Shown here one piece after another: positions 1 through 32,000 of a stretch of 32,000 nt of DNA; within the stretch, counting starts at the first letter, position 1; every line of letters starts with the position of its first letter. The stretch is taken from assembly GCA_016700375.1 (NCBI GenBank), contig CP065016.1:390001-422000 (forward strand). Reading direction: 5' to 3'. The notes below the pieces were generated by a model. It did not search any database. It saw nothing but the letters and a program-made list of their open reading frames with translations, and was not told the DNA's origin. Both the position numbers and the translations under genes were made by a program. This stretch comes from Candidatus Saccharimonadota bacterium (GTDB taxonomy: Bacteria > Patescibacteriota > Saccharimonadia > Saccharimonadales > UBA4665).

Positions 1-1
1 C

Positions 2-1660
2 AGCGAAGAATCCCGCCTTGCCGCCGATGTCAAAACCACCCAACCCATCATGATAGTAGTGGGCAACCCTCCATACTCAGTGAGTAGCAATAACAAAAGT
101 GAATGGATCCAAAATCTCATAAAAGACTACAAAAAGAATCTTAACGAGAAGAAAATAAACCTTGATGATGACTATATTAAATTCATCCGCTTCGCGGAAC
201 AGATGATTGAGAAAAATGGCTCGGGAATCGTTGCCATGATTACCAATAATAGCTACATCGATGGCATCACACATCGTAGAATGCGTAAACACTTGCTACA
301 AACATTCGATAAAATCTATATCTTGGATTTACATGGAAGTACTATGAAGAAAGAAAAAGCACCCGATGGGAGCAAAGACGAAAACGTCTTCTCAATCATG
401 CAGGGAGTTTCAATCGTTCTCATGGTCAAGATTGGAGCCAAACACGATTCAGCTATTGGTGAAGTCTACCATGCTGAACTTTTCGGCACTCGCAGAGACA
501 AGTTCATAATGTTAAGTCGAGATGAAATCGCATTTGAAAAACTAACCACTCATGAACCAAGCTACTTCTTTGTAAAAAAAGACTTGACCCTAAGTAGCGA
601 GTACGCTGGAGGTATCGGGCTCAATGAGTTGTTTATAGTCAGCAATTCTGGCATCAAGACTGATAGGGATAAATTATTTATCGATTTCGAACAAGATATT
701 CTGAGCAAACGTGTCGAAAAATTATTCGGCGGTGATTTGAACGAGGGATTTAGAACAGACTATAGAGTAGAAGACTCCAGTAGCTACAAACTTACCAGCA
801 TTTTAGAAAAAAACCGCTTCTCAGCTGAGCATATTAAGCTAGAAGAATACAGGCCTTTTGATTACAGATATATATACTATGATCGCTCTGTAATTAGTCG
901 CCCGGGTTATGCTGTAATGTCTCATCAGCAAGAAGACAATCCAATGCTAATCTCAACAAGGCAACTTAGTAGTTTTGATTATCAACATGCATTGGTGAGC
1001 ACCGACCTTACCGATATATGTTCCATCTCGTCACAGACAAAGGAAACTGGCTATGCGTTTCCACTATATACCTACGCTAAAAATGGCGAAAAAATTGAGA
1101 ATTACAACCCAATAAGACTTAGTGAACTACTTCGGTTATGCAGTAATAACGAAGTCTCGGAAGTGTCACATCAACCAGAAGACGTTTTTGACTATGTATA
1201 TGCTACCTTACACTCGCCAAGTTATCGCAAAAAATATAAAGAATTTCTTAAATCCGATTTTCCCAGAATCCCGATTCCAATCCAGAAAGAATTTGAACGA
1301 CTAACCCCACTTGGTAAACGGCTGCGTGAACTGCACTTAATGACATCTGGCGAATCGCATGAAGTTACAACCACTTATCCAGAAAGCTCAGAAGAGTGGC
1401 AAAATGAAGTAAATTTACCCTTATTTTCAAAAGATACTCGTGAGCCAAATGGCAATGGCAGAGTATACATTAATTCTCAGCAATATTTTGGCAATGTACC
1501 TGAAGCGGCATGGAATTTCTACATAGGTGGCTACCAGCCGGCGCAAAAGTGGCTCAAGGACCGCAAAGGCCGCAAACTCACTAGTAACGACATAACCCAC
1601 TACCAACGCATTATCACTATCCTCACCAAAACCCAAGAAATCATGCAGGAAATCGGCTAA
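2..1660 (+). CDS. N6-adenine DNA methyltransferase of the type IIG / type ISP-like restriction-modification family, C-terminal part (5' end outside window)
   Basis: The frame is open from position 2 to the window edge (SEESRLAADVKTTQPI precedes the listed Met), so the gene is truncated by the window. It has the catalytic NPPY motif (VVGNPPYS). The C-terminal segment HSPSYRKKYKEFLKSDFPRIPIP ... WNFYIGGYQPAQKWLKDRKGRKLT matches, from memory, the conserved C-terminal domain of type ISP/IIG enzymes. Stop TAA at 1658-1660. Confidence 0.85.
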   Translation, partial: SEESRLAADVKTTQPIMIVVGNPPYSVSSNNKSEWIQNLIKDYKKNLNEKKINLDDDYIKFIRFAEQMIEKNGSGIVAMITNNSYIDGITHRRMRKHLLQTFDKIYILDLHGSTMKKEKAPDGSKDENVFSIMQGVSIVLMVKIGAKHDSAIGEVYHAELFGTRRDKFIMLSRDEIAFEKLTTHEPSYFFVKKDLTLSSEYAGGIGLNELFIVSNSGIKTDRDKLFIDFEQDILSKRVEKLFGGDLNEGFRTDYRVEDSSSYKLTSILEKNRFSAEHIKLEEYRPFDYRYIYYDRSVISRPGYAVMSHQQEDNPMLISTRQLSSFDYQHALVSTDLTDICSISSQTKETGYAFPLYTYAKNGEKIENYNPIRLSELLRLCSNNEVSEVSHQPEDVFDYVYATLHSPSYRKKYKEFLKSDFPRIPIPIQKEFERLTPLGKRLRELHLMTSGESHEVTTTYPESSEEWQNEVNLPLFSKDTREPNGNGRVYINSQQYFGNVPEAAWNFYIGGYQPAQKWLKDRKGRKLTSNDITHYQRIITILTKTQEIMQEIG

Positions 1661-1678
1661 TTTTACAACACTGTCGTA

Positions 1679-1707
1679 TTGAAACACAATCCTACCTACT
1701 GTATGAT
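1679..1707 (+). promoter_or_regulatory. sigma70-type promoter candidate for the 1737-2993 cassette
   Basis: TTGAAA (1679-1684), 17-nt spacer, TATGAT (1702-1707). A GGGAG Shine-Dalgarno (1727-1731) lies 5 nt before ATG 1737. Confidence 0.6.
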
Positions 1708-1736
1708 AATCACATAAGATTACATAGGGAGTTATT

Positions 1737-2594
1737 ATGGCAGTACAAATTACGATCGACGGGGAAGGGTTGAGCTATACTTCAAATATAAATATTATTC
1801 AAGCCGCGAAAATTATTGGATTCCTTAATACAGAAGAGCCGCTTGGTGCGGCCGACAGCTACCAAAATACTCCGCACCAAGGAGCAACGAATTTTATCGA
1901 TCCACCCAAGAACAAAGTGGTCTCTTCGCCGCGGGAGGCGATTATACATGCCCGCGCAAGAACAAATGCCCAAAAAATTCTCGTCTTGGGAGCATATATA
2001 GTAGAAAGAGATGGTGCCGAAGAGTTTGCCTCGACTGAGCTGAAGAATCTTTTTATCAAAGCCGGTGAATCGGCCCCCCGCAATCTTTCAAGGGATCTGA
2101 AATATGCAATAAAATCTGGCTATATAACTGAGAGTATGTCTGGATCTGACATGTATATAGTAACGAACACGGGCTACAATGTCCTCGAAAACGGTTTTGA
2201 GGCCACCGAACACTCGTCAACCCCTAGTGCTAACGGAGGGCGTAAGAGTAGAAAAAGACGCAACCCAAAAATTGCACCGAAACCTGAATGGCTAGACTCG
2301 GTGGAAATTGACGACCATATGGAAGGCTACCCGACCTATCGGCAAATGAACACTAAGAGCGACAAGGCCCTGTGGATAGTGCAATGGGCTACAGCAAAAG
2401 GTCGCGAACGAGTTACGGCGGCAGACATAACAGCTGTCGCCGATGGGCTCGCAGATCATATTCAGCGTAATCAGATTACAGCTACCCTCTCGGGCCACGT
2501 CAGTAAAAGCAATGTATCAAAAACTGCGGATGGATACAAAATCTTATACTCTGGGAGCCGCTACCTAATAGGCTCTACAGGGACCAGAGAGTAG
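1737..2594 (+). CDS. hypothetical protein, two winged-helix-like modules joined by a basic linker
   Basis: 285-aa ORF with good SD and promoter. Two segments show a helix-turn-helix/wing-like pattern (approx. SPREAIIHARARTNAQKILVLGAYIVE...YIVTNTGYNVLENGF and KSDKALWIVQWATAKGRERVTAADITAVA...DGYKILYSGSRYL). They are separated by GGRKSRKRRNPKIAPKP. No family recognised by eye. Confidence 0.6.
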   Translation: MAVQITIDGEGLSYTSNINIIQAAKIIGFLNTEEPLGAADSYQNTPHQGATNFIDPPKNKVVSSPREAIIHARARTNAQKILVLGAYIVERDGAEEFASTELKNLFIKAGESAPRNLSRDLKYAIKSGYITESMSGSDMYIVTNTGYNVLENGFEATEHSSTPSANGGRKSRKRRNPKIAPKPEWLDSVEIDDHMEGYPTYRQMNTKSDKALWIVQWATAKGRERVTAADITAVADGLADHIQRNQITATLSGHVSKSNVSKTADGYKILYSGSRYLIGSTGTRE

Positions 2595-2603
2595 GCGACA
2601 AAC

Positions 2604-2993
2604 ATGGACCGTCTATCGACTAAAGATATCATTGCAAAGTACCGTGTTGCATATAAGCAGCTCAGACCTCTTGAGTCGGAAGCTATTGGCGACAAAGTTT
2701 ACTTCAATATGTACGGATTTAAGCATTTACTATTTAAGGGCAAGCATCGTCGAGAGACGAAAGCCATCCTGAATCGACTCGTACTAATCCCGCTTATTGT
2801 ACCCGTTATACGCAACTGTTCGGAAGAAGTTGAAATCCGCATACGCTGGGAAACGATAGATGGCAAGAAAATCCGCGTGACTTATTACGCCCTTGAAGCG
2901 CATGTCGGCAAAGATAGCGTACGCGTGCGAGTCGTCACCCGGAAAGTTGGCGATAAAGGTAAGCATTATTTTCAAAGTATAATGAAATATTAA
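2604..2993 (+). CDS. hypothetical small basic protein (possible toxin/nuclease partner of 1737-2594; function unknown)
   Basis: 129-aa ORF starting 9 nt after the upstream stop, so it looks operonic. It is Lys/Arg/His-rich (FKHLLFKGKHRRETK, RKVGDKGKHYF) and is followed immediately by a terminator hairpin. The resemblance to small RNase-type toxin domains is only an impression. Confidence 0.55.
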   Translation: MDRLSTKDIIAKYRVAYKQLRPLESEAIGDKVYFNMYGFKHLLFKGKHRRETKAILNRLVLIPLIVPVIRNCSEEVEIRIRWETIDGKKIRVTYYALEAHVGKDSVRVRVVTRKVGDKGKHYFQSIMKY

Positions 2994-3020
2994 AAACACC
3001 TTTGTGCTAAAGGTGTTTTT
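2993..3020 (+). terminator. intrinsic terminator hairpin
   Basis: AAAACACCTTT (2993-3003) pairs perfectly with AAAGGTGTTTT (3009-3019), with loop GTGCT. The 3' arm runs into a T-tract. It lies directly after stop 2991-2993. Confidence 0.7.
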
Positions 3021-3163
3021 AATGTGTTCGCTTCCAGACTTAGGAGATTTAACCTTGGTCGGTTCTAGGGCAAGCCCCACGAACACAATCCTATAATAGC
3101 ACGATATGTTAAGTGTTGCAAGTATTGTATAGTTATTGTGTGATAAAATATGTGTAAAAAAAT

Positions 3164-3192
3164 TTGACATTCATCTGTTATTTCAGTAGCAT
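3164..3192 (+). promoter_or_regulatory. sigma70-type promoter candidate for the 3223-6253 cassette
   Basis: TTGACA (3164-3169), 17-nt spacer, TAGCAT (3187-3192). AAAGGA SD at 3211-3216. Confidence 0.5.
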
Positions 3193-3222
3193 GAAAATAG
3201 AAAATAGCAGAAAGGAATGGCG

Positions 3223-3951
3223 ATGAGCAGGCTTGGAAGTAACATCAAGGCAGCGCGACTCGCGCGGGGGTTTACGCAGGCGCAGGTGGCAGAGGCGATT
3301 GGGCTGACTCGGCCGACGTATGCGCTGGTAGAAGTAAATAAACGCGATATTACGCTTGGGCAAGCCGAAACATTGGCTGCCATGCTGCGAGTGAGCGTTG
3401 ACGAACTGCGCGGTGCAGCCGATGGAGTTGTAGCTCAGTTAAATCCTGAAGCAAGCATGGAAAAATACAAGCAGATGATTCTTAACGCTCTGGAAACCGG
3501 AGCGGATAGGGATGGTAAAATCACCAAAACAAAGCTTGCCAAGCTAGTATATCTCGCCGATTTCACCTGGTTTTACAACCACCTTGTACCGATGTCGGGC
3601 ATGAGCTACCGCCGCCTGCCACAGGGTCCGGTGCCAGATGTATACTTTCGCGCTATAGACGAGCTGATAGAAGGCGGCGCGCTCAATATGGAAGAACGGG
3701 GCAGGGCTTTCATGCTCAGTATGGCCGATACAGGGAGCGCGCCAAGTAATCAACTCAAGCCAGAAGAAAAACAAATGCTTCAGCGAATCGGCAAGGCCTG
3801 GCAAGGTAAACAAACCCAGGAAATAGTAAACTTTACGCACGAACAATTACCGTGGCAAATCTGCCGGGAGGGCGAGGTAATTCCATACGGGCTCATCACA
3901 CAGGAAGACCCAAAAAAGGTGTATGGAAATGCCCGAGTCGCTGAACTATAG
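3223..3951 (+). CDS. XRE-family HTH fused to a Panacea/DUF4065 (SocA-like) antitoxin-type domain
   Basis: The N-terminus LGSNIKAARLARGFTQAQVAEAIGLTRPTYALVEVNKRDITLGQAETLAAML is a typical Cro/C1 HTH. The C-terminal KLAKLVYLADFTWFYNHLVPMSGMSYRRLPQGPVPDVY fits the DUF4065 signature as I remember it. ATG 3223 has better SD spacing than the listed ATG 3217, which is in the same frame. Confidence 0.8.
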   Translation: MSRLGSNIKAARLARGFTQAQVAEAIGLTRPTYALVEVNKRDITLGQAETLAAMLRVSVDELRGAADGVVAQLNPEASMEKYKQMILNALETGADRDGKITKTKLAKLVYLADFTWFYNHLVPMSGMSYRRLPQGPVPDVYFRAIDELIEGGALNMEERGRAFMLSMADTGSAPSNQLKPEEKQMLQRIGKAWQGKQTQEIVNFTHEQLPWQICREGEVIPYGLITQEDPKKVYGNARVAEL

Positions 3952-4333
3952 CTGCAGCTGGCGGGAATATGCCGAGCGTCATTATGCAAAAGTATTTTCC
4001 AAAAAGTACAAAGCTGGCTGGCTACAAACACGAGACACTATTGATGAGGTGTGCAAGCGCATAGATAGTATGCTGGCTTATGCACGCGCAGACCTCATCG
4101 CCACACACAAGCAGTACAAAATAGTGAAGCTTGATTTTGCTATCGCTGGCACAAAGATTTCCGCAAAGGCTTCAGGAAACCGCTGTATACTCTTCGTGGA
4201 CGAAGCTGTGCGTCACGTAGAAATATTGCTCGCATACTCTAAAAATGATATCGGCCCGCCAAATGAAACCGCAAAATGGCAGCTATTGATAAAAAAGCAG
4301 TATCCAGAAATAATGAAGCTAATCCCGTTATGA
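3923..4333 (+). CDS. hypothetical protein, candidate toxin partner of the Panacea-domain gene (RelE/ParE-like C-terminal pattern)
   Basis: 136-aa ORF overlapping the upstream gene by 29 nt (23 nt if ATG 3929 is used, which has better spacing from AGGTG). The C-terminal YKIVKLDFAI...GNRCILFVDEAVRHVEILLAYSKND resembles the beta-strand/basic-residue pattern of RelE/ParE-fold toxins. This is a pattern-level call only. Confidence 0.5.
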   Translation: MEMPESLNYSCSWREYAERHYAKVFSKKYKAGWLQTRDTIDEVCKRIDSMLAYARADLIATHKQYKIVKLDFAIAGTKISAKASGNRCILFVDEAVRHVEILLAYSKNDIGPPNETAKWQLLIKKQYPEIMKLIPL

Positions 4334-5178
4334 AAGAGATCGTCAAAATGAAGCATGATATGGATAAAATCGCGGTATTTCGTAGGAAAGGAATTCGACG
4401 GCAGTTGCATAATGGTGAGTGGTGGTTTGCTGTGGCGGATGTTGTGGCGGTTTTAACTAATTCGGCCGATGCGGGTGCGTATTGGCGCAAACTAAAACAG
4501 AGGCTGGTAAGTGAAGGGTCTGAGCAAACCGTGACAAATTGTCACGGTTTGAAAATGACAGCAGCCGACGGTAAACAGCGCCGAACCGACGCTATGAAAA
4601 CAGATGACCTCTTCCGCCTCATCCAATCGATCCCGAGTAAAAAAGCAGAGCCATTCAAGCGGTGGTTGGCGCGTGTAGGGTATGAGCGTGCGCAAGAGAT
4701 TGAGAATCCGGAACTTGCCCAGAAACGCATGAAGGCACTGTACAAAGCAAAGGGCTACGACGAAGCGTGGATCGAGCGGCGGGTCCGCGGCATAGCCATA
4801 CGACAGGAACTCACCGATGAACGGGACAAACGTGGCGTGCAGAATGAGCGCGACTATGCCATCCTGACGGCAGAAATATCCAAAGCCACCTTTGGTATTA
4901 CTCCTAGCCAGTACAAGAAACTGAAGGGACTGCAGCGAGAAAACCTGCGATATCACATGAATGACCTCGAACTAATTTTTAGCCAGCTCGGCGAAGCCGC
5001 AACCACCGAAATAGCCCGAGCTGACGATGCGCAAGGTATGAACGAAAACATGAGCACCGCCAACCGAGGCGGAGCGGTGGCCGGAAACGCCCGCAAGCAG
5101 CTAGAAACCGAAACCGGCCGACGTGTTATAAGCAAAAATAACTTTCTACAAAATGATAAACGCAAAAAACTACACTAA
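4330..5178 (+). CDS. Bro-N domain / DinD-like (DNA-damage-inducible protein D-like) protein
   Basis: FRRKGIRRQLHNGEWWFAVADVVAVLT ... SEGSEQTVTNCHGLKMTAADGKQRRTDAM ... LIQSIPSKKAEPFKRWLARVGYERAQEIENPE matches a widespread Bro-N/DinD-like family from memory. The preferred start is ATG 4330, which overlaps the upstream stop as ATGA (4330-4333). The listed ORF starts at 4276 in the same frame. Confidence 0.8.
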   Translation: MKEIVKMKHDMDKIAVFRRKGIRRQLHNGEWWFAVADVVAVLTNSADAGAYWRKLKQRLVSEGSEQTVTNCHGLKMTAADGKQRRTDAMKTDDLFRLIQSIPSKKAEPFKRWLARVGYERAQEIENPELAQKRMKALYKAKGYDEAWIERRVRGIAIRQELTDERDKRGVQNERDYAILTAEISKATFGITPSQYKKLKGLQRENLRYHMNDLELIFSQLGEAATTEIARADDAQGMNENMSTANRGGAVAGNARKQLETETGRRVISKNNFLQNDKRKKLH

Positions 5179-5581
5179 ACCTGCAAGTACAAAGCGCTGG
5201 ACGTTGTACGTTTTACTTCTAGAAGAGGGCAAGTACTACGTGGGCATAACGTCACAAACCCCAGAAAAGCGGTTTCAGGAACATCTGCATGCTCGAAAAA
5301 GCTACTGGACAGAAAAATACCCTCCGATAAAAATCATCCAGACCGTTGACCTAGGAGGGCTAGACCGGGAAGCAGCCCTAGCTTACGAAAATCGTGTCGT
5401 CCGGAAGTACATTACGGAGAAAGGAATTAACAATGTTCGAGGCGGCGATATAACCACGCCAAATGTATTAGTCGCACGTTTCAACCGCATTTTTCCCAAG
5501 GATGACTGGGAGGCAATAGTAGTGATTTCATTCCTCATCCTTATCATTCTATATCAAACAGTAGTACTGTATATTCGGTAG
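5153..5581 (+). CDS. GIY-YIG domain protein with C-terminal transmembrane helix
   Basis: WTLYVLLLEEGKYYVGITSQTPEKRFQEH ... YENRVVRKY ... NVRGG fits the GIY-YIG core. The C-terminus WEAIVVISFLILIILYQTVVLYI is a hydrophobic helix. It overlaps the upstream gene by 26 nt. Confidence 0.75.
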   Translation: MINAKNYTKPASTKRWTLYVLLLEEGKYYVGITSQTPEKRFQEHLHARKSYWTEKYPPIKIIQTVDLGGLDREAALAYENRVVRKYITEKGINNVRGGDITTPNVLVARFNRIFPKDDWEAIVVISFLILIILYQTVVLYIR

Positions 5582-5614
5582 CGAACTTTCTCAGGCTACC
5601 GTATACTAGTCATT

Positions 5615-6253
5615 ATGCAAAAAGGCTTCGTGTACATACTGACCAATCCGAGCTACAAAGATAACATCATCAAAATTGGGTTTACAACCAATCTCAAGGA
5701 CCGGCTGGCGCAGCTTGACAAAACGGGGGTGCCAACACCTTTCGACCCGTACATGACGGTACAAACCGCAAAGTATAAAGAGCTAGAAAAAGTTATTCAC
5801 CACGAACTCGATAAGCTCACTGATTTCAGAACTCGAGAAAACCGTGAATTCTTTGAAATTGACCCAGTAGACGCCGCGGACCTGCTCAAAAACTTGGCAC
5901 GGCTGCTCGACGATGCCGAAATAGTCGAGTATGGCAATCTCAGCAGCGTAGAAGAAAAGAGCGAAGCAACTATAGCACAACAGGGTAACAGGACAACATT
6001 CAAAATGCTCGGGGTGCCCGTGGGAAGTAAATTGGTGGCAACCAACAAAAATATCCCGGACGTGACCGTATTAGATGAAATAAATCAGGTGCGGCTGCCG
6101 GACGGTAGTATAAAATCCATATCAAGGGCCGTGATAGACGCTGTAGGTGGGCACCGGAATGGGTTCCAGGTCTATAAATTCAACGGTAAAATCCTCTCAA
6201 ATATTCGAAAATCGTTCGACCAGAACTATCTACCCAAGAGTACTCGCTCTTAA
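5615..6253 (+). CDS. T5orf172 / GIY-YIG-like (MUG113-type) domain protein
   Basis: GFVYILTNPSYKDNIIKIGFTTNLKDRLAQL ... VIHHELDKL...RENREFFEI is the typical T5orf172 pattern. It has a ~100-aa C-terminal extension of unknown function. Confidence 0.75.
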   Translation: MQKGFVYILTNPSYKDNIIKIGFTTNLKDRLAQLDKTGVPTPFDPYMTVQTAKYKELEKVIHHELDKLTDFRTRENREFFEIDPVDAADLLKNLARLLDDAEIVEYGNLSSVEEKSEATIAQQGNRTTFKMLGVPVGSKLVATNKNIPDVTVLDEINQVRLPDGSIKSISRAVIDAVGGHRNGFQVYKFNGKILSNIRKSFDQNYLPKSTRS

Positions 6254-6507
6254 TATCTGACTATAAAAGATTCTCTGGACCAAATCTGATTGTATTCTAA
6301 GCGGATTAATGTTATGCTTCGGGTTACTAGAAGGCTGCGAAAAAGGGTTTTGTAGGTTTACAGATCAGGTTCTAGAAAGATTTAACAAGTTATGTTCGAT
6401 GCAAGGCGCAGCTAATCCTTTCTTTGTAAAGATTACCTTCAGCGACAGAATTAATCTCGGCATCCACTTACGTGCATGACGAGAAAAGAAAGGGTTATCC
6501 ATACTTA

Positions 6508-6771
6508 ATGGCAACCAAACTATTTGTCGGCTCACTTCCATGGGCAGTCGACGACCAACAACTAAAAGACCTCTTCAGCGAATTCGGTGAAGTGTCTTAC
6601 AGCAAGGTCATCATAGACCGCGACACCAACCGCTCAAAGGGCTTTGGTTTCGTCGAATTCGAAGATGATGCTGCTGCTAAGGCCGCTATCGCCAAACTTG
6701 ACGGTAGCGAAATGAATGGCCGCAATATCGTAGTCAACGAAGCTCGCCCACGCGAAGACAACCGTCGCTAA
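6508..6771 (+). CDS. RRM-type RNA-binding protein
   Basis: MATKLFVGSLPW (RNP2) and KGFGFVEF (RNP1) motifs. The listed ORF begins at GTG 6472, but ATG 6508 gives the canonical N-terminus. Confidence 0.9.
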   Translation: MATKLFVGSLPWAVDDQQLKDLFSEFGEVSYSKVIIDRDTNRSKGFGFVEFEDDAAAKAAIAKLDGSEMNGRNIVVNEARPREDNRR

Positions 6772-6788
6772 TTGCGAATGTTGGTAAT

Positions 6789-6818
6789 AAGCACTCCCTC
6801 AAGGGGGTGCTTATTTTT
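6789..6818 (+). terminator. intrinsic terminator
   Basis: AAGCACTCCC / GGGGGTGCTT stem (one G-U pair), loop TCAA, followed by ATTTTTAT. It lies 18 nt after the stop of the RRM gene. Confidence 0.75.
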
Positions 6819-7063
6819 ATTTAACTGGACTCACGCAAAATCGCACCGCATCCAGATTCCTCTAGCAGTGATTCAGAAGACAGTTTATCTGGAGGAAGAG
6901 TAGCCGTAGCTACTCTGACGAGAGAAAACTGTTTTATGAACGCTGGTAATGGTTCTGGTGTAGTGGGAGTTTCGTAAGTCCAGTTTAACTGGTTGTAGCA
7001 CGGAAATATCAGTAGATATTCGGTCTGGCGGTGGTATGATATAGGGCAGATACAGGAGTACCC

Positions 7064-8035
7064 ATGAAACTAGTTATTGTTTCCATATGTAAAAACGAAG
7101 CCGAAACCGTTGCGGAACTGATTAAGCGTATACCAAAAAAATACGATGGTATCAGCGAACTCGATATCTGCATCGTAGACGACGGCAGCACCGACGGCAC
7201 AGCCGAAGCGGCCAAAAAAGCCGGCGCGACCAAAGTCTACAGCGACGGGGCAGGCAAGGGGCTAGCATTTCGGTTCCGGGAAGTCATAGATATTGCACTC
7301 GAACGCGGCGCCGACGTCTTAGTGAATATAGACGGCGACTTGCAGTTTCGACCCGAAGACATCCCTGAGTTCGTCGCACCCATCGTGAAAAACGAGGCCG
7401 ACTTTGTCGCCGCCGACCGCTTTACCGACCCAAAGACTGGCGAACAGCGCCGCCCAGAAAACATGCCTGCCGGAAAATACTATGGCAACAAAGTAGGCGC
7501 TAGAGTAGTAAGCAACTTTTCTCGCCAAAAGTTCAACGATGTCACCTGCGGCTTCCGCGCCTACAGCTACCGCGCCCTCACGGCCCTTAACCTCAACAGC
7601 ACACACACCTACACCCAAGAATCATTCCAGATTATTGCCGCCAAACGCATGCGCATTCGTACCATCCCCACACACGTCACCTACTACAAGGGCCGTAAGT
7701 CGCGGGTTGTAAAAAGCCTCGTCAGCTACATCGCCATCAGCAGCCTCAACATATTGCGCGCTTACCGCGATTTCGCCCCATTACGCTTTTTCTTCTCTGT
7801 TGGCTTCATCCCATTTGCAGTCGGGATGCTCGGCATCATTGTCGCGGGCTGGCATTGGGTACAAACTGGCACTATTTCGCCGTATAAAGCGTTTGGCATA
7901 GCCGGACTGTATCTAACGACCCTTGGCATTTTCTTTTGGTCGCTCGGACTCGTTGCCGACATGCTTGTCCGTTTGCAGGGAACCAGCGAAAAAACATACG
8001 AAGACGTCAAACACCTCCGCTACCCCCGTAACTAA
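7064..8035 (+). CDS. family 2 glycosyltransferase (polyprenyl-phosphate sugar synthase-like) with C-terminal TM helices
   Basis: KLVIVSICKNEAETV ... CIVDDGSTDGT ... NIDGDLQF (DxD-type) is typical of GT2. Two C-terminal hydrophobic helices match the GtrB/DPM1-like architecture. Confidence 0.85.
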   Translation: MKLVIVSICKNEAETVAELIKRIPKKYDGISELDICIVDDGSTDGTAEAAKKAGATKVYSDGAGKGLAFRFREVIDIALERGADVLVNIDGDLQFRPEDIPEFVAPIVKNEADFVAADRFTDPKTGEQRRPENMPAGKYYGNKVGARVVSNFSRQKFNDVTCGFRAYSYRALTALNLNSTHTYTQESFQIIAAKRMRIRTIPTHVTYYKGRKSRVVKSLVSYIAISSLNILRAYRDFAPLRFFFSVGFIPFAVGMLGIIVAGWHWVQTGTISPYKAFGIAGLYLTTLGIFFWSLGLVADMLVRLQGTSEKTYEDVKHLRYPRN

Positions 8036-9537
8036 CGTATAACCAAAGGCCAGACGGCACTGCGCACTACCCGGGTTACCGGTTGAGCGCTTGGCCAATA
8101 CCACGTGTCAGTCGAGCGAATGACATAGGCGGCAATACCACCGCCCCAGAGACTTCCCACGAGCAGCAAGCAAGTCAAAGCGATTGCCAGCTTTCGGATA
8201 ACTCTTCGGCCGACTAGTGGCCGTATGCCAACGTATACAAGGTATCCCGCCAAGGGCAAGAACGGTAACACGTAACGACCATGTATAGAAAGCGGCACAG
8301 CAGTCGACAAAAAAGCTCCGTAGTTTTTTAGAAATAAAAACACCACGTAGGTACCTAGCAGTGCTATGCTCAGCTGCGCCGAGACGCCTGAACGGATAAT
8401 CCACGGCAGTCGAAACACAATGACAGCAAGCGCGACTGCCGCAAGCACCCGACCAGTTGTATACGGCACACGAAGTGGGTCGGCCGTAGGATATCCTACT
8501 TCTTTTGGCCCAACCGAAAAATACGACTCGTATACCATTTTTTCGTACCACACCCCCACATACTCTCGCTTTTGTTCTGAAGATATAGAAGTATACCAAC
8601 CCTGTTCGCGAATTTCCGCATCGCGGCCATACGGCGCAAAACCAAGGCACCGTTCGTGCCCAAGCACAGCAGGGCACTCCGGCACCAAGCTGCCGTATTG
8701 CACGTAATTCATACCATAGCGCTGCAAAAACAGCACACTAGCAAGCAGAAATACCCCCAGCGCAACCATGCCAGCGCCACTTTTTGCGGCCAAAACCCAG
8801 GCGCGCCACATGTTAGCCACATTGAGTTTTTTTGCCCTCCATAGCCACCCAACCAAGCCCATTAAGTACAGCCCAGCGCCTAGCACGGCCGGGAAAAACG
8901 CGTATTTTGTCTGCAGCGTCACGAGTACAGCTGTTCCCGTCCAAAGCAGAAGCGGTAAAGGAATCGTATGAGAGCTTTGCAGCCCGCGCGCAAGACGAAA
9001 CATCAGCAGCATGGTTACCGCGCACATGGTGAAAAAGAGCGCGTCGTAGGTAAGCTGCCCGGCCAGAAACGGTGTCATCGGCATGAGCAGTATAAGTCCA
9101 AGAACGGTATGTGTCCCCGCCTTGCTAACGCGTAGCTCCAGCAATAACCGTCGAAACAGCATAAAGCCAACCGCGACCAATCCAACATCGAAAAGGCGTA
9201 TGAGTATGATGTGCGCCGTCACTGAGTCTGTAACAAGAGCCATAAGGCGATACGGCCAGCTCATTAGGTAGTGGTACAGATAAGACCCATCAGCCGTAAA
9301 AGCACTCAGTTCTGCCGGGCCGGGCGGTTGCGTTACCTGCCATGGGAAAATAACTTTTGCGTACTCCTGAATGGCCGCAAGGTGGAAATGCTCGTCGAAC
9401 GCCATAGAAAACCGCCCAACACATGCTATATACACCGCCTGAACCACGAACAACACAAGCATAGACCGCCAAAACCATGAGGAATCAAGAAGGTTCACAA
9501 TATTCTTAGGGAAATGCCGCCTGCGGTTTTTCTTCAT
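8032..9537 (-). CDS. polytopic membrane protein, GT-C (ArnT/PMT)-like glycosyltransferase candidate
   Basis: About 12 hydrophobic segments. An acidic/His motif FDEHFHLAA follows the first TM, where GT-C enzymes carry their catalytic acidic motif. The start MKKNRRRHF (9537) is preferred over the listed 9588 start. Confidence 0.6.
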   Translation of the reverse strand: MKKNRRRHFPKNIVNLLDSSWFWRSMLVLFVVQAVYIACVGRFSMAFDEHFHLAAIQEYAKVIFPWQVTQPPGPAELSAFTADGSYLYHYLMSWPYRLMALVTDSVTAHIILIRLFDVGLVAVGFMLFRRLLLELRVSKAGTHTVLGLILLMPMTPFLAGQLTYDALFFTMCAVTMLLMFRLARGLQSSHTIPLPLLLWTGTAVLVTLQTKYAFFPAVLGAGLYLMGLVGWLWRAKKLNVANMWRAWVLAAKSGAGMVALGVFLLASVLFLQRYGMNYVQYGSLVPECPAVLGHERCLGFAPYGRDAEIREQGWYTSISSEQKREYVGVWYEKMVYESYFSVGPKEVGYPTADPLRVPYTTGRVLAAVALAVIVFRLPWIIRSGVSAQLSIALLGTYVVFLFLKNYGAFLSTAVPLSIHGRYVLPFLPLAGYLVYVGIRPLVGRRVIRKLAIALTCLLLVGSLWGGGIAAYVIRSTDTWYWPSAQPVTRVVRSAVWPLVIR

Positions 9538-9582
9538 TGCTAGGTAGTATAACGCAGTGTCGCAGTGGTACCATACTAGTAC

Positions 9583-10488
9583 ATGCATACCAAACTAGTT
9601 CGCAGCGGGGCAGTCAGTGCAATTCTGGTCGTAACAATCGCCGCGTTTGCTTGGTACGTCAAAACCCACCCAGAACAACTGATGCAACTAAAGGCCACCA
9701 ACCCTGCTTGGCTCGCACTGATTTTACTCGCGAACATCGGCGGCATGGCGGCACTTGTTGGACTGTACCAAGTGCTCGTCCGTATGGTGAGTGTGCGTCT
9801 GCCAGCCGCCGAAAACATGCTGCTCACCATCTATTCATCTATCGCAAACTTTTTTGGGCCATTGCAAAGCGGACCGGGAGTCCGCGCTGCCTACCTAAAA
9901 GCGAAACACGGGCTTCCCCTGAAGCGATATGTGCTGGTAACGCTCGTTGCCTACGCAGCGTTCGCGGTACTGAGTGCGTTTTGTCTGGCGGTCGGCACAC
10001 GCCCTTGGTGGCAAACGGTACTTGCTGTGTTAGGTGCAGTCGGCGCAAGCACGTTAGTAATTCGGTGGCTCTCCAAAAGAAATAGTTCAGAAACAAAACA
10101 TCTCATACTCAGTGCTCCGCTTGTGAGCGGCGTTATTGTCTTCACGGCACTCCAAATACTGTTTCTGACGCTCCGGTACTACTTGTCGCTGCGAGCAAGC
10201 GGGACAGATGTTTCGCTGGGTCAAGCGCTTTCTTACACCGGTGCCGCCAACTTTGCCCTGTTCGTGTCCATAACACCCGATGGTATCGGCATACGAGAAG
10301 CGTTTTTGCTGTTTTCGCAAAGCATCCACGGCGTTGCTACATCCGACGTAGTCGCCGCAAGCTTGGTCGACAGAGCTGCCTATGTTCTGTTTTTAGGGCT
10401 GCTCTTTGTCTTCGCCCTTAGTTTGCATGCGAAAGACAAGATTGCACGAGTAAAGCCTGCCAAAACGAGCAAAAAAGCGCTACACTAA
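9583..10488 (+). CDS. flippase-like / LPG-synthase-TM (UPF0104) family membrane protein
   Basis: 301-aa polytopic protein. The segment TPDGIGIREAFLL is characteristic of the UPF0104 family, which is commonly adjacent to GT2 genes. Confidence 0.7.
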   Translation: MHTKLVRSGAVSAILVVTIAAFAWYVKTHPEQLMQLKATNPAWLALILLANIGGMAALVGLYQVLVRMVSVRLPAAENMLLTIYSSIANFFGPLQSGPGVRAAYLKAKHGLPLKRYVLVTLVAYAAFAVLSAFCLAVGTRPWWQTVLAVLGAVGASTLVIRWLSKRNSSETKHLILSAPLVSGVIVFTALQILFLTLRYYLSLRASGTDVSLGQALSYTGAANFALFVSITPDGIGIREAFLLFSQSIHGVATSDVVAASLVDRAAYVLFLGLLFVFALSLHAKDKIARVKPAKTSKKALH

Positions 10489-10500
10489 TTCGTAGCGGTT

Positions 10501-11673
10501 ATGAATATACCCTTTGTTGATTTTCTTATTGTATTTCTTGGCATTGGCGCGCTGCTACGAGGCTACCAAATCGGCTTCTTGCGCCAATTTATTTCGACAG
10601 TGGCGTTCATAGTAGGGCTGTTTCCTGGCTCGTGGCTGTCTGCGTTCGCCATGGAGCACGTAAGCGGCCCTTCAAAACCACTCGCTGGATTAGCCATACT
10701 GCTTACGGTATGTTTTACACTTATGACTGTCGGCGAGCTGCTTGCTGTCCGCCTCAAGTTGGCCGTGCAAAGCCATGCCGTGCAGCGCATAGACAATGCC
10801 ATTGGCGCTGCAATGTCAGTCGTTACGCTCTTGCTGGGGCTTTGGCTTGCAAGCGCTCTTTTTGCACTCGCACCACCCAGTAGTGTGCAGACCCAGTTAA
10901 AAAGTTCTCACATACTTGGAGTGCTAAACGGAGAACTGCCCCCCGCATCTTACGTACTCAAAAGCCTAAACACAATCATAGACCCCAACCAATTCCCAGA
11001 GGTTTTCGCTGGCAGGGAACCATCTCCTGACGCCCGTCATACCTTGCCAAACCCAGATGAATTTACAGCCATGCTCCGCAGCATTGAACCTTCTGTCCTG
11101 AAGGTTGAGGGACTCGGCTGCGGCGGAATTGTCGACGGCAGTGGTTTTGTGTTTGCGCGCGAACTTGTTGCCACCAATGCCCATGTTGTCGCAGGGGTTA
11201 GCAGCCCAAAGGTGCGAACAGGGAACGACGCCTTCAACACTACGGTCGTCGCATTTGACCCTGCCAATGACATTGCTGTCTTACGAGTACCGGGGTTAAA
11301 TCGTCCAGCGCTCACCATTAACCGCATGAATCCCGCCACCGGCTCGGCAGCATTCGCACTAGGCTATCCTGGCGGTGGTGAATATCAGGTAAGCCCGGCC
11401 GTTGTGCTTGACCGGTTTGAAGCACTCGGAAAAGACATATACGGCAAGAGTCGCACTACCCGCGAAGTCTACAGCCTGCAAACTACCATTGTGCGCGGCA
11501 ATTCGGGCGGACCTGTTGTCGCCAGCGACGGCAGCGTGCTTGGCGTTGTGTTCGCTACCTCCACCACGTACAATAACATCGGCTACGCACTCACTATGGA
11601 ACAAGTCCAGGAGCTGCTACGAGGTGCGCAGGACAAGCAAGCCGCCGTTAATACCGGAAAATGCAGCGAATAA
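10501..11673 (+). CDS. CvpA-like membrane domain fused to trypsin-like serine protease (MarP-like)
   Basis: Four TM helices at the N-terminus (FVDFLIVFLGIGALLRGYQIGFL). Catalytic triad context TNAHVV, NDIAVLRV, GNSGGPVV. Confidence 0.85.
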   Translation: MNIPFVDFLIVFLGIGALLRGYQIGFLRQFISTVAFIVGLFPGSWLSAFAMEHVSGPSKPLAGLAILLTVCFTLMTVGELLAVRLKLAVQSHAVQRIDNAIGAAMSVVTLLLGLWLASALFALAPPSSVQTQLKSSHILGVLNGELPPASYVLKSLNTIIDPNQFPEVFAGREPSPDARHTLPNPDEFTAMLRSIEPSVLKVEGLGCGGIVDGSGFVFARELVATNAHVVAGVSSPKVRTGNDAFNTTVVAFDPANDIAVLRVPGLNRPALTINRMNPATGSAAFALGYPGGGEYQVSPAVVLDRFEALGKDIYGKSRTTREVYSLQTTIVRGNSGGPVVASDGSVLGVVFATSTTYNNIGYALTMEQVQELLRGAQDKQAAVNTGKCSE

Positions 11674-11690
11674 AGAATGAGGTATGAGAC

Positions 11691-12413
11691 ATGAGACGAG
11701 AGACAAAAGATGGCATCAAAGGAAAGAGGGCAAAGGGCAGAGGGCAAAGTCCATCCCAGGTGAAAACCGCCTCTGTTAATAGCGCGTCCCAGGTAAAAAG
11801 CCAGTCGCACCCACAGCACCTCAACTGGCTTGAACGTCATGTGCCGACACTGCTTATTGGCAGTGGTGCCCTTGGGCTTCTGGCTGCGTTTATACTGGCA
11901 CTCGAAGAATTTCATCACCTGAAAAACCCTGGCGCTCCACTCAACTGCGACCTCAACCCGATAATCAGCTGCGGCCCCGCTATGGATGTGTGGCAAGGTC
12001 ATGCACTCCTGGGCATACCAAACCAATTTCTCGGCATCATTACCTTCACCGTTATGCTCACCATGGGCGTTGCGCTGCTTGCCGGCGCCCGGTTCAAGCG
12101 CTGGTTTTGGCTTGGGCTACAAGCTGGAATGTTCGCGGGACTAGTTTTTGTACACTGGTTTATTTACCAAAGTATATGGGTGCTCCAGCATCTGTGCCCG
12201 TACTGCATGGTGACGTGGGTCGCGACCATTGTTGGGTTTTGGTACATATTTCTCTACGGGCTGCGCGCTGAACATTTTCGCTTGCGCGGTCGGTGGAACA
12301 AAGCCGTCTTGTTCGTCCAAAAACACCACGCCGACATACTGGCCTTTTGGTTCCTTGTTATCATTGCGCTCATCCTCAACCATTTCTGGTACTACTGGCA
12401 AACCCTGTTGTAG
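11691..12413 (+). CDS. vitamin K epoxide reductase (VKOR) family protein
   Basis: Loop cysteines NCDLNPIISCGP, active-site CPYC, and four or five TM helices. It has a low-complexity basic N-terminal extension, so the start is uncertain. Confidence 0.85.
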   Translation: MRRETKDGIKGKRAKGRGQSPSQVKTASVNSASQVKSQSHPQHLNWLERHVPTLLIGSGALGLLAAFILALEEFHHLKNPGAPLNCDLNPIISCGPAMDVWQGHALLGIPNQFLGIITFTVMLTMGVALLAGARFKRWFWLGLQAGMFAGLVFVHWFIYQSIWVLQHLCPYCMVTWVATIVGFWYIFLYGLRAEHFRLRGRWNKAVLFVQKHHADILAFWFLVIIALILNHFWYYWQTLL

Positions 12414-12778
12414 GAGTGATGGTAGGGGATTTTCGAGACTCAATGTACAAGGTTCAGAAATTTTCAAGGCTCAAGGTTTCAAACAATCCACAAACAACGA
12501 TTGACGGGATTGGCGAGTTAGATGGTTGACACTAGACAGTGGACATTAAACGTTGGTGCGGCCGCAGGCCGCTAGGAATCATCCCGCCCACTGGCGGGAT
12601 ACAGCTAGAACGAGCATGTGTAGTCACCCGGCTGTCATGTTGTTTGGCTTTGCAACTACCGACAGGCGGCAAAACTTGTTAGAACGGAAGGAATGACTGC
12701 TGGTGGCAGTCTGAGTGGAGTGAGTTGTTTTGCCGGTTGCGAAACTGACAACCTGACACCGAGAGACGAAGCCTTGCT

Positions 12779-12802
12779 CTGGCTTTTTTGGCCAGCTTTT
12801 TT
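12779..12802 (+). terminator. terminator-like hairpin with T-tract
   Basis: CTGGC-TTTTTTG-GCCAG followed by CTTTTTT. A second hairpin, GCCACC-AAAAAA-GGTGGT, follows at 12803-12820. Confidence 0.4.
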
Positions 12803-12957
12803 GCCACCAAAAAAGGTGGTCGGTTTGGCAGTCCGAGAACTGCCATGTCGGTGAGGGGGCATGGCGAAGCTGTAAAGGTTGGTGAATGCATAGACATCAG
12901 TGGAGGGGTATGGATGCTGAAACTAGTTCAGCATGACGGGGCTGAAAAAGCACATGG

Positions 12958-12977
12958 ATTCCCGCTTACGCGGGAAT
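12958..12977. repeat. REP-like palindromic element (ATTCCCGC-TTAC-GCGGGAAT)
   Basis: 8-bp perfect stem with a 4-nt loop. One frame reads WIPAYAGMT, a peptide string I recognise as a recurrent spurious translation of intergenic palindromes in many genomes. Confidence 0.6.
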
Positions 12978-13097
12978 GACAAGGCTTTTATTAGTGGCAA
13001 GGCATGAATTACCGTTGGAGTTTACCCTCGACTTGTACCCTGGGGCGGGGAGGGCAAACGTGAAGAGAATATCCTTTACTTCGTTCGGGGTGACGCA

Positions 13098-13355
13098 CTA
13101 CATGTGGTTGCGTTCGACGTGGTGTTTATTTATACCGTTGGTCACATTCGTAAACCCCATTTGCCGCAGGTAGGGTATGGTTGCATTACTGCGACTACCG
13201 CTTAAACAGTACACCACAAGCTCGGTATCTCGCGGCAAGTCAGCCAGTTCCGGCGGGTTACTAAGCAGGCGGGAGGGCGGTATATTTATGGCACCATCAA
13301 CATGCCCCATTTTGTATTCAAACGGCTCACGCACATCTATTATTACTTTGCTCAT
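13098..13355 (-). CDS. single-domain rhodanese-like sulfurtransferase
   Basis: IIDVREPFEYKMGHVDGAINIP and the active-site loop VVYCLSGSRS. Confidence 0.9.
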   Translation of the reverse strand: MSKVIIDVREPFEYKMGHVDGAINIPPSRLLSNPPELADLPRDTELVVYCLSGSRSNATIPYLRQMGFTNVTNGINKHHVERNHM

Positions 13356-13389
13356 ACTTTCTCCTTTTTTTGGCTGCTACTTCGTAGTT

Positions 13390-13410
13390 TAATGTAAATC
13401 GTTTACATTA
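13390..13410. promoter_or_regulatory. palindromic operator candidate (Fur-family box-like) in a divergent promoter
   Basis: TAATGTAAA-TCG-TTTACATTA is a perfect 9-bp inverted repeat. It lies between the divergent rhodanese (13355) and Fur-family (13439) starts. Confidence 0.5.
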
Positions 13411-13438
13411 GCAAGTGCAAGGTGTATAGTAAAATGAG

Positions 13439-13849
13439 ATGAACATAACAGAGGCGAAAACACAATCCCAGATGAGACAGAGCAAATACTGCACCGCAAT
13501 ACTCGCCGAATTAGCACGCCTTGGGCACGCTACAAATGCGGAACTACTGCGCGCCATGAGACACTACTACCCAAACGTCAGCGCAACAACAGTGCACCGC
13601 GCAACCACGCGGCTGGCCTCTCGGGGCGAAATCGGCTTTGCGCCGTCAGATACATCTGGTGCCATGCGCTACGATGCTCAGGTGACCGCCCACGATCATT
13701 TCCAGTGTACACAGTGCGGGAGACTCCAAGATATCGACATCGTAGAGCGTATACGACCCATGCTACTAGCGGCTGCGTCTGACTGTATGCCCACAGGACG
13801 TCTCACAATCAGCGGTTCATGTAAAAAATGTAAGGGAGGGAAGGTATGA
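13439..13849 (+). CDS. Fur-family metalloregulator
   Basis: Winged-helix N-terminus (ATVHRATTRLASRGEI), HDHFQCTQCG and C-terminal CKKC zinc-site cysteines. Confidence 0.85.
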   Translation: MNITEAKTQSQMRQSKYCTAILAELARLGHATNAELLRAMRHYYPNVSATTVHRATTRLASRGEIGFAPSDTSGAMRYDAQVTAHDHFQCTQCGRLQDIDIVERIRPMLLAAASDCMPTGRLTISGSCKKCKGGKV

Positions 13850-14226
13850 AAAAAATTGGGTTATTCGCGGGCATTATCGGCGTAGTCATCGGGAGTTTTT
13901 TACTACTAAGCAAGCCGGCAAGCTCGCCGCAGGTAAATAAGGAGCCAGCTGCCAAACTTAGTTTTGCAACCGTCTCAAACGAAGTGGCAAAGAAAAGCGC
14001 GACCTTACTCGACGTTCGCTCGTCCGAAGAATATGCCAGCGGCCACTTTGCTAGTGCCGTAAACCTCGATGTCGAGGATATCCGCGTTGGCAAATTGCCA
14101 GATTCAGCCAAAACTCAGCCGCTCTACATATATTGCAGAAGCGGTAACCGCTCGGCTCAGGCAACCGAACTGCTAAAAGCAGCCGGCTACACAACCATCA
14201 CCACCTCGGTGGGCTGGACGATGTAG
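13846..14226 (+). CDS. membrane-anchored/secreted rhodanese-like protein
   Basis: N-terminal hydrophobic helix KKIGLFAGIIGVVIGSFLLL, LLDVRSSEEYASGHFASAVN, and active-site YIYCRSGNRS. It overlaps the Fur gene by 4 nt (ATGA). Confidence 0.85.
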   Translation: MKKIGLFAGIIGVVIGSFLLLSKPASSPQVNKEPAAKLSFATVSNEVAKKSATLLDVRSSEEYASGHFASAVNLDVEDIRVGKLPDSAKTQPLYIYCRSGNRSAQATELLKAAGYTTITTSVGWTM

Positions 14227-14294
14227 AGGCCATGGGTGGCACGCTCATCACAGCGCCCTAGCGGCAAACGAACGAATATAGCAATGCACCTTTT

Positions 14295-14320
14295 TTAAAT
14301 CGTACGGCCATACAATTTAA
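14295..14320. promoter_or_regulatory. 26-bp palindromic motif, copy 1 (TTAAATCGTACGG|CCATACAATTTAA)
   Basis: 11 of 13 arm positions are complementary. It ends 20 nt before ATG 14341, with AAGGAG in between. A near-identical palindrome lies at 25367-25392. Confidence 0.5.
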
Positions 14321-14340
14321 AAAGGCAGTAAGGAGAAACT

Positions 14341-15171
14341 ATGAAGTTTATAGCGTTTATGGCAAGTCAGCAGGGCAGGCTACTGCGTGGTAGCCTGGGG
14401 CTTGCGCTAATTGTTACGGCCATTCTTACACTCGAAGGCGGTGGGCAGATTTTCAGCCTATTGCTTGGTAGTGTACTACTCGCAGTGGCTATCTTTGATG
14501 TGTGCCTTTTTGCGCCACTTTTTGGCAAACCACTTTCGGGCAGCAAAATAGGTAAGCGTCCAAGCCACTCGACCGCAAGCACACTCCTCAGTGTTGCGGC
14601 TCTATTGGTAATAACAGGTGCCGTTCTTGCTCGGCCTTCAGACACCACAACCCAGCTAACCACGGCGGCAAGCGGTTCTCAGAAAACCAACATCTTGGCC
14701 CCGCCAGACGAAACGACCCCAGAGGCTGTCACGGCGAATAAACAGTCTCAAGACGAGCTGCTCTTGTACCTCGTAGAGGAGGAGAAGCTTGCGCACGATG
14801 TCTACACGGTCATGTATGAACAGTACGGGGCAAACGTATTTGGGAACATCCTTAAAAGCGAACAAAACCATCAGGGGCAAGTCCTCACACTGTTGCAGGC
14901 ACGAAGCATCGCCGACCCACGAAGCAGCGAACGTGGCGTATTTCGTAACCCAGAGCTACAAGCGTTATACGACCAGCTCGTCGCACAAGGCAAACAAAGT
15001 ACAGTCGAAGCCTACAAAGTAGGCGTGGCCGTAGAGGAAAAAGACATCGCGGACATAACCACCCAGCTCGCTACGGCCACAGACAACGATATTGTCGCCA
15101 CGCTAGAACGCTTGCGTACGGGCTCAGAAAACCATTTGCGCGCCTTCAACCGCCAGCTTTCCCGCTACTAG
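14341..15171 (+). CDS. YgaP-like TM (DUF2892-type) domain fused to a ferritin-like DUF2202-type domain
   Basis: N-terminal two-helix membrane segment. The C-terminal EEEKLAHDVYTVMYEQYGANVFGNILKSEQNHQ is ferritin-like di-iron motif spacing, as in DUF2202. Confidence 0.65.
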   Translation: MKFIAFMASQQGRLLRGSLGLALIVTAILTLEGGGQIFSLLLGSVLLAVAIFDVCLFAPLFGKPLSGSKIGKRPSHSTASTLLSVAALLVITGAVLARPSDTTTQLTTAASGSQKTNILAPPDETTPEAVTANKQSQDELLLYLVEEEKLAHDVYTVMYEQYGANVFGNILKSEQNHQGQVLTLLQARSIADPRSSERGVFRNPELQALYDQLVAQGKQSTVEAYKVGVAVEEKDIADITTQLATATDNDIVATLERLRTGSENHLRAFNRQLSRY

Positions 15172-15222
15172 CTGCTAGTCTATTCTGATACAATACGGTC
15201 AAAGCGTTTACGCTTACTAGCT

Positions 15223-16614
15223 ATGGCCAATAATCCCAAACGGTTTGACTCAGATAAACTCCTTGAAAAAGGAGTTGAGATGCCTGCCGTCATGCTGGAT
15301 AAAACTCTGGAAGCCGGTACAAAGGTTGTCCAGGCAGTTCCGAACAGCAAAAGCCTCAAAAAAGCCCGTGACTACTGGCATGCCCTTGGGCCTGGCCTAA
15401 CAACCGGAGCCAGCGACGACGACCCGTCGGGTATCGCCACCTACAGCCAAGCGGGTGCGCAGCATGGTTTTGGGTTTCTGTGGCTCAGTCTGTGGACGTT
15501 CCCGCTGATGAGTGTGGTGCAGGAAATGTGTGCCCGGATTGGCATGGTGACAGGACGAGGACTGGCTGGCAATATCCGCATTAATTTTTCTCGGCGCATG
15601 CTGCGGTTTGTAACACTGCTGCTTTTTGCGGCAAACGCTTTTAACATTGGCGCCGACCTCGGGGCGATGGCCAAAGCCGTCCAGCTCCTTCGGCCTAGTT
15701 TTTCGTTTGGCTGGCTGGTGGTTGGATTTGCCGTGCTCAGTTTGCTCTTACAGGTTCTCATGCCCTACGCCAAATACGCGCGCTATCTCAAATGGCTCGC
15801 GCTGGTTCTGCTGAGCTACATTGTCTCGGCCGTACTCGCAAAGATTGATTGGAGCGAGGCCGTCCGCGCCACTTTTGTCCCGGAGCTCACATTTAACAGA
15901 GATAGCCTTCTCCTCATTTGTGCCATTCTTGGTACAACCATATCGCCGTACCTGTTCTTCTGGCAGACTAGTCAGGAAGTAGAAGAGGAAATCCTAGAGG
16001 GCAAAACAACCCTGCGAGAACGCCGCAGTGCGACCGCGCCCGCACAAATCAAGCGCATGCGTATAGATGTGTGGAGTGGGATGTTTTTGAGTAACCTCGT
16101 TATGTTTTTCATTATTGCCGTTTGTGGCTGGGTGCTTTTCCCGCACGGCATTACCAATATCACCAGTGCCGCTCAGGCCGCCGAAGCCTTGCGACCGTTT
16201 GCGGGCGATGCCACCTACTACCTGTTCGCCATCGGCATTATCGGCACCGGCATGCTTGCCATACCAGTGCTTGCCGGCTCTTCGAGCTATGCAGTTTCTG
16301 AAAGTTTGAAGTGGAAGGGCAGTTTGCACAGCCAGCTAAAACAAGCCCATGCGTTTTACGGCGTTATCATAATATCGATGATGGTTGGGCTTGGCCTTAA
16401 CTTCGTCGGCATAGACCCTATAAAAGCACTTATATACTCGGCAGCGGCGAACGGCATCGTGGCACCATTTGTGCTGTTTTTCATTGTAAAGCTTAGTAGT
16501 AACCGGAAGCTGATGGGTCACTGGACAAACCACCGCAGCACCACCTACATTGGCTGGCTCACAACCCTCCTTATGGCCGCCGCCGGCATTGCTGCCATTT
16601 GGTCACTTATATAA
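15223..16614 (+). CDS. mntH: NRAMP-family divalent metal transporter
   Basis: GPGLTTGASDDDPSGIATYSQAGAQHGFGFLW is the hallmark NRAMP N-terminal motif. It has about 11 TM segments. Confidence 0.85.
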   Translation: MANNPKRFDSDKLLEKGVEMPAVMLDKTLEAGTKVVQAVPNSKSLKKARDYWHALGPGLTTGASDDDPSGIATYSQAGAQHGFGFLWLSLWTFPLMSVVQEMCARIGMVTGRGLAGNIRINFSRRMLRFVTLLLFAANAFNIGADLGAMAKAVQLLRPSFSFGWLVVGFAVLSLLLQVLMPYAKYARYLKWLALVLLSYIVSAVLAKIDWSEAVRATFVPELTFNRDSLLLICAILGTTISPYLFFWQTSQEVEEEILEGKTTLRERRSATAPAQIKRMRIDVWSGMFLSNLVMFFIIAVCGWVLFPHGITNITSAAQAAEALRPFAGDATYYLFAIGIIGTGMLAIPVLAGSSSYAVSESLKWKGSLHSQLKQAHAFYGVIIISMMVGLGLNFVGIDPIKALIYSAAANGIVAPFVLFFIVKLSSNRKLMGHWTNHRSTTYIGWLTTLLMAAAGIAAIWSLI

Positions 16615-16680
16615 CATGCAAGCATTATTACAGATGGTGGGTAGAGTTTGTTCGAGGCGAAATAGACCGATACCACTACG

Positions 16681-17886
16681 CTATTCGTGGCGCAGGGCTT
16701 CGATTGGGTCCATTCGGGCGGCTTTGAGGGCAGGTATAGCTCCAAAAAAGACACCAGTGCCGAGCGCTACAAGGGGTGCGGCTACCACTACTGGCCACAC
16801 AAGTACCGGAGAGAGGCTGGTGTATGCCCGGAGCAAGCCCACTGCTCCTACTGACAGTACGACCCCCGCCAGCGCACCGACAAAACACAACGCAAACGCC
16901 TCGGTAATAAACTGGCGAAGTATTTGTTTGTTTGTCGCACCAATGGCTTTGCGCAAACCGATTTCGTGAATCCGTTCCGTTACGCTCACAAGCATCATAT
17001 TCATTATGCCCACGCCGCCTACCACAAGCGCCACCACGGCCATACACATGGTCATAAGAGTGAGTAGATTCAGTGTCGGCTCGGCAACTCCCTGTTTTGA
17101 GCCAGGCGCAAGAACCATAACGTCTTGTGTGCCGCCGTGCGAATCAGAAATAGCCTTTTGTAGCTCGGGTGCAAGCGCTTTCACATCAGCACCAGGTTTC
17201 GCCTGGACAAATAGTTGATTCATGCGAGGCGCCGAACCAAGCAATGACTGAGCTGCAGCATAGGGTATAAAAACAGCGTCATTGTAGTTTGCCTCTAGCG
17301 AAAAAGGGGCAGCTGTAAACGAGCGAAATATCCCGCTCACTATAAACTCTTGGCCACGGTAGGTAAAGCGCTGCCCAAGCGGTGCGGCATCATCAAATAG
17401 TTGCGCGGCAACCGACTTTCCAAGAACGGCGACCTTTTCTCCGTCGGCCGCTGCAAAAAAGCCGCCAAACTCTAGCTTTTGATGCAAAATATCTCCAAGC
17501 TCTGGCGTCGTAGCTAGTATGAGTGGATTGCTGACTGTACGGTCGGCCTTTATGGCACCACGCATGCTGCTGAGCGGTATGACCTGCTGAACTTTTGGTG
17601 AGCGGCGCAGAGTATCGACATCGGCTGGCTCAAGTAGTGTTGCACCTGCGCCGGCTGTGGCACCAAATACACCTTGCACAGCGTCTGGTCGAACAATAAG
17701 TACATCCTTCCCGTACCGGGCAGATTGGTTAGCGATTTGCTCTTTCACGCCTTGGCCAACTCCTACCACAAGAACGACCGACATAACACCAATGACTATG
17801 CCAAGCATGGTCATAAAGCTTCGAGTGCGCGAGGCGCGCAGACTCTGTAGCGCCAAACCTAGATAGCCTTTTCGTATGCTAATCAT
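16681..17886 (-). CDS. ABC transporter permease, MacB/FtsX type
   Basis: N-terminal TM, a large periplasmic domain, and a C-terminal FtsX-like 3-TM bundle (ERIHEIGLRKAIGAT). Confidence 0.9.
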   Translation of the reverse strand: MISIRKGYLGLALQSLRASRTRSFMTMLGIVIGVMSVVLVVGVGQGVKEQIANQSARYGKDVLIVRPDAVQGVFGATAGAGATLLEPADVDTLRRSPKVQQVIPLSSMRGAIKADRTVSNPLILATTPELGDILHQKLEFGGFFAAADGEKVAVLGKSVAAQLFDDAAPLGQRFTYRGQEFIVSGIFRSFTAAPFSLEANYNDAVFIPYAAAQSLLGSAPRMNQLFVQAKPGADVKALAPELQKAISDSHGGTQDVMVLAPGSKQGVAEPTLNLLTLMTMCMAVVALVVGGVGIMNMMLVSVTERIHEIGLRKAIGATNKQILRQFITEAFALCFVGALAGVVLSVGAVGLLRAYTSLSPVLVWPVVVAAPLVALGTGVFFGAIPALKAARMDPIEALRHE

Positions 17887-18758
17887 GCTTCGGCCTTTCG
17901 TTTTGGTTTCCGCTTGGCGCGTCGTTTGGCTGGCTTACCCTGCGTTTTCTTTGGTGAAGACTCGGTTTCATTTGGCCGGATTTTCATAAGGGCAGAGACA
18001 CCAGCGAGGTCATCTTCTTCTGTTGCAACGGGAACGGTGTACATAAACTTGCTCACATAGCGCCCAACCTCACCAAGCTTGGTTTGTTCGTCATGTTTAA
18101 TCAGCCCATCTTGCATGTAAACCACTCGTGTCGCATAGCGCGTCAACTCTGGGTTATGGGTAACAAAAATGATTGTGTTGCCGCTTTTGTTTATTTCGCT
18201 CAAAAGCTCCATAACGAGTCGCGAACTTTCCGTGTCAAGGTTACCCGTTGGTTCATCGGCAATGATAATCTCTGGTTGGTTCACCAGCGCCCGTGCAATT
18301 GCTACGCACTGAGTTTGGCCACCAGAAAGCTGACGAGGGTAGTAGTAACACCGTTCTGTTAAACCAACACGCTCTAGCATGGCTCGAGCAGCCTGATTGC
18401 GCTTAGTGGTCGGAAACCCACGGTACAGGAGTGGCAGGGCTACATTCTCAATAGCCGTCAGCCGACCGAGCAAGTTAAACGACTGAAAAATAAAACCAAT
18501 TTTATCACGGCGTATTCTCGCCCGACGGTTGGTCGAAAGCCGGCTGACACGCTTACCGCCAAACAGGTAGTCGCCGTGCGTGGGGTGGTCCAGAAGACCA
18601 ATCATATTCATAAGCGTACTTTTACCGCTGCCACTTGGACCCATAACGGCCACGCATTCGCCTTTTTCTATCTTTAAACTAACCTCGTCGAGCGCCACAC
18701 TCGTGGCATCGCCGAAGCCGTACAGCTTGCTGACGTCTTTTAGTTCTATCAGAGACAT
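17883..18758 (-). CDS. ABC transporter ATP-binding protein (MacB/LolD type) with a basic C-terminal extension
   Basis: Walker A GPSGSGKST, signature LSGGQ, Walker B IIIADEPT. The start MSLIELKDV (18758) is preferred. The stop overlaps the permease start (ATGA). The tail is KKTQGKPAKRRAKRKPKRKAEA. Confidence 0.9.
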   Translation of the reverse strand: MSLIELKDVSKLYGFGDATSVALDEVSLKIEKGECVAVMGPSGSGKSTLMNMIGLLDHPTHGDYLFGGKRVSRLSTNRRARIRRDKIGFIFQSFNLLGRLTAIENVALPLLYRGFPTTKRNQAARAMLERVGLTERCYYYPRQLSGGQTQCVAIARALVNQPEIIIADEPTGNLDTESSRLVMELLSEINKSGNTIIFVTHNPELTRYATRVVYMQDGLIKHDEQTKLGEVGRYVSKFMYTVPVATEEDDLAGVSALMKIRPNETESSPKKTQGKPAKRRAKRKPKRKAEA

Positions 18759-18909
18759 GCGTGCCCCTAGTGTACCGCCTAACACAACAGAGGCGCAACC
18801 ACAGGCACGATATTTTATGTGGTATTTTTAACTATAGCGTACTTTTCACCCGGGATGATGATTTTCCCTCTGTAGGATTTACCTCGTTTGAGCTATACTT
18901 ACCTTCGAT

Positions 18910-18999
18910 GGAGGGGTCGCCTAGTGGTCTATGGCGCCGCCTTGGAAAGGCGGTTTGCGGGCAACTGCATCGAGGGTTCGAATCCCTCTCCCTCCGCCA
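18910..18999 (+). tRNA. tRNA-Ser (GGA), CCA encoded
   Basis: Manual fold: acceptor GGAGGGG/TCCCTCC, D-arm GCC..GGC, anticodon stem CCGCC/GGCGG with loop TTGGAAA, a long variable arm, and T-arm GAGGG-TTCGAAT-CCCTC followed by G-CCA. Confidence 0.9.
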
Positions 19000-19210
19000 C
19001 ATAAAAAGGCTCACCGAAAAGTAAGTCTTTTTCTATGGGCGAAAGTAGGGCGAGTGCCCTCGTTTAGGTATCGGCGAAGGAGGAAGGGAGCGACGAACAT
19101 GCTTGCATGGTCATCGTGAATACCGCAGTAAGAGTGTGGCCGTTGGCCATGCGATATACCTCTCTCTCTGCCATCTGGATATTGCATTATATTAATTATT
19201 ATGATAAAAT

Positions 19211-19663
19211 ATGTATATGACATCACCCCATAAAGACGGTGAATATTTTGCCTGGAACATTGCCGCCAATTTGCTTCGTGATCCAAATGCGCCCACGGAC
19301 GTCGCCGAGTTCGTCGTCGATGGCCGTAAGGCAGAGATGACAATATTAGCCGGCAGAACCGGATTACATCATAATGTTGTTATTTTTGGACGCACCATGG
19401 GTTCCCCTGAAATTGAGGAAATATGCATAACGTGGATGCCCACAAACACTGAAAGAAAGGGAGGGCACATAAGCGTTAGTCTTCTGCCAGATTCACTACA
19501 CGTTTACGCCCCGGGACAGAACGATAGCCTACACAAAGCAATTCAGCTACTCCACATGCTACCAAACACTGTTTGGGACCCAGGCCTCACTGTAGCCTCA
19601 GGTGATGACGTAAGAATTGCGAACAGTGTACTGCAACCAGCTCTAGCTGAATCAGACCATTAA
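19211..19663 (+). CDS. hypothetical protein
   Basis: 150-aa ORF preceded by an AT-rich promoter-like stretch. No motif recognised. Confidence 0.5.
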   Translation: MYMTSPHKDGEYFAWNIAANLLRDPNAPTDVAEFVVDGRKAEMTILAGRTGLHHNVVIFGRTMGSPEIEEICITWMPTNTERKGGHISVSLLPDSLHVYAPGQNDSLHKAIQLLHMLPNTVWDPGLTVASGDDVRIANSVLQPALAESDH

Positions 19664-20364
19664 CGGATTGTTGTACCCACAGGTTCGCCAGCCGCAGCAC
19701 GGGCGATATTACCTTCGGTCAGCAGGTCGCACACAATAAGCGTCTTTTTGTCTTCCAGCGCCATGCCAAGCGCTGCCTTATCCATAACCTGAATGTCGCC
19801 ATTGGCAAGCGCCTCGTCGTAGGTGAGTGTGTCAAATTTACGCGCATCTTCGAACTTCATGGGGTCTTTATCGTACACACCATCTACCTTAGTGGTTTTG
19901 ATAATGGCATCGCACTTGAGTTCTAGCGCAAGGTTCACTGCCGCAGTATCGGTAGTGACGAATGGCCTACCCGTGCCGCCGCCAATAATGACGACGCGGT
20001 TTTTGCGCAGGTGGTTAACAGCACGGCGATAGGTGTAGCCATCGATAAACTGGTCGACCGTAATGTTGCTGAGCGCCCGTGTTTTCAGCCCGACGGCGTT
20101 GAACACATCGGCGAGCGTGACCGCGTTCATAATCGTGCCCAGCATACCCACATTGTGCGCCGTGACGTCCACAATGCCATTGCCCATCAGCTGCGCGCCG
20201 CGAGCATAATTGCCCCCACCGACGATGATTGCCACTTCAGTACCAGCTTCGACTGTAGGTTTGATTTGCCCTGCAATCCACTTGGCTCTCTCGGCGTCGA
20301 AGCCGCCGTCTTTATCACCCTGCAACTGTTCCCCTGAAAGTTTGAGTAGAATTCGTTTATACAT
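19660..20364 (-). CDS. pyrH: UMP kinase
   Basis: MYKRILLKLSGEQL, IIVGGGNYARG, VVIIGGGTGRPFVTTDTAA. The start at 20364 is preferred over the listed 20400. Confidence 0.92.
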   Translation of the reverse strand: MYKRILLKLSGEQLQGDKDGGFDAERAKWIAGQIKPTVEAGTEVAIIVGGGNYARGAQLMGNGIVDVTAHNVGMLGTIMNAVTLADVFNAVGLKTRALSNITVDQFIDGYTYRRAVNHLRKNRVVIIGGGTGRPFVTTDTAAVNLALELKCDAIIKTTKVDGVYDKDPMKFEDARKFDTLTYDEALANGDIQVMDKAALGMALEDKKTLIVCDLLTEGNIARAAAGEPVGTTIR

Positions 20365-20450
20365 AGTGAAAAGCATAGCTTTTCTCGCAGCGAAGAGCAA
20401 GGGGGCACCTCTAAGAAACTATTGCGTTTCGTCGTATACTATTTAGGTAG

Positions 20451-20901
20451 ATGGTAATACATAGAACACCCAGTAAAACCATTCGATTGTTGCGAATTGC
20501 CAGCCATACCAAACTTATTTTCGCCCTCTATATCTTGAATTTTATTTCCTGCACACTGCTTTTTATGCTGTTCGAGAATAAACCCATCGGCGATGCGCTG
20601 TGGTGGTGTACGGTTACCTGGTACACGGTGGGCTACGGTGACCTGTACCCATTGACTGGCTACGGTCGCCTGTTCGGCATGTACGTTATCATTAAGCTCA
20701 CACATTTTCATTGTGCTGCTCACGGCCAATGTTGTTGCCAAACTTAGCCAATACCGTGCCGAGGCCGCACTTGAAGAAGAACGTCGCATGCACAAACAGG
20801 AAATGAAGCTCCTTCGCGCCCGACTTATTAAAACCACCCAATTCCAGACTATCGAGCATAAAAAGAAGCGCTTTCGGCTGCCATTCCTGACAGAGAAATA
20901 A
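20451..20901 (+). pseudogene. 2-TM K+ channel gene interrupted by a +1-nt frameshift
   Basis: The selectivity filter TVGYGD lies in frame 0. After GRLFGMYVII the frame runs into a stop at 20745-20747. The expected inner helix and cytoplasmic tail (SSHIFIVLLTANVVAKLSQYR...) continue in the +1 frame to 20901. Removing one A at 20694/20695 (ATTAAGC) restores a single ORF. Confidence 0.75.
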
Positions 20902-20918
20902 TCAGATATACTAACAAG

Positions 20919-21713
20919 ATGAAACTATACAGCTGGAATGTGAATGGGATACGGGCGGTACTGACCAAGGGCGCACTGCAAAAGTTCATCGACGAGCATG
21001 ATCCGGATATGCTGTGCCTGCAAGAAACCAAGGCCGAGCGGGGGCAGGTGGAGTTTGATTTTCCGCAGTACGAAGAGCACTTTTTTAGTGCGGTAAAGAA
21101 GGGCTACAGCGGCACCGCCATACTATCCAAAGTGAAACCGCTCAGATATATAGATGGCTTCCCGGGTGAAATCGTAGAAAAATACGACGTCACGGGTGAC
21201 ACGTACGGCGACCCAAACGCAGAAGGACGAATTATTGCCGCGGAGTTTGCGGGTTACTGGGTAGTCACATGCTACACGCCCAACAGCAAAGGCGATCTGA
21301 GCCGTCTGAAACTTCGCTATGAGCACTGGGACAAAGCCTGCCTCGCCTATCTGCAGGAATTAGAAAAGACCAAACCAGTGCTTTACTGCGGCGATATGAA
21401 TGTGGCGCACAAAGAGATTGACCTCGCCAACCCCAAGGCAAATGTGGGCAAGCACGGCTTTACCGACGAAGAGCGCGAGCGGTTTGGCGACTATCTCTCC
21501 GCCGGATTTGTAGACACCTTTCGTACTGCAAACCCAAACGCAACCGAAAAATACACCTGGTGGACACACTGGGCCAATGCCCGCGCCCGCAATGTCGGCT
21601 GGCGCATAGACTACTGGCTCGCCAGCAAGGACATTGCTGGAAAGGTAAATAACCCGCAGATCCACCCCGAGGTCATGGGCAGCGACCATTGCCCGGTAAG
21701 TATTGAACTGTAG
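20919..21713 (+). CDS. xth: exodeoxyribonuclease III
   Basis: MKLYSWNVNGIRA, CLQETK, and C-terminal GSDHCPV. Confidence 0.92.
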   Translation: MKLYSWNVNGIRAVLTKGALQKFIDEHDPDMLCLQETKAERGQVEFDFPQYEEHFFSAVKKGYSGTAILSKVKPLRYIDGFPGEIVEKYDVTGDTYGDPNAEGRIIAAEFAGYWVVTCYTPNSKGDLSRLKLRYEHWDKACLAYLQELEKTKPVLYCGDMNVAHKEIDLANPKANVGKHGFTDEERERFGDYLSAGFVDTFRTANPNATEKYTWWTHWANARARNVGWRIDYWLASKDIAGKVNNPQIHPEVMGSDHCPVSIEL

Positions 21714-21764
21714 CGCATTCCACACTAGCCTCATACTAGCGACGGGCGTACAATTACATGCACT

Positions 21765-22022
21765 ATGACAGATGACCAAATAGACGACCTGAAACAATTT
21801 ATTGCAACCACTGTACGCAACGAGGTCTCATTTCAGCTGAGCGAGCAAACGAAGGAGCTGAAAAAGGCTCTCCGTCGAGTCGAAGAAAAAGTTGATGACA
21901 TTGAGACGGCCACCCATACGATGATTGATACAGTTGGCGCAGAGATTGAAAATCATGACGAGAAACTAACTAATCACGCAACCCGCATTACAAAACTTGA
22001 AGCCGCCCAACTTCCCGCATAG
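21765..22022 (+). CDS. hypothetical coiled-coil protein
   Basis: 85-aa ORF with an acidic, heptad-like composition. No motif recognised. Confidence 0.45.
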   Translation: MTDDQIDDLKQFIATTVRNEVSFQLSEQTKELKKALRRVEEKVDDIETATHTMIDTVGAEIENHDEKLTNHATRITKLEAAQLPA

Positions 22023-22025
22023 CGT

Positions 22026-22631
22026 ATGAACAGAGACGTGGATTTTTTGTACGAACTAGGGGCACTCCGGCTCATTGATCGGCAGTGGCGGCGCTTTCAT
22101 AGCCAAAACTTTGCGAACCTGGCCGACCACCATTTTCGGGTGGCGTGGATTGCACTGGTGATTGCCGCACGTGAAGGCGGGAAGATTGATACCGGCAAAA
22201 TCGTTAAAATGGCGCTAGTGCACGACATAGCAGAGAGTCGCACGGGCGACGTGGACTACCTTTCACGCCAGTACGTCACCAAAGACGAAGCGGGTGCGGC
22301 GCGCGACATGATGGACGAAACAAGCGTGAGCGGAGAATTCTTAGCGCTGCTCGAAGAATATGAAAAACGCGAATGCATAGAGGCAAAAATAGTCAAAGAT
22401 GCCGATAACCTCGACGTAGACATGGAACTGTGCGAACAAGCCATGCAGGGAAATGCACTACGCAAAACGTGGCAGTTCAACCGCCGTCTGGTGGCCGATA
22501 CCAAGTTGTACACCAAAACCGCTCGGCACATGTGGGATGAAATACAGAGCACCGACCCAGACCACTGGCACGCCGGCTCACCCAAAAACCGCGTCAATGG
22601 CGGCGACTGGAAACCGGCTGAAAAACCTTAG
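22026..22631 (+). CDS. HD-domain phosphohydrolase (YfbR-like 5'-nucleotidase family)
   Basis: HHFRVAW ... ALVHDIAESRTGD ... DADNLD metal-binding pattern. Confidence 0.8.
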   Translation: MNRDVDFLYELGALRLIDRQWRRFHSQNFANLADHHFRVAWIALVIAAREGGKIDTGKIVKMALVHDIAESRTGDVDYLSRQYVTKDEAGAARDMMDETSVSGEFLALLEEYEKRECIEAKIVKDADNLDVDMELCEQAMQGNALRKTWQFNRRLVADTKLYTKTARHMWDEIQSTDPDHWHAGSPKNRVNGGDWKPAEKP

Positions 22632-22640
22632 GTTTTTCAG
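22618..22640 (+). terminator. terminator-like hairpin overlapping the stop codon
   Basis: CTGAAAAACC-TTA-GGTTTTTCAG is a perfect 10-bp stem and includes TAG 22629-22631. Confidence 0.5.
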
Positions 22641-22645
22641 TAATG

Positions 22646-23715
22646 CACGAGTTTCGCACTTTCACCCATTCAACCGGGCAGCCAGCGCAAGCTGGATGCC
22701 TGGTTTTATGACCTCCCAATCTTGTTGGTATAGCGTCGTTTGGTCAATTAGCCTTCTCTTATGTTTTCGTACCCAGGTAAGCAAAGCTAACCCAATGTGG
22801 TTTCTTTGGGCTCGGCTAAGATTGGCCTGACAGCGGGATAAGCCACAGGTTTGTTTGAGCTCTCGATGCAGTACCTCGACACTCCAACGGCGCTCGAAGT
22901 ATTTCTTGACTTGTTCGCGGGTGAGGTCAGTACGACTTGTACCAACATAATCCGTGCGGCCGTTACTGGCCTCAAACCGGAAGACTCTGATCCACCCATA
23001 GCCTTTCAGATATGTCACCAAGCCTGTATCTGGTATATCTAACTCTCTGAGCTGGATATGTGGCTTACCGACTAACCGGTTGCTCCTCAGCCCCATGACC
23101 CAGTCCCAGCCATGAGAGCGAACTGCCTTAAGGTTTTTTAGAGAGCCGTACCAGCTATCCGCAACAACCATCTCCGGGCGTAGCCCTCTCTGTCTTGTGC
23201 TACTCAGCATATCCTGGAAGTGATCATTCTTAGTCTTGCCGTCTTCTGGCGGGTTCCAGATGCGGTAGTCCATAGGAATGTAGTGTTCTGTATCTACTTG
23301 CCACAACGCATTTACAACGCCAATCCCTCTGGTGATGTCATGCTTACTTCCCGCATGCTGCCAGTTCACAAGCTCCATCTTGCCGCTTCGGCTTTTGTCG
23401 ATGACGACATCATCGAAGACCAAAATGCCAGGAGTGGCGCGAACTTCCTTAGCGGCAGCTTGCCACAGGTCTTTGGGCTGTATCTTTTCAGATGCTAGCC
23501 AACGGGAGACGCTGTCGTGAGAGAGCATGGCATTGTCTGGGGCTACTTCGCTCAAGCTGAGCGCAGAATACCGTGAGGAGGTGACCTCCAGGAATGAGCA
23601 GTACAGCTCACGAGAACATTTTGAACGAGACATGTTTATTTTCCTTGTTTACGAAAAAGCATGACTGACGTCATGCTTCTAGGCTAGCAAAGAATTGGGG
23701 AGTGCGAAACTCGTG
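22646..23715 (-). mobile_element. complete IS element (IS701/IS4-superfamily-like), 1070 bp
   Basis: Perfect 15-bp terminal inverted repeats: CACGAGTTTCGCACT (22646-22660) and AGTGCGAAACTCGTG (23701-23715). A single DDE transposase ORF lies inside. The flanking pentamers TAATG (22641-22645) and TGATG (23716-23720) could be an imperfect target duplication. Confidence 0.85.
22662..23633 (-). CDS. DDE transposase (IS701/IS4-like)
   Basis: ILVFDDVVIDKSRSGKMELV (first D region), MVVADSWYGS (second D), RWSVEVLHRELKQTCGL (E/K region). Confidence 0.85.
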   Translation of the reverse strand: MSRSKCSRELYCSFLEVTSSRYSALSLSEVAPDNAMLSHDSVSRWLASEKIQPKDLWQAAAKEVRATPGILVFDDVVIDKSRSGKMELVNWQHAGSKHDITRGIGVVNALWQVDTEHYIPMDYRIWNPPEDGKTKNDHFQDMLSSTRQRGLRPEMVVADSWYGSLKNLKAVRSHGWDWVMGLRSNRLVGKPHIQLRELDIPDTGLVTYLKGYGWIRVFRFEASNGRTDYVGTSRTDLTREQVKKYFERRWSVEVLHRELKQTCGLSRCQANLSRAQRNHIGLALLTWVRKHKRRLIDQTTLYQQDWEVIKPGIQLALAARLNG

Positions 23716-23725
23716 TGATGTACGT

Positions 23726-23832
23726 GTCACGTGTGACCTTTCGCGATGAATTATCATTTTTCCTGTCACAATGTAGCTCCAACAGTTACATGTCACAGGA
23801 TAATCCTATGTGACAGGTGACAGGATAATTGC
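23726..23832. promoter_or_regulatory. cluster of TGTCAC/GTGACA repeats (operator-like) upstream of the iminopeptidase gene
   Basis: GTCAC-GT-GTGAC (23726-23737), TGTCAC (23764-23769), and TGTCACAGGATAATCCTATGTGACAGGTGACAGGATAAT (23791-23829). The last stretch contains an imperfect palindrome and a 13-nt direct repeat, GT(C/G)ACAGGATAAT. Confidence 0.45.
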
Positions 23833-23845
23833 TACACTCCTATGT

Positions 23846-24769
23846 ATGAATCCAGACGCATACACCATAGCCGAGCACACGCTCGAGGTTGGTCACGGCC
23901 ACACCCTGTACATTCATGATTGGGGTAATAAAAAAGCCAAACACCCCATATTTTTCCTACACGGCGGCCCCGGCGGCCAGTGCAAAGAAAAGCACAAACT
24001 GCCATTTGACCCAAAAACTCAGCGCGTTATTTTTCACGACCAACGCGGCAGCGGCAAAAGCACGCCGCTGGGCCGCTGGCACCACAACAACACGCAGGAA
24101 CTCGCCGCCGATATTACAAAAATTGCCGACTTCCTTAAAATAGACCGTTTTATATTGACCGGAGATTCTTGGGGCTCGTGCCTCGCGCTGTACTACGCAC
24201 TATGTGAACCACGCCGGGTAAGCGCGCTCGTAGTAGGCGGGGTATTTACCGGGTCGCAAGCAGAAATCGACTGGTTGGATAAAGGAATGTTTCAAACGAA
24301 TTTCCCAGATGCATGGGAACGCTACCTTGCCGCTACACCAAAGAAGTTCTGGAGTGCCCCAAGTGCCTACCACATGGCGAATGTCGTAGGGCACGACGCA
24401 GCACTCGCCGCAAAATCTGCCCATGCCTACGGCGAACTCGAAACCAGCGTTATAAGTCTTGACGACAATTTTTACCCAACAAACCCCGAAGATTTTGAGC
24501 CAGAAAGCATGATAATAGAAATGCGCTATTTGAATAAGCGCTGTTTTTTGCCCGACCGTTTTATACTGAAAAACGCGCACAAACTAAAGATGCCACTGTA
24601 CATCGTGCAGGGTCGTTACGACTTTGTCTGTCCACCAAAAACAGCGTATGAACTCAGTCAAAAAGCGCCAAACGCACACCTGACCTGGACGGTCAACGGC
24701 CACCGCAATGAACACGAAAATATTAGCGTGAAGCAGCTCATCTACAAACACCTCACCGAAGGGAAGTAG
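23846..24769 (+). CDS. pip: proline iminopeptidase (S33 alpha/beta hydrolase)
   Basis: FFLHGGPGG, nucleophile elbow GDSWG, and a C-terminal His region. ATG 23846 (MNPDAYT) is preferred over the listed GTG 23810, which lies inside the repeat cluster. Confidence 0.88.
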   Translation: MNPDAYTIAEHTLEVGHGHTLYIHDWGNKKAKHPIFFLHGGPGGQCKEKHKLPFDPKTQRVIFHDQRGSGKSTPLGRWHHNNTQELAADITKIADFLKIDRFILTGDSWGSCLALYYALCEPRRVSALVVGGVFTGSQAEIDWLDKGMFQTNFPDAWERYLAATPKKFWSAPSAYHMANVVGHDAALAAKSAHAYGELETSVISLDDNFYPTNPEDFEPESMIIEMRYLNKRCFLPDRFILKNAHKLKMPLYIVQGRYDFVCPPKTAYELSQKAPNAHLTWTVNGHRNEHENISVKQLIYKHLTEGK

Positions 24770-24770
24770 G

Positions 24771-25310
24771 GTGCCAAAAACTGCATGTATAGTATATGGG
24801 TTTGCCGAAGGTCCACGCCACGGCAAGCGCATGCGGCAAGCACTAACCGACCGAGGTTACTGCATCGTCACAAAGCCGCGACGAGCTGACCTTGTTATCG
24901 CTCATTCGGGTGGGCATTTGCTGCTGCGTATGCCAAAGCCTGCGCAAACGTACCTAATAATTGATGCCTCCTGTAACACCGGTCGACACGTGTTCGACAA
25001 TGCGTTTCGCCACGTTTGGTACGACCTTGTGCATGTGCTGGGTAACGGTCAGGTCCAATACTACGCCTGGAAAACGTGGTGGAATGGCGTCTACGTATTG
25101 CTACGTCCATTTCCGGCAATAAGAATGTACCAACGTATCCGCCGTAGCGCATATTACCCACAGCGCTTCGCGGGGAAGGGGGTTATTACTCAGGGTGATG
25201 ACCGTTCGTGGTACAACCCCGCGGTCTTGCCGCTAGAAGAGATTGTTTTCATGAGCGGCGACCACGATGACTGCTGGCGTAACCCCGACCGCTACCTCGA
25301 CCTCCTCTAA
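24771..25310 (+). CDS. small alpha/beta-hydrolase-like protein (hypothetical)
   Basis: GTG start 1 nt after the pip stop, with GAAGGGAAG upstream. AHSGG is nucleophile-elbow-like and GDHDD lies near the C-terminus. Confidence 0.55.
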   Translation: MPKTACIVYGFAEGPRHGKRMRQALTDRGYCIVTKPRRADLVIAHSGGHLLLRMPKPAQTYLIIDASCNTGRHVFDNAFRHVWYDLVHVLGNGQVQYYAWKTWWNGVYVLLRPFPAIRMYQRIRRSAYYPQRFAGKGVITQGDDRSWYNPAVLPLEEIVFMSGDHDDCWRNPDRYLDLL

Positions 25311-25366
25311 CCAACTAACAAAACTACCCCGTGGCCCGCGACCACCGCAAACTATACTCTGTATTT

Positions 25367-25392
25367 TTAAACTGTACGGCCGTACGGTTTAT
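25367..25392. promoter_or_regulatory. 26-bp palindromic motif, copy 2 (TTAAACTGTACGG|CCGTACGGTTTAT)
   Basis: 11 of 13 arm positions are complementary. It has the same core GTACGGCC(G/A)TAC and A/T flanks as 14295-14320. It lies 44 nt upstream of ATG 25436. Confidence 0.5.
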
Positions 25393-25435
25393 TTTGTGGT
25401 TGTGCAAAAACAGGGGTGCGGGTAGACTGGGACGT

Positions 25436-26185
25436 ATGAATACAACTGGTTTGTCTGCAGAAACCGAAGCCACTCTGCGACGCCTACTTGCCGAACAGCC
25501 AACCTATAAGCCCGTGCCGGCAGTGCTTGAAAAACTGCAGCATATATCTTTTGTCTGTTTTGTGGGGGCAACCTGTATGGGCAAAACGACACTTATGGAC
25601 GCGCTTGTCGCCCTGGACTCATCGCGTTACGGCAAAACACGCAATTTCACCACCCGACCGCCCCGCGCCGACGACGACCCAAAACGATATTACTACTACG
25701 AGCACACAGACGCCGGCCTGGCACCTGTGCTGAAGCGGATTGCCCAGCACGAGAACTTACAGCACAACATAAACCCCTATACACTCACCATGTACGGCAG
25801 CGAAATCGGCGACTACCCGCACGCCTACAACATCGGCGATATTTTTAGCAGTTCCATAGACGGTTTTCGCCAGCTTGGATTTGGCCATCTTCGCATTTTT
25901 TCGGTCGTAACCAACCCCAACGCATGGCTCGCACGCATTGAAGAGCGCTTTCCGGTAGGGCACCCAAATCGCCTAGCCCGACTGCAAGAGGCGGCCGATA
26001 GCCTCAGCTGGTCCCTTGCCCAAACAGCATCAGACCACGCGTGGGTCATCAACCCACCAGAACATATTGAGACAGCCGTCACTTCTGTTGATTCGGTCAT
26101 CCGGGGTGAAACACCAGCTCACCAAGACAAAGCCCGTCGCCTCGCCGAAGCGTGTCTAATCAAAGTTCAGGAGCTCCTGAAGTGA
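25436..26185 (+). CDS. guanylate-kinase-like P-loop protein
   Basis: P-loop GATCMGKTT and TTRPPRADDD..YYYYEH resemble the gmk TTRxxR..Y.F pattern. The listed ORF starts at GTG 25331 and would read through the palindrome, so ATG 25436 is preferred. Confidence 0.6.
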   Translation: MNTTGLSAETEATLRRLLAEQPTYKPVPAVLEKLQHISFVCFVGATCMGKTTLMDALVALDSSRYGKTRNFTTRPPRADDDPKRYYYYEHTDAGLAPVLKRIAQHENLQHNINPYTLTMYGSEIGDYPHAYNIGDIFSSSIDGFRQLGFGHLRIFSVVTNPNAWLARIEERFPVGHPNRLARLQEAADSLSWSLAQTASDHAWVINPPEHIETAVTSVDSVIRGETPAHQDKARRLAEACLIKVQELLK

Positions 26186-26196
26186 ACACTCTGCCT

Positions 26197-26282
26197 GTCA
26201 TCTTGAGCGGAGCCGACCTTGGCAGGCGCAGTCGAAAGATCTCCTTATTTTCAGAAGATTCTTCGCTATCGCTTAGAATGAC
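26197..26282. repeat. 86-nt imperfect long-hairpin repeat element (GTCATCTTGAGCG ... CGCTTAGAATGAC)
   Basis: The terminal arms are complementary at 11 of 13 positions. The inner arms CGAAAGATCT / AGAAGATTCTTCG are partly complementary. It fills the spacer between stop 26185 and GTG 26298. Frames give ..VILSGA.. and ..SLSLRMT.., strings typical of spurious ORFs over such repeats. Confidence 0.6.
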
Positions 26283-26297
26283 GAGAAAGGAAATGCT

Positions 26298-26987
26298 GTG
26301 ATAGAAAAGAAAAAATTCGCCGTATTTGACATAGATGGCACGCTTATACGCTGGCAACTCTACCACGCTGTCGTGCATAAACTGGGCAAAGCAGGACAGC
26401 TCATGCCTGGGGATTTCGAAGCCATTAACGACGCACGTATGGAGTGGAAAAACCGCCGTACAAACGAAGGTTTTCATAGCTACGAACAGCTCCTTGTCGA
26501 GCACTTTATAACGGCTCTTCCTAGCATTGACACGGGCATATACGACCAGGTTATTCAAGAAGTATTCGACGAATACAAAGACCAAATCTTTACCTACACG
26601 CGCGACCTTGTGCAGCAACTAAAGGGGGAGGGCTATCTGCTTTTTGCAGTCTCTGGTTCACCACGGGAAGTGATAGAGCTATTGGCGCAGCACCACGGGT
26701 TCCATGACGCCATAGGGTGCAGTTTCACCCGCAAAGAAGGGCATTTTACCGGCGAATACACGACCCCCATATTTGATAAAAAAACGGCCCTAGACAGCTT
26801 GGTGCAAAAACACGGCGCGACGTACACACAAAGCTACGCCGTAGGCGACAGCGCCAGCGACGCCGCCATGCTAGAAGTAGTGACGCACCCCATAGCCTTC
26901 AGCCCCGACCAAAACTTGTTCAAAATAGCCAAAGACCGTGACTGGCCCATAGTAGTCGAACGCAAAAATGTGGTGTATGAACTCTAG
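26298..26987 (+). CDS. HAD-IB family hydrolase (phosphoserine phosphatase-like)
   Basis: Motif I FDIDGTL, motif II VSGS, motif III/IV K...GDSASD. Confidence 0.85.
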   Translation: MIEKKKFAVFDIDGTLIRWQLYHAVVHKLGKAGQLMPGDFEAINDARMEWKNRRTNEGFHSYEQLLVEHFITALPSIDTGIYDQVIQEVFDEYKDQIFTYTRDLVQQLKGEGYLLFAVSGSPREVIELLAQHHGFHDAIGCSFTRKEGHFTGEYTTPIFDKKTALDSLVQKHGATYTQSYAVGDSASDAAMLEVVTHPIAFSPDQNLFKIAKDRDWPIVVERKNVVYEL

Positions 26988-27295
26988 GCTTCAGTCCGAT
27001 ATGGGCATACTACACACGCCGGCAATTTTGTCTCGTTAAACTGTAGGCAAAGCCTTTGGACATCGGCAAGTCGTCTCGAAGCTTCATCTGTATATGCATC
27101 AGGTTTCGTTGCACCGGATGCTTCTGCATCTGCCACCTGAACATCGTGAGCCATCCGTTGGAGATCTGACTGATTATGATAAGGAATCCTTTCTTTATCA
27201 GTCTTGTCAGCTATTGCATGTGCACCGACATAACAAGGATTAGCACGCAGTGTATCCCAGCTCGGTTTTGGCGTATCATTATGTGATTGGGTCAT
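26984..27295 (-). CDS. hypothetical Cys-containing small protein
   Basis: The internal start MTQSHNDT (27295) avoids overlap with the convincing + strand gene at 27325. An AT-rich divergent promoter region lies at 27296-27324. Confidence 0.45.
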   Translation of the reverse strand: MTQSHNDTPKPSWDTLRANPCYVGAHAIADKTDKERIPYHNQSDLQRMAHDVQVADAEASGATKPDAYTDEASRRLADVQRLCLQFNETKLPACVVCPYRTEA

Positions 27296-27324
27296 AATAA
27301 TTAAATTATAACATAATTGCATAT

Positions 27325-28125
27325 ATGAATCAAGTTTACTGGCATAAACAGGGTGAAAAAGCGCTGTTTCCGAATCTGTTATGGGCGCGACCCGAGGTGA
27401 AAAGTGCGGCCGGAAAGCTGCTGGTGGTGGGCGGACACGCCCAAAGTTTTGCCGCCGCCGCCGAAGCCTACGCGGCAGCGGAGAAGGCAGGCATCGGTAG
27501 CGTGCGCGTGCTACTGCCAGACAGCCTCGAGAAAACGGTGAGCAAGCTTTTTCCTGGTGCAGAATTTGCTCCCAGCAACCCAAGCGGAGGCTTTGCCACG
27601 CGCGCACTGGCCGAACTGCTTGCTGCAGCTCAGTGGGCCGACGGCGTTCTGCTGGCCGGAGACCTTGGCCGCAATAGCGAAAGCCTCGCTATGCTTGAAA
27701 ACTTTGCTGGCAAATACACCGGCCAGCTCACCATCACCAAAGACACAGCCGACTTTTTCTGCACCCAGCCACAATCTATTGCTGCCAGAACCGACACACT
27801 GCTCGTTATAAGCCTGGGCCAACTGCAGAAACTTGGGAAGTCGCTGCATCTCTCCTATGCCTTCACAAGCGACCTCGGCATAATGCAACTCGTGGAACTG
27901 CTGCACAAGTTCACCGCAGCGTACCCAAACGTTCAGGTCATTACGCGCCACCAAAACAACTATGTGGTCGCGGTGAAGGGCACCATCGGTACATCGCCGG
28001 CCCCAAGTGAAAAACCCATCTGGCGCGTCACCGCCGCCGCCTCCGCCAGCACCTGGTGGCTGCAAAACCCCGAAAAACCCTTTGAAGCCCTGATGAGTAG
28101 CGCTGGGTCATTGAATTCGCTATAG
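27325..28125 (+). CDS. carbohydrate-kinase / YjeF-C (NAD(P)H-hydrate dehydratase)-like protein
   Basis: GKLLVVGGHAQSFAAAAEAYAAAEKAGIGSVRVLLP resembles the N-terminal GxxLVIGGS..GA..LAA.AA.R.GAG motif of the family. The C-terminal GxGD motif is not evident. Confidence 0.45.
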   Translation: MNQVYWHKQGEKALFPNLLWARPEVKSAAGKLLVVGGHAQSFAAAAEAYAAAEKAGIGSVRVLLPDSLEKTVSKLFPGAEFAPSNPSGGFATRALAELLAAAQWADGVLLAGDLGRNSESLAMLENFAGKYTGQLTITKDTADFFCTQPQSIAARTDTLLVISLGQLQKLGKSLHLSYAFTSDLGIMQLVELLHKFTAAYPNVQVITRHQNNYVVAVKGTIGTSPAPSEKPIWRVTAAASASTWWLQNPEKPFEALMSSAGSLNSL

Positions 28126-28134
28126 TAACTCGTA

Positions 28135-28407
28135 ATGAGAAAACACAAGCGGAATGATACTTTAGTAGATATTTGGAGCCTGGTACACGTGGTGAGCAGT
28201 GCGGGGCTGGCGTGGCTGATTGGGCCGGTCGCAGCCTTTATAGTCGTGACGCTTTGGGAGCCGCTGGAAATATTTGTGCTTTCGCCACTGCTTGCCAAAC
28301 GGGGCATTGTGTTTGGCTACGAAACCTGGCGCAATTCACTTTCTGACATACTATTCAATTCACTTGGCATCAGCTTAGCAGTCCTACTACAGGCCATGTC
28401 TAGTTGA
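28135..28407 (+). CDS. small membrane protein (hypothetical)
   Basis: 90 aa with three hydrophobic segments. Confidence 0.5.
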   Translation: MRKHKRNDTLVDIWSLVHVVSSAGLAWLIGPVAAFIVVTLWEPLEIFVLSPLLAKRGIVFGYETWRNSLSDILFNSLGISLAVLLQAMSS

Positions 28408-28450
28408 CACAAACCCCAACGAAACAATAACGAACATCAATTCGCAAGGA

Positions 28451-28492
28451 ACAAGATTTTGGCGAAGCCTCGCCTGCAGCGGGGCGCTGTCT
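28451..28492. repeat. direct repeat copy R1 (ACAAGATTTTGGCGAAGCCTCGCCTGCAGCGGGGCGCTGTCT)
   Basis: Identical to 28640-28684 except for a 3-nt AAG insertion in the other copy. It contains two small hairpins, GGCGA-AGCC-TCGCC and CAGCG-GGG-CGCTG. Confidence 0.85.
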
Positions 28493-28497
28493 GCGCG

Positions 28498-28521
28498 TGA
28501 ACAATAGATATGGTGCCGCAG
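28498..28521. repeat. 24-nt inverted-repeat arm (left)
   Basis: TGAACAATAGATATGGTGCCGCAG is the reverse complement of 28837-28860 (CTGCGGCAGCATATCTATTTTTCA), with 2 mismatches. Confidence 0.85.
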
Positions 28522-28627
28522 GCCGGACTTGACCTACCTAAGGCAGGCCCAGAACTTTCAGACTGCAAGCTAAGCCTACAATCTGAAAGATTCACTTGCG
28601 ACCCGCCGCTGGCGGGCCTCACGGCAC
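28511..28627 (-). ncRNA. cloverleaf-like, tRNA-related structured element of unknown identity (not a canonical tRNA)
   Basis: Minus-strand fold by hand. Closing stem GTGCCG/CGGCAC plus GGCC/GGCC. Arm CCCGCC-AGC-GGCGGG. Arm CTTTCAGA-(19 nt)-TCTGAAAG. Arm CCTGCC-TTA-GGTAGG. The 3' end ..TCAAGTCCGGCCTGCGGCACCA resembles a tRNA T-loop/acceptor/CCA. No valid T-stem or 7-nt anticodon loop could be drawn. Confidence 0.4.
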
Positions 28628-28639
28628 GTCCTTACGAAC

Positions 28640-28684
28640 ACAAGATTTTGGCGAAGAAGCCTCGCCTGCAGCGGGGCGCTGTCT
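28640..28684. repeat. direct repeat copy R2
   Basis: ACAAGATTTTGGCGAAGAAGCCTCGCCTGCAGCGGGGCGCTGTCT. See R1. Confidence 0.85.
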
Positions 28685-28700
28685 AGCGTTCGGATATTTT

Positions 28701-28785
28701 TGGTGGGCAAGGAGGGAATCGAACCCTCAATCCGTAAGGAACACGATTTTGAGTCGTGCGCGTATACCAATTCCGCCACTTGCCC
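28701..28785 (-). tRNA. tRNA-Leu (CAA), CCA encoded
   Basis: Manual fold of the reverse complement: acceptor GGGCAAG/CTTGCCC, D-region GGCGGAATTGGTATACGCGC, anticodon stem ACGAC../..with loop CTCAAAA (anticodon CAA), a long variable arm, and T-arm GAGGG-TTCGATT-CCCTC followed by A-CCA. Confidence 0.9.
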
Positions 28786-28836
28786 CCCAAAAATATCTGA
28801 ATTTCGCCCAAGCGAAATGTCTACCAATTCCGTTCG

Positions 28837-28860
28837 CTGCGGCAGCATATCTATTTTTCA
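28837..28860. repeat. 24-nt inverted-repeat arm (right)
   Basis: See 28498-28521. Confidence 0.85.
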
Positions 28861-29003
28861 ACGAACAAAGTGAGTTGAAAATCATTTTAACCACTTGCCC
28901 TGGTGTAATAACCATAAGCAAACCCATGGTCACCAGAGGTGTATTGTACTATACTACACAGTGAAACGCGAGTGGGCGGTGGCTTGCTGGCGTCGTAACA
29001 CAT

Positions 29004-30368
29004 ATGAGCACCAATCCACTTTTTCCAGATAACCCCCTTCGGCCAGCGCCGGCCGATATTGCCGCCGTGGAGCTCATACGGCGCAAAGTAGCCAATGCTT
29101 TCGGCGAGGAGCCTTCAGCTTCCGCGGAACTGCAAGAAATCAAAAACGAACGAACGCTCAGTAAGCACCAGGTTTTTCTGCAACAGCTCGCTTCACAAGG
29201 GAAGAGTCTTGCTGATATACAAACCGAATGGCATGGCTATTACACAAGGCTCCCAGAAGCCGAAAAACATGAGGTCTGGCAGGAGTTTTACGCCGCAAAC
29301 GAGCACACACCGTACCAAAAACTCTTCCAGAAACAAACGCCAGTACCCTCACGAAGTCGCCTGACACCCGTAGCCGATAAACCCGCTCATCCAGCAGCCA
29401 CCGTAGCTCCACGCGTTATTACAAGCGAAAACGGCGTCACCATTGCAGACCACACGGCCGTGCAGCCAGGGATTCACGCCCACCCCCATGAGCAAAGCCG
29501 CCTCTCAAAAACAAAGGCACGAGCCGGTCAAGCCGTTCGAAAGACAAAGGTCGGCAATAGGGTACTAAACTCTCAAACCGCCGAAGCAACAAGGCGCATT
29601 AAACATCGTATTCAACACAAAGTTAGTGCCGGCGGCAAACTAAAAGCTCGTCACCATGTGCAGTCACTACTATTTGGTTTTGGCGTCGGAGCCGTCATGC
29701 TACTCATATTGCTTTTTGGATTTTTTAACGAATTTATCATCACGCCCTTCATCCAGCCCAGCAGTAAGGTGGCAGGCATACCAATTATTGTGAGTAACAT
29801 TTCGCCCGAACAAGCCGCTAACCCAACGGTAATTGTTTCGAAAATAAACATCCAAATGCCGGTAGACTTCAACCTAGTCAGCAGCGACGAAGCATCAGTA
29901 CAGAGTTCACTCGAAAACGGGGTAGTTCACTACCCAAGCACTGTCAAGCCCGGAGAAAATGGTAACAGCGCTTACTTCGGCCACTCCAGCCAAAACATAT
30001 TTAACAACGGCAAAGCCAAGTTTGCCTTTGTACGGCTCCGCGAGCTAACTACGGGAGATGTATTTACCATTCTCTACAACGGCAAGGTCTACTCGTACGA
30101 AGTCTTTGCGAAAGAAATCGTTCCCCCTACCCAGGTCAGTGTGCTCACCGACACCAAAGGAGAGCAGGCGACTGCCGTACTCATAACCTGTGACCCTCCC
30201 GGATTTAGCACAAATAGACTCGTGGTTTGGGGCAAACAAATAAGCCCCAGTGTCGCTTCAAACAAAACCCCAGCAACAGCACCGACCATTTCTGAGCCCC
30301 AACAAATCACCAGCAACGGCCCAACGCTCTGGACCCGGATGTGGCGTGCTATCCAGTTCTGGAACTAA
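29004..30368 (+). CDS. sortase-family transpeptidase with long N-terminal extension and TM anchor
   Basis: TM LLFGFGVGAVMLLILLFGFF, catalytic His context AYFGHSS, Cys motif AVLITCDPPG, Arg context NRLVVWG. Confidence 0.85.
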   Translation: MSTNPLFPDNPLRPAPADIAAVELIRRKVANAFGEEPSASAELQEIKNERTLSKHQVFLQQLASQGKSLADIQTEWHGYYTRLPEAEKHEVWQEFYAANEHTPYQKLFQKQTPVPSRSRLTPVADKPAHPAATVAPRVITSENGVTIADHTAVQPGIHAHPHEQSRLSKTKARAGQAVRKTKVGNRVLNSQTAEATRRIKHRIQHKVSAGGKLKARHHVQSLLFGFGVGAVMLLILLFGFFNEFIITPFIQPSSKVAGIPIIVSNISPEQAANPTVIVSKINIQMPVDFNLVSSDEASVQSSLENGVVHYPSTVKPGENGNSAYFGHSSQNIFNNGKAKFAFVRLRELTTGDVFTILYNGKVYSYEVFAKEIVPPTQVSVLTDTKGEQATAVLITCDPPGFSTNRLVVWGKQISPSVASNKTPATAPTISEPQQITSNGPTLWTRMWRAIQFWN

Positions 30369-30376
30369 TGGCCGGA

Positions 30377-31876
30377 TTACTCTAGGACGTACGAGGTCTG
30401 CATTAGCTGAAGCGTGCCATTGGCTTGTTGCGTCAGGCTATAGCCACGCAAATAGTTTGGTGCAAAATACACTCCGTACTGGGGTAGGGCATCTTGAAGC
30501 GTCTGGCGATTGAGATTGTCGTAGTCATGCACAACAACCTTTCCTGAAGACACATACCAAAGCCTGTTGCCGTCCATCCAACTCGTAGGCGCCTGCGGCT
30601 CATCCAATGGAGTAGGCTCAGTGTAGTGATATACACCTTCGTACTCTATGTCGTATACGGTATGTTCGGCACCTCTGTTAGCAACAACAAACTGGGCGTT
30701 TGCAGAAAACGCAACATGCTGCGGGTTGATTAGTTTTAAGAATCGAAACGGCAGTGGTGTATCCGTCGGCTTTGCGAGCACCGCATCAAGCGGGTTTCGA
30801 AACACATAAACACCCTTCAGAGCATTTGTGCCGGTAACAACGTACCATTTGCCGTCATACTCAGCGATATCGAGCAGGTATGTGTCTGCTACTGCCAAAC
30901 GTTTGAGCACGCTGCTACGCGTACCCTGTTGCAGCACAACCGAAACGTATCCCGGCGTTTGCTTCTCGCCCAGCGGCGTATCTGTGACATAGAGCACCGT
31001 ATCGTCACCGTATGCTTTGTAGCTTATCACCCGCTCAAGCCGCAGCGCGTTCGGTGGGTTTGTTCCTAACTGAGCAGTCCGAAGCAACTTTGTTTCAGTG
31101 TTATAAATATAGAACTGGTTTTGCTTTTTGTTAAAAAACCGGATTTCGTCGGTAGGCAATAGGGCAAGCTCACTTGTGAGGTTCCTCGCCTGAGTGCCGT
31201 CTTGACGGTCAAGCATTATATATTCCCGTGCCTTTGATGTACCGTTTGTAAAAACGCGCTGGGTCAAGAAATGGCGCTCATCATCAGACCATTCAAGCAC
31301 ATTCCATGATTGTACACTTTCTGCGGCAGTAAAGACGGTGGGTTGCTGTGGAACAATTTTCGCACTCGGTTTATCGGCATTTTTCAGGTCAAACACTTGC
31401 AGTTGGCTGGGCTGAGCAGTGTCTGCAGCAACCAGCCATCGACGACCCGGGCTCTGGGAAACGAAGTGCAGCTGATTCGCAAAAGTCGCGACTTGTGCAC
31501 TCTTTAATTTAGCAGGGAACAGCACAGGGTAGTCAAAACGCTGAACATCGCCGCCCGCGACAGTCACCGTACGTTTCCATTCGGTGTACCCATCCCGCGC
31601 CAGCCGAATCGTGTATACTCCGCTGCGAAGGTTTGTCTTACTATTGGTTTGGAATTTTTGTAGTTTGTCATTAATGTATACATCTGCTCCGGTGGGCTGA
31701 CTAGATACAAAAATCAAACCACATCGGTCAACAGTACCGTCACGGCTCAAACAATAGCCATCGGTCTGTTTCAGCAACATCCAACTCATGAGCGCAATCG
31801 CGACCCCAATCAAGCAGTAGCTCGCAATGAGTACTATGTGGTTACGTCTTTCTTTCTGAGGGTCCAAGAAATCCAT
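30377..31876 (-). CDS. PEGA-domain membrane-anchored protein with C-terminal beta-rich domain
   Basis: N-terminal TM IVLIASYCLIGVAIALMSWMLL. PEGA-like GADVYINDKLQ...GVYTIRLARDGYTEWKRTVTV. Confidence 0.75.
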   Translation of the reverse strand: MDFLDPQKERRNHIVLIASYCLIGVAIALMSWMLLKQTDGYCLSRDGTVDRCGLIFVSSQPTGADVYINDKLQKFQTNSKTNLRSGVYTIRLARDGYTEWKRTVTVAGGDVQRFDYPVLFPAKLKSAQVATFANQLHFVSQSPGRRWLVAADTAQPSQLQVFDLKNADKPSAKIVPQQPTVFTAAESVQSWNVLEWSDDERHFLTQRVFTNGTSKAREYIMLDRQDGTQARNLTSELALLPTDEIRFFNKKQNQFYIYNTETKLLRTAQLGTNPPNALRLERVISYKAYGDDTVLYVTDTPLGEKQTPGYVSVVLQQGTRSSVLKRLAVADTYLLDIAEYDGKWYVVTGTNALKGVYVFRNPLDAVLAKPTDTPLPFRFLKLINPQHVAFSANAQFVVANRGAEHTVYDIEYEGVYHYTEPTPLDEPQAPTSWMDGNRLWYVSSGKVVVHDYDNLNRQTLQDALPQYGVYFAPNYLRGYSLTQQANGTLQLMQTSYVLE

Positions 31877-32000
31877 AGTTACATTTAGTATACACCGCTC
31901 TTCTGTATGACTTTCACGCCACTAGCTCTCAGCCCGGACAAACTACTTGCGTTTACAGAAGCAAAAGCGGTATTATGTACCTGAAAGAGCAATGCTGACG

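Follow-up and report, generated by a model that had tools for sequence, protein, structure and literature searches.

The founding DUF4065 antitoxin is SocA of the Caulobacter SocAB system, which has no HTH and works as a proteolytic adaptor, and the target of the SocB toxin is the replication clamp. Toxin-antitoxin (TA) systems with Panacea (DUF4065) antitoxins are collectively known as PanAT systems (Kurata et al. 2022 PNAS, PMC8832971; Ernits et al. 2023 PNAS, PMC10440598). The toxins found by Kurata et al. include ParE-type PanTs, and their Dataset S1 also lists PanT cluster T14 (pT15), with members such as WP_015641600.1 and WP_129619247.1, which has an HHpred match to HigB-2 of 99.73%, is marked 'notest', and is paired, antitoxin then toxin, with an HTH-PanA in two Saccharibacteria genomes, those of Ca. 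Saccharimonas aalborgensis and TM7 HOT_356 (overlap, -11; PMC8832971). The PADLOC phage defense candidates PDC-S13 and PDC-S57 are known as single genes obtained through 'guilt by embedding' in restriction-modification (R-M), BREX, and DISARM loci (Payne et al. 2024 preprint, 10.1101/2024.01.29.577857).

The locus described here spans positions 3164 to 6253 of the window, by which we mean the whole analyzed stretch of 32,000 nucleotides from a Candidatus Saccharimonadota bacterium. The original prediction regarded its five genes as a translationally coupled cassette forming a composite abortive-infection (Abi)/defense module. According to our analysis, the region is instead a horizontally acquired defense/TA island whose independent modules are arranged head to tail, with a type II PanAT pair as the only multigene functional unit among them, a reading to which we assign a probability of roughly 0.78. 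What looked like a novel five-gene immune system is in this way reduced to one predicted PanAT pair and, next to it, three independent defense-island genes, which spares effort on the composite hypothesis. The features are as follows.

50 to 1660, + strand: Type IIG R-M enzyme, 3' part, with a Type ISP-like C-terminal specificity domain
2989 to 3023, - strand: terminator-like hairpin with a 15-pair stem (scan), palindrome AAAAACACCTTTGTGCTAAAGGTGTTTTT, separating the upstream genes from the cassette
3164 to 3192, + strand: sigma-70-type promoter candidate of the panAT operon, TTGACA-17-TAGCAT, 10/12 matches
3223 to 3951, + strand: PanA antitoxin, 242 aa (Pfam HTH_3, 5.5e-12; SocA_Panacea, 5.2e-12)
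3923 to 4333, + strand: PanT, putative HigB2-like toxin with a predicted RelE/ParE fold, 136 aa (AF2 model, Foldseek, profiles)
4286 to 4314: second promoter-like site just 5' of the Bro-N gene, 10/12 matches (scan)
4348 to 5178, + strand: Bro-N domain protein, 276 aa (Pfam Bro-N, 6.1e-12; PDC-S13; phrog_15286)
5153 to 5581, + strand: small GIY-YIG nuclease-fold protein, 142 aa (Pfam GIY-YIG PF01541, 1.2e-07)
5615 to 6253, + strand: T5orf172/MUG113 (GIY-YIG-like) protein, 212 aa (Pfam T5orf172, 2e-17; PDC-S57)

Layout of the locus

The ORF scan returned the five same-strand ORFs as they had been described, and the junctions reported for them, namely, the 29-nt overlap of the antitoxin and toxin genes (3923 to 3951), the 26-nt overlap of the Bro-N and GIY-YIG genes (5153 to 5178), and the 33-nt gap ahead of the T5orf172 gene (5582 to 5614), were reproduced to the nucleotide. 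The claimed domains were recovered by Pfam as HTH_3 with SocA_Panacea, Bro-N, GIY-YIG (followed by a C-terminal transmembrane [TM] helix), and T5orf172, and the promoter candidate at 3164 to 3192 was found again by the promoter scan; in the alignment, the -35 element TTGACAT 5' of the antitoxin gene is invariant in six of six diverse loci. The antitoxin start at 3223 also stands, as the upstream ATG at 3217 is ATT in the relative L090 and gene calls of 242 aa agree with it. The statement that the cassette holds no terminator is right insofar as nothing convincing turned up, and it has to be tempered by one weak G-T-rich candidate at 4427 to 4450 (scan). Tight spacing is nothing special for same-strand neighbors in this window, where the other spacings are -4, -4, 1, 12, 17, 20, 38, 51, 112, and 114 nt.

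The conserved PanA-PanT pair and its R-M neighbors

In PanA, an N-terminal XRE-type HTH occupies approximately residues 5 to 65 and a Panacea/DUF4065 domain approximately residues 105 to 215. Both Pfam matches exceed the gathering score; that to SocA_Panacea covers residues 107 to 214 and reaches 47.1 bits, the cutoff being 25.7. The Panacea domain (Pfam SocA_Panacea) is common to PanA and SocA; the NCBIfam SocA equivalog model, whose cutoff is 190 bits, gives PanA only 11.7 bits.

A PanA homolog encoded on the same strand immediately precedes the toxin gene in 88 of the 89 toxin-family loci, and the sole locus without one is at a contig edge. The hosts of these loci belong to several phyla, namely, Saccharibacteria and further CPR bacteria as well as some Firmicutes; the toxin family itself spans 154 species genomes and splits into 230 clusters at 50% identity. 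The panA/panT junction is mostly an overlap, of -20 nt in 36 loci, -29 nt in 14, and -11 nt in 11 (median, -20 nt), and the identities of the homologs to the PanA and the toxin of the window covary (rho = 0.88). PanA and PanT are the conserved two-gene unit of the locus. From their sequences, we predict a PanAT system in which, as in those already described, the gene for an antitoxin with an HTH and a Panacea domain comes first and slightly overlaps the toxin gene. Saccharibacteria are already represented in the catalogue by T14, a cluster of HigB-2-like Panacea toxins, and, likened by description only, T14 and the window family have remote homology to HigB-2, an HTH-PanA, and Saccharibacteria hosts in common; the T14 overlap of -11 recurs exactly in the 11 loci mentioned above. 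Also seen here are the frequent embedding of the family in R-M operons and its spread across CPR phyla.

An R-M gene was found within 3.5 kb of the pair in 18 of the 89 loci. The start of hsdR lies about 20 nt past the toxin stop in 12 loci, the pair sits between hsdS and hsdR in 10, and a Type IIG enzyme adjoins it in the window and in four other loci. These arrangements, together with the weak resemblance of the PanA HTH to R-M control proteins (PADLOC Control_protein, 5e-5), would suit a pair that is primarily an R-M accessory, either an addiction module stabilizing the R-M island or an HTH controller of the neighboring defense genes, rather than a TA or Abi module in its own right. We consider such a role improbable, since 71 of the 89 loci have no R-M neighbor, the Type I embedding is concentrated in two related Saccharibacteria clades, and some pairs lie among housekeeping genes (L001) or in an island of ordinary TA pairs (L007). 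A more far-reaching and doubtful proposal takes PanAT for a phage-sensing Abi switch habitually placed by CPR bacteria in R-M operons, whose autoregulated promoter would read into the next effector and in which loss of PanA upon infection would both free the mRNase and derepress a second layer of nucleases; the effector would then be hsdR elsewhere (hsdS-panA-panT-hsdR) and, behind the Type IIG R-M gene and panAT, Bro-N, GIY-YIG-TM, and T5orf172 here.

In the island of independent modules that we favor, PanA would autoregulate the conserved TTGACA promoter via its N-terminal XRE HTH, and, judging from characterized PanAT systems, its Panacea domain and/or its C-terminal tail would bind and neutralize the toxin. 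The Bro-N, GIY-YIG-TM, and T5orf172 genes would be separate single-gene passengers of the defense island with no functional tie to the pair, perhaps cotranscribed with it by read-through.

Fold and putative active site of PanT

The 136-aa protein (134 aa if the start is at 3929) has no match in Pfam, NCBIfam, PADLOC, or PHROG, and none of 56 PanT family members matches the RelE, HigB, or Gp49 Pfam models. Its AF2 model, obtained with 56 homologs (pLDDT, 90.9; pTM, 0.84), consists of an antiparallel beta-sheet packed on N-terminal helices, and according to this confident model the protein is predicted to have a RelE-type fold. The top 14 Foldseek matches in the PDB were all to toxins of the RelE superfamily (HigB2, RelE, YoeB, and HigB); their probabilities were about 0.85 to 1.0, their E values modest (3e-3), and their TM-scores 0.4 to 0.7 (target normalized, up to 0.71). 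Two independent family profiles placed HigB-2 first in the PDB at a marginal E value of 0.043 to 0.05. The fold, along with the conserved HTH-Panacea partner, supports the earlier view of this ORF as a putative cognate toxin of RelE-like type.

The best PDB match by both profile and fold is HigB2 of the Vibrio cholerae HigB2-HigA2 system (PDB 5JA8, 5JA9, and 8A0X; Hadzi et al. 2017, PMC5416850). Both toxins have a beta-sheet core, N-terminal helices, and a C-terminal helix, whereas their identity is only about 15 to 18%, PanT lacks a Pfam match of the RelE, HigB, or Gp49 type, and PanT carries extra C-terminal helices in its 136 aa compared with the 110 aa of HigB2. HigA2 is unrelated to the antitoxin of the window, which is a Panacea protein encoded before the toxin.

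The residues R87, Y105, and K107 of PanT, at least 90% conserved in the family, align with VcHigB2 Arg64, Tyr82, and Lys84, whose catalytic role was validated by mutagenesis (PMC5416850). A basic beta2-beta3 loop is present in both proteins, with K78 and K82 of PanT as the counterpart of the lysine-rich loop required for HigB2 activity. The position aligned with the fourth catalytic residue, Arg51, varies within the family (A73 in PanT); K69, which lies on the same strand face and is at least 90% conserved, may take its role. R87, Y105, and K107 are deemed the putative active site, and by analogy with HigB2 we regard PanT as a putative ribosome-dependent mRNA endonuclease. Once freed, this diverged HigB2/RelE-type toxin would move into the A site of the ribosome and, by means of these three residues, cut mRNA during translation.

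The lack of a conserved Arg51 equivalent would also suit a ParE-like gyrase poison or a nonnucleolytic RelE-fold protein. The fold is common to RelE and ParE, Foldseek cannot tell their activities apart, and ParE-type toxins occur among the PanTs of Kurata et al. However, PanT is closest in sequence and structure to the RNases HigB2, RelE, and YoeB and not to ParE, the three validated HigB2 catalytic residues are kept family-wide, and the lysine-rich loop has its counterpart, so we deem this alternative to the mRNase unlikely. The predicted HigB2-like Panacea toxin family, which is widespread among CPR bacteria including Saccharibacteria, gains from the comparison a structural and catalytic-residue rationale. 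This rationale bears on how defense is organized in genome-reduced episymbiotic bacteria, as do the repeated embedding of the PanT family in R-M operons and the small membrane-anchored GIY-YIG family flagged below.

The downstream genes and the five-gene order

The Bro-N gene had been thought to start within an ATGA overlap with the toxin gene at 4330 to 4333. These letters are present but probably do not form its start: most likely it begins at 4348, because L090 and L091 lack 1 nt between 4330 and 4348, a deletion that puts 4330 out of frame, and the PADLOC model match to the protein begins near 4360. The start at 4348 is 14 nt past the toxin stop and follows a Shine-Dalgarno-like AAAGAGA motif, and the proposed translational coupling at the toxin/Bro-N junction is not supported. 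The Bro-N protein matches PADLOC PDC-S13 at 1.6e-112 (model positions 4 to 273 of 286). The other four cassette genes are absent from all 92 diverged Bro-N loci, including 51 whose downstream sequence extends for 1.5 kb or more, and among 93 Bro-N loci only one strain relative, 95% identical, carries them. The Bro-N gene is an independent mobile gene.

The product of 5153 to 5581 is a predicted member of the GIY-YIG nuclease superfamily, its PF01541 score (32.3 bits, residues 16 to 88) being above the Pfam threshold of 22.6. Its C-terminal hydrophobic (TM) helix is kept in 50 of 57 homolog clusters. In five diverged contexts, the gene adjoins differing restriction or helicase genes, and this membrane-anchored family, recurrent beside restriction genes, is absent from PADLOC. 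The GIY-YIG-TM gene is an independent defense-island gene. The T5orf172 protein matches PADLOC PDC-S57 at 2.7e-46 (model positions 4 to 207 of 212), and its plasmid homologs have unrelated neighbors. In the window, these two predicted defense genes are located next to an R-M enzyme; only in this lineage do PDC-S13 and PDC-S57 stand side by side behind a TA pair.

Spelled out, a composite system would have PanA-PanT as the sensor and switch of one Abi/defense operon, with Bro-N and the two GIY-YIG-type nucleases as its obligatory, translationally coupled effectors. Proponents of this reading could point to the common orientation and tight junctions, a single strong promoter candidate without a clear internal terminator, the association of every part with defense, the order kept in L090, L091, and L097, and a Bro-N homolog beside the PanAT pair in L033, there on the upstream side of the pair. 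Nevertheless, we find it very unlikely. Gene-neighborhood conservation had been named beforehand as a check on which the idea could fail, and the five-gene order is not coconserved elsewhere: it is confined to L090, L091, L095, L096, and L097, relatives with an identity of 91% or more. Among the 89 toxin-family loci, homologs of Bro-N, GIY-YIG-TM, and T5orf172 were found in one locus each and never together or in the order of the window. The diverged Bro-N loci and the differing neighbors of the GIY-YIG-TM and T5orf172 homologs argue likewise, the natural frameshift breaks the supposed ATGA coupling, genes of this genome are closely spaced as a rule, and elsewhere hsdR follows the same toxin gene equally closely. 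The remark that the combination is not a described system needs qualifying as well, since its parts are catalogued (HigB-2-like T14, PDC-S13, and PDC-S57), and a match to known systems, another check set in advance, was thus partly found. The common orientation, the promoter, and the kept order leave room for coexpression of the five genes in this lineage and therefore for some functional interplay among them.

Genes such as Bro-N and T5orf172 are typical of phages, and on this ground the cassette might also be taken for a prophage remnant. The PHROG matches (phrog_15286 at 1.2e-87 for the Bro-N protein, and phrog_18781 at 1e-21), the thirteen IMG/VR contigs with Bro-N homologs, and the GC content of 0.39 to 0.50 over positions 1 to 6500, compared with 0.50 to 0.55 in the remaining window, are in line with such an origin. 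Yet the surroundings are free of integrase and structural genes and of attachment-site repeats, there is no tRNA within 12 kb, the toxin family has no match among 50,697 phage records, viral_contigs hold no relatives of the GIY-YIG-TM or T5orf172 proteins, and the neighbors are R-M and housekeeping genes, which makes a prophage remnant hardly credible.

The defense context that had been claimed for the locus is real, with the two PADLOC candidate genes inside the cassette and the Type IIG R-M enzyme next to it. This upstream enzyme and the lower GC content of positions 1 to 6500 also speak for the island character of the region. The product of 50 to 1660 matches Pfam Type_ISP_C (5.8e-76), Eco57I, and PADLOC REase_MTase_IIG (7.6e-136), and it is a neighboring defense gene outside the TA pair, seen at full length (1041 aa) in L095.

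Gene layout and transcription signals of the cassette

According to our analysis, the five co-oriented ORFs of the original prediction are present as listed below, and the lengths that it gave for the antitoxin/toxin overlap (29 nt), the Bro-N/GIY-YIG overlap (26 nt) and the gap between the GIY-YIG and T5orf172 genes (33 nt) are all exact. A Pfam check on the encoded proteins upheld the four domain calls and left the toxin without a match.

ORFs of the cassette, all on the same strand
3217/3223-3951, antitoxin ORF (PanA), HTH_3 and SocA_Panacea domains
3923-4333, putative toxin ORF (PanT), 136 aa, no family assigned
4348-5178, Bro-N ORF, start corrected to 4348
5153-5581, GIY-YIG ORF (GIY-YIG-TM), GIY-YIG domain and a hydrophobic helix at the C terminus
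5615-6253, T5orf172/MUG113 ORF, T5orf172/MUG113 domain

The promoter-like site at 3164-3192 was recovered with a score of 10/12, and the invariance of the -35 element TTGACAT upstream of the antitoxin gene in an alignment of six diverse loci supports a real promoter there. The preceding gene is closed by a terminator-like hairpin at 2989-3023. In the same alignment the ATG at 3217 is replaced by ATT in one close relative, and the antitoxin start is therefore placed at 3223. No operator is claimed here, since the search for a palindromic operator site around the promoter gave nothing better than an 8-nt inverted repeat at 3023/3080, which was unconvincing.

The ATGA at 4330-4333, read previously as a stop/start overlap between the toxin and Bro-N genes, is physically there, but we deem the Bro-N gene to start at 4348, since L090 and L091, two related loci with proteins ~94 to 96% identical, carry a 1-nt deletion somewhere within 4330-4348 which throws 4276 and 4330 out of the Bro-N frame, their gene calls begin at the equivalent of 4348, and the PADLOC model match to the protein begins just past this position. 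The corrected start lies 14 nt past the toxin stop and is preceded by an AAAGAGA motif. A second sigma-70-like site (4286-4314, TTGATA-17-AATAAT, 10/12) is located in the toxin gene, at its 3' end and 34 nt ahead of 4348, and could give a separate transcript for Bro-N and the downstream genes. Other same-strand neighbors in the window are spaced by -4 to 114 nt (median about 18 nt); tight spacing is thus the norm in this compact genome, and the cassette junctions are no evidence of a system.

A probable antitoxin-toxin pair and three genes read as independent

We read the cassette as a type II PanAT pair, composed of an HTH-Panacea antitoxin and a HigB2-like toxin, with its own conserved promoter, followed by three independent defence-island genes, and give this architecture a probability of roughly 0.78. 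An HTH-Panacea homologue lies immediately upstream of the toxin gene, on the same strand, in 88 of the 89 loci examined, the sole exception being interrupted by a contig end. The junctions, obtained by tracing stop and start codons, measure -20 nt in 36 loci, -29 nt in 14 and -11 nt in 11, with a few small gaps, and the identities of both proteins to those of the window co-vary (rho = 0.88). Adjacency, junction classes and covariation together are the signature of a two-gene module. At 90% identity, the toxin family comprises 116 clusters by single-sequence search versus 662 by profile search (230 clusters at 50% identity), and its relatives occur in 154 species genomes, chiefly of Candidatus Saccharibacteria and other Patescibacteria, with further hosts among termite-gut Firmicutes, Coriobacteriales, Endomicrobium and one gammaproteobacterial MAG. 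A tblastn search with the toxin against 72,556 plasmids and 50,697 phage records gave no match. In P0115, a family member of 203 aa encoded on a contig of 790 nt, an N-terminal extension matches PIN_8 and PIN_12; this may reflect a fusion of PIN with a HigB2-like protein or an artefact of gene calling.

The original prediction interpreted the five genes as one composite defence module, which we now consider very improbable. The five-gene order does occur, but only in L095 and L096, which come from the same organism, and in L090, L091 and L097, relatives with at least 91% identity; the gene-neighborhood check found no co-conservation beyond these, the outcome that the prediction itself had named as contrary to it. 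Unbiased clustering of neighbors in the 89 loci, carried out in search of a third conserved gene, yielded no Bro-N, GIY-YIG or T5orf172 gene and gave instead R-M subunits, DUF2188, MazG with an SLFN-type helicase, and RhuM/Fic. Homologues of the three downstream genes occur once each among these loci, in different loci and at other positions. Conversely, among 93 Bro-N loci (38 to 69% identity, plus one at 95%), 51 of which extend 1.5 kb or more downstream, antitoxin, toxin and GIY-YIG genes are present only in the 95%-identical strain relative. The neighbors of T5orf172 homologues on plasmids are different again, and no relatives of GIY-YIG-TM or T5orf172 were found in viral_contigs. The three genes might be co-transcribed with PanAT here, as part of no shared system.

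The combination had not been recognized as a described system. The Bro-N and T5orf172 proteins match the catalogued PADLOC candidates PDC-S13 (1.6e-112) and PDC-S57 (2.7e-46); the toxin and GIY-YIG-TM have no PADLOC model. The PDC-S (single-gene) labels place both matches in the PADLOC set of 145 candidates, single-gene as well as multi-gene, obtained through "guilt by embedding." In locus L128, a Bro-N/PDC-S13 homologue (62% identity; 1418-2335) immediately precedes an RRM-domain gene (2549-2938), as in the window; the GIY-YIG and T5orf172 genes are absent, and a transposase-like fragment is found upstream. The site preceding the RRM gene is a possible hot spot of insertion.

A probable diverged HigB2/RelE-type toxin

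None of Pfam, NCBIfam, PADLOC or PHROGs yielded a family for the toxin, also in a scan of all 56 members at E values up to 10. An AlphaFold2 model built on the alignment of 56 homologues (pLDDT 90.9, pTM 0.84) shows beta1, three helices, a four-stranded sheet and C-terminal helices; an all-helical single-sequence model (pLDDT 41) was discarded in its favor. RelE-superfamily toxins account for 14 of the 15 best Foldseek PDB matches, including all of the top fourteen (probabilities of ~0.85 to 1.0), among them Vibrio cholerae HigB2, Pyrococcus horikoshii RelE, YoeB, Escherichia coli RelE and HigB. HigB-2 was also the first PDB match of two independently built family profiles, only at E = 0.043 to 0.05. 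In the profile alignment, VcHigB2 Arg64, Tyr82 and Lys84, whose replacement by alanine lowers activity 350- to 3000-fold (PMC5416850), correspond to R87, Y105 and K107, positions conserved in the family at 90% or more. Arg51, the fourth residue, is matched to A73, a variable position; K69, near-invariant (at least 90% conserved) and on the same strand face, could stand in for Arg51. The 136-aa protein is therefore most likely a diverged HigB2/RelE-type toxin and a putative ribosome-dependent mRNase, a mechanism in which we place somewhat less confidence than in the two-gene architecture.

Dozens of unrelated toxins have Panacea (DUF4065) antitoxins as partners, and an N-terminal HTH is present in 343 of these antitoxins (PMC8832971). 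Dataset S1 of that work lists the PanT cluster T14 (pT15), with an HHpred match to HigB-2 at 99.73%, in antitoxin-then-toxin order with HTH-PanA in Ca. Saccharimonas aalborgensis and TM7 HOT_356 (overlap -11), and also in Pedobacter, Flexibacter and Cryosericum; every T14 entry is labelled "notest" (PMC8832971). All checkable features are shared with the window family, including a -11 overlap class of loci, so that this family is probably T14, a circumstantial link by described features rather than by sequence.

Genomic context of the pair and of the GIY-YIG-TM family

The main value of these results lies in a putative HigB2-like PanT family found in CPR bacteria, in the occurrence of this family inside R-M operons, and in an uncatalogued membrane-anchored GIY-YIG family. 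Type I R-M subunits are the commonest partners of the pair in the neighbor clustering: in 12 loci, hsdR begins ~20 nt past the toxin stop; 11 loci have hsdS upstream, and in 10 the pair is flanked by both genes. The two Saccharibacteria/Patescibacteria clades that show this embedding share only ~60% identity in HsdR. A Type IIG enzyme adjoins PanAT in four loci (L050, L051, L065, L066), as in the window, where such an enzyme opens the region 1-6500. Overall, an R-M gene occurs within 3.5 kb in 18 of the 89 loci; other pairs have housekeeping genes around them or share an island with ordinary TA systems, and the junction to the next gene is equally tight whichever gene follows. The PanAT pair is a mobile accessory module leaning towards R-M loci. 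GC content in the window is 0.39 to 0.50 at 1-6500 versus 0.50 to 0.55 at 6500-32000, a contrast consistent with the R-M/TA/defence block having been acquired horizontally as a whole.

PanAT pairs in Type I R-M operons
L010-L013, L015-L019, L024, L036, L057: pair at ~7300-8410, hsdR from ~8420

Loci with a MazG-like gene and a Schlafen-type helicase
L052, 3511-5908
L064, 4071-6511
L081, 3180-5549
L088, 4365-6785
L053, 4222-6426

One distant branch of the toxin family has, next to PanAT, a MazG-like gene and then a Schlafen-type helicase fused to Peptidase_S24. These five loci are <90% identical to one another; the set is directly upstream of the pair in L052 and on the opposite strand in L053. 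Locus L004 (3173-4989), where PanAT lies beside a BubE/ThiF/Multi_ubiq set (ubiquitin-like conjugation), a PLD-family nuclease and a serine recombinase, is a further defence or mobile-island context. The 129-aa protein encoded just upstream of the cassette (2604-2993) recurs close to PanAT pairs elsewhere, with a homologue of 73% identity in a Curtissbacteria MAG (L020, 7656-8036, minus strand), downstream of the toxin gene and on the opposite strand, and a weaker one (31%) at L086 4034-4402. No family was found for this protein or for the 285-aa protein at 1737-2594.

Small GIY-YIG proteins (~130 to 145 aa) keep the C-terminal transmembrane helix in 50 of 57 homologue clusters.

Members of the GIY-YIG-TM family
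Window, 5153-5581
L190, 4001-4417
L191, 4001-4405
L193, 4001-4426
L194, 3873-4271
L195, 4001-4408

GIY-YIG-TM, for which PADLOC holds no model, may be an uncatalogued defence-island gene: its neighbors are of restriction/defence type in all five diverged contexts (GmrSD_N/HNH with DUF6119; DUF6414 with ResIII/RE_endonuc; HsdR; a Cas3-like helicase; AAA_13 with GmrSD_N) and Bro-N or T5orf172 in none, and it usually lies directly downstream of them on the same strand.

Follow-up and report, generated by a model that had tools for sequence, protein, structure and literature searches.

Non-coding gap between VKOR and rhodanese

What does a densely packed genome keep in a wide non-coding gap? Genomes of Saccharibacteria and other CPR bacteria measure about 1 Mb and contain next to no spare DNA; hardly any non-coding RNAs (ncRNAs) are known from them. 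In the window, the 32-kb stretch of Saccharibacteria DNA analysed here, the widest gap lies between two convergent genes: the stop of the VKOR open reading frame (ORF) is at 12413 and that of the minus-strand rhodanese ORF at 13098, leaving 684 bp (12414–13097). A preliminary description had given the same boundaries. Its statement that most gaps in the window are shorter than 100 bp is roughly true, although several gaps of 200–400 bp exist. It had also seen no convincing ORF in the gap, and the mechanically called ORFs on both strands do not exceed 72 aa (46–72 aa), none of them being kept among homologues. The locus sits within a metal-redox cluster of Fur, Nramp, rhodanese and VKOR genes. 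A conserved gene for a single-RRM protein (6472–6771) lies 5.6 kb upstream of the RNA described below; this gene was found with or without the RNA nearby. Exact look-ups of two proteins of the window, VKOR and the protease, returned no recorded sequence. The sole transposase in the window, of the DDE type, is encoded at 22662–23633, about 10 kb from the RNA.

The entire gap, compared with 20 shuffles per strand, had folding z-scores of −2.97 (plus strand) and −3.42 (minus strand). With 200 shuffles, a z-score of −3.68 was obtained for 12554–12825 on the plus strand, only one of the 200 shuffled sequences folding equally well; 12826–13097 reached −1.71, and 12414–12553 was unstructured (+1.39). 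The structure of the gap is concentrated at 12554–12825 on the plus strand. With its first 140 nt unstructured and its last 110 nt or so (12985–13097) conserved in near-identical strains only, the earlier picture of a gap saturated with hairpins was not upheld for its full length, and two of the nine reported hairpins are not the conserved pairings. That the structure exceeds chance is shown decisively by covariation, not by folding energy.

Architecture of the predicted RNA

We predict an ncRNA gene of 240–270 nt on the plus strand, from about 12558 to about 12800, with both ends inferred; all features described here refer to this strand. The RNA likely starts with hairpin P1, GCGGCC-GNA-GGCCGC (12558–12572), which is near-invariant in 11 of 12 homologues and occurs solely ahead of these RNA bodies. 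Hairpin P2, ATCCCGCC-CACT-GGCGGGAT, follows at 12581–12600. Among relatives its loop is mostly GNNA and the stem sequence varies, for example CGUCGC/GCGACG, AUCGC/GCGAU or, with G-U pairs, AUUCGCC/GGUGGAU. A conserved single-stranded linker, ACAGCUAG (12601–12608), connects P2 to the body. Its CUAG core is present in 10 of the 12 homologues, reads UUAG in L043 and is absent in L036; it is found also in L046, which has a different type of body (B, see below).

The core of the RNA is a long rod of about 170–180 nt (12612–12779), supported by RNAalifold, covariation, the covariance model (CM) and the minimum free energy (MFE) fold, the last recovering the consensus rod from the single sequence. 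A closing stem GAGC/GCUC is followed by a purine-rich internal loop and a helix of about 30 bp, which carries a two-base-pair side hairpin, CC-GACA-GG (12659–12666), of the format CC-GNNA-GG. A 9-bp helix leads to the second internal loop, UUGUUAGA/GAGUU (12676–12683/12722–12726), and the rod ends in a covarying apical hairpin (12696–12712). The purine-rich sequence of both internal loops is conserved, the rod's bubble comprises 12–13 nt on one strand and 9–10 nt on the other, and the loops contain invariant unpaired nucleotides. A reading of the UGUUUGA/GAGUU loop as K-turn is doubtful, as its register does not match the consensus.

A terminator scan detected a terminator-like hairpin, CTGGC-T6G-GCCAG followed by CTTTTTT (12779–12802), as candidate 3′ end of the RNA; nearly all homologues have a U-tract 3–6 nt past the rod. 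This hairpin (12779–12795) competes with hairpin T, CCAGCUUUUUUG-CCAC-CAAAAAAGGUGG (12792–12819), part of the MFE fold, in which the U-tract pairs with an A-tract. The T design recurs with other sequences in L003, L009, L011, L028, L029, L043 and L061, in the last of which no U-run follows T on either strand. Next comes hairpin S, TGGCAGT-CCGAGA-ACTGCCA (12826–12845), identical in L028, L040 and L043; an SCGRRA loop on covarying S stems was seen in L009, L029, L046, L003 and L043. In 870 kb, 12 of 16 S-type hairpins were located directly 3′ of an RNA unit on the same strand. Mismatch searches of about 300 kb, made up of the loci and the window, never found P1 or S outside an RNA unit.

Two further modules lie downstream. 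X1, GG-(AUGCUGAA-ACUAG-UUCAGCAU)-GACGG (12912–12939), is conserved in L029 and L046, and its format GGA-stem-loop-stem-UGAC(A/G)G is common to modules of L003, L028, L040, L048 and L002, with covarying stems (AUCUC/GAGAU, AUCUU/AAGAU, AUCCU/AGGAU, AUUCU/AGAAU). X2, GG-(AUUCCCGC-UUAC-GCGGGAAU)-GACAAGG (12956–12984), was aligned in L029, L039 and L002, the last being 91.7 % identical over 36 nt. The 3′ half of the gap (12851–13097) travels with the rhodanese gene in other strains.

All nine hairpins of the preliminary description are present in the sequence, and six or seven of them correspond to conserved modules. Nos. 1 (P2), 3 (the apical hairpin), 6 (S), 8 (in X1, 12914–12934) and 9 (in X2, 12958–12977) recur in relatives, while nos. 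4 and 5 are other ways to read the conserved U-tract/A-tract region at 12779–12820. Two lacked support: the segments of no. 2 (CCGGCTGTC/GACAGGCGG) take other partners in the consensus fold, and no. 7 (GCCATG/CATGGC) overlaps S and is missing from the closest homologue, L039.

5′ leader and promoter-like boxes

The leader upstream of P1 (12414–12557) is unstructured and poor in C (15.7 %). At its 3′ end it contains a degenerate period-7 array of about 42 nt (12516–12557), a position at which relatives have clear (U/G)AG-N4 heptad arrays. The lag-7 identity is 0.45 in the window and 0.6–0.75 in L003, L006, L028 and L040; among lags 5–8, lag 7 was the sole short period in about 330 kb scanned. 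NAG-N4 arrays were significant in eight relatives (p < 0.01), whereas in the window NAG occurs in two of eight heptads (p 0.76) and KRG in four of eight (p 0.03). The family members L029, L061, L009 and L011 have no array, hence it is not essential to the core function. Period-7 repeats were found within VKOR coding sequence as well (L002 and L010), and they may be a mutational habit of these genomes instead of a binding site.

In L029, an extended −10-like sequence, TGATATATA, is located 5 nt upstream of P1, and A/T-rich −10-like boxes precede the RNA by 5–16 nt in L029, L011 and L061. The window has TTGACA at 12526–12531, then TAAACG. These boxes are suggestive of an independent transcription of the RNA.

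Conservation and covariation

RNAalifold predicted 79 pairs for four sequences, 22 of them with compensatory changes. For 12 homologues, 61 pairs were obtained (94.7 % paired), of which 26 showed compensatory changes; none of 500 shuffles was as good and slid controls had 26–48 % pairing. Because the pair at columns 131–198 is G-U in 11 of the 12 sequences, the RNA is assigned to the plus strand. Covariance model R1 scored 156–190 bits on this strand and at most 19 bits on the other. Substitutions within helices are compensatory, not codon-like. The loops are more conserved than the stems, and the rod fold is kept across lineages in which VKOR is only 56 % identical, which points to the folded RNA, and not just any stable hairpin, as the object of selection. 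We conclude that this is a real, strand-specific and conserved RNA structure. The block is conserved as a unit, with compensatory changes, in more than 15 Saccharibacteria loci. Of the two interpretations offered in the preliminary description, a structured ncRNA gene or a nest of palindromic repeats, the first is supported for 12554–12825 or so. The second is true in a small part only: the locus is modular and P1, P2, T, S and X recur with other bodies, but the hairpins are not independently dispersed.

Modular family and strain-level variation

Three bodies were distinguished within the family: the long rod (A), a short rod (A′) and a different, larger body (B), with 5′ and 3′ modules common to all. 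A and B have in common an internal-loop core, UGUUUGA ... GAGGAGUU. The RNA is not tied to any single neighbour gene: it follows VKOR in the window, L003, L004, L048, L061 and L069, Nramp in L006, L009 and L011, rplL with its own terminator in L040 and yhhQ in L039, while in L046 it is divergent from ymdB. In most loci, no co-directional gene lies downstream. Two covariance models found a single locus per stretch of 10–30 kb (about 435 kb in total) and one locus in the window, so the element is a unit and not a set of dispersed hairpins. A scan of a metagenome collection with the A-long pattern gave 20 matches; eight were chance matches in other organisms without CM match, leaving only about 12 true matches in the entire collection. 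The family is undescribed and restricted to Saccharibacteria of the order Saccharimonadales.

The family is modular with strain alleles. In strains with about 95 % identity, the site is occupied by a B RNA or an unrelated ORF. Over window positions 12851–13839, L046 is 94.8 % identical, with a B-type RNA and a YmdB gene to the left, and L047 is 96.3 % identical from 12881; these alignments place a putative recombination breakpoint just 3′ of S. The closest relative, L001, with flanks 94.6 % identical, has no RNA at this site, so the RNA is either dispensable here or located elsewhere in the L001 genome. The alternative ORFs of L001 (311 aa) and L045 (284 aa) had no Pfam or PADLOC match.

Comparison with known RNAs

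Rfam 15 (4227 models, including 6S, RNase P, SRP, tmRNA, OLE, raiA, ROOL, GOLLD, HEARO, Y RNA, T-box and ribozymes) gave two tRNAs for the window at gathering score and none in the gap. At E < 10, the gap had chance-level matches to FtrB (17.6 bits, gathering 66) and to a fragment of the SMAD5-AS1_2 lncRNA (10.4 bits, gathering 50), and eight related loci matched no family at E < 1. ARAGORN detected tRNA-Ser and tRNA-Leu only, both outside the gap, which excluded tmRNA. The earlier failure to match the gap by eye to tmRNA, RNase P, SRP or 6S RNA is thereby confirmed, and a search of the literature yielded no matching RNA. The RNA constitutes a new family that matches no described one. Viral contigs searched with four patterns (A-long core, short core, S and B core) gave zero matches, so in that collection phages do not carry the family.

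In general design, the RNA resembles OLE, raiA and ROOL/GOLLD: stand-alone, clade-restricted RNAs of a few hundred nucleotides that are rich in helices, carry GNRA-type loops and conserved internal loops, show strong covariation and have neighbour genes that do not reveal the function. It differs from them in lacking an Rfam 15 sequence or structure match, in its smaller core of about 240 nt, in its occurrence in Saccharibacteria, and in its strain-variable bodies (long, short or B), which are interchangeable between shared end modules. The single-stranded array that many relatives have, with purine triplets at fixed spacing beside hairpins, recalls CsrB/RsmZ and the targets of HutP and TRAP. 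HutP triplets are spaced by 4 nt, and this XAG + 4 nt design has the same period as the (U/G)AG-N4 arrays. HutP is known to bind XAG-rich sites (PMC2425495). In contrast to these systems, GGA motifs are not general in the family and L040 has none; the arrays are lineage-specific, missing from several members and precede a large structured RNA, not a terminator governing a downstream operon.

Several other candidates were discarded. Short similarities to GGUCCGA and GUAGUGAGUU of human Y RNAs were treated as chance since a CM match was absent. A group II intron was rejected, as the GUGCG start is present in some copies only and no Rfam intron matched. A Fur-controlled sRNA of the RyhB type was dismissed too: the palindrome AATGTAAATCGTTTACATT is found only at 13391–13409, ahead of the Fur-family gene, and no second site was detected at up to three mismatches.

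Proposed function and alternative explanations

On balance, we favour a small RNA of a new, clade-restricted family that stands alone, probably binds protein and is located in a recombination-prone intergenic hot spot. The RNA would be transcribed on its own and serve in trans either as a scaffold for bound proteins or to sequester them. Its 3′ end would be formed at the U-tract, which can pair with the downstream A-tract in T. The conserved loop nucleotides and GNRA-type loops may make protein or tertiary contacts, and the periodic triplet array, where present, may offer a platform to a single-strand RNA-binding protein that is multimeric or attaches in several copies. Protein binding is suggested by the invariant loop nucleotides, the unstructured C-poor leader, the NAG-N4 arrays and the upstream RRM gene. 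Shared modules would turn the loci into recombination hot spots, which would account for the site being filled by A, by B or by an unrelated ORF in closely related strains.

A mosaic intergenic repeat, like pneumococcal BOX or enterobacterial BIME/REP, is an unlikely explanation. Selfish or structural modules would act in cis as terminators, 3′-end stabilisers or insulators between convergent genes, and as recombination substrates, without a discrete trans-acting RNA. Such elements are likewise modular intergenic hairpins, often between convergent genes, strain-variable and recombination-prone. The interchangeable bodies and optional modules, the presence or absence by strain, the breakpoint exactly after S and the consistently intergenic loci, mostly at gene 3′ ends, would suit a repeat, as would T, which resembles a two-way U/A-tract hairpin between convergent genes. 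Degenerate relics were found in L031, L049 and L006a, and seven of ten contigs break about 100 nt past VKOR. However, the copy number in the available DNA is very low: the 32-kb window has a single locus, about 435 kb of relatives contributed no further copies, modules never occur alone and the whole metagenome collection has only the dozen or so true A-long matches. The body is far longer than in these repeats, and the loop-level conservation and deep covariation, with a rod retained where VKOR has diverged to 56 % identity, set it apart. Nor does the locus merely provide an intrinsic terminator for VKOR and rhodanese: about 240 nt upstream of the terminator-like site (12779–12802) are conserved with covariation, and in L040 the unit stands behind a gene that already has a separate terminator.

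A more far-reaching version of the trans-acting RNA, which we consider decidedly improbable, is an undescribed ribonucleoprotein (RNP) system. Interchangeable bodies A, A′ or B, with or without an inserted M domain, would be held between P1-P2-CUAG and T-S-X handles, often behind a (U/G)AG array; a dedicated protein would bind or process the handles, while the function would depend on the body. Since the bodies are swapped between strains, the RNA could be a strain-variable determinant, e.g., of host interaction, immunity or incompatibility, and not a housekeeping RNA.

It is very unlikely that the RNA belongs to a mobile or RNA-guided system or is left over from one, i.e., a non-autonomous IS200/IS605-like element, an IS110 bridge-RNA-like guide or a TIGR stem-loop unit, whose end hairpins would be the target of a recombinase or nuclease from another locus. 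Conserved ends around a variable middle, differing insertion contexts and the hot-spot behaviour fit such an element, and the extended helices with two internal loops are superficially similar to bridge RNAs. TIGR systems have been reported in CPR bacteria, with arrays in which a unit of about 36 nt, made of an edge repeat and a loop repeat that are each followed by a 9-nt spacer, is repeated 5–15 times (PMC12045711). Here, neither the 36-nt dual-repeat period nor alternating 8–12-nt repeats with 9-nt spacers were present, and internal loops are conserved while stems vary, the reverse of guide spacers. No Nop domain was among the Pfam matches of the 35 window ORFs, and no Tas, IS110, TnpA/TnpB or reverse transcriptase gene was present in the 32-kb window, its only transposase being the distant DDE type. 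TIGR-Tas, bridge RNA, omega RNA and retron were therefore rejected for the absent cognate gene and the wrong repeat architecture. In a side-by-side reading of filled and empty sites, no terminal inverted repeats or target duplications were noticed, and the viral contigs lacked the family.

Slightly less probable still is a divergent 6S-like RNA, whose rod would mimic open promoter DNA and sequester RNA polymerase holoenzyme. The rod length of 176–180 nt and the asymmetric internal bubble agree with this; sequence models often fail to detect 6S RNAs, for which paralogues within one genome are known. But no 6S model matched even at E < 10, the helix distal to the bubble is too short (13 bp in long forms) or absent (short forms), and additional 5′ hairpins and a three-way junction are present. 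Inheritance of the locus at one position is not stable, and a housekeeping RNA would not usually be present in one and absent in another of strains about 95 % identical.

A small-protein or type I toxin mRNA, or a neutral spacer with chance hairpins, is highly improbable: the mechanical ORFs of the gap and stop-free stretches of 60–89 codons on the minus strand of several homologues speak for coding, but no ORF is kept, the unit is interrupted in all frames in L048 (at most 45 open codons per frame), the helix substitutions are not codon-like, and conservation with covariation over more than 15 loci excludes chance.

Significance

Saccharibacteria are tiny parasitic bacteria that became culturable and genetically tractable only recently. 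In their small genomes, this locus devotes 0.3–0.7 kb to non-coding sequence, and the fold is kept while the neighbouring proteins are only about 56 % identical. Maintenance of a fold by compensatory mutations across diverged lineages is a strong hint of function. The RNA locus also accounts for recurrent breaks in metagenome assemblies after VKOR. With the covariation-supported RNA, a family is now ready for curation, structure probing and the search for partners. Its modular design and the swapping between strains raise the question whether these RNAs may belong to an RNP system that is connected with the epibiotic lifestyle.

Genomic setting and folding of the spacer

The gap between the convergent genes for a VKOR-family protein (11691-12413, plus strand) and a single-domain rhodanese (13098-13355, minus strand) is exactly 684 bp long, as first described, and is the largest gap in the window. 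The source genome belongs to the Saccharibacteria (TM7, order Saccharimonadales), and a query with the VKOR protein yielded 18 loci, all in MAGs of Saccharibacteria, Saccharimonadales or Patescibacteria, with protein identities of up to 96 %. The gap is surrounded by a metal/redox cluster: VKOR, rhodanese, a Fur-family regulator, a second rhodanese, DUF2202, Nramp and a MacB-type ABC exporter. A perfect 8-3-8 palindrome, AATGTAAA-TCG-TTTACATT (13391-13409, plus strand), overlaps the predicted promoter of the Fur-family gene (TTTACA-17-TATAGT, 13402-13430); judged from the sequence, it is probably the autoregulatory operator of this regulator, and the window holds no second copy. Positions 1-6300 constitute a mobile or defence-like island with genes for the C-terminal part of a Type ISP restriction-modification enzyme, an HTH-SocA/Panacea antitoxin-like protein, Bro-N, a GIY-YIG nuclease and a T5orf172 protein. 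A DDE transposase is encoded at 22662-23633.

Guanines are abundant and cytosines scarce on the plus strand of the gap (GC skew up to +0.235). Folding energies of the whole gap were moderately better than those of shuffled sequences (z of -2.97 and -3.42 on the two strands). The signal was concentrated in 12554-12825 (z -3.68, equalled by 1 of 200 shuffles), folding of 12826-13097 was weak (z -1.71), and the first 140 nt were less structured than shuffles (z +1.39). The reading as a structured ncRNA gene is correct for the central ~270 nt and several downstream hairpins. All nine hairpins of the preliminary description are present in the sequence; two of them, the second and seventh listed, are not conserved pairings, and the fourth and fifth are alternative readings of the region of the U-tract/A-tract hairpin T.

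Conservation and covariation of the RNA

Comparison with related loci showed a folded RNA, conserved and strand-specific, that represents a new family and lies in a modular, recombination-prone locus. In relatives, nhmmer detected as common segment only ~12529-12817, on the plus strand every time. Further copies were obtained with R1, a covariance model of the rod, one metagenome pattern scan and look-ups of contigs with VKOR homologues. Among the loci and contigs of related Saccharibacteria (L numbers), the long form is complete or nearly so in the window, L003, L004, L006, L028, L029, L036, L039, L040, L042, L043, L044, L048, L061/L062 and L069, and truncated or at contig ends in L031, L035/L037 and L063; the short form occurs in L009, L011 and as a second copy in L028.

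In the window the RNA begins with two 5' hairpins, P1 (12558-12572) and P2 (12581-12600), followed by the linker ACAGCUAG (12601-12608) and the rod (12612-12779), all on the plus strand like the modules downstream. The rod includes an invariant side hairpin CC-GNNA-GG (12659-12666), an internal loop UUGUUAGA / GAGUU and an apical hairpin (12696-12712). A terminator-like hairpin with a U-run (12779-12802) overlaps T (12792-12819), and the hairpins S (12826-12845), X1 (12912-12939) and X2 (12956-12984) follow. X1 and X2 have the format GGA-stem-loop-stem-UGAC(A/G)G, found with covarying stems also in L002, L003, L028, L040 and L048. Sixteen S-type hairpins (stem plus SCGRRA loop) were present in 870 kb, 12 of them directly after an RNA unit on the same strand, with six different stem sequences.

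RNAalifold predicted 79 pairs from four sequences, 22 with compensatory changes, and 61 pairs from a MAFFT alignment of 12 sequences spanning P1 to S. In the latter 94.7 % of cells were paired and 26 pairs had both-sided changes; since the same alignment served for structure prediction and pair counting, these values are somewhat biased in favour of the structure. The covariation score of 0.371 was reached in none of 500 column shuffles (0.143), and sliding the 3' partners by 1-3 columns reduced pairing to 26-48 %. These shuffled and slid controls and the independent minimum-free-energy fold of the single sequence argue for a robust structure. One base pair is G-U in 11 of the 12 sequences, the P2 stem of L006 includes G-U pairs, and R1 scored 156-190 bits on the plus strand but no more than 19 bits on the minus strand; therefore, the folded molecule is the plus strand.

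Immediately upstream of P1, many relatives have an array of 5-13 units of 7 nt in tandem. The unit varies by lineage (GAGUCAU, UAGGUUU, UAGACGG, UUGGAGG, CUUAGAG) with a phased (U/G)AG triplet kept, and a period scan of ~330 kb of Saccharibacteria DNA revealed repeats at lag 7 in 10 segments and at lag 9 in five, with no segment at lags 5, 6 or 8. Similar 7-nt repeats lie at the 5' end of VKOR and within its Lys/Gly-rich N-terminal coding region, (GGCAAAG)n (window 11668-11710, L002 4004-4051, L010 4012-4071, L004 4732-4813). The pattern points to slippage peculiar to the lineage or to a common regulatory motif. Since the array of the window is degenerate, some family members have none and the VKOR 5' region holds similar repeats, the arrays are seen as an accessory or mutational feature outside the core. 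In a lineage without arrays, two ~40-nt direct repeats (GAAGCGGAAACUACGGAAG...AACAAAUCC) lie between VKOR and P1 (L061 6732-6900, L069 2675-2840).

Modularity and locus turnover

The short forms lack the apical stem; their covariance model, R2, also recognises long forms. In L002, L046, L039, L006 and L045, the same P1-P2-CUAG and T-S-X modules enclose a larger body of another kind, B. Long-rod and B bodies have in common the loop core UGUUUGA ... GAGGAGUU, which surrounds a variable apical hairpin, and some B copies contain an inserted domain, M. Units occur after VKOR, Nramp, rplL (there 3' of the gene's own terminator) or yhhQ, or divergent from ymdB.

The VKOR-rhodanese site is a hot spot of gene-content variation: among strains with 94-96 % identical flanks, the window has the long-rod RNA, L046 a B RNA with 12851-13097 in common and the breakpoint immediately 3' of S, L001 a 311-aa ORF (4767-5702), and L045 a 284-aa ORF (512-1366) plus a B fragment. 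These unrelated ORFs had no match in Pfam or PADLOC; the L001 insert appears A+T-rich by eye. In other lineages the site is nearly empty (L005, L051) or a degenerate relic (L049), and in one lineage 7 of 10 contigs stop ~100 nt past VKOR.

Such exchange of modules would fit a cis-acting mosaic repeat element. As to high-copy dispersal of the REP/BIME/BOX type, R2 detected no new locus in 435 kb from incomplete genomes, and neither P1 nor S was found outside such RNA units in ~300 kb (loci plus window). The variable site would likewise suit a relic of a mobile or guide-RNA system; no member of the family was found in viral contigs. A small ORF, or chance, is the least probable reading.

A homologue of M adjoins tRNA-Leu in the window, in a second RNA-like intergenic region (28440-28860, minus strand) around tRNA-Leu(CAA) (28701-28785). 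Perfect 29-nt direct repeats (28464-28492, 28656-28684) lie on either side of this ~160-nt module M (about 28534-28623, minus strand), which is homologous to the domain optionally inserted in the B-type RNAs of L002 and L045 (73 % column identity); the sequence of its central hairpin differs among the three copies. Together, tRNA-Leu and M are enclosed by a 24-nt inverted repeat (28498-28521/28837-28860, 92 %) that resembles a processing stem, and leader and trailer of the tRNA pair (28689-28711/28779-28801). Rfam gave for this region only a permuted tmRNA at chance level (13.9 bits, E 1.2).

Comparison with known RNAs and proposed role

Neither Rfam nor the literature searched contains this element. 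At gathering score, Rfam 15 matched only two tRNAs in the whole window, there was no meaningful match in the gap even at E<10, and eight homologous loci had none at E<1. ARAGORN found no tmRNA, in agreement with the initial inspection by eye, which had matched the gap to none of tmRNA, RNase P, SRP and 6S RNA. Literature on non-coding RNAs of Saccharibacteria, TM7 and Patescibacteria yielded only the unrelated lysM-TM7 motif and TIGR-Tas. A 6S-like RNA is a further rival reading; none of the testable defining features of 6S, TIGR, bridge/omega RNA or RyhB-like sRNA was found. A preQ1-type riboswitch might be expected ahead of a queuosine-precursor transporter gene; the ~170-nt leader of such a yhhQ-like gene (L039 1020-1200, minus strand) had no Rfam match at E<1.

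Judged from sequence motifs, the RNA may be transcribed independently: -10-like boxes precede P1 in L029, L011 and L061, and the window has a weak TTGACA-15-TAAACG as candidate promoter. The transcript would end at the U-tract or after T. A gene for a ~90-aa single-RRM protein (6472-6771, plus strand; RRM_1, E 5e-25) is syntenic ~5-6 kb upstream of VKOR in L048, L049, L051 and L063; its product is a candidate single-strand RNA-binding partner, and the gene is present both with and without the RNA nearby. Conservation is highest at unpaired loop nucleotides and in GNRA-type loops, no long single-stranded stretch stands out as a seed, and the gene is not tied to any single neighbour; on these grounds the RNA would act as a protein-binding or scaffold RNA.

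Follow-up and report, generated by a model that had tools for sequence, protein, structure and literature searches.

A nest of three tRNA-Leu(CAA) layers in a Candidatus Saccharimonadales genome, very probably formed by successive whole-gene insertions into the D-loop

Here we analyzed a tRNA-Leu(CAA) locus in a 32-kb stretch of a Candidatus Saccharimonadales genome (the whole stretch is called the window below); the locus is read on the minus strand. It is very probably a nest of three tRNA-Leu(CAA) layers, resulting from two successive events in which a whole gene entered the D-loop of the copy then functional. The innermost layer is an intact tRNA-Leu(CAA) (28785-28701, minus strand) within a 129-nt cassette. 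This cassette reads as an insertion into an older tRNA-Leu(CAA) allele (layer 2), whose D-loop it interrupts (…GGTAGAC|ACGC…), and the layer-2 allele appears to be itself inserted at the same D-loop position of an ancestral gene (layer 3). Judged by their sequence, the long nested inverted repeats of the locus are the acceptor strands and the complementary leaders and trailers of the split layers. The architecture is well supported, and the mechanism is what we infer from it. The features, from outside to inside and then out again, are as follows.

28934..28955, minus strand: promoter-like box AGTATAGTACAATACACCTCTG with the -10-like TATAGT, upstream of the outermost layer
28877..28900, minus strand: layer 3 (ancestral, G1-type), 5' piece, acceptor 5' strand and decayed D-arm, reading GGGCAAGTGGTTAAAATGATTTTC from 28900 to 28877
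28844..28876, minus strand: cassette 2, left part, 16-nt linker AACTCACTTTGTTCGT and leader arm TGAAAAATAGATATGCT
28819..28843, minus strand: layer 2 (type-C), 5' piece GCCGCAG-CG-AACGGAATTGGTAGAC, acceptor 5' strand and D-arm, D-stem decayed
28690..28818, minus strand: cassette 1, 129 nt, made of hairpin, leader arm, tRNA and trailer arm
28818-28801, minus strand: cassette 1, 18-nt hairpin
28800-28786, minus strand: cassette 1, T-rich leader arm
28785-28701, minus strand: cassette 1, tRNA-Leu(CAA), predicted functional (ARAGORN, Rfam)
28700-28690, minus strand: cassette 1, A-rich trailer arm
28681..28689, minus strand: layer 2, 3' piece, part 1 ACGCTAGAC, D-stem 3' strand and anticodon-stem 5' strand
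28651..28680, minus strand: R2 core, 30-nt terminator-like hairpin AGC-GCCCCGC-TGCAG-GCGAGGC-TTCTTCGC, in place of the layer-2 U33
28621..28650, minus strand: layer 2, 3' piece, part 2 CAAAATCTTGTGTTCGTAAGGACGTGCCGT, anticodon-loop 3' half, anticodon-stem 3' strand, variable arm and T-stem 5' strand
28533..28620, minus strand: structured T-loop insert (the core), 88 nt, made of hairpin GCCAGCGGC, a C(GCAA)G mini-hairpin, a long hairpin and hairpin GGGCCTGCC-TTA-GGTAGGTC
28511..28532, minus strand: layer 2, 3' piece, part 3 TCAAGTCCGGCCTGCGGCACCA, T-loop remainder, T-stem 3' strand, acceptor 3' strand and ACCA
28498..28510, minus strand: cassette 2, trailer arm TATCTATTGTTCA
28489..28497, minus strand: layer 3, 3' piece, part 1 CGCGCAGAC, D-stem 3' strand and anticodon-stem 5' strand, decayed
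28462..28488, minus strand: R1 core, 27-nt copy of the R2-type terminator-like hairpin, in the layer-3 anticodon loop
about 28425..28461, minus strand: layer 3, 3' piece, part 2 CAAAATCTTGTTCCTTGCGAATTGATGTTCGTTATTG, anticodon-loop 3' half, variable arm and decayed T-arm

The inner gene was called as tRNA-Leu(CAA) by ARAGORN and scored 61.9 bits with Rfam RF00005 (threshold 29); its leader and trailer within cassette 1 pair at 14/16 positions. An earlier note on this DNA had listed eight features, and all of them were recovered at the same positions and above chance. They include a pair of outer arms (28498-28521 and 28837-28860; 24 nt, 92% complementary), a 14-mer (28819-28832) which is 93% identical to the D-arm at 28762-28775, the hairpin ATTTCGC-TTGG-GCGAAAT at 28818-28801, the intact tRNA, its leader and trailer arms (28689-28711 and 28779-28801; 23 nt, 91% complementary, with the CCA within the helix) and a duplicated module, R1/R2. 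The nested repeats it described are real, and it missed the third, outermost layer (5' piece 28900-28877, 3' piece 28497 to about 28425). The whole stretch of 526 nt is predicted to fold into nested helices (z = -8.1), and no second copy of any nest piece is present elsewhere in the 32-kb window. The same architecture is found in independent assemblies from five studies and is therefore not an assembly artefact.

The layers were compared with 62 orthologous tRNA-Leu loci; L-numbers label these and the other loci used. The 5' piece of layer 2 is colinear with the intact gene of L092 (GCCGCAGTGGTGGAATTGGTAGAC), and such 5'-fragment matches are significant in related loci. On the 3' side ACGCTAGAC is identical to the L092 tRNA positions after GGTAGAC, part 2 (28621..28650) agrees at 29/30 positions, and TCAAGTCCGGCCTGCGGCACCA is identical to the 3' end of the L092 gene, which is predicted to be functional, and complementary to the layer-2 5' acceptor strand GCCGCAG. 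L092 lacks cassette 1 as a single block, with GGTAGAC|ACGCTAGAC reading uninterrupted, and at the R2 point it has TAGAC-T-CAAAATC. Relative to that gene the layer-2 copy has a substituted D-stem and has lost U33 and one T-arm base. When the inserts are removed in silico, layer 2 aligns end to end with the functional tRNA-Leu(CAA) of L055 (81%). ARAGORN called three of the seven spliced reconstructions as tRNA, namely the outer gene of L023 as tRNA-Leu(CAA) (85% when aligned to a real tRNA-Leu(CAA)), and the outer gene of L008 and layer 3 of L003 with decayed anticodons. It gave no call on the spliced layer 2 of the window itself, so the identification of that layer as a tRNA rests on its colinearity with L092 and L055.

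Layer 3 is decayed as well and can be followed in the same manner. Its 5' piece holds GGGCAAGTGG, the start of the intact tRNA, and is less decayed in L007, L003 and L092 (…GAAATTGGTATAC); in L005 the layer-3 leader runs straight into an intact gene. On the 3' side CGCGCAGAC corresponds to GCGCACGAC of the intact G1 tRNA, and part 2, which is better kept in L003 and L092 where it ends …TTCCCTCCTTGCCCACCA, matches positions 28727-28751 of the intact tRNA at 88% identity. After splicing in silico, layer 3 reaches 69% identity with that tRNA. The arms of cassette 2 (leader arm against trailer arm 28510-28498) pair at 15/17 positions, and the same arms flank the middle gene, there predicted to be functional, in L092 and L099. 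The box AGTATAGTACAATACACCTCTG also precedes tRNA-Leu(CAA) in most of the 62 loci; a simple sigma-70 scan gave no call at 28934..28955, and it is conservation alone that points to a possible promoter function for it.

Three allelic states of the locus were found among the relatives. In state 1 (L005) the ancestral G1 gene is intact behind the same leader. In state 2 (L092 and L099) the type-C middle gene is intact between the same arms and inside the layer-3 pieces, and it is called by ARAGORN and scores 56.8 bits in Rfam. In state 3 (the window, L090, L001, L003 and L007) the G1 cassette lies within the type-C gene. The Nnr neighbour of L092 is 90% identical to that of the window, and against this locus the window shows a 129-nt block between GGTAGAC and ACGCTAGAC, a 30-nt block for U33 and an 88-nt block in the T-loop. 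Comparison of the filled site, GGTAGAC|129 nt|ACGCTAGAC, with the empty site, GGTAGACACGCTAGAC, reveals no target-site duplication and at most 1 nt of ambiguity in the boundaries. Cassette 1 is thus polymorphic in close relatives, being filled in the window and L090 and empty in L092. The similarity of the Nnr-like protein is 95%, 90%, 79% and 73% in state 3, 90% and 76% in state 2, and 83% and 75% in state 1. The states are interleaved in this respect, so that a single insertion inherited vertically does not suffice, and alleles must be assumed to have recombined or been transferred; this suggests that tRNA alleles are exchanged between lineages of Saccharibacteria. The earlier note had also offered a decayed tandem duplication, for which relatives devoid of the arms and repeats would speak. 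Most of the 62 loci do lack the arms, and a clade-spanning subset carries them in the three defined states; the flanks are indeed dead tRNA, but the layers are nested rather than tandem and the pieces come from a different allele.

At least seven insertion events were counted, all of them in the D-loop of the orthologous tRNA gene and none dispersed. At the same D-loop position L023 has a type-C gene inside a type-G gene, which is the reverse of the window, L008 has a GGGTCGG-type gene inside a G1 gene, L068 represents a further independent event, and tRNA-Lys genes were hit in L082, L084 and L100. Flanking remnants were detected by pattern search in the window, L001, L003, L007, L008 and L023, and by alignment (5' remnant) in L068, while in L009, L064 and L066 the nesting remnants are weaker or probable. 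Leader/trailer complementarity is bimodal, with at least 14/20 pairs in 13/61 loci against 0.5% in the null, and the high values coincide with nesting; the arms of five cassettes have no sequence in common. Pseudo-copies downstream of tRNA-Lys were considered as plain tandem duplicates, and this was rejected on account of the 5' remnants or duplicated leaders which lie upstream in L082, L084, L100 and L101 (nested type); loci of the L086 type could derive from the nested type by deletion between repeats. A fourth, older layer was sought in the leaders of apparently simple loci, and the resemblance of the L013 leader to a tRNA 5' end was not significant (p = 0.085).

The two dead layers carry further inserts. 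A 117-nt element (28511-28627) had been described as ending like a tRNA (…GCGGCACCA) and lacking a T-stem; the tRNA-like end is present, and so is the T-stem (GCCG.../...CGGC), which is split by the 88-nt insert. The supposed cloverleaf is what remains of the dead middle gene from its T-arm to the acceptor 3' end, with an 88-nt insert replacing G53-T54 of the T-loop. It has a predicted fold of -63.8 kcal/mol (z = -6.2 against shuffles). Neither a tRNA nor any other Rfam model matched it down to E = 10, and ARAGORN was silent; Rfam at gathering and permissive thresholds returned nothing but the true tRNAs in the window and L083. The insert belongs to a family with 15 strong copies, found by pattern scan and covariance model, which occurs in dead tRNA-Lys and tRNA-Arg copies also and for which no Rfam match was found. 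The family model R1 consists of a T-stem closing helix, three hairpins and a C(GNRA)G mini-hairpin replacing G53-T54 of a tRNA remnant. The insert of the window scores 114.5 bits (E = 2e-32) with this model, a match by construction as it is one of the 12 model-building sequences, and independent copies outside the build score 74-103 bits (L081 11086-11210; L083 476-599 and 1067-1191). The covariation proposed earlier as a check is strong in this family, with compensatory changes in 22/39 pairs and 94.6% of cells paired against 77% in shuffles. The strand bias between G·U and A·C pairs is 14 to 10 and says nothing once the hairpin that the search pattern fixes is set aside. Neither the T-loop insert nor either tRNA allele was matched in viral contigs or phage records.

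R1 and R2 derive from the terminator-like hairpin of the gene itself, a copy of which lies in the anticodon loop of each dead layer. They share identical blocks of 29 nt and 17 nt with a 3-nt indel between them, and the native terminator that follows the G1 gene in L096 and L092 is a homolog of the R2 core. R1 is also present, with diverged sequence, in L092, L003, L001, L090 and L007; its identity with R2 in the window alone implies recent gene conversion. A simple terminator scan did not call R2.

The following course of events is proposed for the formation of the nest. Each inserted unit of about 130 nt would have the order [16-18-nt segment or hairpin][T-rich arm][tRNA][A-rich arm], which looks like a tRNA with its bipartite terminator in circularly permuted form: the native terminator of L005 is CCATACAAAAA-[18-nt hairpin]-TTTTTTGTATG, and the cassette of the window is [18-nt hairpin][TCAGATATTTTTGG][tRNA][CCAAAAATATCCGA]. 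A circular or tandem-derived intermediate may therefore be envisaged, and the circular form would show the junctions …AAAATATCCGA|ATTTCGCTTGG… and …CTATTGTTC|AACTCACTTTG…. The units would have landed at …GGTA(G/T)AC| of the resident gene without target duplication, by some site- or structure-specific activity supplied in trans, and would have split and killed that gene; the event would survive because the insert supplies a working tRNA-Leu(CAA). As the split halves remain on both sides, their acceptor strands and their own leader and trailer would be read as long nested inverted repeats. The dead layers would then decay by D-stem substitutions and gain insertions in their loops, namely an R copy that takes the place of U33 in the anticodon arm, with …GAC before it and CAAA… after it, and a member of the structured family in the T-loop, giving the supposed 117-nt CCA-ending cloverleaf. 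Recombination may have spread the resulting alleles. Transcription would probably start at the conserved box (28955-28934), read through the two dead 5' pieces and end at R2, and the inner tRNA would be freed by normal end processing.

No integrase, TnpA/TnpB, reverse transcriptase or HUH protein adjoins any of the loci examined, which were 13 tRNA-Leu loci (ORFs listed between the tRNA and the Nnr-like gene) and 4 tRNA-Lys loci (Pfam, used for the tRNA-Lys modules and part of the window). No circular form, no donor locus with the exact unpermuted cassette and no source for the left 33 nt of the cassette were found. Somewhat short of an even chance is given to the wider reading that Saccharibacteria harbour an undescribed, self-compensating kind of selfish DNA, in which a tRNA gene with its terminator halves homes, probably via a circle, into the D-loop of its ortholog, together with a second element of about 90 nt for T-loops. 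Such a unit may make itself indispensable by killing the resident copy, and the second agent, a structured RNA-like element, may target T-loops. If this is true, it implies an insertion machinery, site- or structure-specific, that acts on the loops of tRNA genes, and a continuous turnover of tRNA alleles by horizontal replacement.

Other explanations of the locus were weighed against the nest. The MITE-like unit carrying a tRNA gene, which had been among the earlier options, came closest, since the insertion is discrete, small and bounded by terminal inverted repeats, and its presence is polymorphic among close relatives; the single transposase of the window, a DDE gene (22662-23633) 5 kb away, or a relative of it, could have mobilized a conventional MITE. 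It is nonetheless quite unlikely, as target-site duplication is absent, only one copy exists in the 32 kb searched, and none of the events is dispersed. The inverted repeats are wholly different between cassettes, so there is no common end for a transposase to bind, and the outer arms of the supposed transposon are the two halves of a split gene. Scars of tyrosine-integrase elements, which restore the tRNA 3' end and displace the old one downstream (attL/attR, tandem accretion), would agree with tRNA genes being standard targets, with the partial tRNA 3' copies that are common downstream among the 62 loci (L002, L011, L038, L042, L074), with the distance between the tRNA and the Nnr-like gene, which ranges from 2 nt to 2.8 kb as at an integration hot spot, and with a tandem 181-nt unit bounded by tRNA 3' ends in L074. 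Integration at the 3' side cannot, however, make the matching upstream 5' pieces of the window, and the displaced pieces are of a different allele (acceptor GCCGCAG/CTGCGGC against GGGCAAG/CTTGCCC) whose 5' and 3' acceptor strands match one another. Against the empty site of L092 the insertion is a plain block of 129 nt that holds a whole gene and duplicates no core, an integrase gene is in no gap examined and the viral contigs gave no matches, which makes this explanation very unlikely. Integron-like attC × attI recombination was rejected since by eye neither junction fits GTTRRRY.

It is also unlikely that the nested helices are a functional precursor, in which a long pre-tRNA undergoes RNase III-type processing and a 117-nt tRNA-like ncRNA accumulates, an option that the earlier note had raised as well. 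The very stable predicted folds given above, the leader/trailer pairing that is kept with different sequences in L092, L099, L023 and L007, far over the null, and the real covariation and conserved GNRA mini-hairpin of the insert family would fit it. But the outer pieces are decaying: the D-stem of the outer 5' piece is decayed, U33 is lost and the outer arms of L007 are degraded to 12/17 pairs. The 88-nt insert is missing in L007, L092 and L099 and carries helix-breaking changes in L001 and L003, of the window's own clade, and the terminator-like R2 hairpin stands between the inner tRNA and the 117-nt element; quasipalindrome-templated correction can, in addition, keep arms complementary without selection. 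On these points the processing reading is not supported for the outer layer. An outer gene functional as a disrupted tRNA of the archaeal kind, with D-, anticodon- and T-loop introns removed after transcription, is extremely improbable. The inserts are structured and all lie in loops (after 21, at 33 and at 53/54), like non-canonical archaeal introns, yet the exons are decayed in comparison with the intact L092 gene (D-stem, U33, T-loop), at the predicted T-loop junction the T-stem is extended by 2 bp with a 1-nt bulge and by inspection no bulge-helix-bulge is seen, and a copy with the same anticodon, predicted to be functional, lies inside. The split gene recurs in L007, there lacking two of the inserts and damaged further. 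A group I intron was rejected as Rfam showed no intron family match and the inserts are of 30, 88 and 129 nt, against more than 200 nt expected.

The nest may be placed beside several known systems. Integrative elements such as phages and islands target tRNA genes and carry a replacement for the displaced part. The nest resembles them in its target, in a would-be lethal insertion offset by a supplied function and in the dead tRNA pieces that are left and can accumulate in series. It differs in that they carry only the 3' part of the tRNA and use the anticodon loop, T-loop or 3' end, whereas the units of the nest carry a whole tRNA gene, target the D-loop and leave pieces on both sides, hence the nested layers; the insert of about 130 nt moreover has no integrase, core duplication or cargo. 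Disrupted tRNA genes with multiple or non-canonical introns, or in split and permuted form, are found in Archaea and in the red alga Cyanidioschyzon (PMC4090602, PMC3978253, PMC3728597). They share with the nest the interruptions in D-, anticodon- and T-loops, the leader/trailer complementarity and the circular-permutation signature of the cassette. Those genes are functional after protein-mediated splicing at the bulge-helix-bulge, whereas the nest belongs to a bacterium, its interrupted layers are pseudogenes and its largest "intron" is a gene predicted to work. Group I introns in the anticodon loops of bacterial tRNAs, and IStrons (PMC4227781), are homing-type selfish insertions which are phenotypically silent. 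Like silent homing insertions of this sort the nest is site-specific in a conserved essential gene, preserves function and has filled and empty alleles among relatives, but they use RNA splicing where the nest uses a spare gene, and an Rfam search of the window and L083 detected no ribozyme or endonuclease at the nest. Nested bacterial tRNA genes and the T-loop insert element had no description in full-text literature searches.

The filled and empty alleles document the wholesale replacement of an essential single-copy tRNA gene, the new copy going into the old one. The nest also explains the odd tRNA-like and long inverted-repeat signals beside CPR tRNA genes, which could otherwise be mis-annotated as novel ncRNAs, MITEs or CRISPR-like repeats. 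The dead tRNA copies act as safe landing pads and expose loop-targeting insertions, which kill when they strike a functional tRNA gene and so go unseen elsewhere.

The T-loop insert represents a new family of structured elements, covarying across tRNA-Leu, tRNA-Lys and tRNA-Arg contexts. It resembles the omega RNAs of IS200/IS605 TnpB in being a structured scaffold of about 90 nt, directly after which come 16-22 nt with the sequence of a genomic target, the neighbouring tRNA's 3' end. This reading, with the tRNA 3' end as guide, was rejected, as the ORFs scanned next to the modules of L081, L084, L085 and L088 include neither tnpB nor tnpA, Rfam gave no match, and the flank is more simply what is left of the dead tRNA. 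An IS91-type element targeting GTTC/CAAG in T-loops was discarded also, since the insertion points do not fit. With the intervening sequences of 23S rRNA and with REPIN/PATE-type repeats the insert and R have in common that they are short structured pieces replacing a hairpin loop, in several copies and with compensatory changes; unlike the former their hosts are dead tRNA copies and not functional rRNA, and unlike the latter they showed neither a RAYT nor a TnpA partner. A fold at the level of RNA is suggested by the insert's conserved GNRA mini-hairpin.

The features that the earlier note had named around the tRNA-Leu, from paired arms to a tRNA-like element, were all found on the minus strand of the window locus, and the observation is real; its interpretation gives way here to a specific and well-supported one, by which replacement tRNA genes became nested in series and the dead layers took up secondary inserts in their loops. 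The inner tRNA-Leu(CAA) is intact (ARAGORN call; 61.9 bits with Rfam), and its leader and trailer form a pair of 23 nt, 91% complementary, that includes the encoded CCA. Outside this pair is a second one of 24 nt (92% complementary), and the locus also has a 14-mer copy of the tRNA-Leu D-arm, a perfect hairpin of 18 nt and a module of 29+17 nt that occurs twice (R1 and R2). The CCA-ending 117-nt stretch folds with z = -6.2 against shuffles, and the entire 526-nt region takes a nested-helix fold (z = -8.1). Down to E = 10, tRNA was the sole Rfam match on the locus, and its pieces have no further copy elsewhere within the 32-kb window.

Orthologous loci (n = 80; related loci and contigs carry L numbers) were collected by alignment of the Nnr-like protein, and their relatedness is judged by this single neighbouring protein. 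Besides the Nnr-like gene, the flanks contain a 90-aa membrane ORF and genes for a sortase and a PEGA protein, and homologues of the flanking genes assign the window to Candidatus Saccharimonadales. The tRNA-Leu(CAA) lies downstream of the Nnr-like gene, on the opposite strand, in 62 of the 80 loci, at a spacing of 2 nt to 2.8 kb; its acceptors are of G type (GGGCGAG, GGGCAAG, GGGTCGG) or C type (GCCGCAG, GCCGCGG, GCCGGAG), and most loci have the box AGTATAGTACAATACACC(C/T)CTG upstream. The content of the interval between the Nnr-like gene and tRNA-Leu differs widely over the 62 loci. In L089, L090, L092, L003 and L007 the Nnr-like gene and the 90-aa ORF are separated by a 275-277-aa gene; the window is without it, and the two are 10 nt apart there (28125-28135).

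Three layers of tRNA-Leu(CAA) were seen in the window, the inner gene, a split type-C gene (layer 2) and an outermost G1-type gene (layer 3). Inserts A to C are defined against the metagenome contig L092, which shares 90% identity with the window in its Nnr-like protein.

Features of the tRNA-Leu locus
28955-28934, minus strand: box AGTATAGTACAATACACC(C/T)CTG, upstream of all layers
28900-28877, minus strand: layer-3 5' piece, GGGCAAGTGG…
28843-28819, minus strand: layer-2 5' piece (outer "arm"), GCCGCAG-CG-AACGGAATTGGTAGAC
28818-28690, minus strand: insert A, 129 nt, at the GGTAGAC / ACGCTAGAC junction, without duplication
28785-28701, minus strand: inner intact tRNA-Leu(CAA)
28680-28651, minus strand: insert B (R2 core), 30 nt in place of U33
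28620-28533, minus strand: insert C, 88 nt in place of G53-T54 of GCCG-GT-TCAAG
to 28511, minus strand: layer-2 3' end (other arm), …GGTCAAGTCCGGC-CTGCGGC-ACCA
28497 to ~28425, minus strand: layer-3 3' piece, CGCGCAGAC-R1-CAAAATCTTGTTCCTTGCGAATTGATGTTCG

By sequence, the layer-2 arms belong to a type-C tRNA-Leu: one is its acceptor 5' strand with the D-arm, the other what remains of the T-arm, the matching acceptor 3' strand and CCA. Four blocks separate them: the intact gene and its flanking sequences, ACGCTAGAC, R2 and CAAAATCTTGTGTTCGTAAGGACGTGCCG. Of these, ACGCTAGAC is the 3' strand of the layer-2 D-stem together with the 5' strand of the anticodon stem, and CAAAATCTTGTGTTCGTAAGGACGTGCCG comprises the 3' half of the anticodon loop, the variable arm and the 5' strand of the T-stem. 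The D-stem has decayed in the window (TGGTGG of L092 to CGAACG). When the inserts were removed in silico, layer 2 reached 81% in colinear alignment with a functional tRNA-Leu(CAA), and for the outer gene of another nested locus, L023, the value was 85%. ARAGORN recognised three of seven such spliced reconstructions as tRNA, and gave no call for the window's own layer 2.

The middle gene is uninterrupted in L092 (GCCGCAGTGGTGGAATTGGTAGACACGCTAGACTCAAAATCTTGTGTCCGTAAGGACGTGCCGGTTCAAGTCCGGCCTGCGGCACCA; ARAGORN tRNA-Leu(CAA), Rfam 56.8 bits), where the sequence before it corresponds to that of the window (promoter, outer 5' piece, linker, leader arm), as does the sequence after it (trailer arm, outer 3' piece). 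L099 (closed genome CP064993) is in this state too, with arms of different sequence paired at 15 of 17 positions. The outermost G1 gene is intact, with the same leader, in L005 and probably in L096, and all three layers are present in the window, L089/L090 (95%), L001, L003 and L007.

States of the locus, ranked by percent identity between the neighbouring Nnr-like protein and that of the window (1, G1 gene intact; 2, type-C gene intact; 3, three layers)
L090: 95%, state 3
L092: 90%, state 2
L001: 90%, state 3
L096: 83%, state 1 (probable)
L003: 79%, state 3
L099: 76%, state 2
L005: ~75%, state 1
L007: 73%, state 3

The states alternate along this ranking. The layer-2 D-stem damage is derived and common to the window and L007, so the filled alleles of these two stem from a single event, and the pristine middle gene of L092 and L099 means that neither ever carried the insertion; filled and empty alleles must thus have coexisted or been swapped between lineages, and the history of the locus appears reticulate.

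The two cassettes of the window (129 and 132 nt) have a common layout, a segment of 16-18 nt, which in cassette 1 is a perfect hairpin, then a T-rich arm ending in TGG, the tRNA and an A-rich arm starting at CCA. In ordinary loci the gene end is CCA, A-rich arm, GC hairpin, T-rich arm and TGG, as in L005 (CCATACAAAAA-TGACTGCCAGCGGCAGTC-TTTTTTGTATG), and by this comparison the cassette resembles a circularly permuted unit of tRNA and terminator, which would have been opened next to the hairpin, on the opposite side of it in L023. Such a layout suggests a circular intermediate as the source, or the copying of a segment out of a tandem array. Homologous recombination was rejected as the maker of the junctions because they share at most 1 nt with the target, and no candidate enzyme was found among the ORFs near the examined loci and in the window. 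Selection would have to filter the outcomes, since insertion into the D-loop is lethal unless a working gene comes along.

The R core, AGC-GCCCCGC-TGCAG-GCGAGGC-TTCTTCGC, is homologous to the native terminator-like hairpin 3' of the G1 gene in L096 (…CTTGAC-AGCGCCCACATTCGCATGGGC-TTCTTCGCC-AAAC…) and L092, where the copy lies past the layer-3 3' end. Its flanks (…GAC / CAAA…) match the anticodon arm …GAC-T-CAAAATC, which explains both its exact position and the loss of U33. The layer-3 copy is old, as diverged forms occur in L007, L092, L003, L001 and L090; the layer-2 copy is found only in the window clade. The duplicated module of the earlier note is read as recent gene conversion between two equivalent sites, because identity over 29 nt is seen in the window alone and even L090, a 95% relative, has a diverged R1. 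R2 lies 20 nt beyond the CCA of the inner tRNA and may terminate its transcript; a simple terminator scan made no call there.

Nesting arose independently at other loci too. L023 is the reverse of the window, with a functional type-C gene and flanking pieces of type G (junction GGTAGAC|…|GCGCTAGAC), and in L008 a G1 gene contains a GGGTCGG-type gene. The insertion bond follows GGTA(G/T)AC in both events of the window lineage and in that of L023. A pattern search found flanking remnants in the window, L001, L003, L007, L008 and L023, alignment gave a significant 5' remnant in L068, and L009, L064 and L066 have weaker or probable signs. Four tRNA-Lys loci (L082, L084, L100, L101) have a 5' remnant or duplicated leader upstream and, downstream, a 3' remnant whose sequence picks up again in the D-loop region. 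Lengthening of the acceptor stem by paired leader and trailer has a bimodal distribution, with at least 14 of 20 positions paired in 13 of 61 loci against 0.5% of mismatched leader/trailer combinations, and coincides with the evidence of nesting; the window's tRNA-Ser is without it. Strong complementarity was also observed around tRNA-Leu(CAA) in the simple loci L055, L056 and L044, where remnants are not detectable; these were either lost by decay, or the helix is native to some pre-tRNAs.

The 88-nt insert of the layer-2 T-loop belongs to a wider family. Eight metagenome contigs were found with a pattern built on its last hairpin; in these the insert lies downstream of tRNA-Lys genes, within a decayed tRNA-Lys copy whose T-stem 3' strand, acceptor 3' strand and CCA come after it. 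A covariance model search, whose E-values are rough, gave 15 strong copies (74-138 bits), including three in L083, one of them within a tRNA-Arg(UCG) remnant, and two in L081; there are also decayed, weaker copies and, in L100, a variant with an altered last hairpin. In the consensus, the host T-stem provides the closing helix, and then come a hairpin topped by GCCAGYGGC, a C(GCAA/GUAA)G mini-hairpin, a long hairpin and the last hairpin. The family covaries strongly: double compensatory changes occur in 22 of 39 pairs, and the share of paired cells is 94.6%, compared with 77% after column shuffling and at most 49% in slid registers. The last hairpin is set by the search pattern; it shows compensatory variation in the model-found copies. 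The family has no match in Rfam 15, is absent from IMG/VR and INPHARED, and showed no conserved protein neighbour. It may be an RNA gene, a single-strand transposon end or a guide-like scaffold, and it can persist only in dead tRNA copies because functional T-loops cannot tolerate it. The insert is missing from L007, L092 and L099 and has some helix-breaking changes in the window clade, so it arrived after the death of layer 2 and is probably now drifting there. Decayed copies in L088 (2021-2160) and L085 (9228-9352) have an extra GC-rich hairpin (…CCGGCCTGTCGGCCGGACAGGCCGG…) within the T-stem/acceptor 3' region after the insert.

Two additional families fill the T-loops of dead copies.

Additional T-loop insert families
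L002-type: L002, L011, L013, L088, L097
L074-type: L074, L038, layer 3 of L003 and L092

The L002-type units lie 3' of the tRNA as GGGACTTGAAC…GCCAGYGGC hairpins…GAGGCAAGTCC, then the tRNA 3' end, and their left end may be what is left of a 5' half after decay or a T-loop and 3' end in inverted orientation. The other family, a third, has GCGCAGGAGTTTACTCC in common in L074 and in the layer-3 T-loops of L092 and L003, at TTCGA / TTCC (58/59) of dead G1-type copies.

A DDE transposase gene (PF01609, E = 1.4e-19) is present at 22662-23633 on the minus strand, ~5 kb from the tRNA-Leu locus, and no link between it and the cassettes was found. On the plus strand, tRNA-Ser(GGA) (18910-18999) has a terminator hairpin anchored on its CCA on the 3' side, and ~150 nt past it is GCGATATACCTCTCTCTCTGCCA (19151-19173; whole feature 18910-19173), a decayed copy of its own T-loop and acceptor 3' end. 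Its architecture is like that of the remnant units beside tRNA-Leu in L074 and L038, with which no significant similarity of sequence was found. In L074 the remnant array (~6220-6550, minus strand) has a 181-nt unit twice in tandem, made up of a tRNA 3' end, a terminator and a pseudo-T-arm into which 65 nt are inserted. L083 (1-1200) has tRNA-Lys, two insert-bearing remnants, tRNA-Arg(UCG) and one more remnant.
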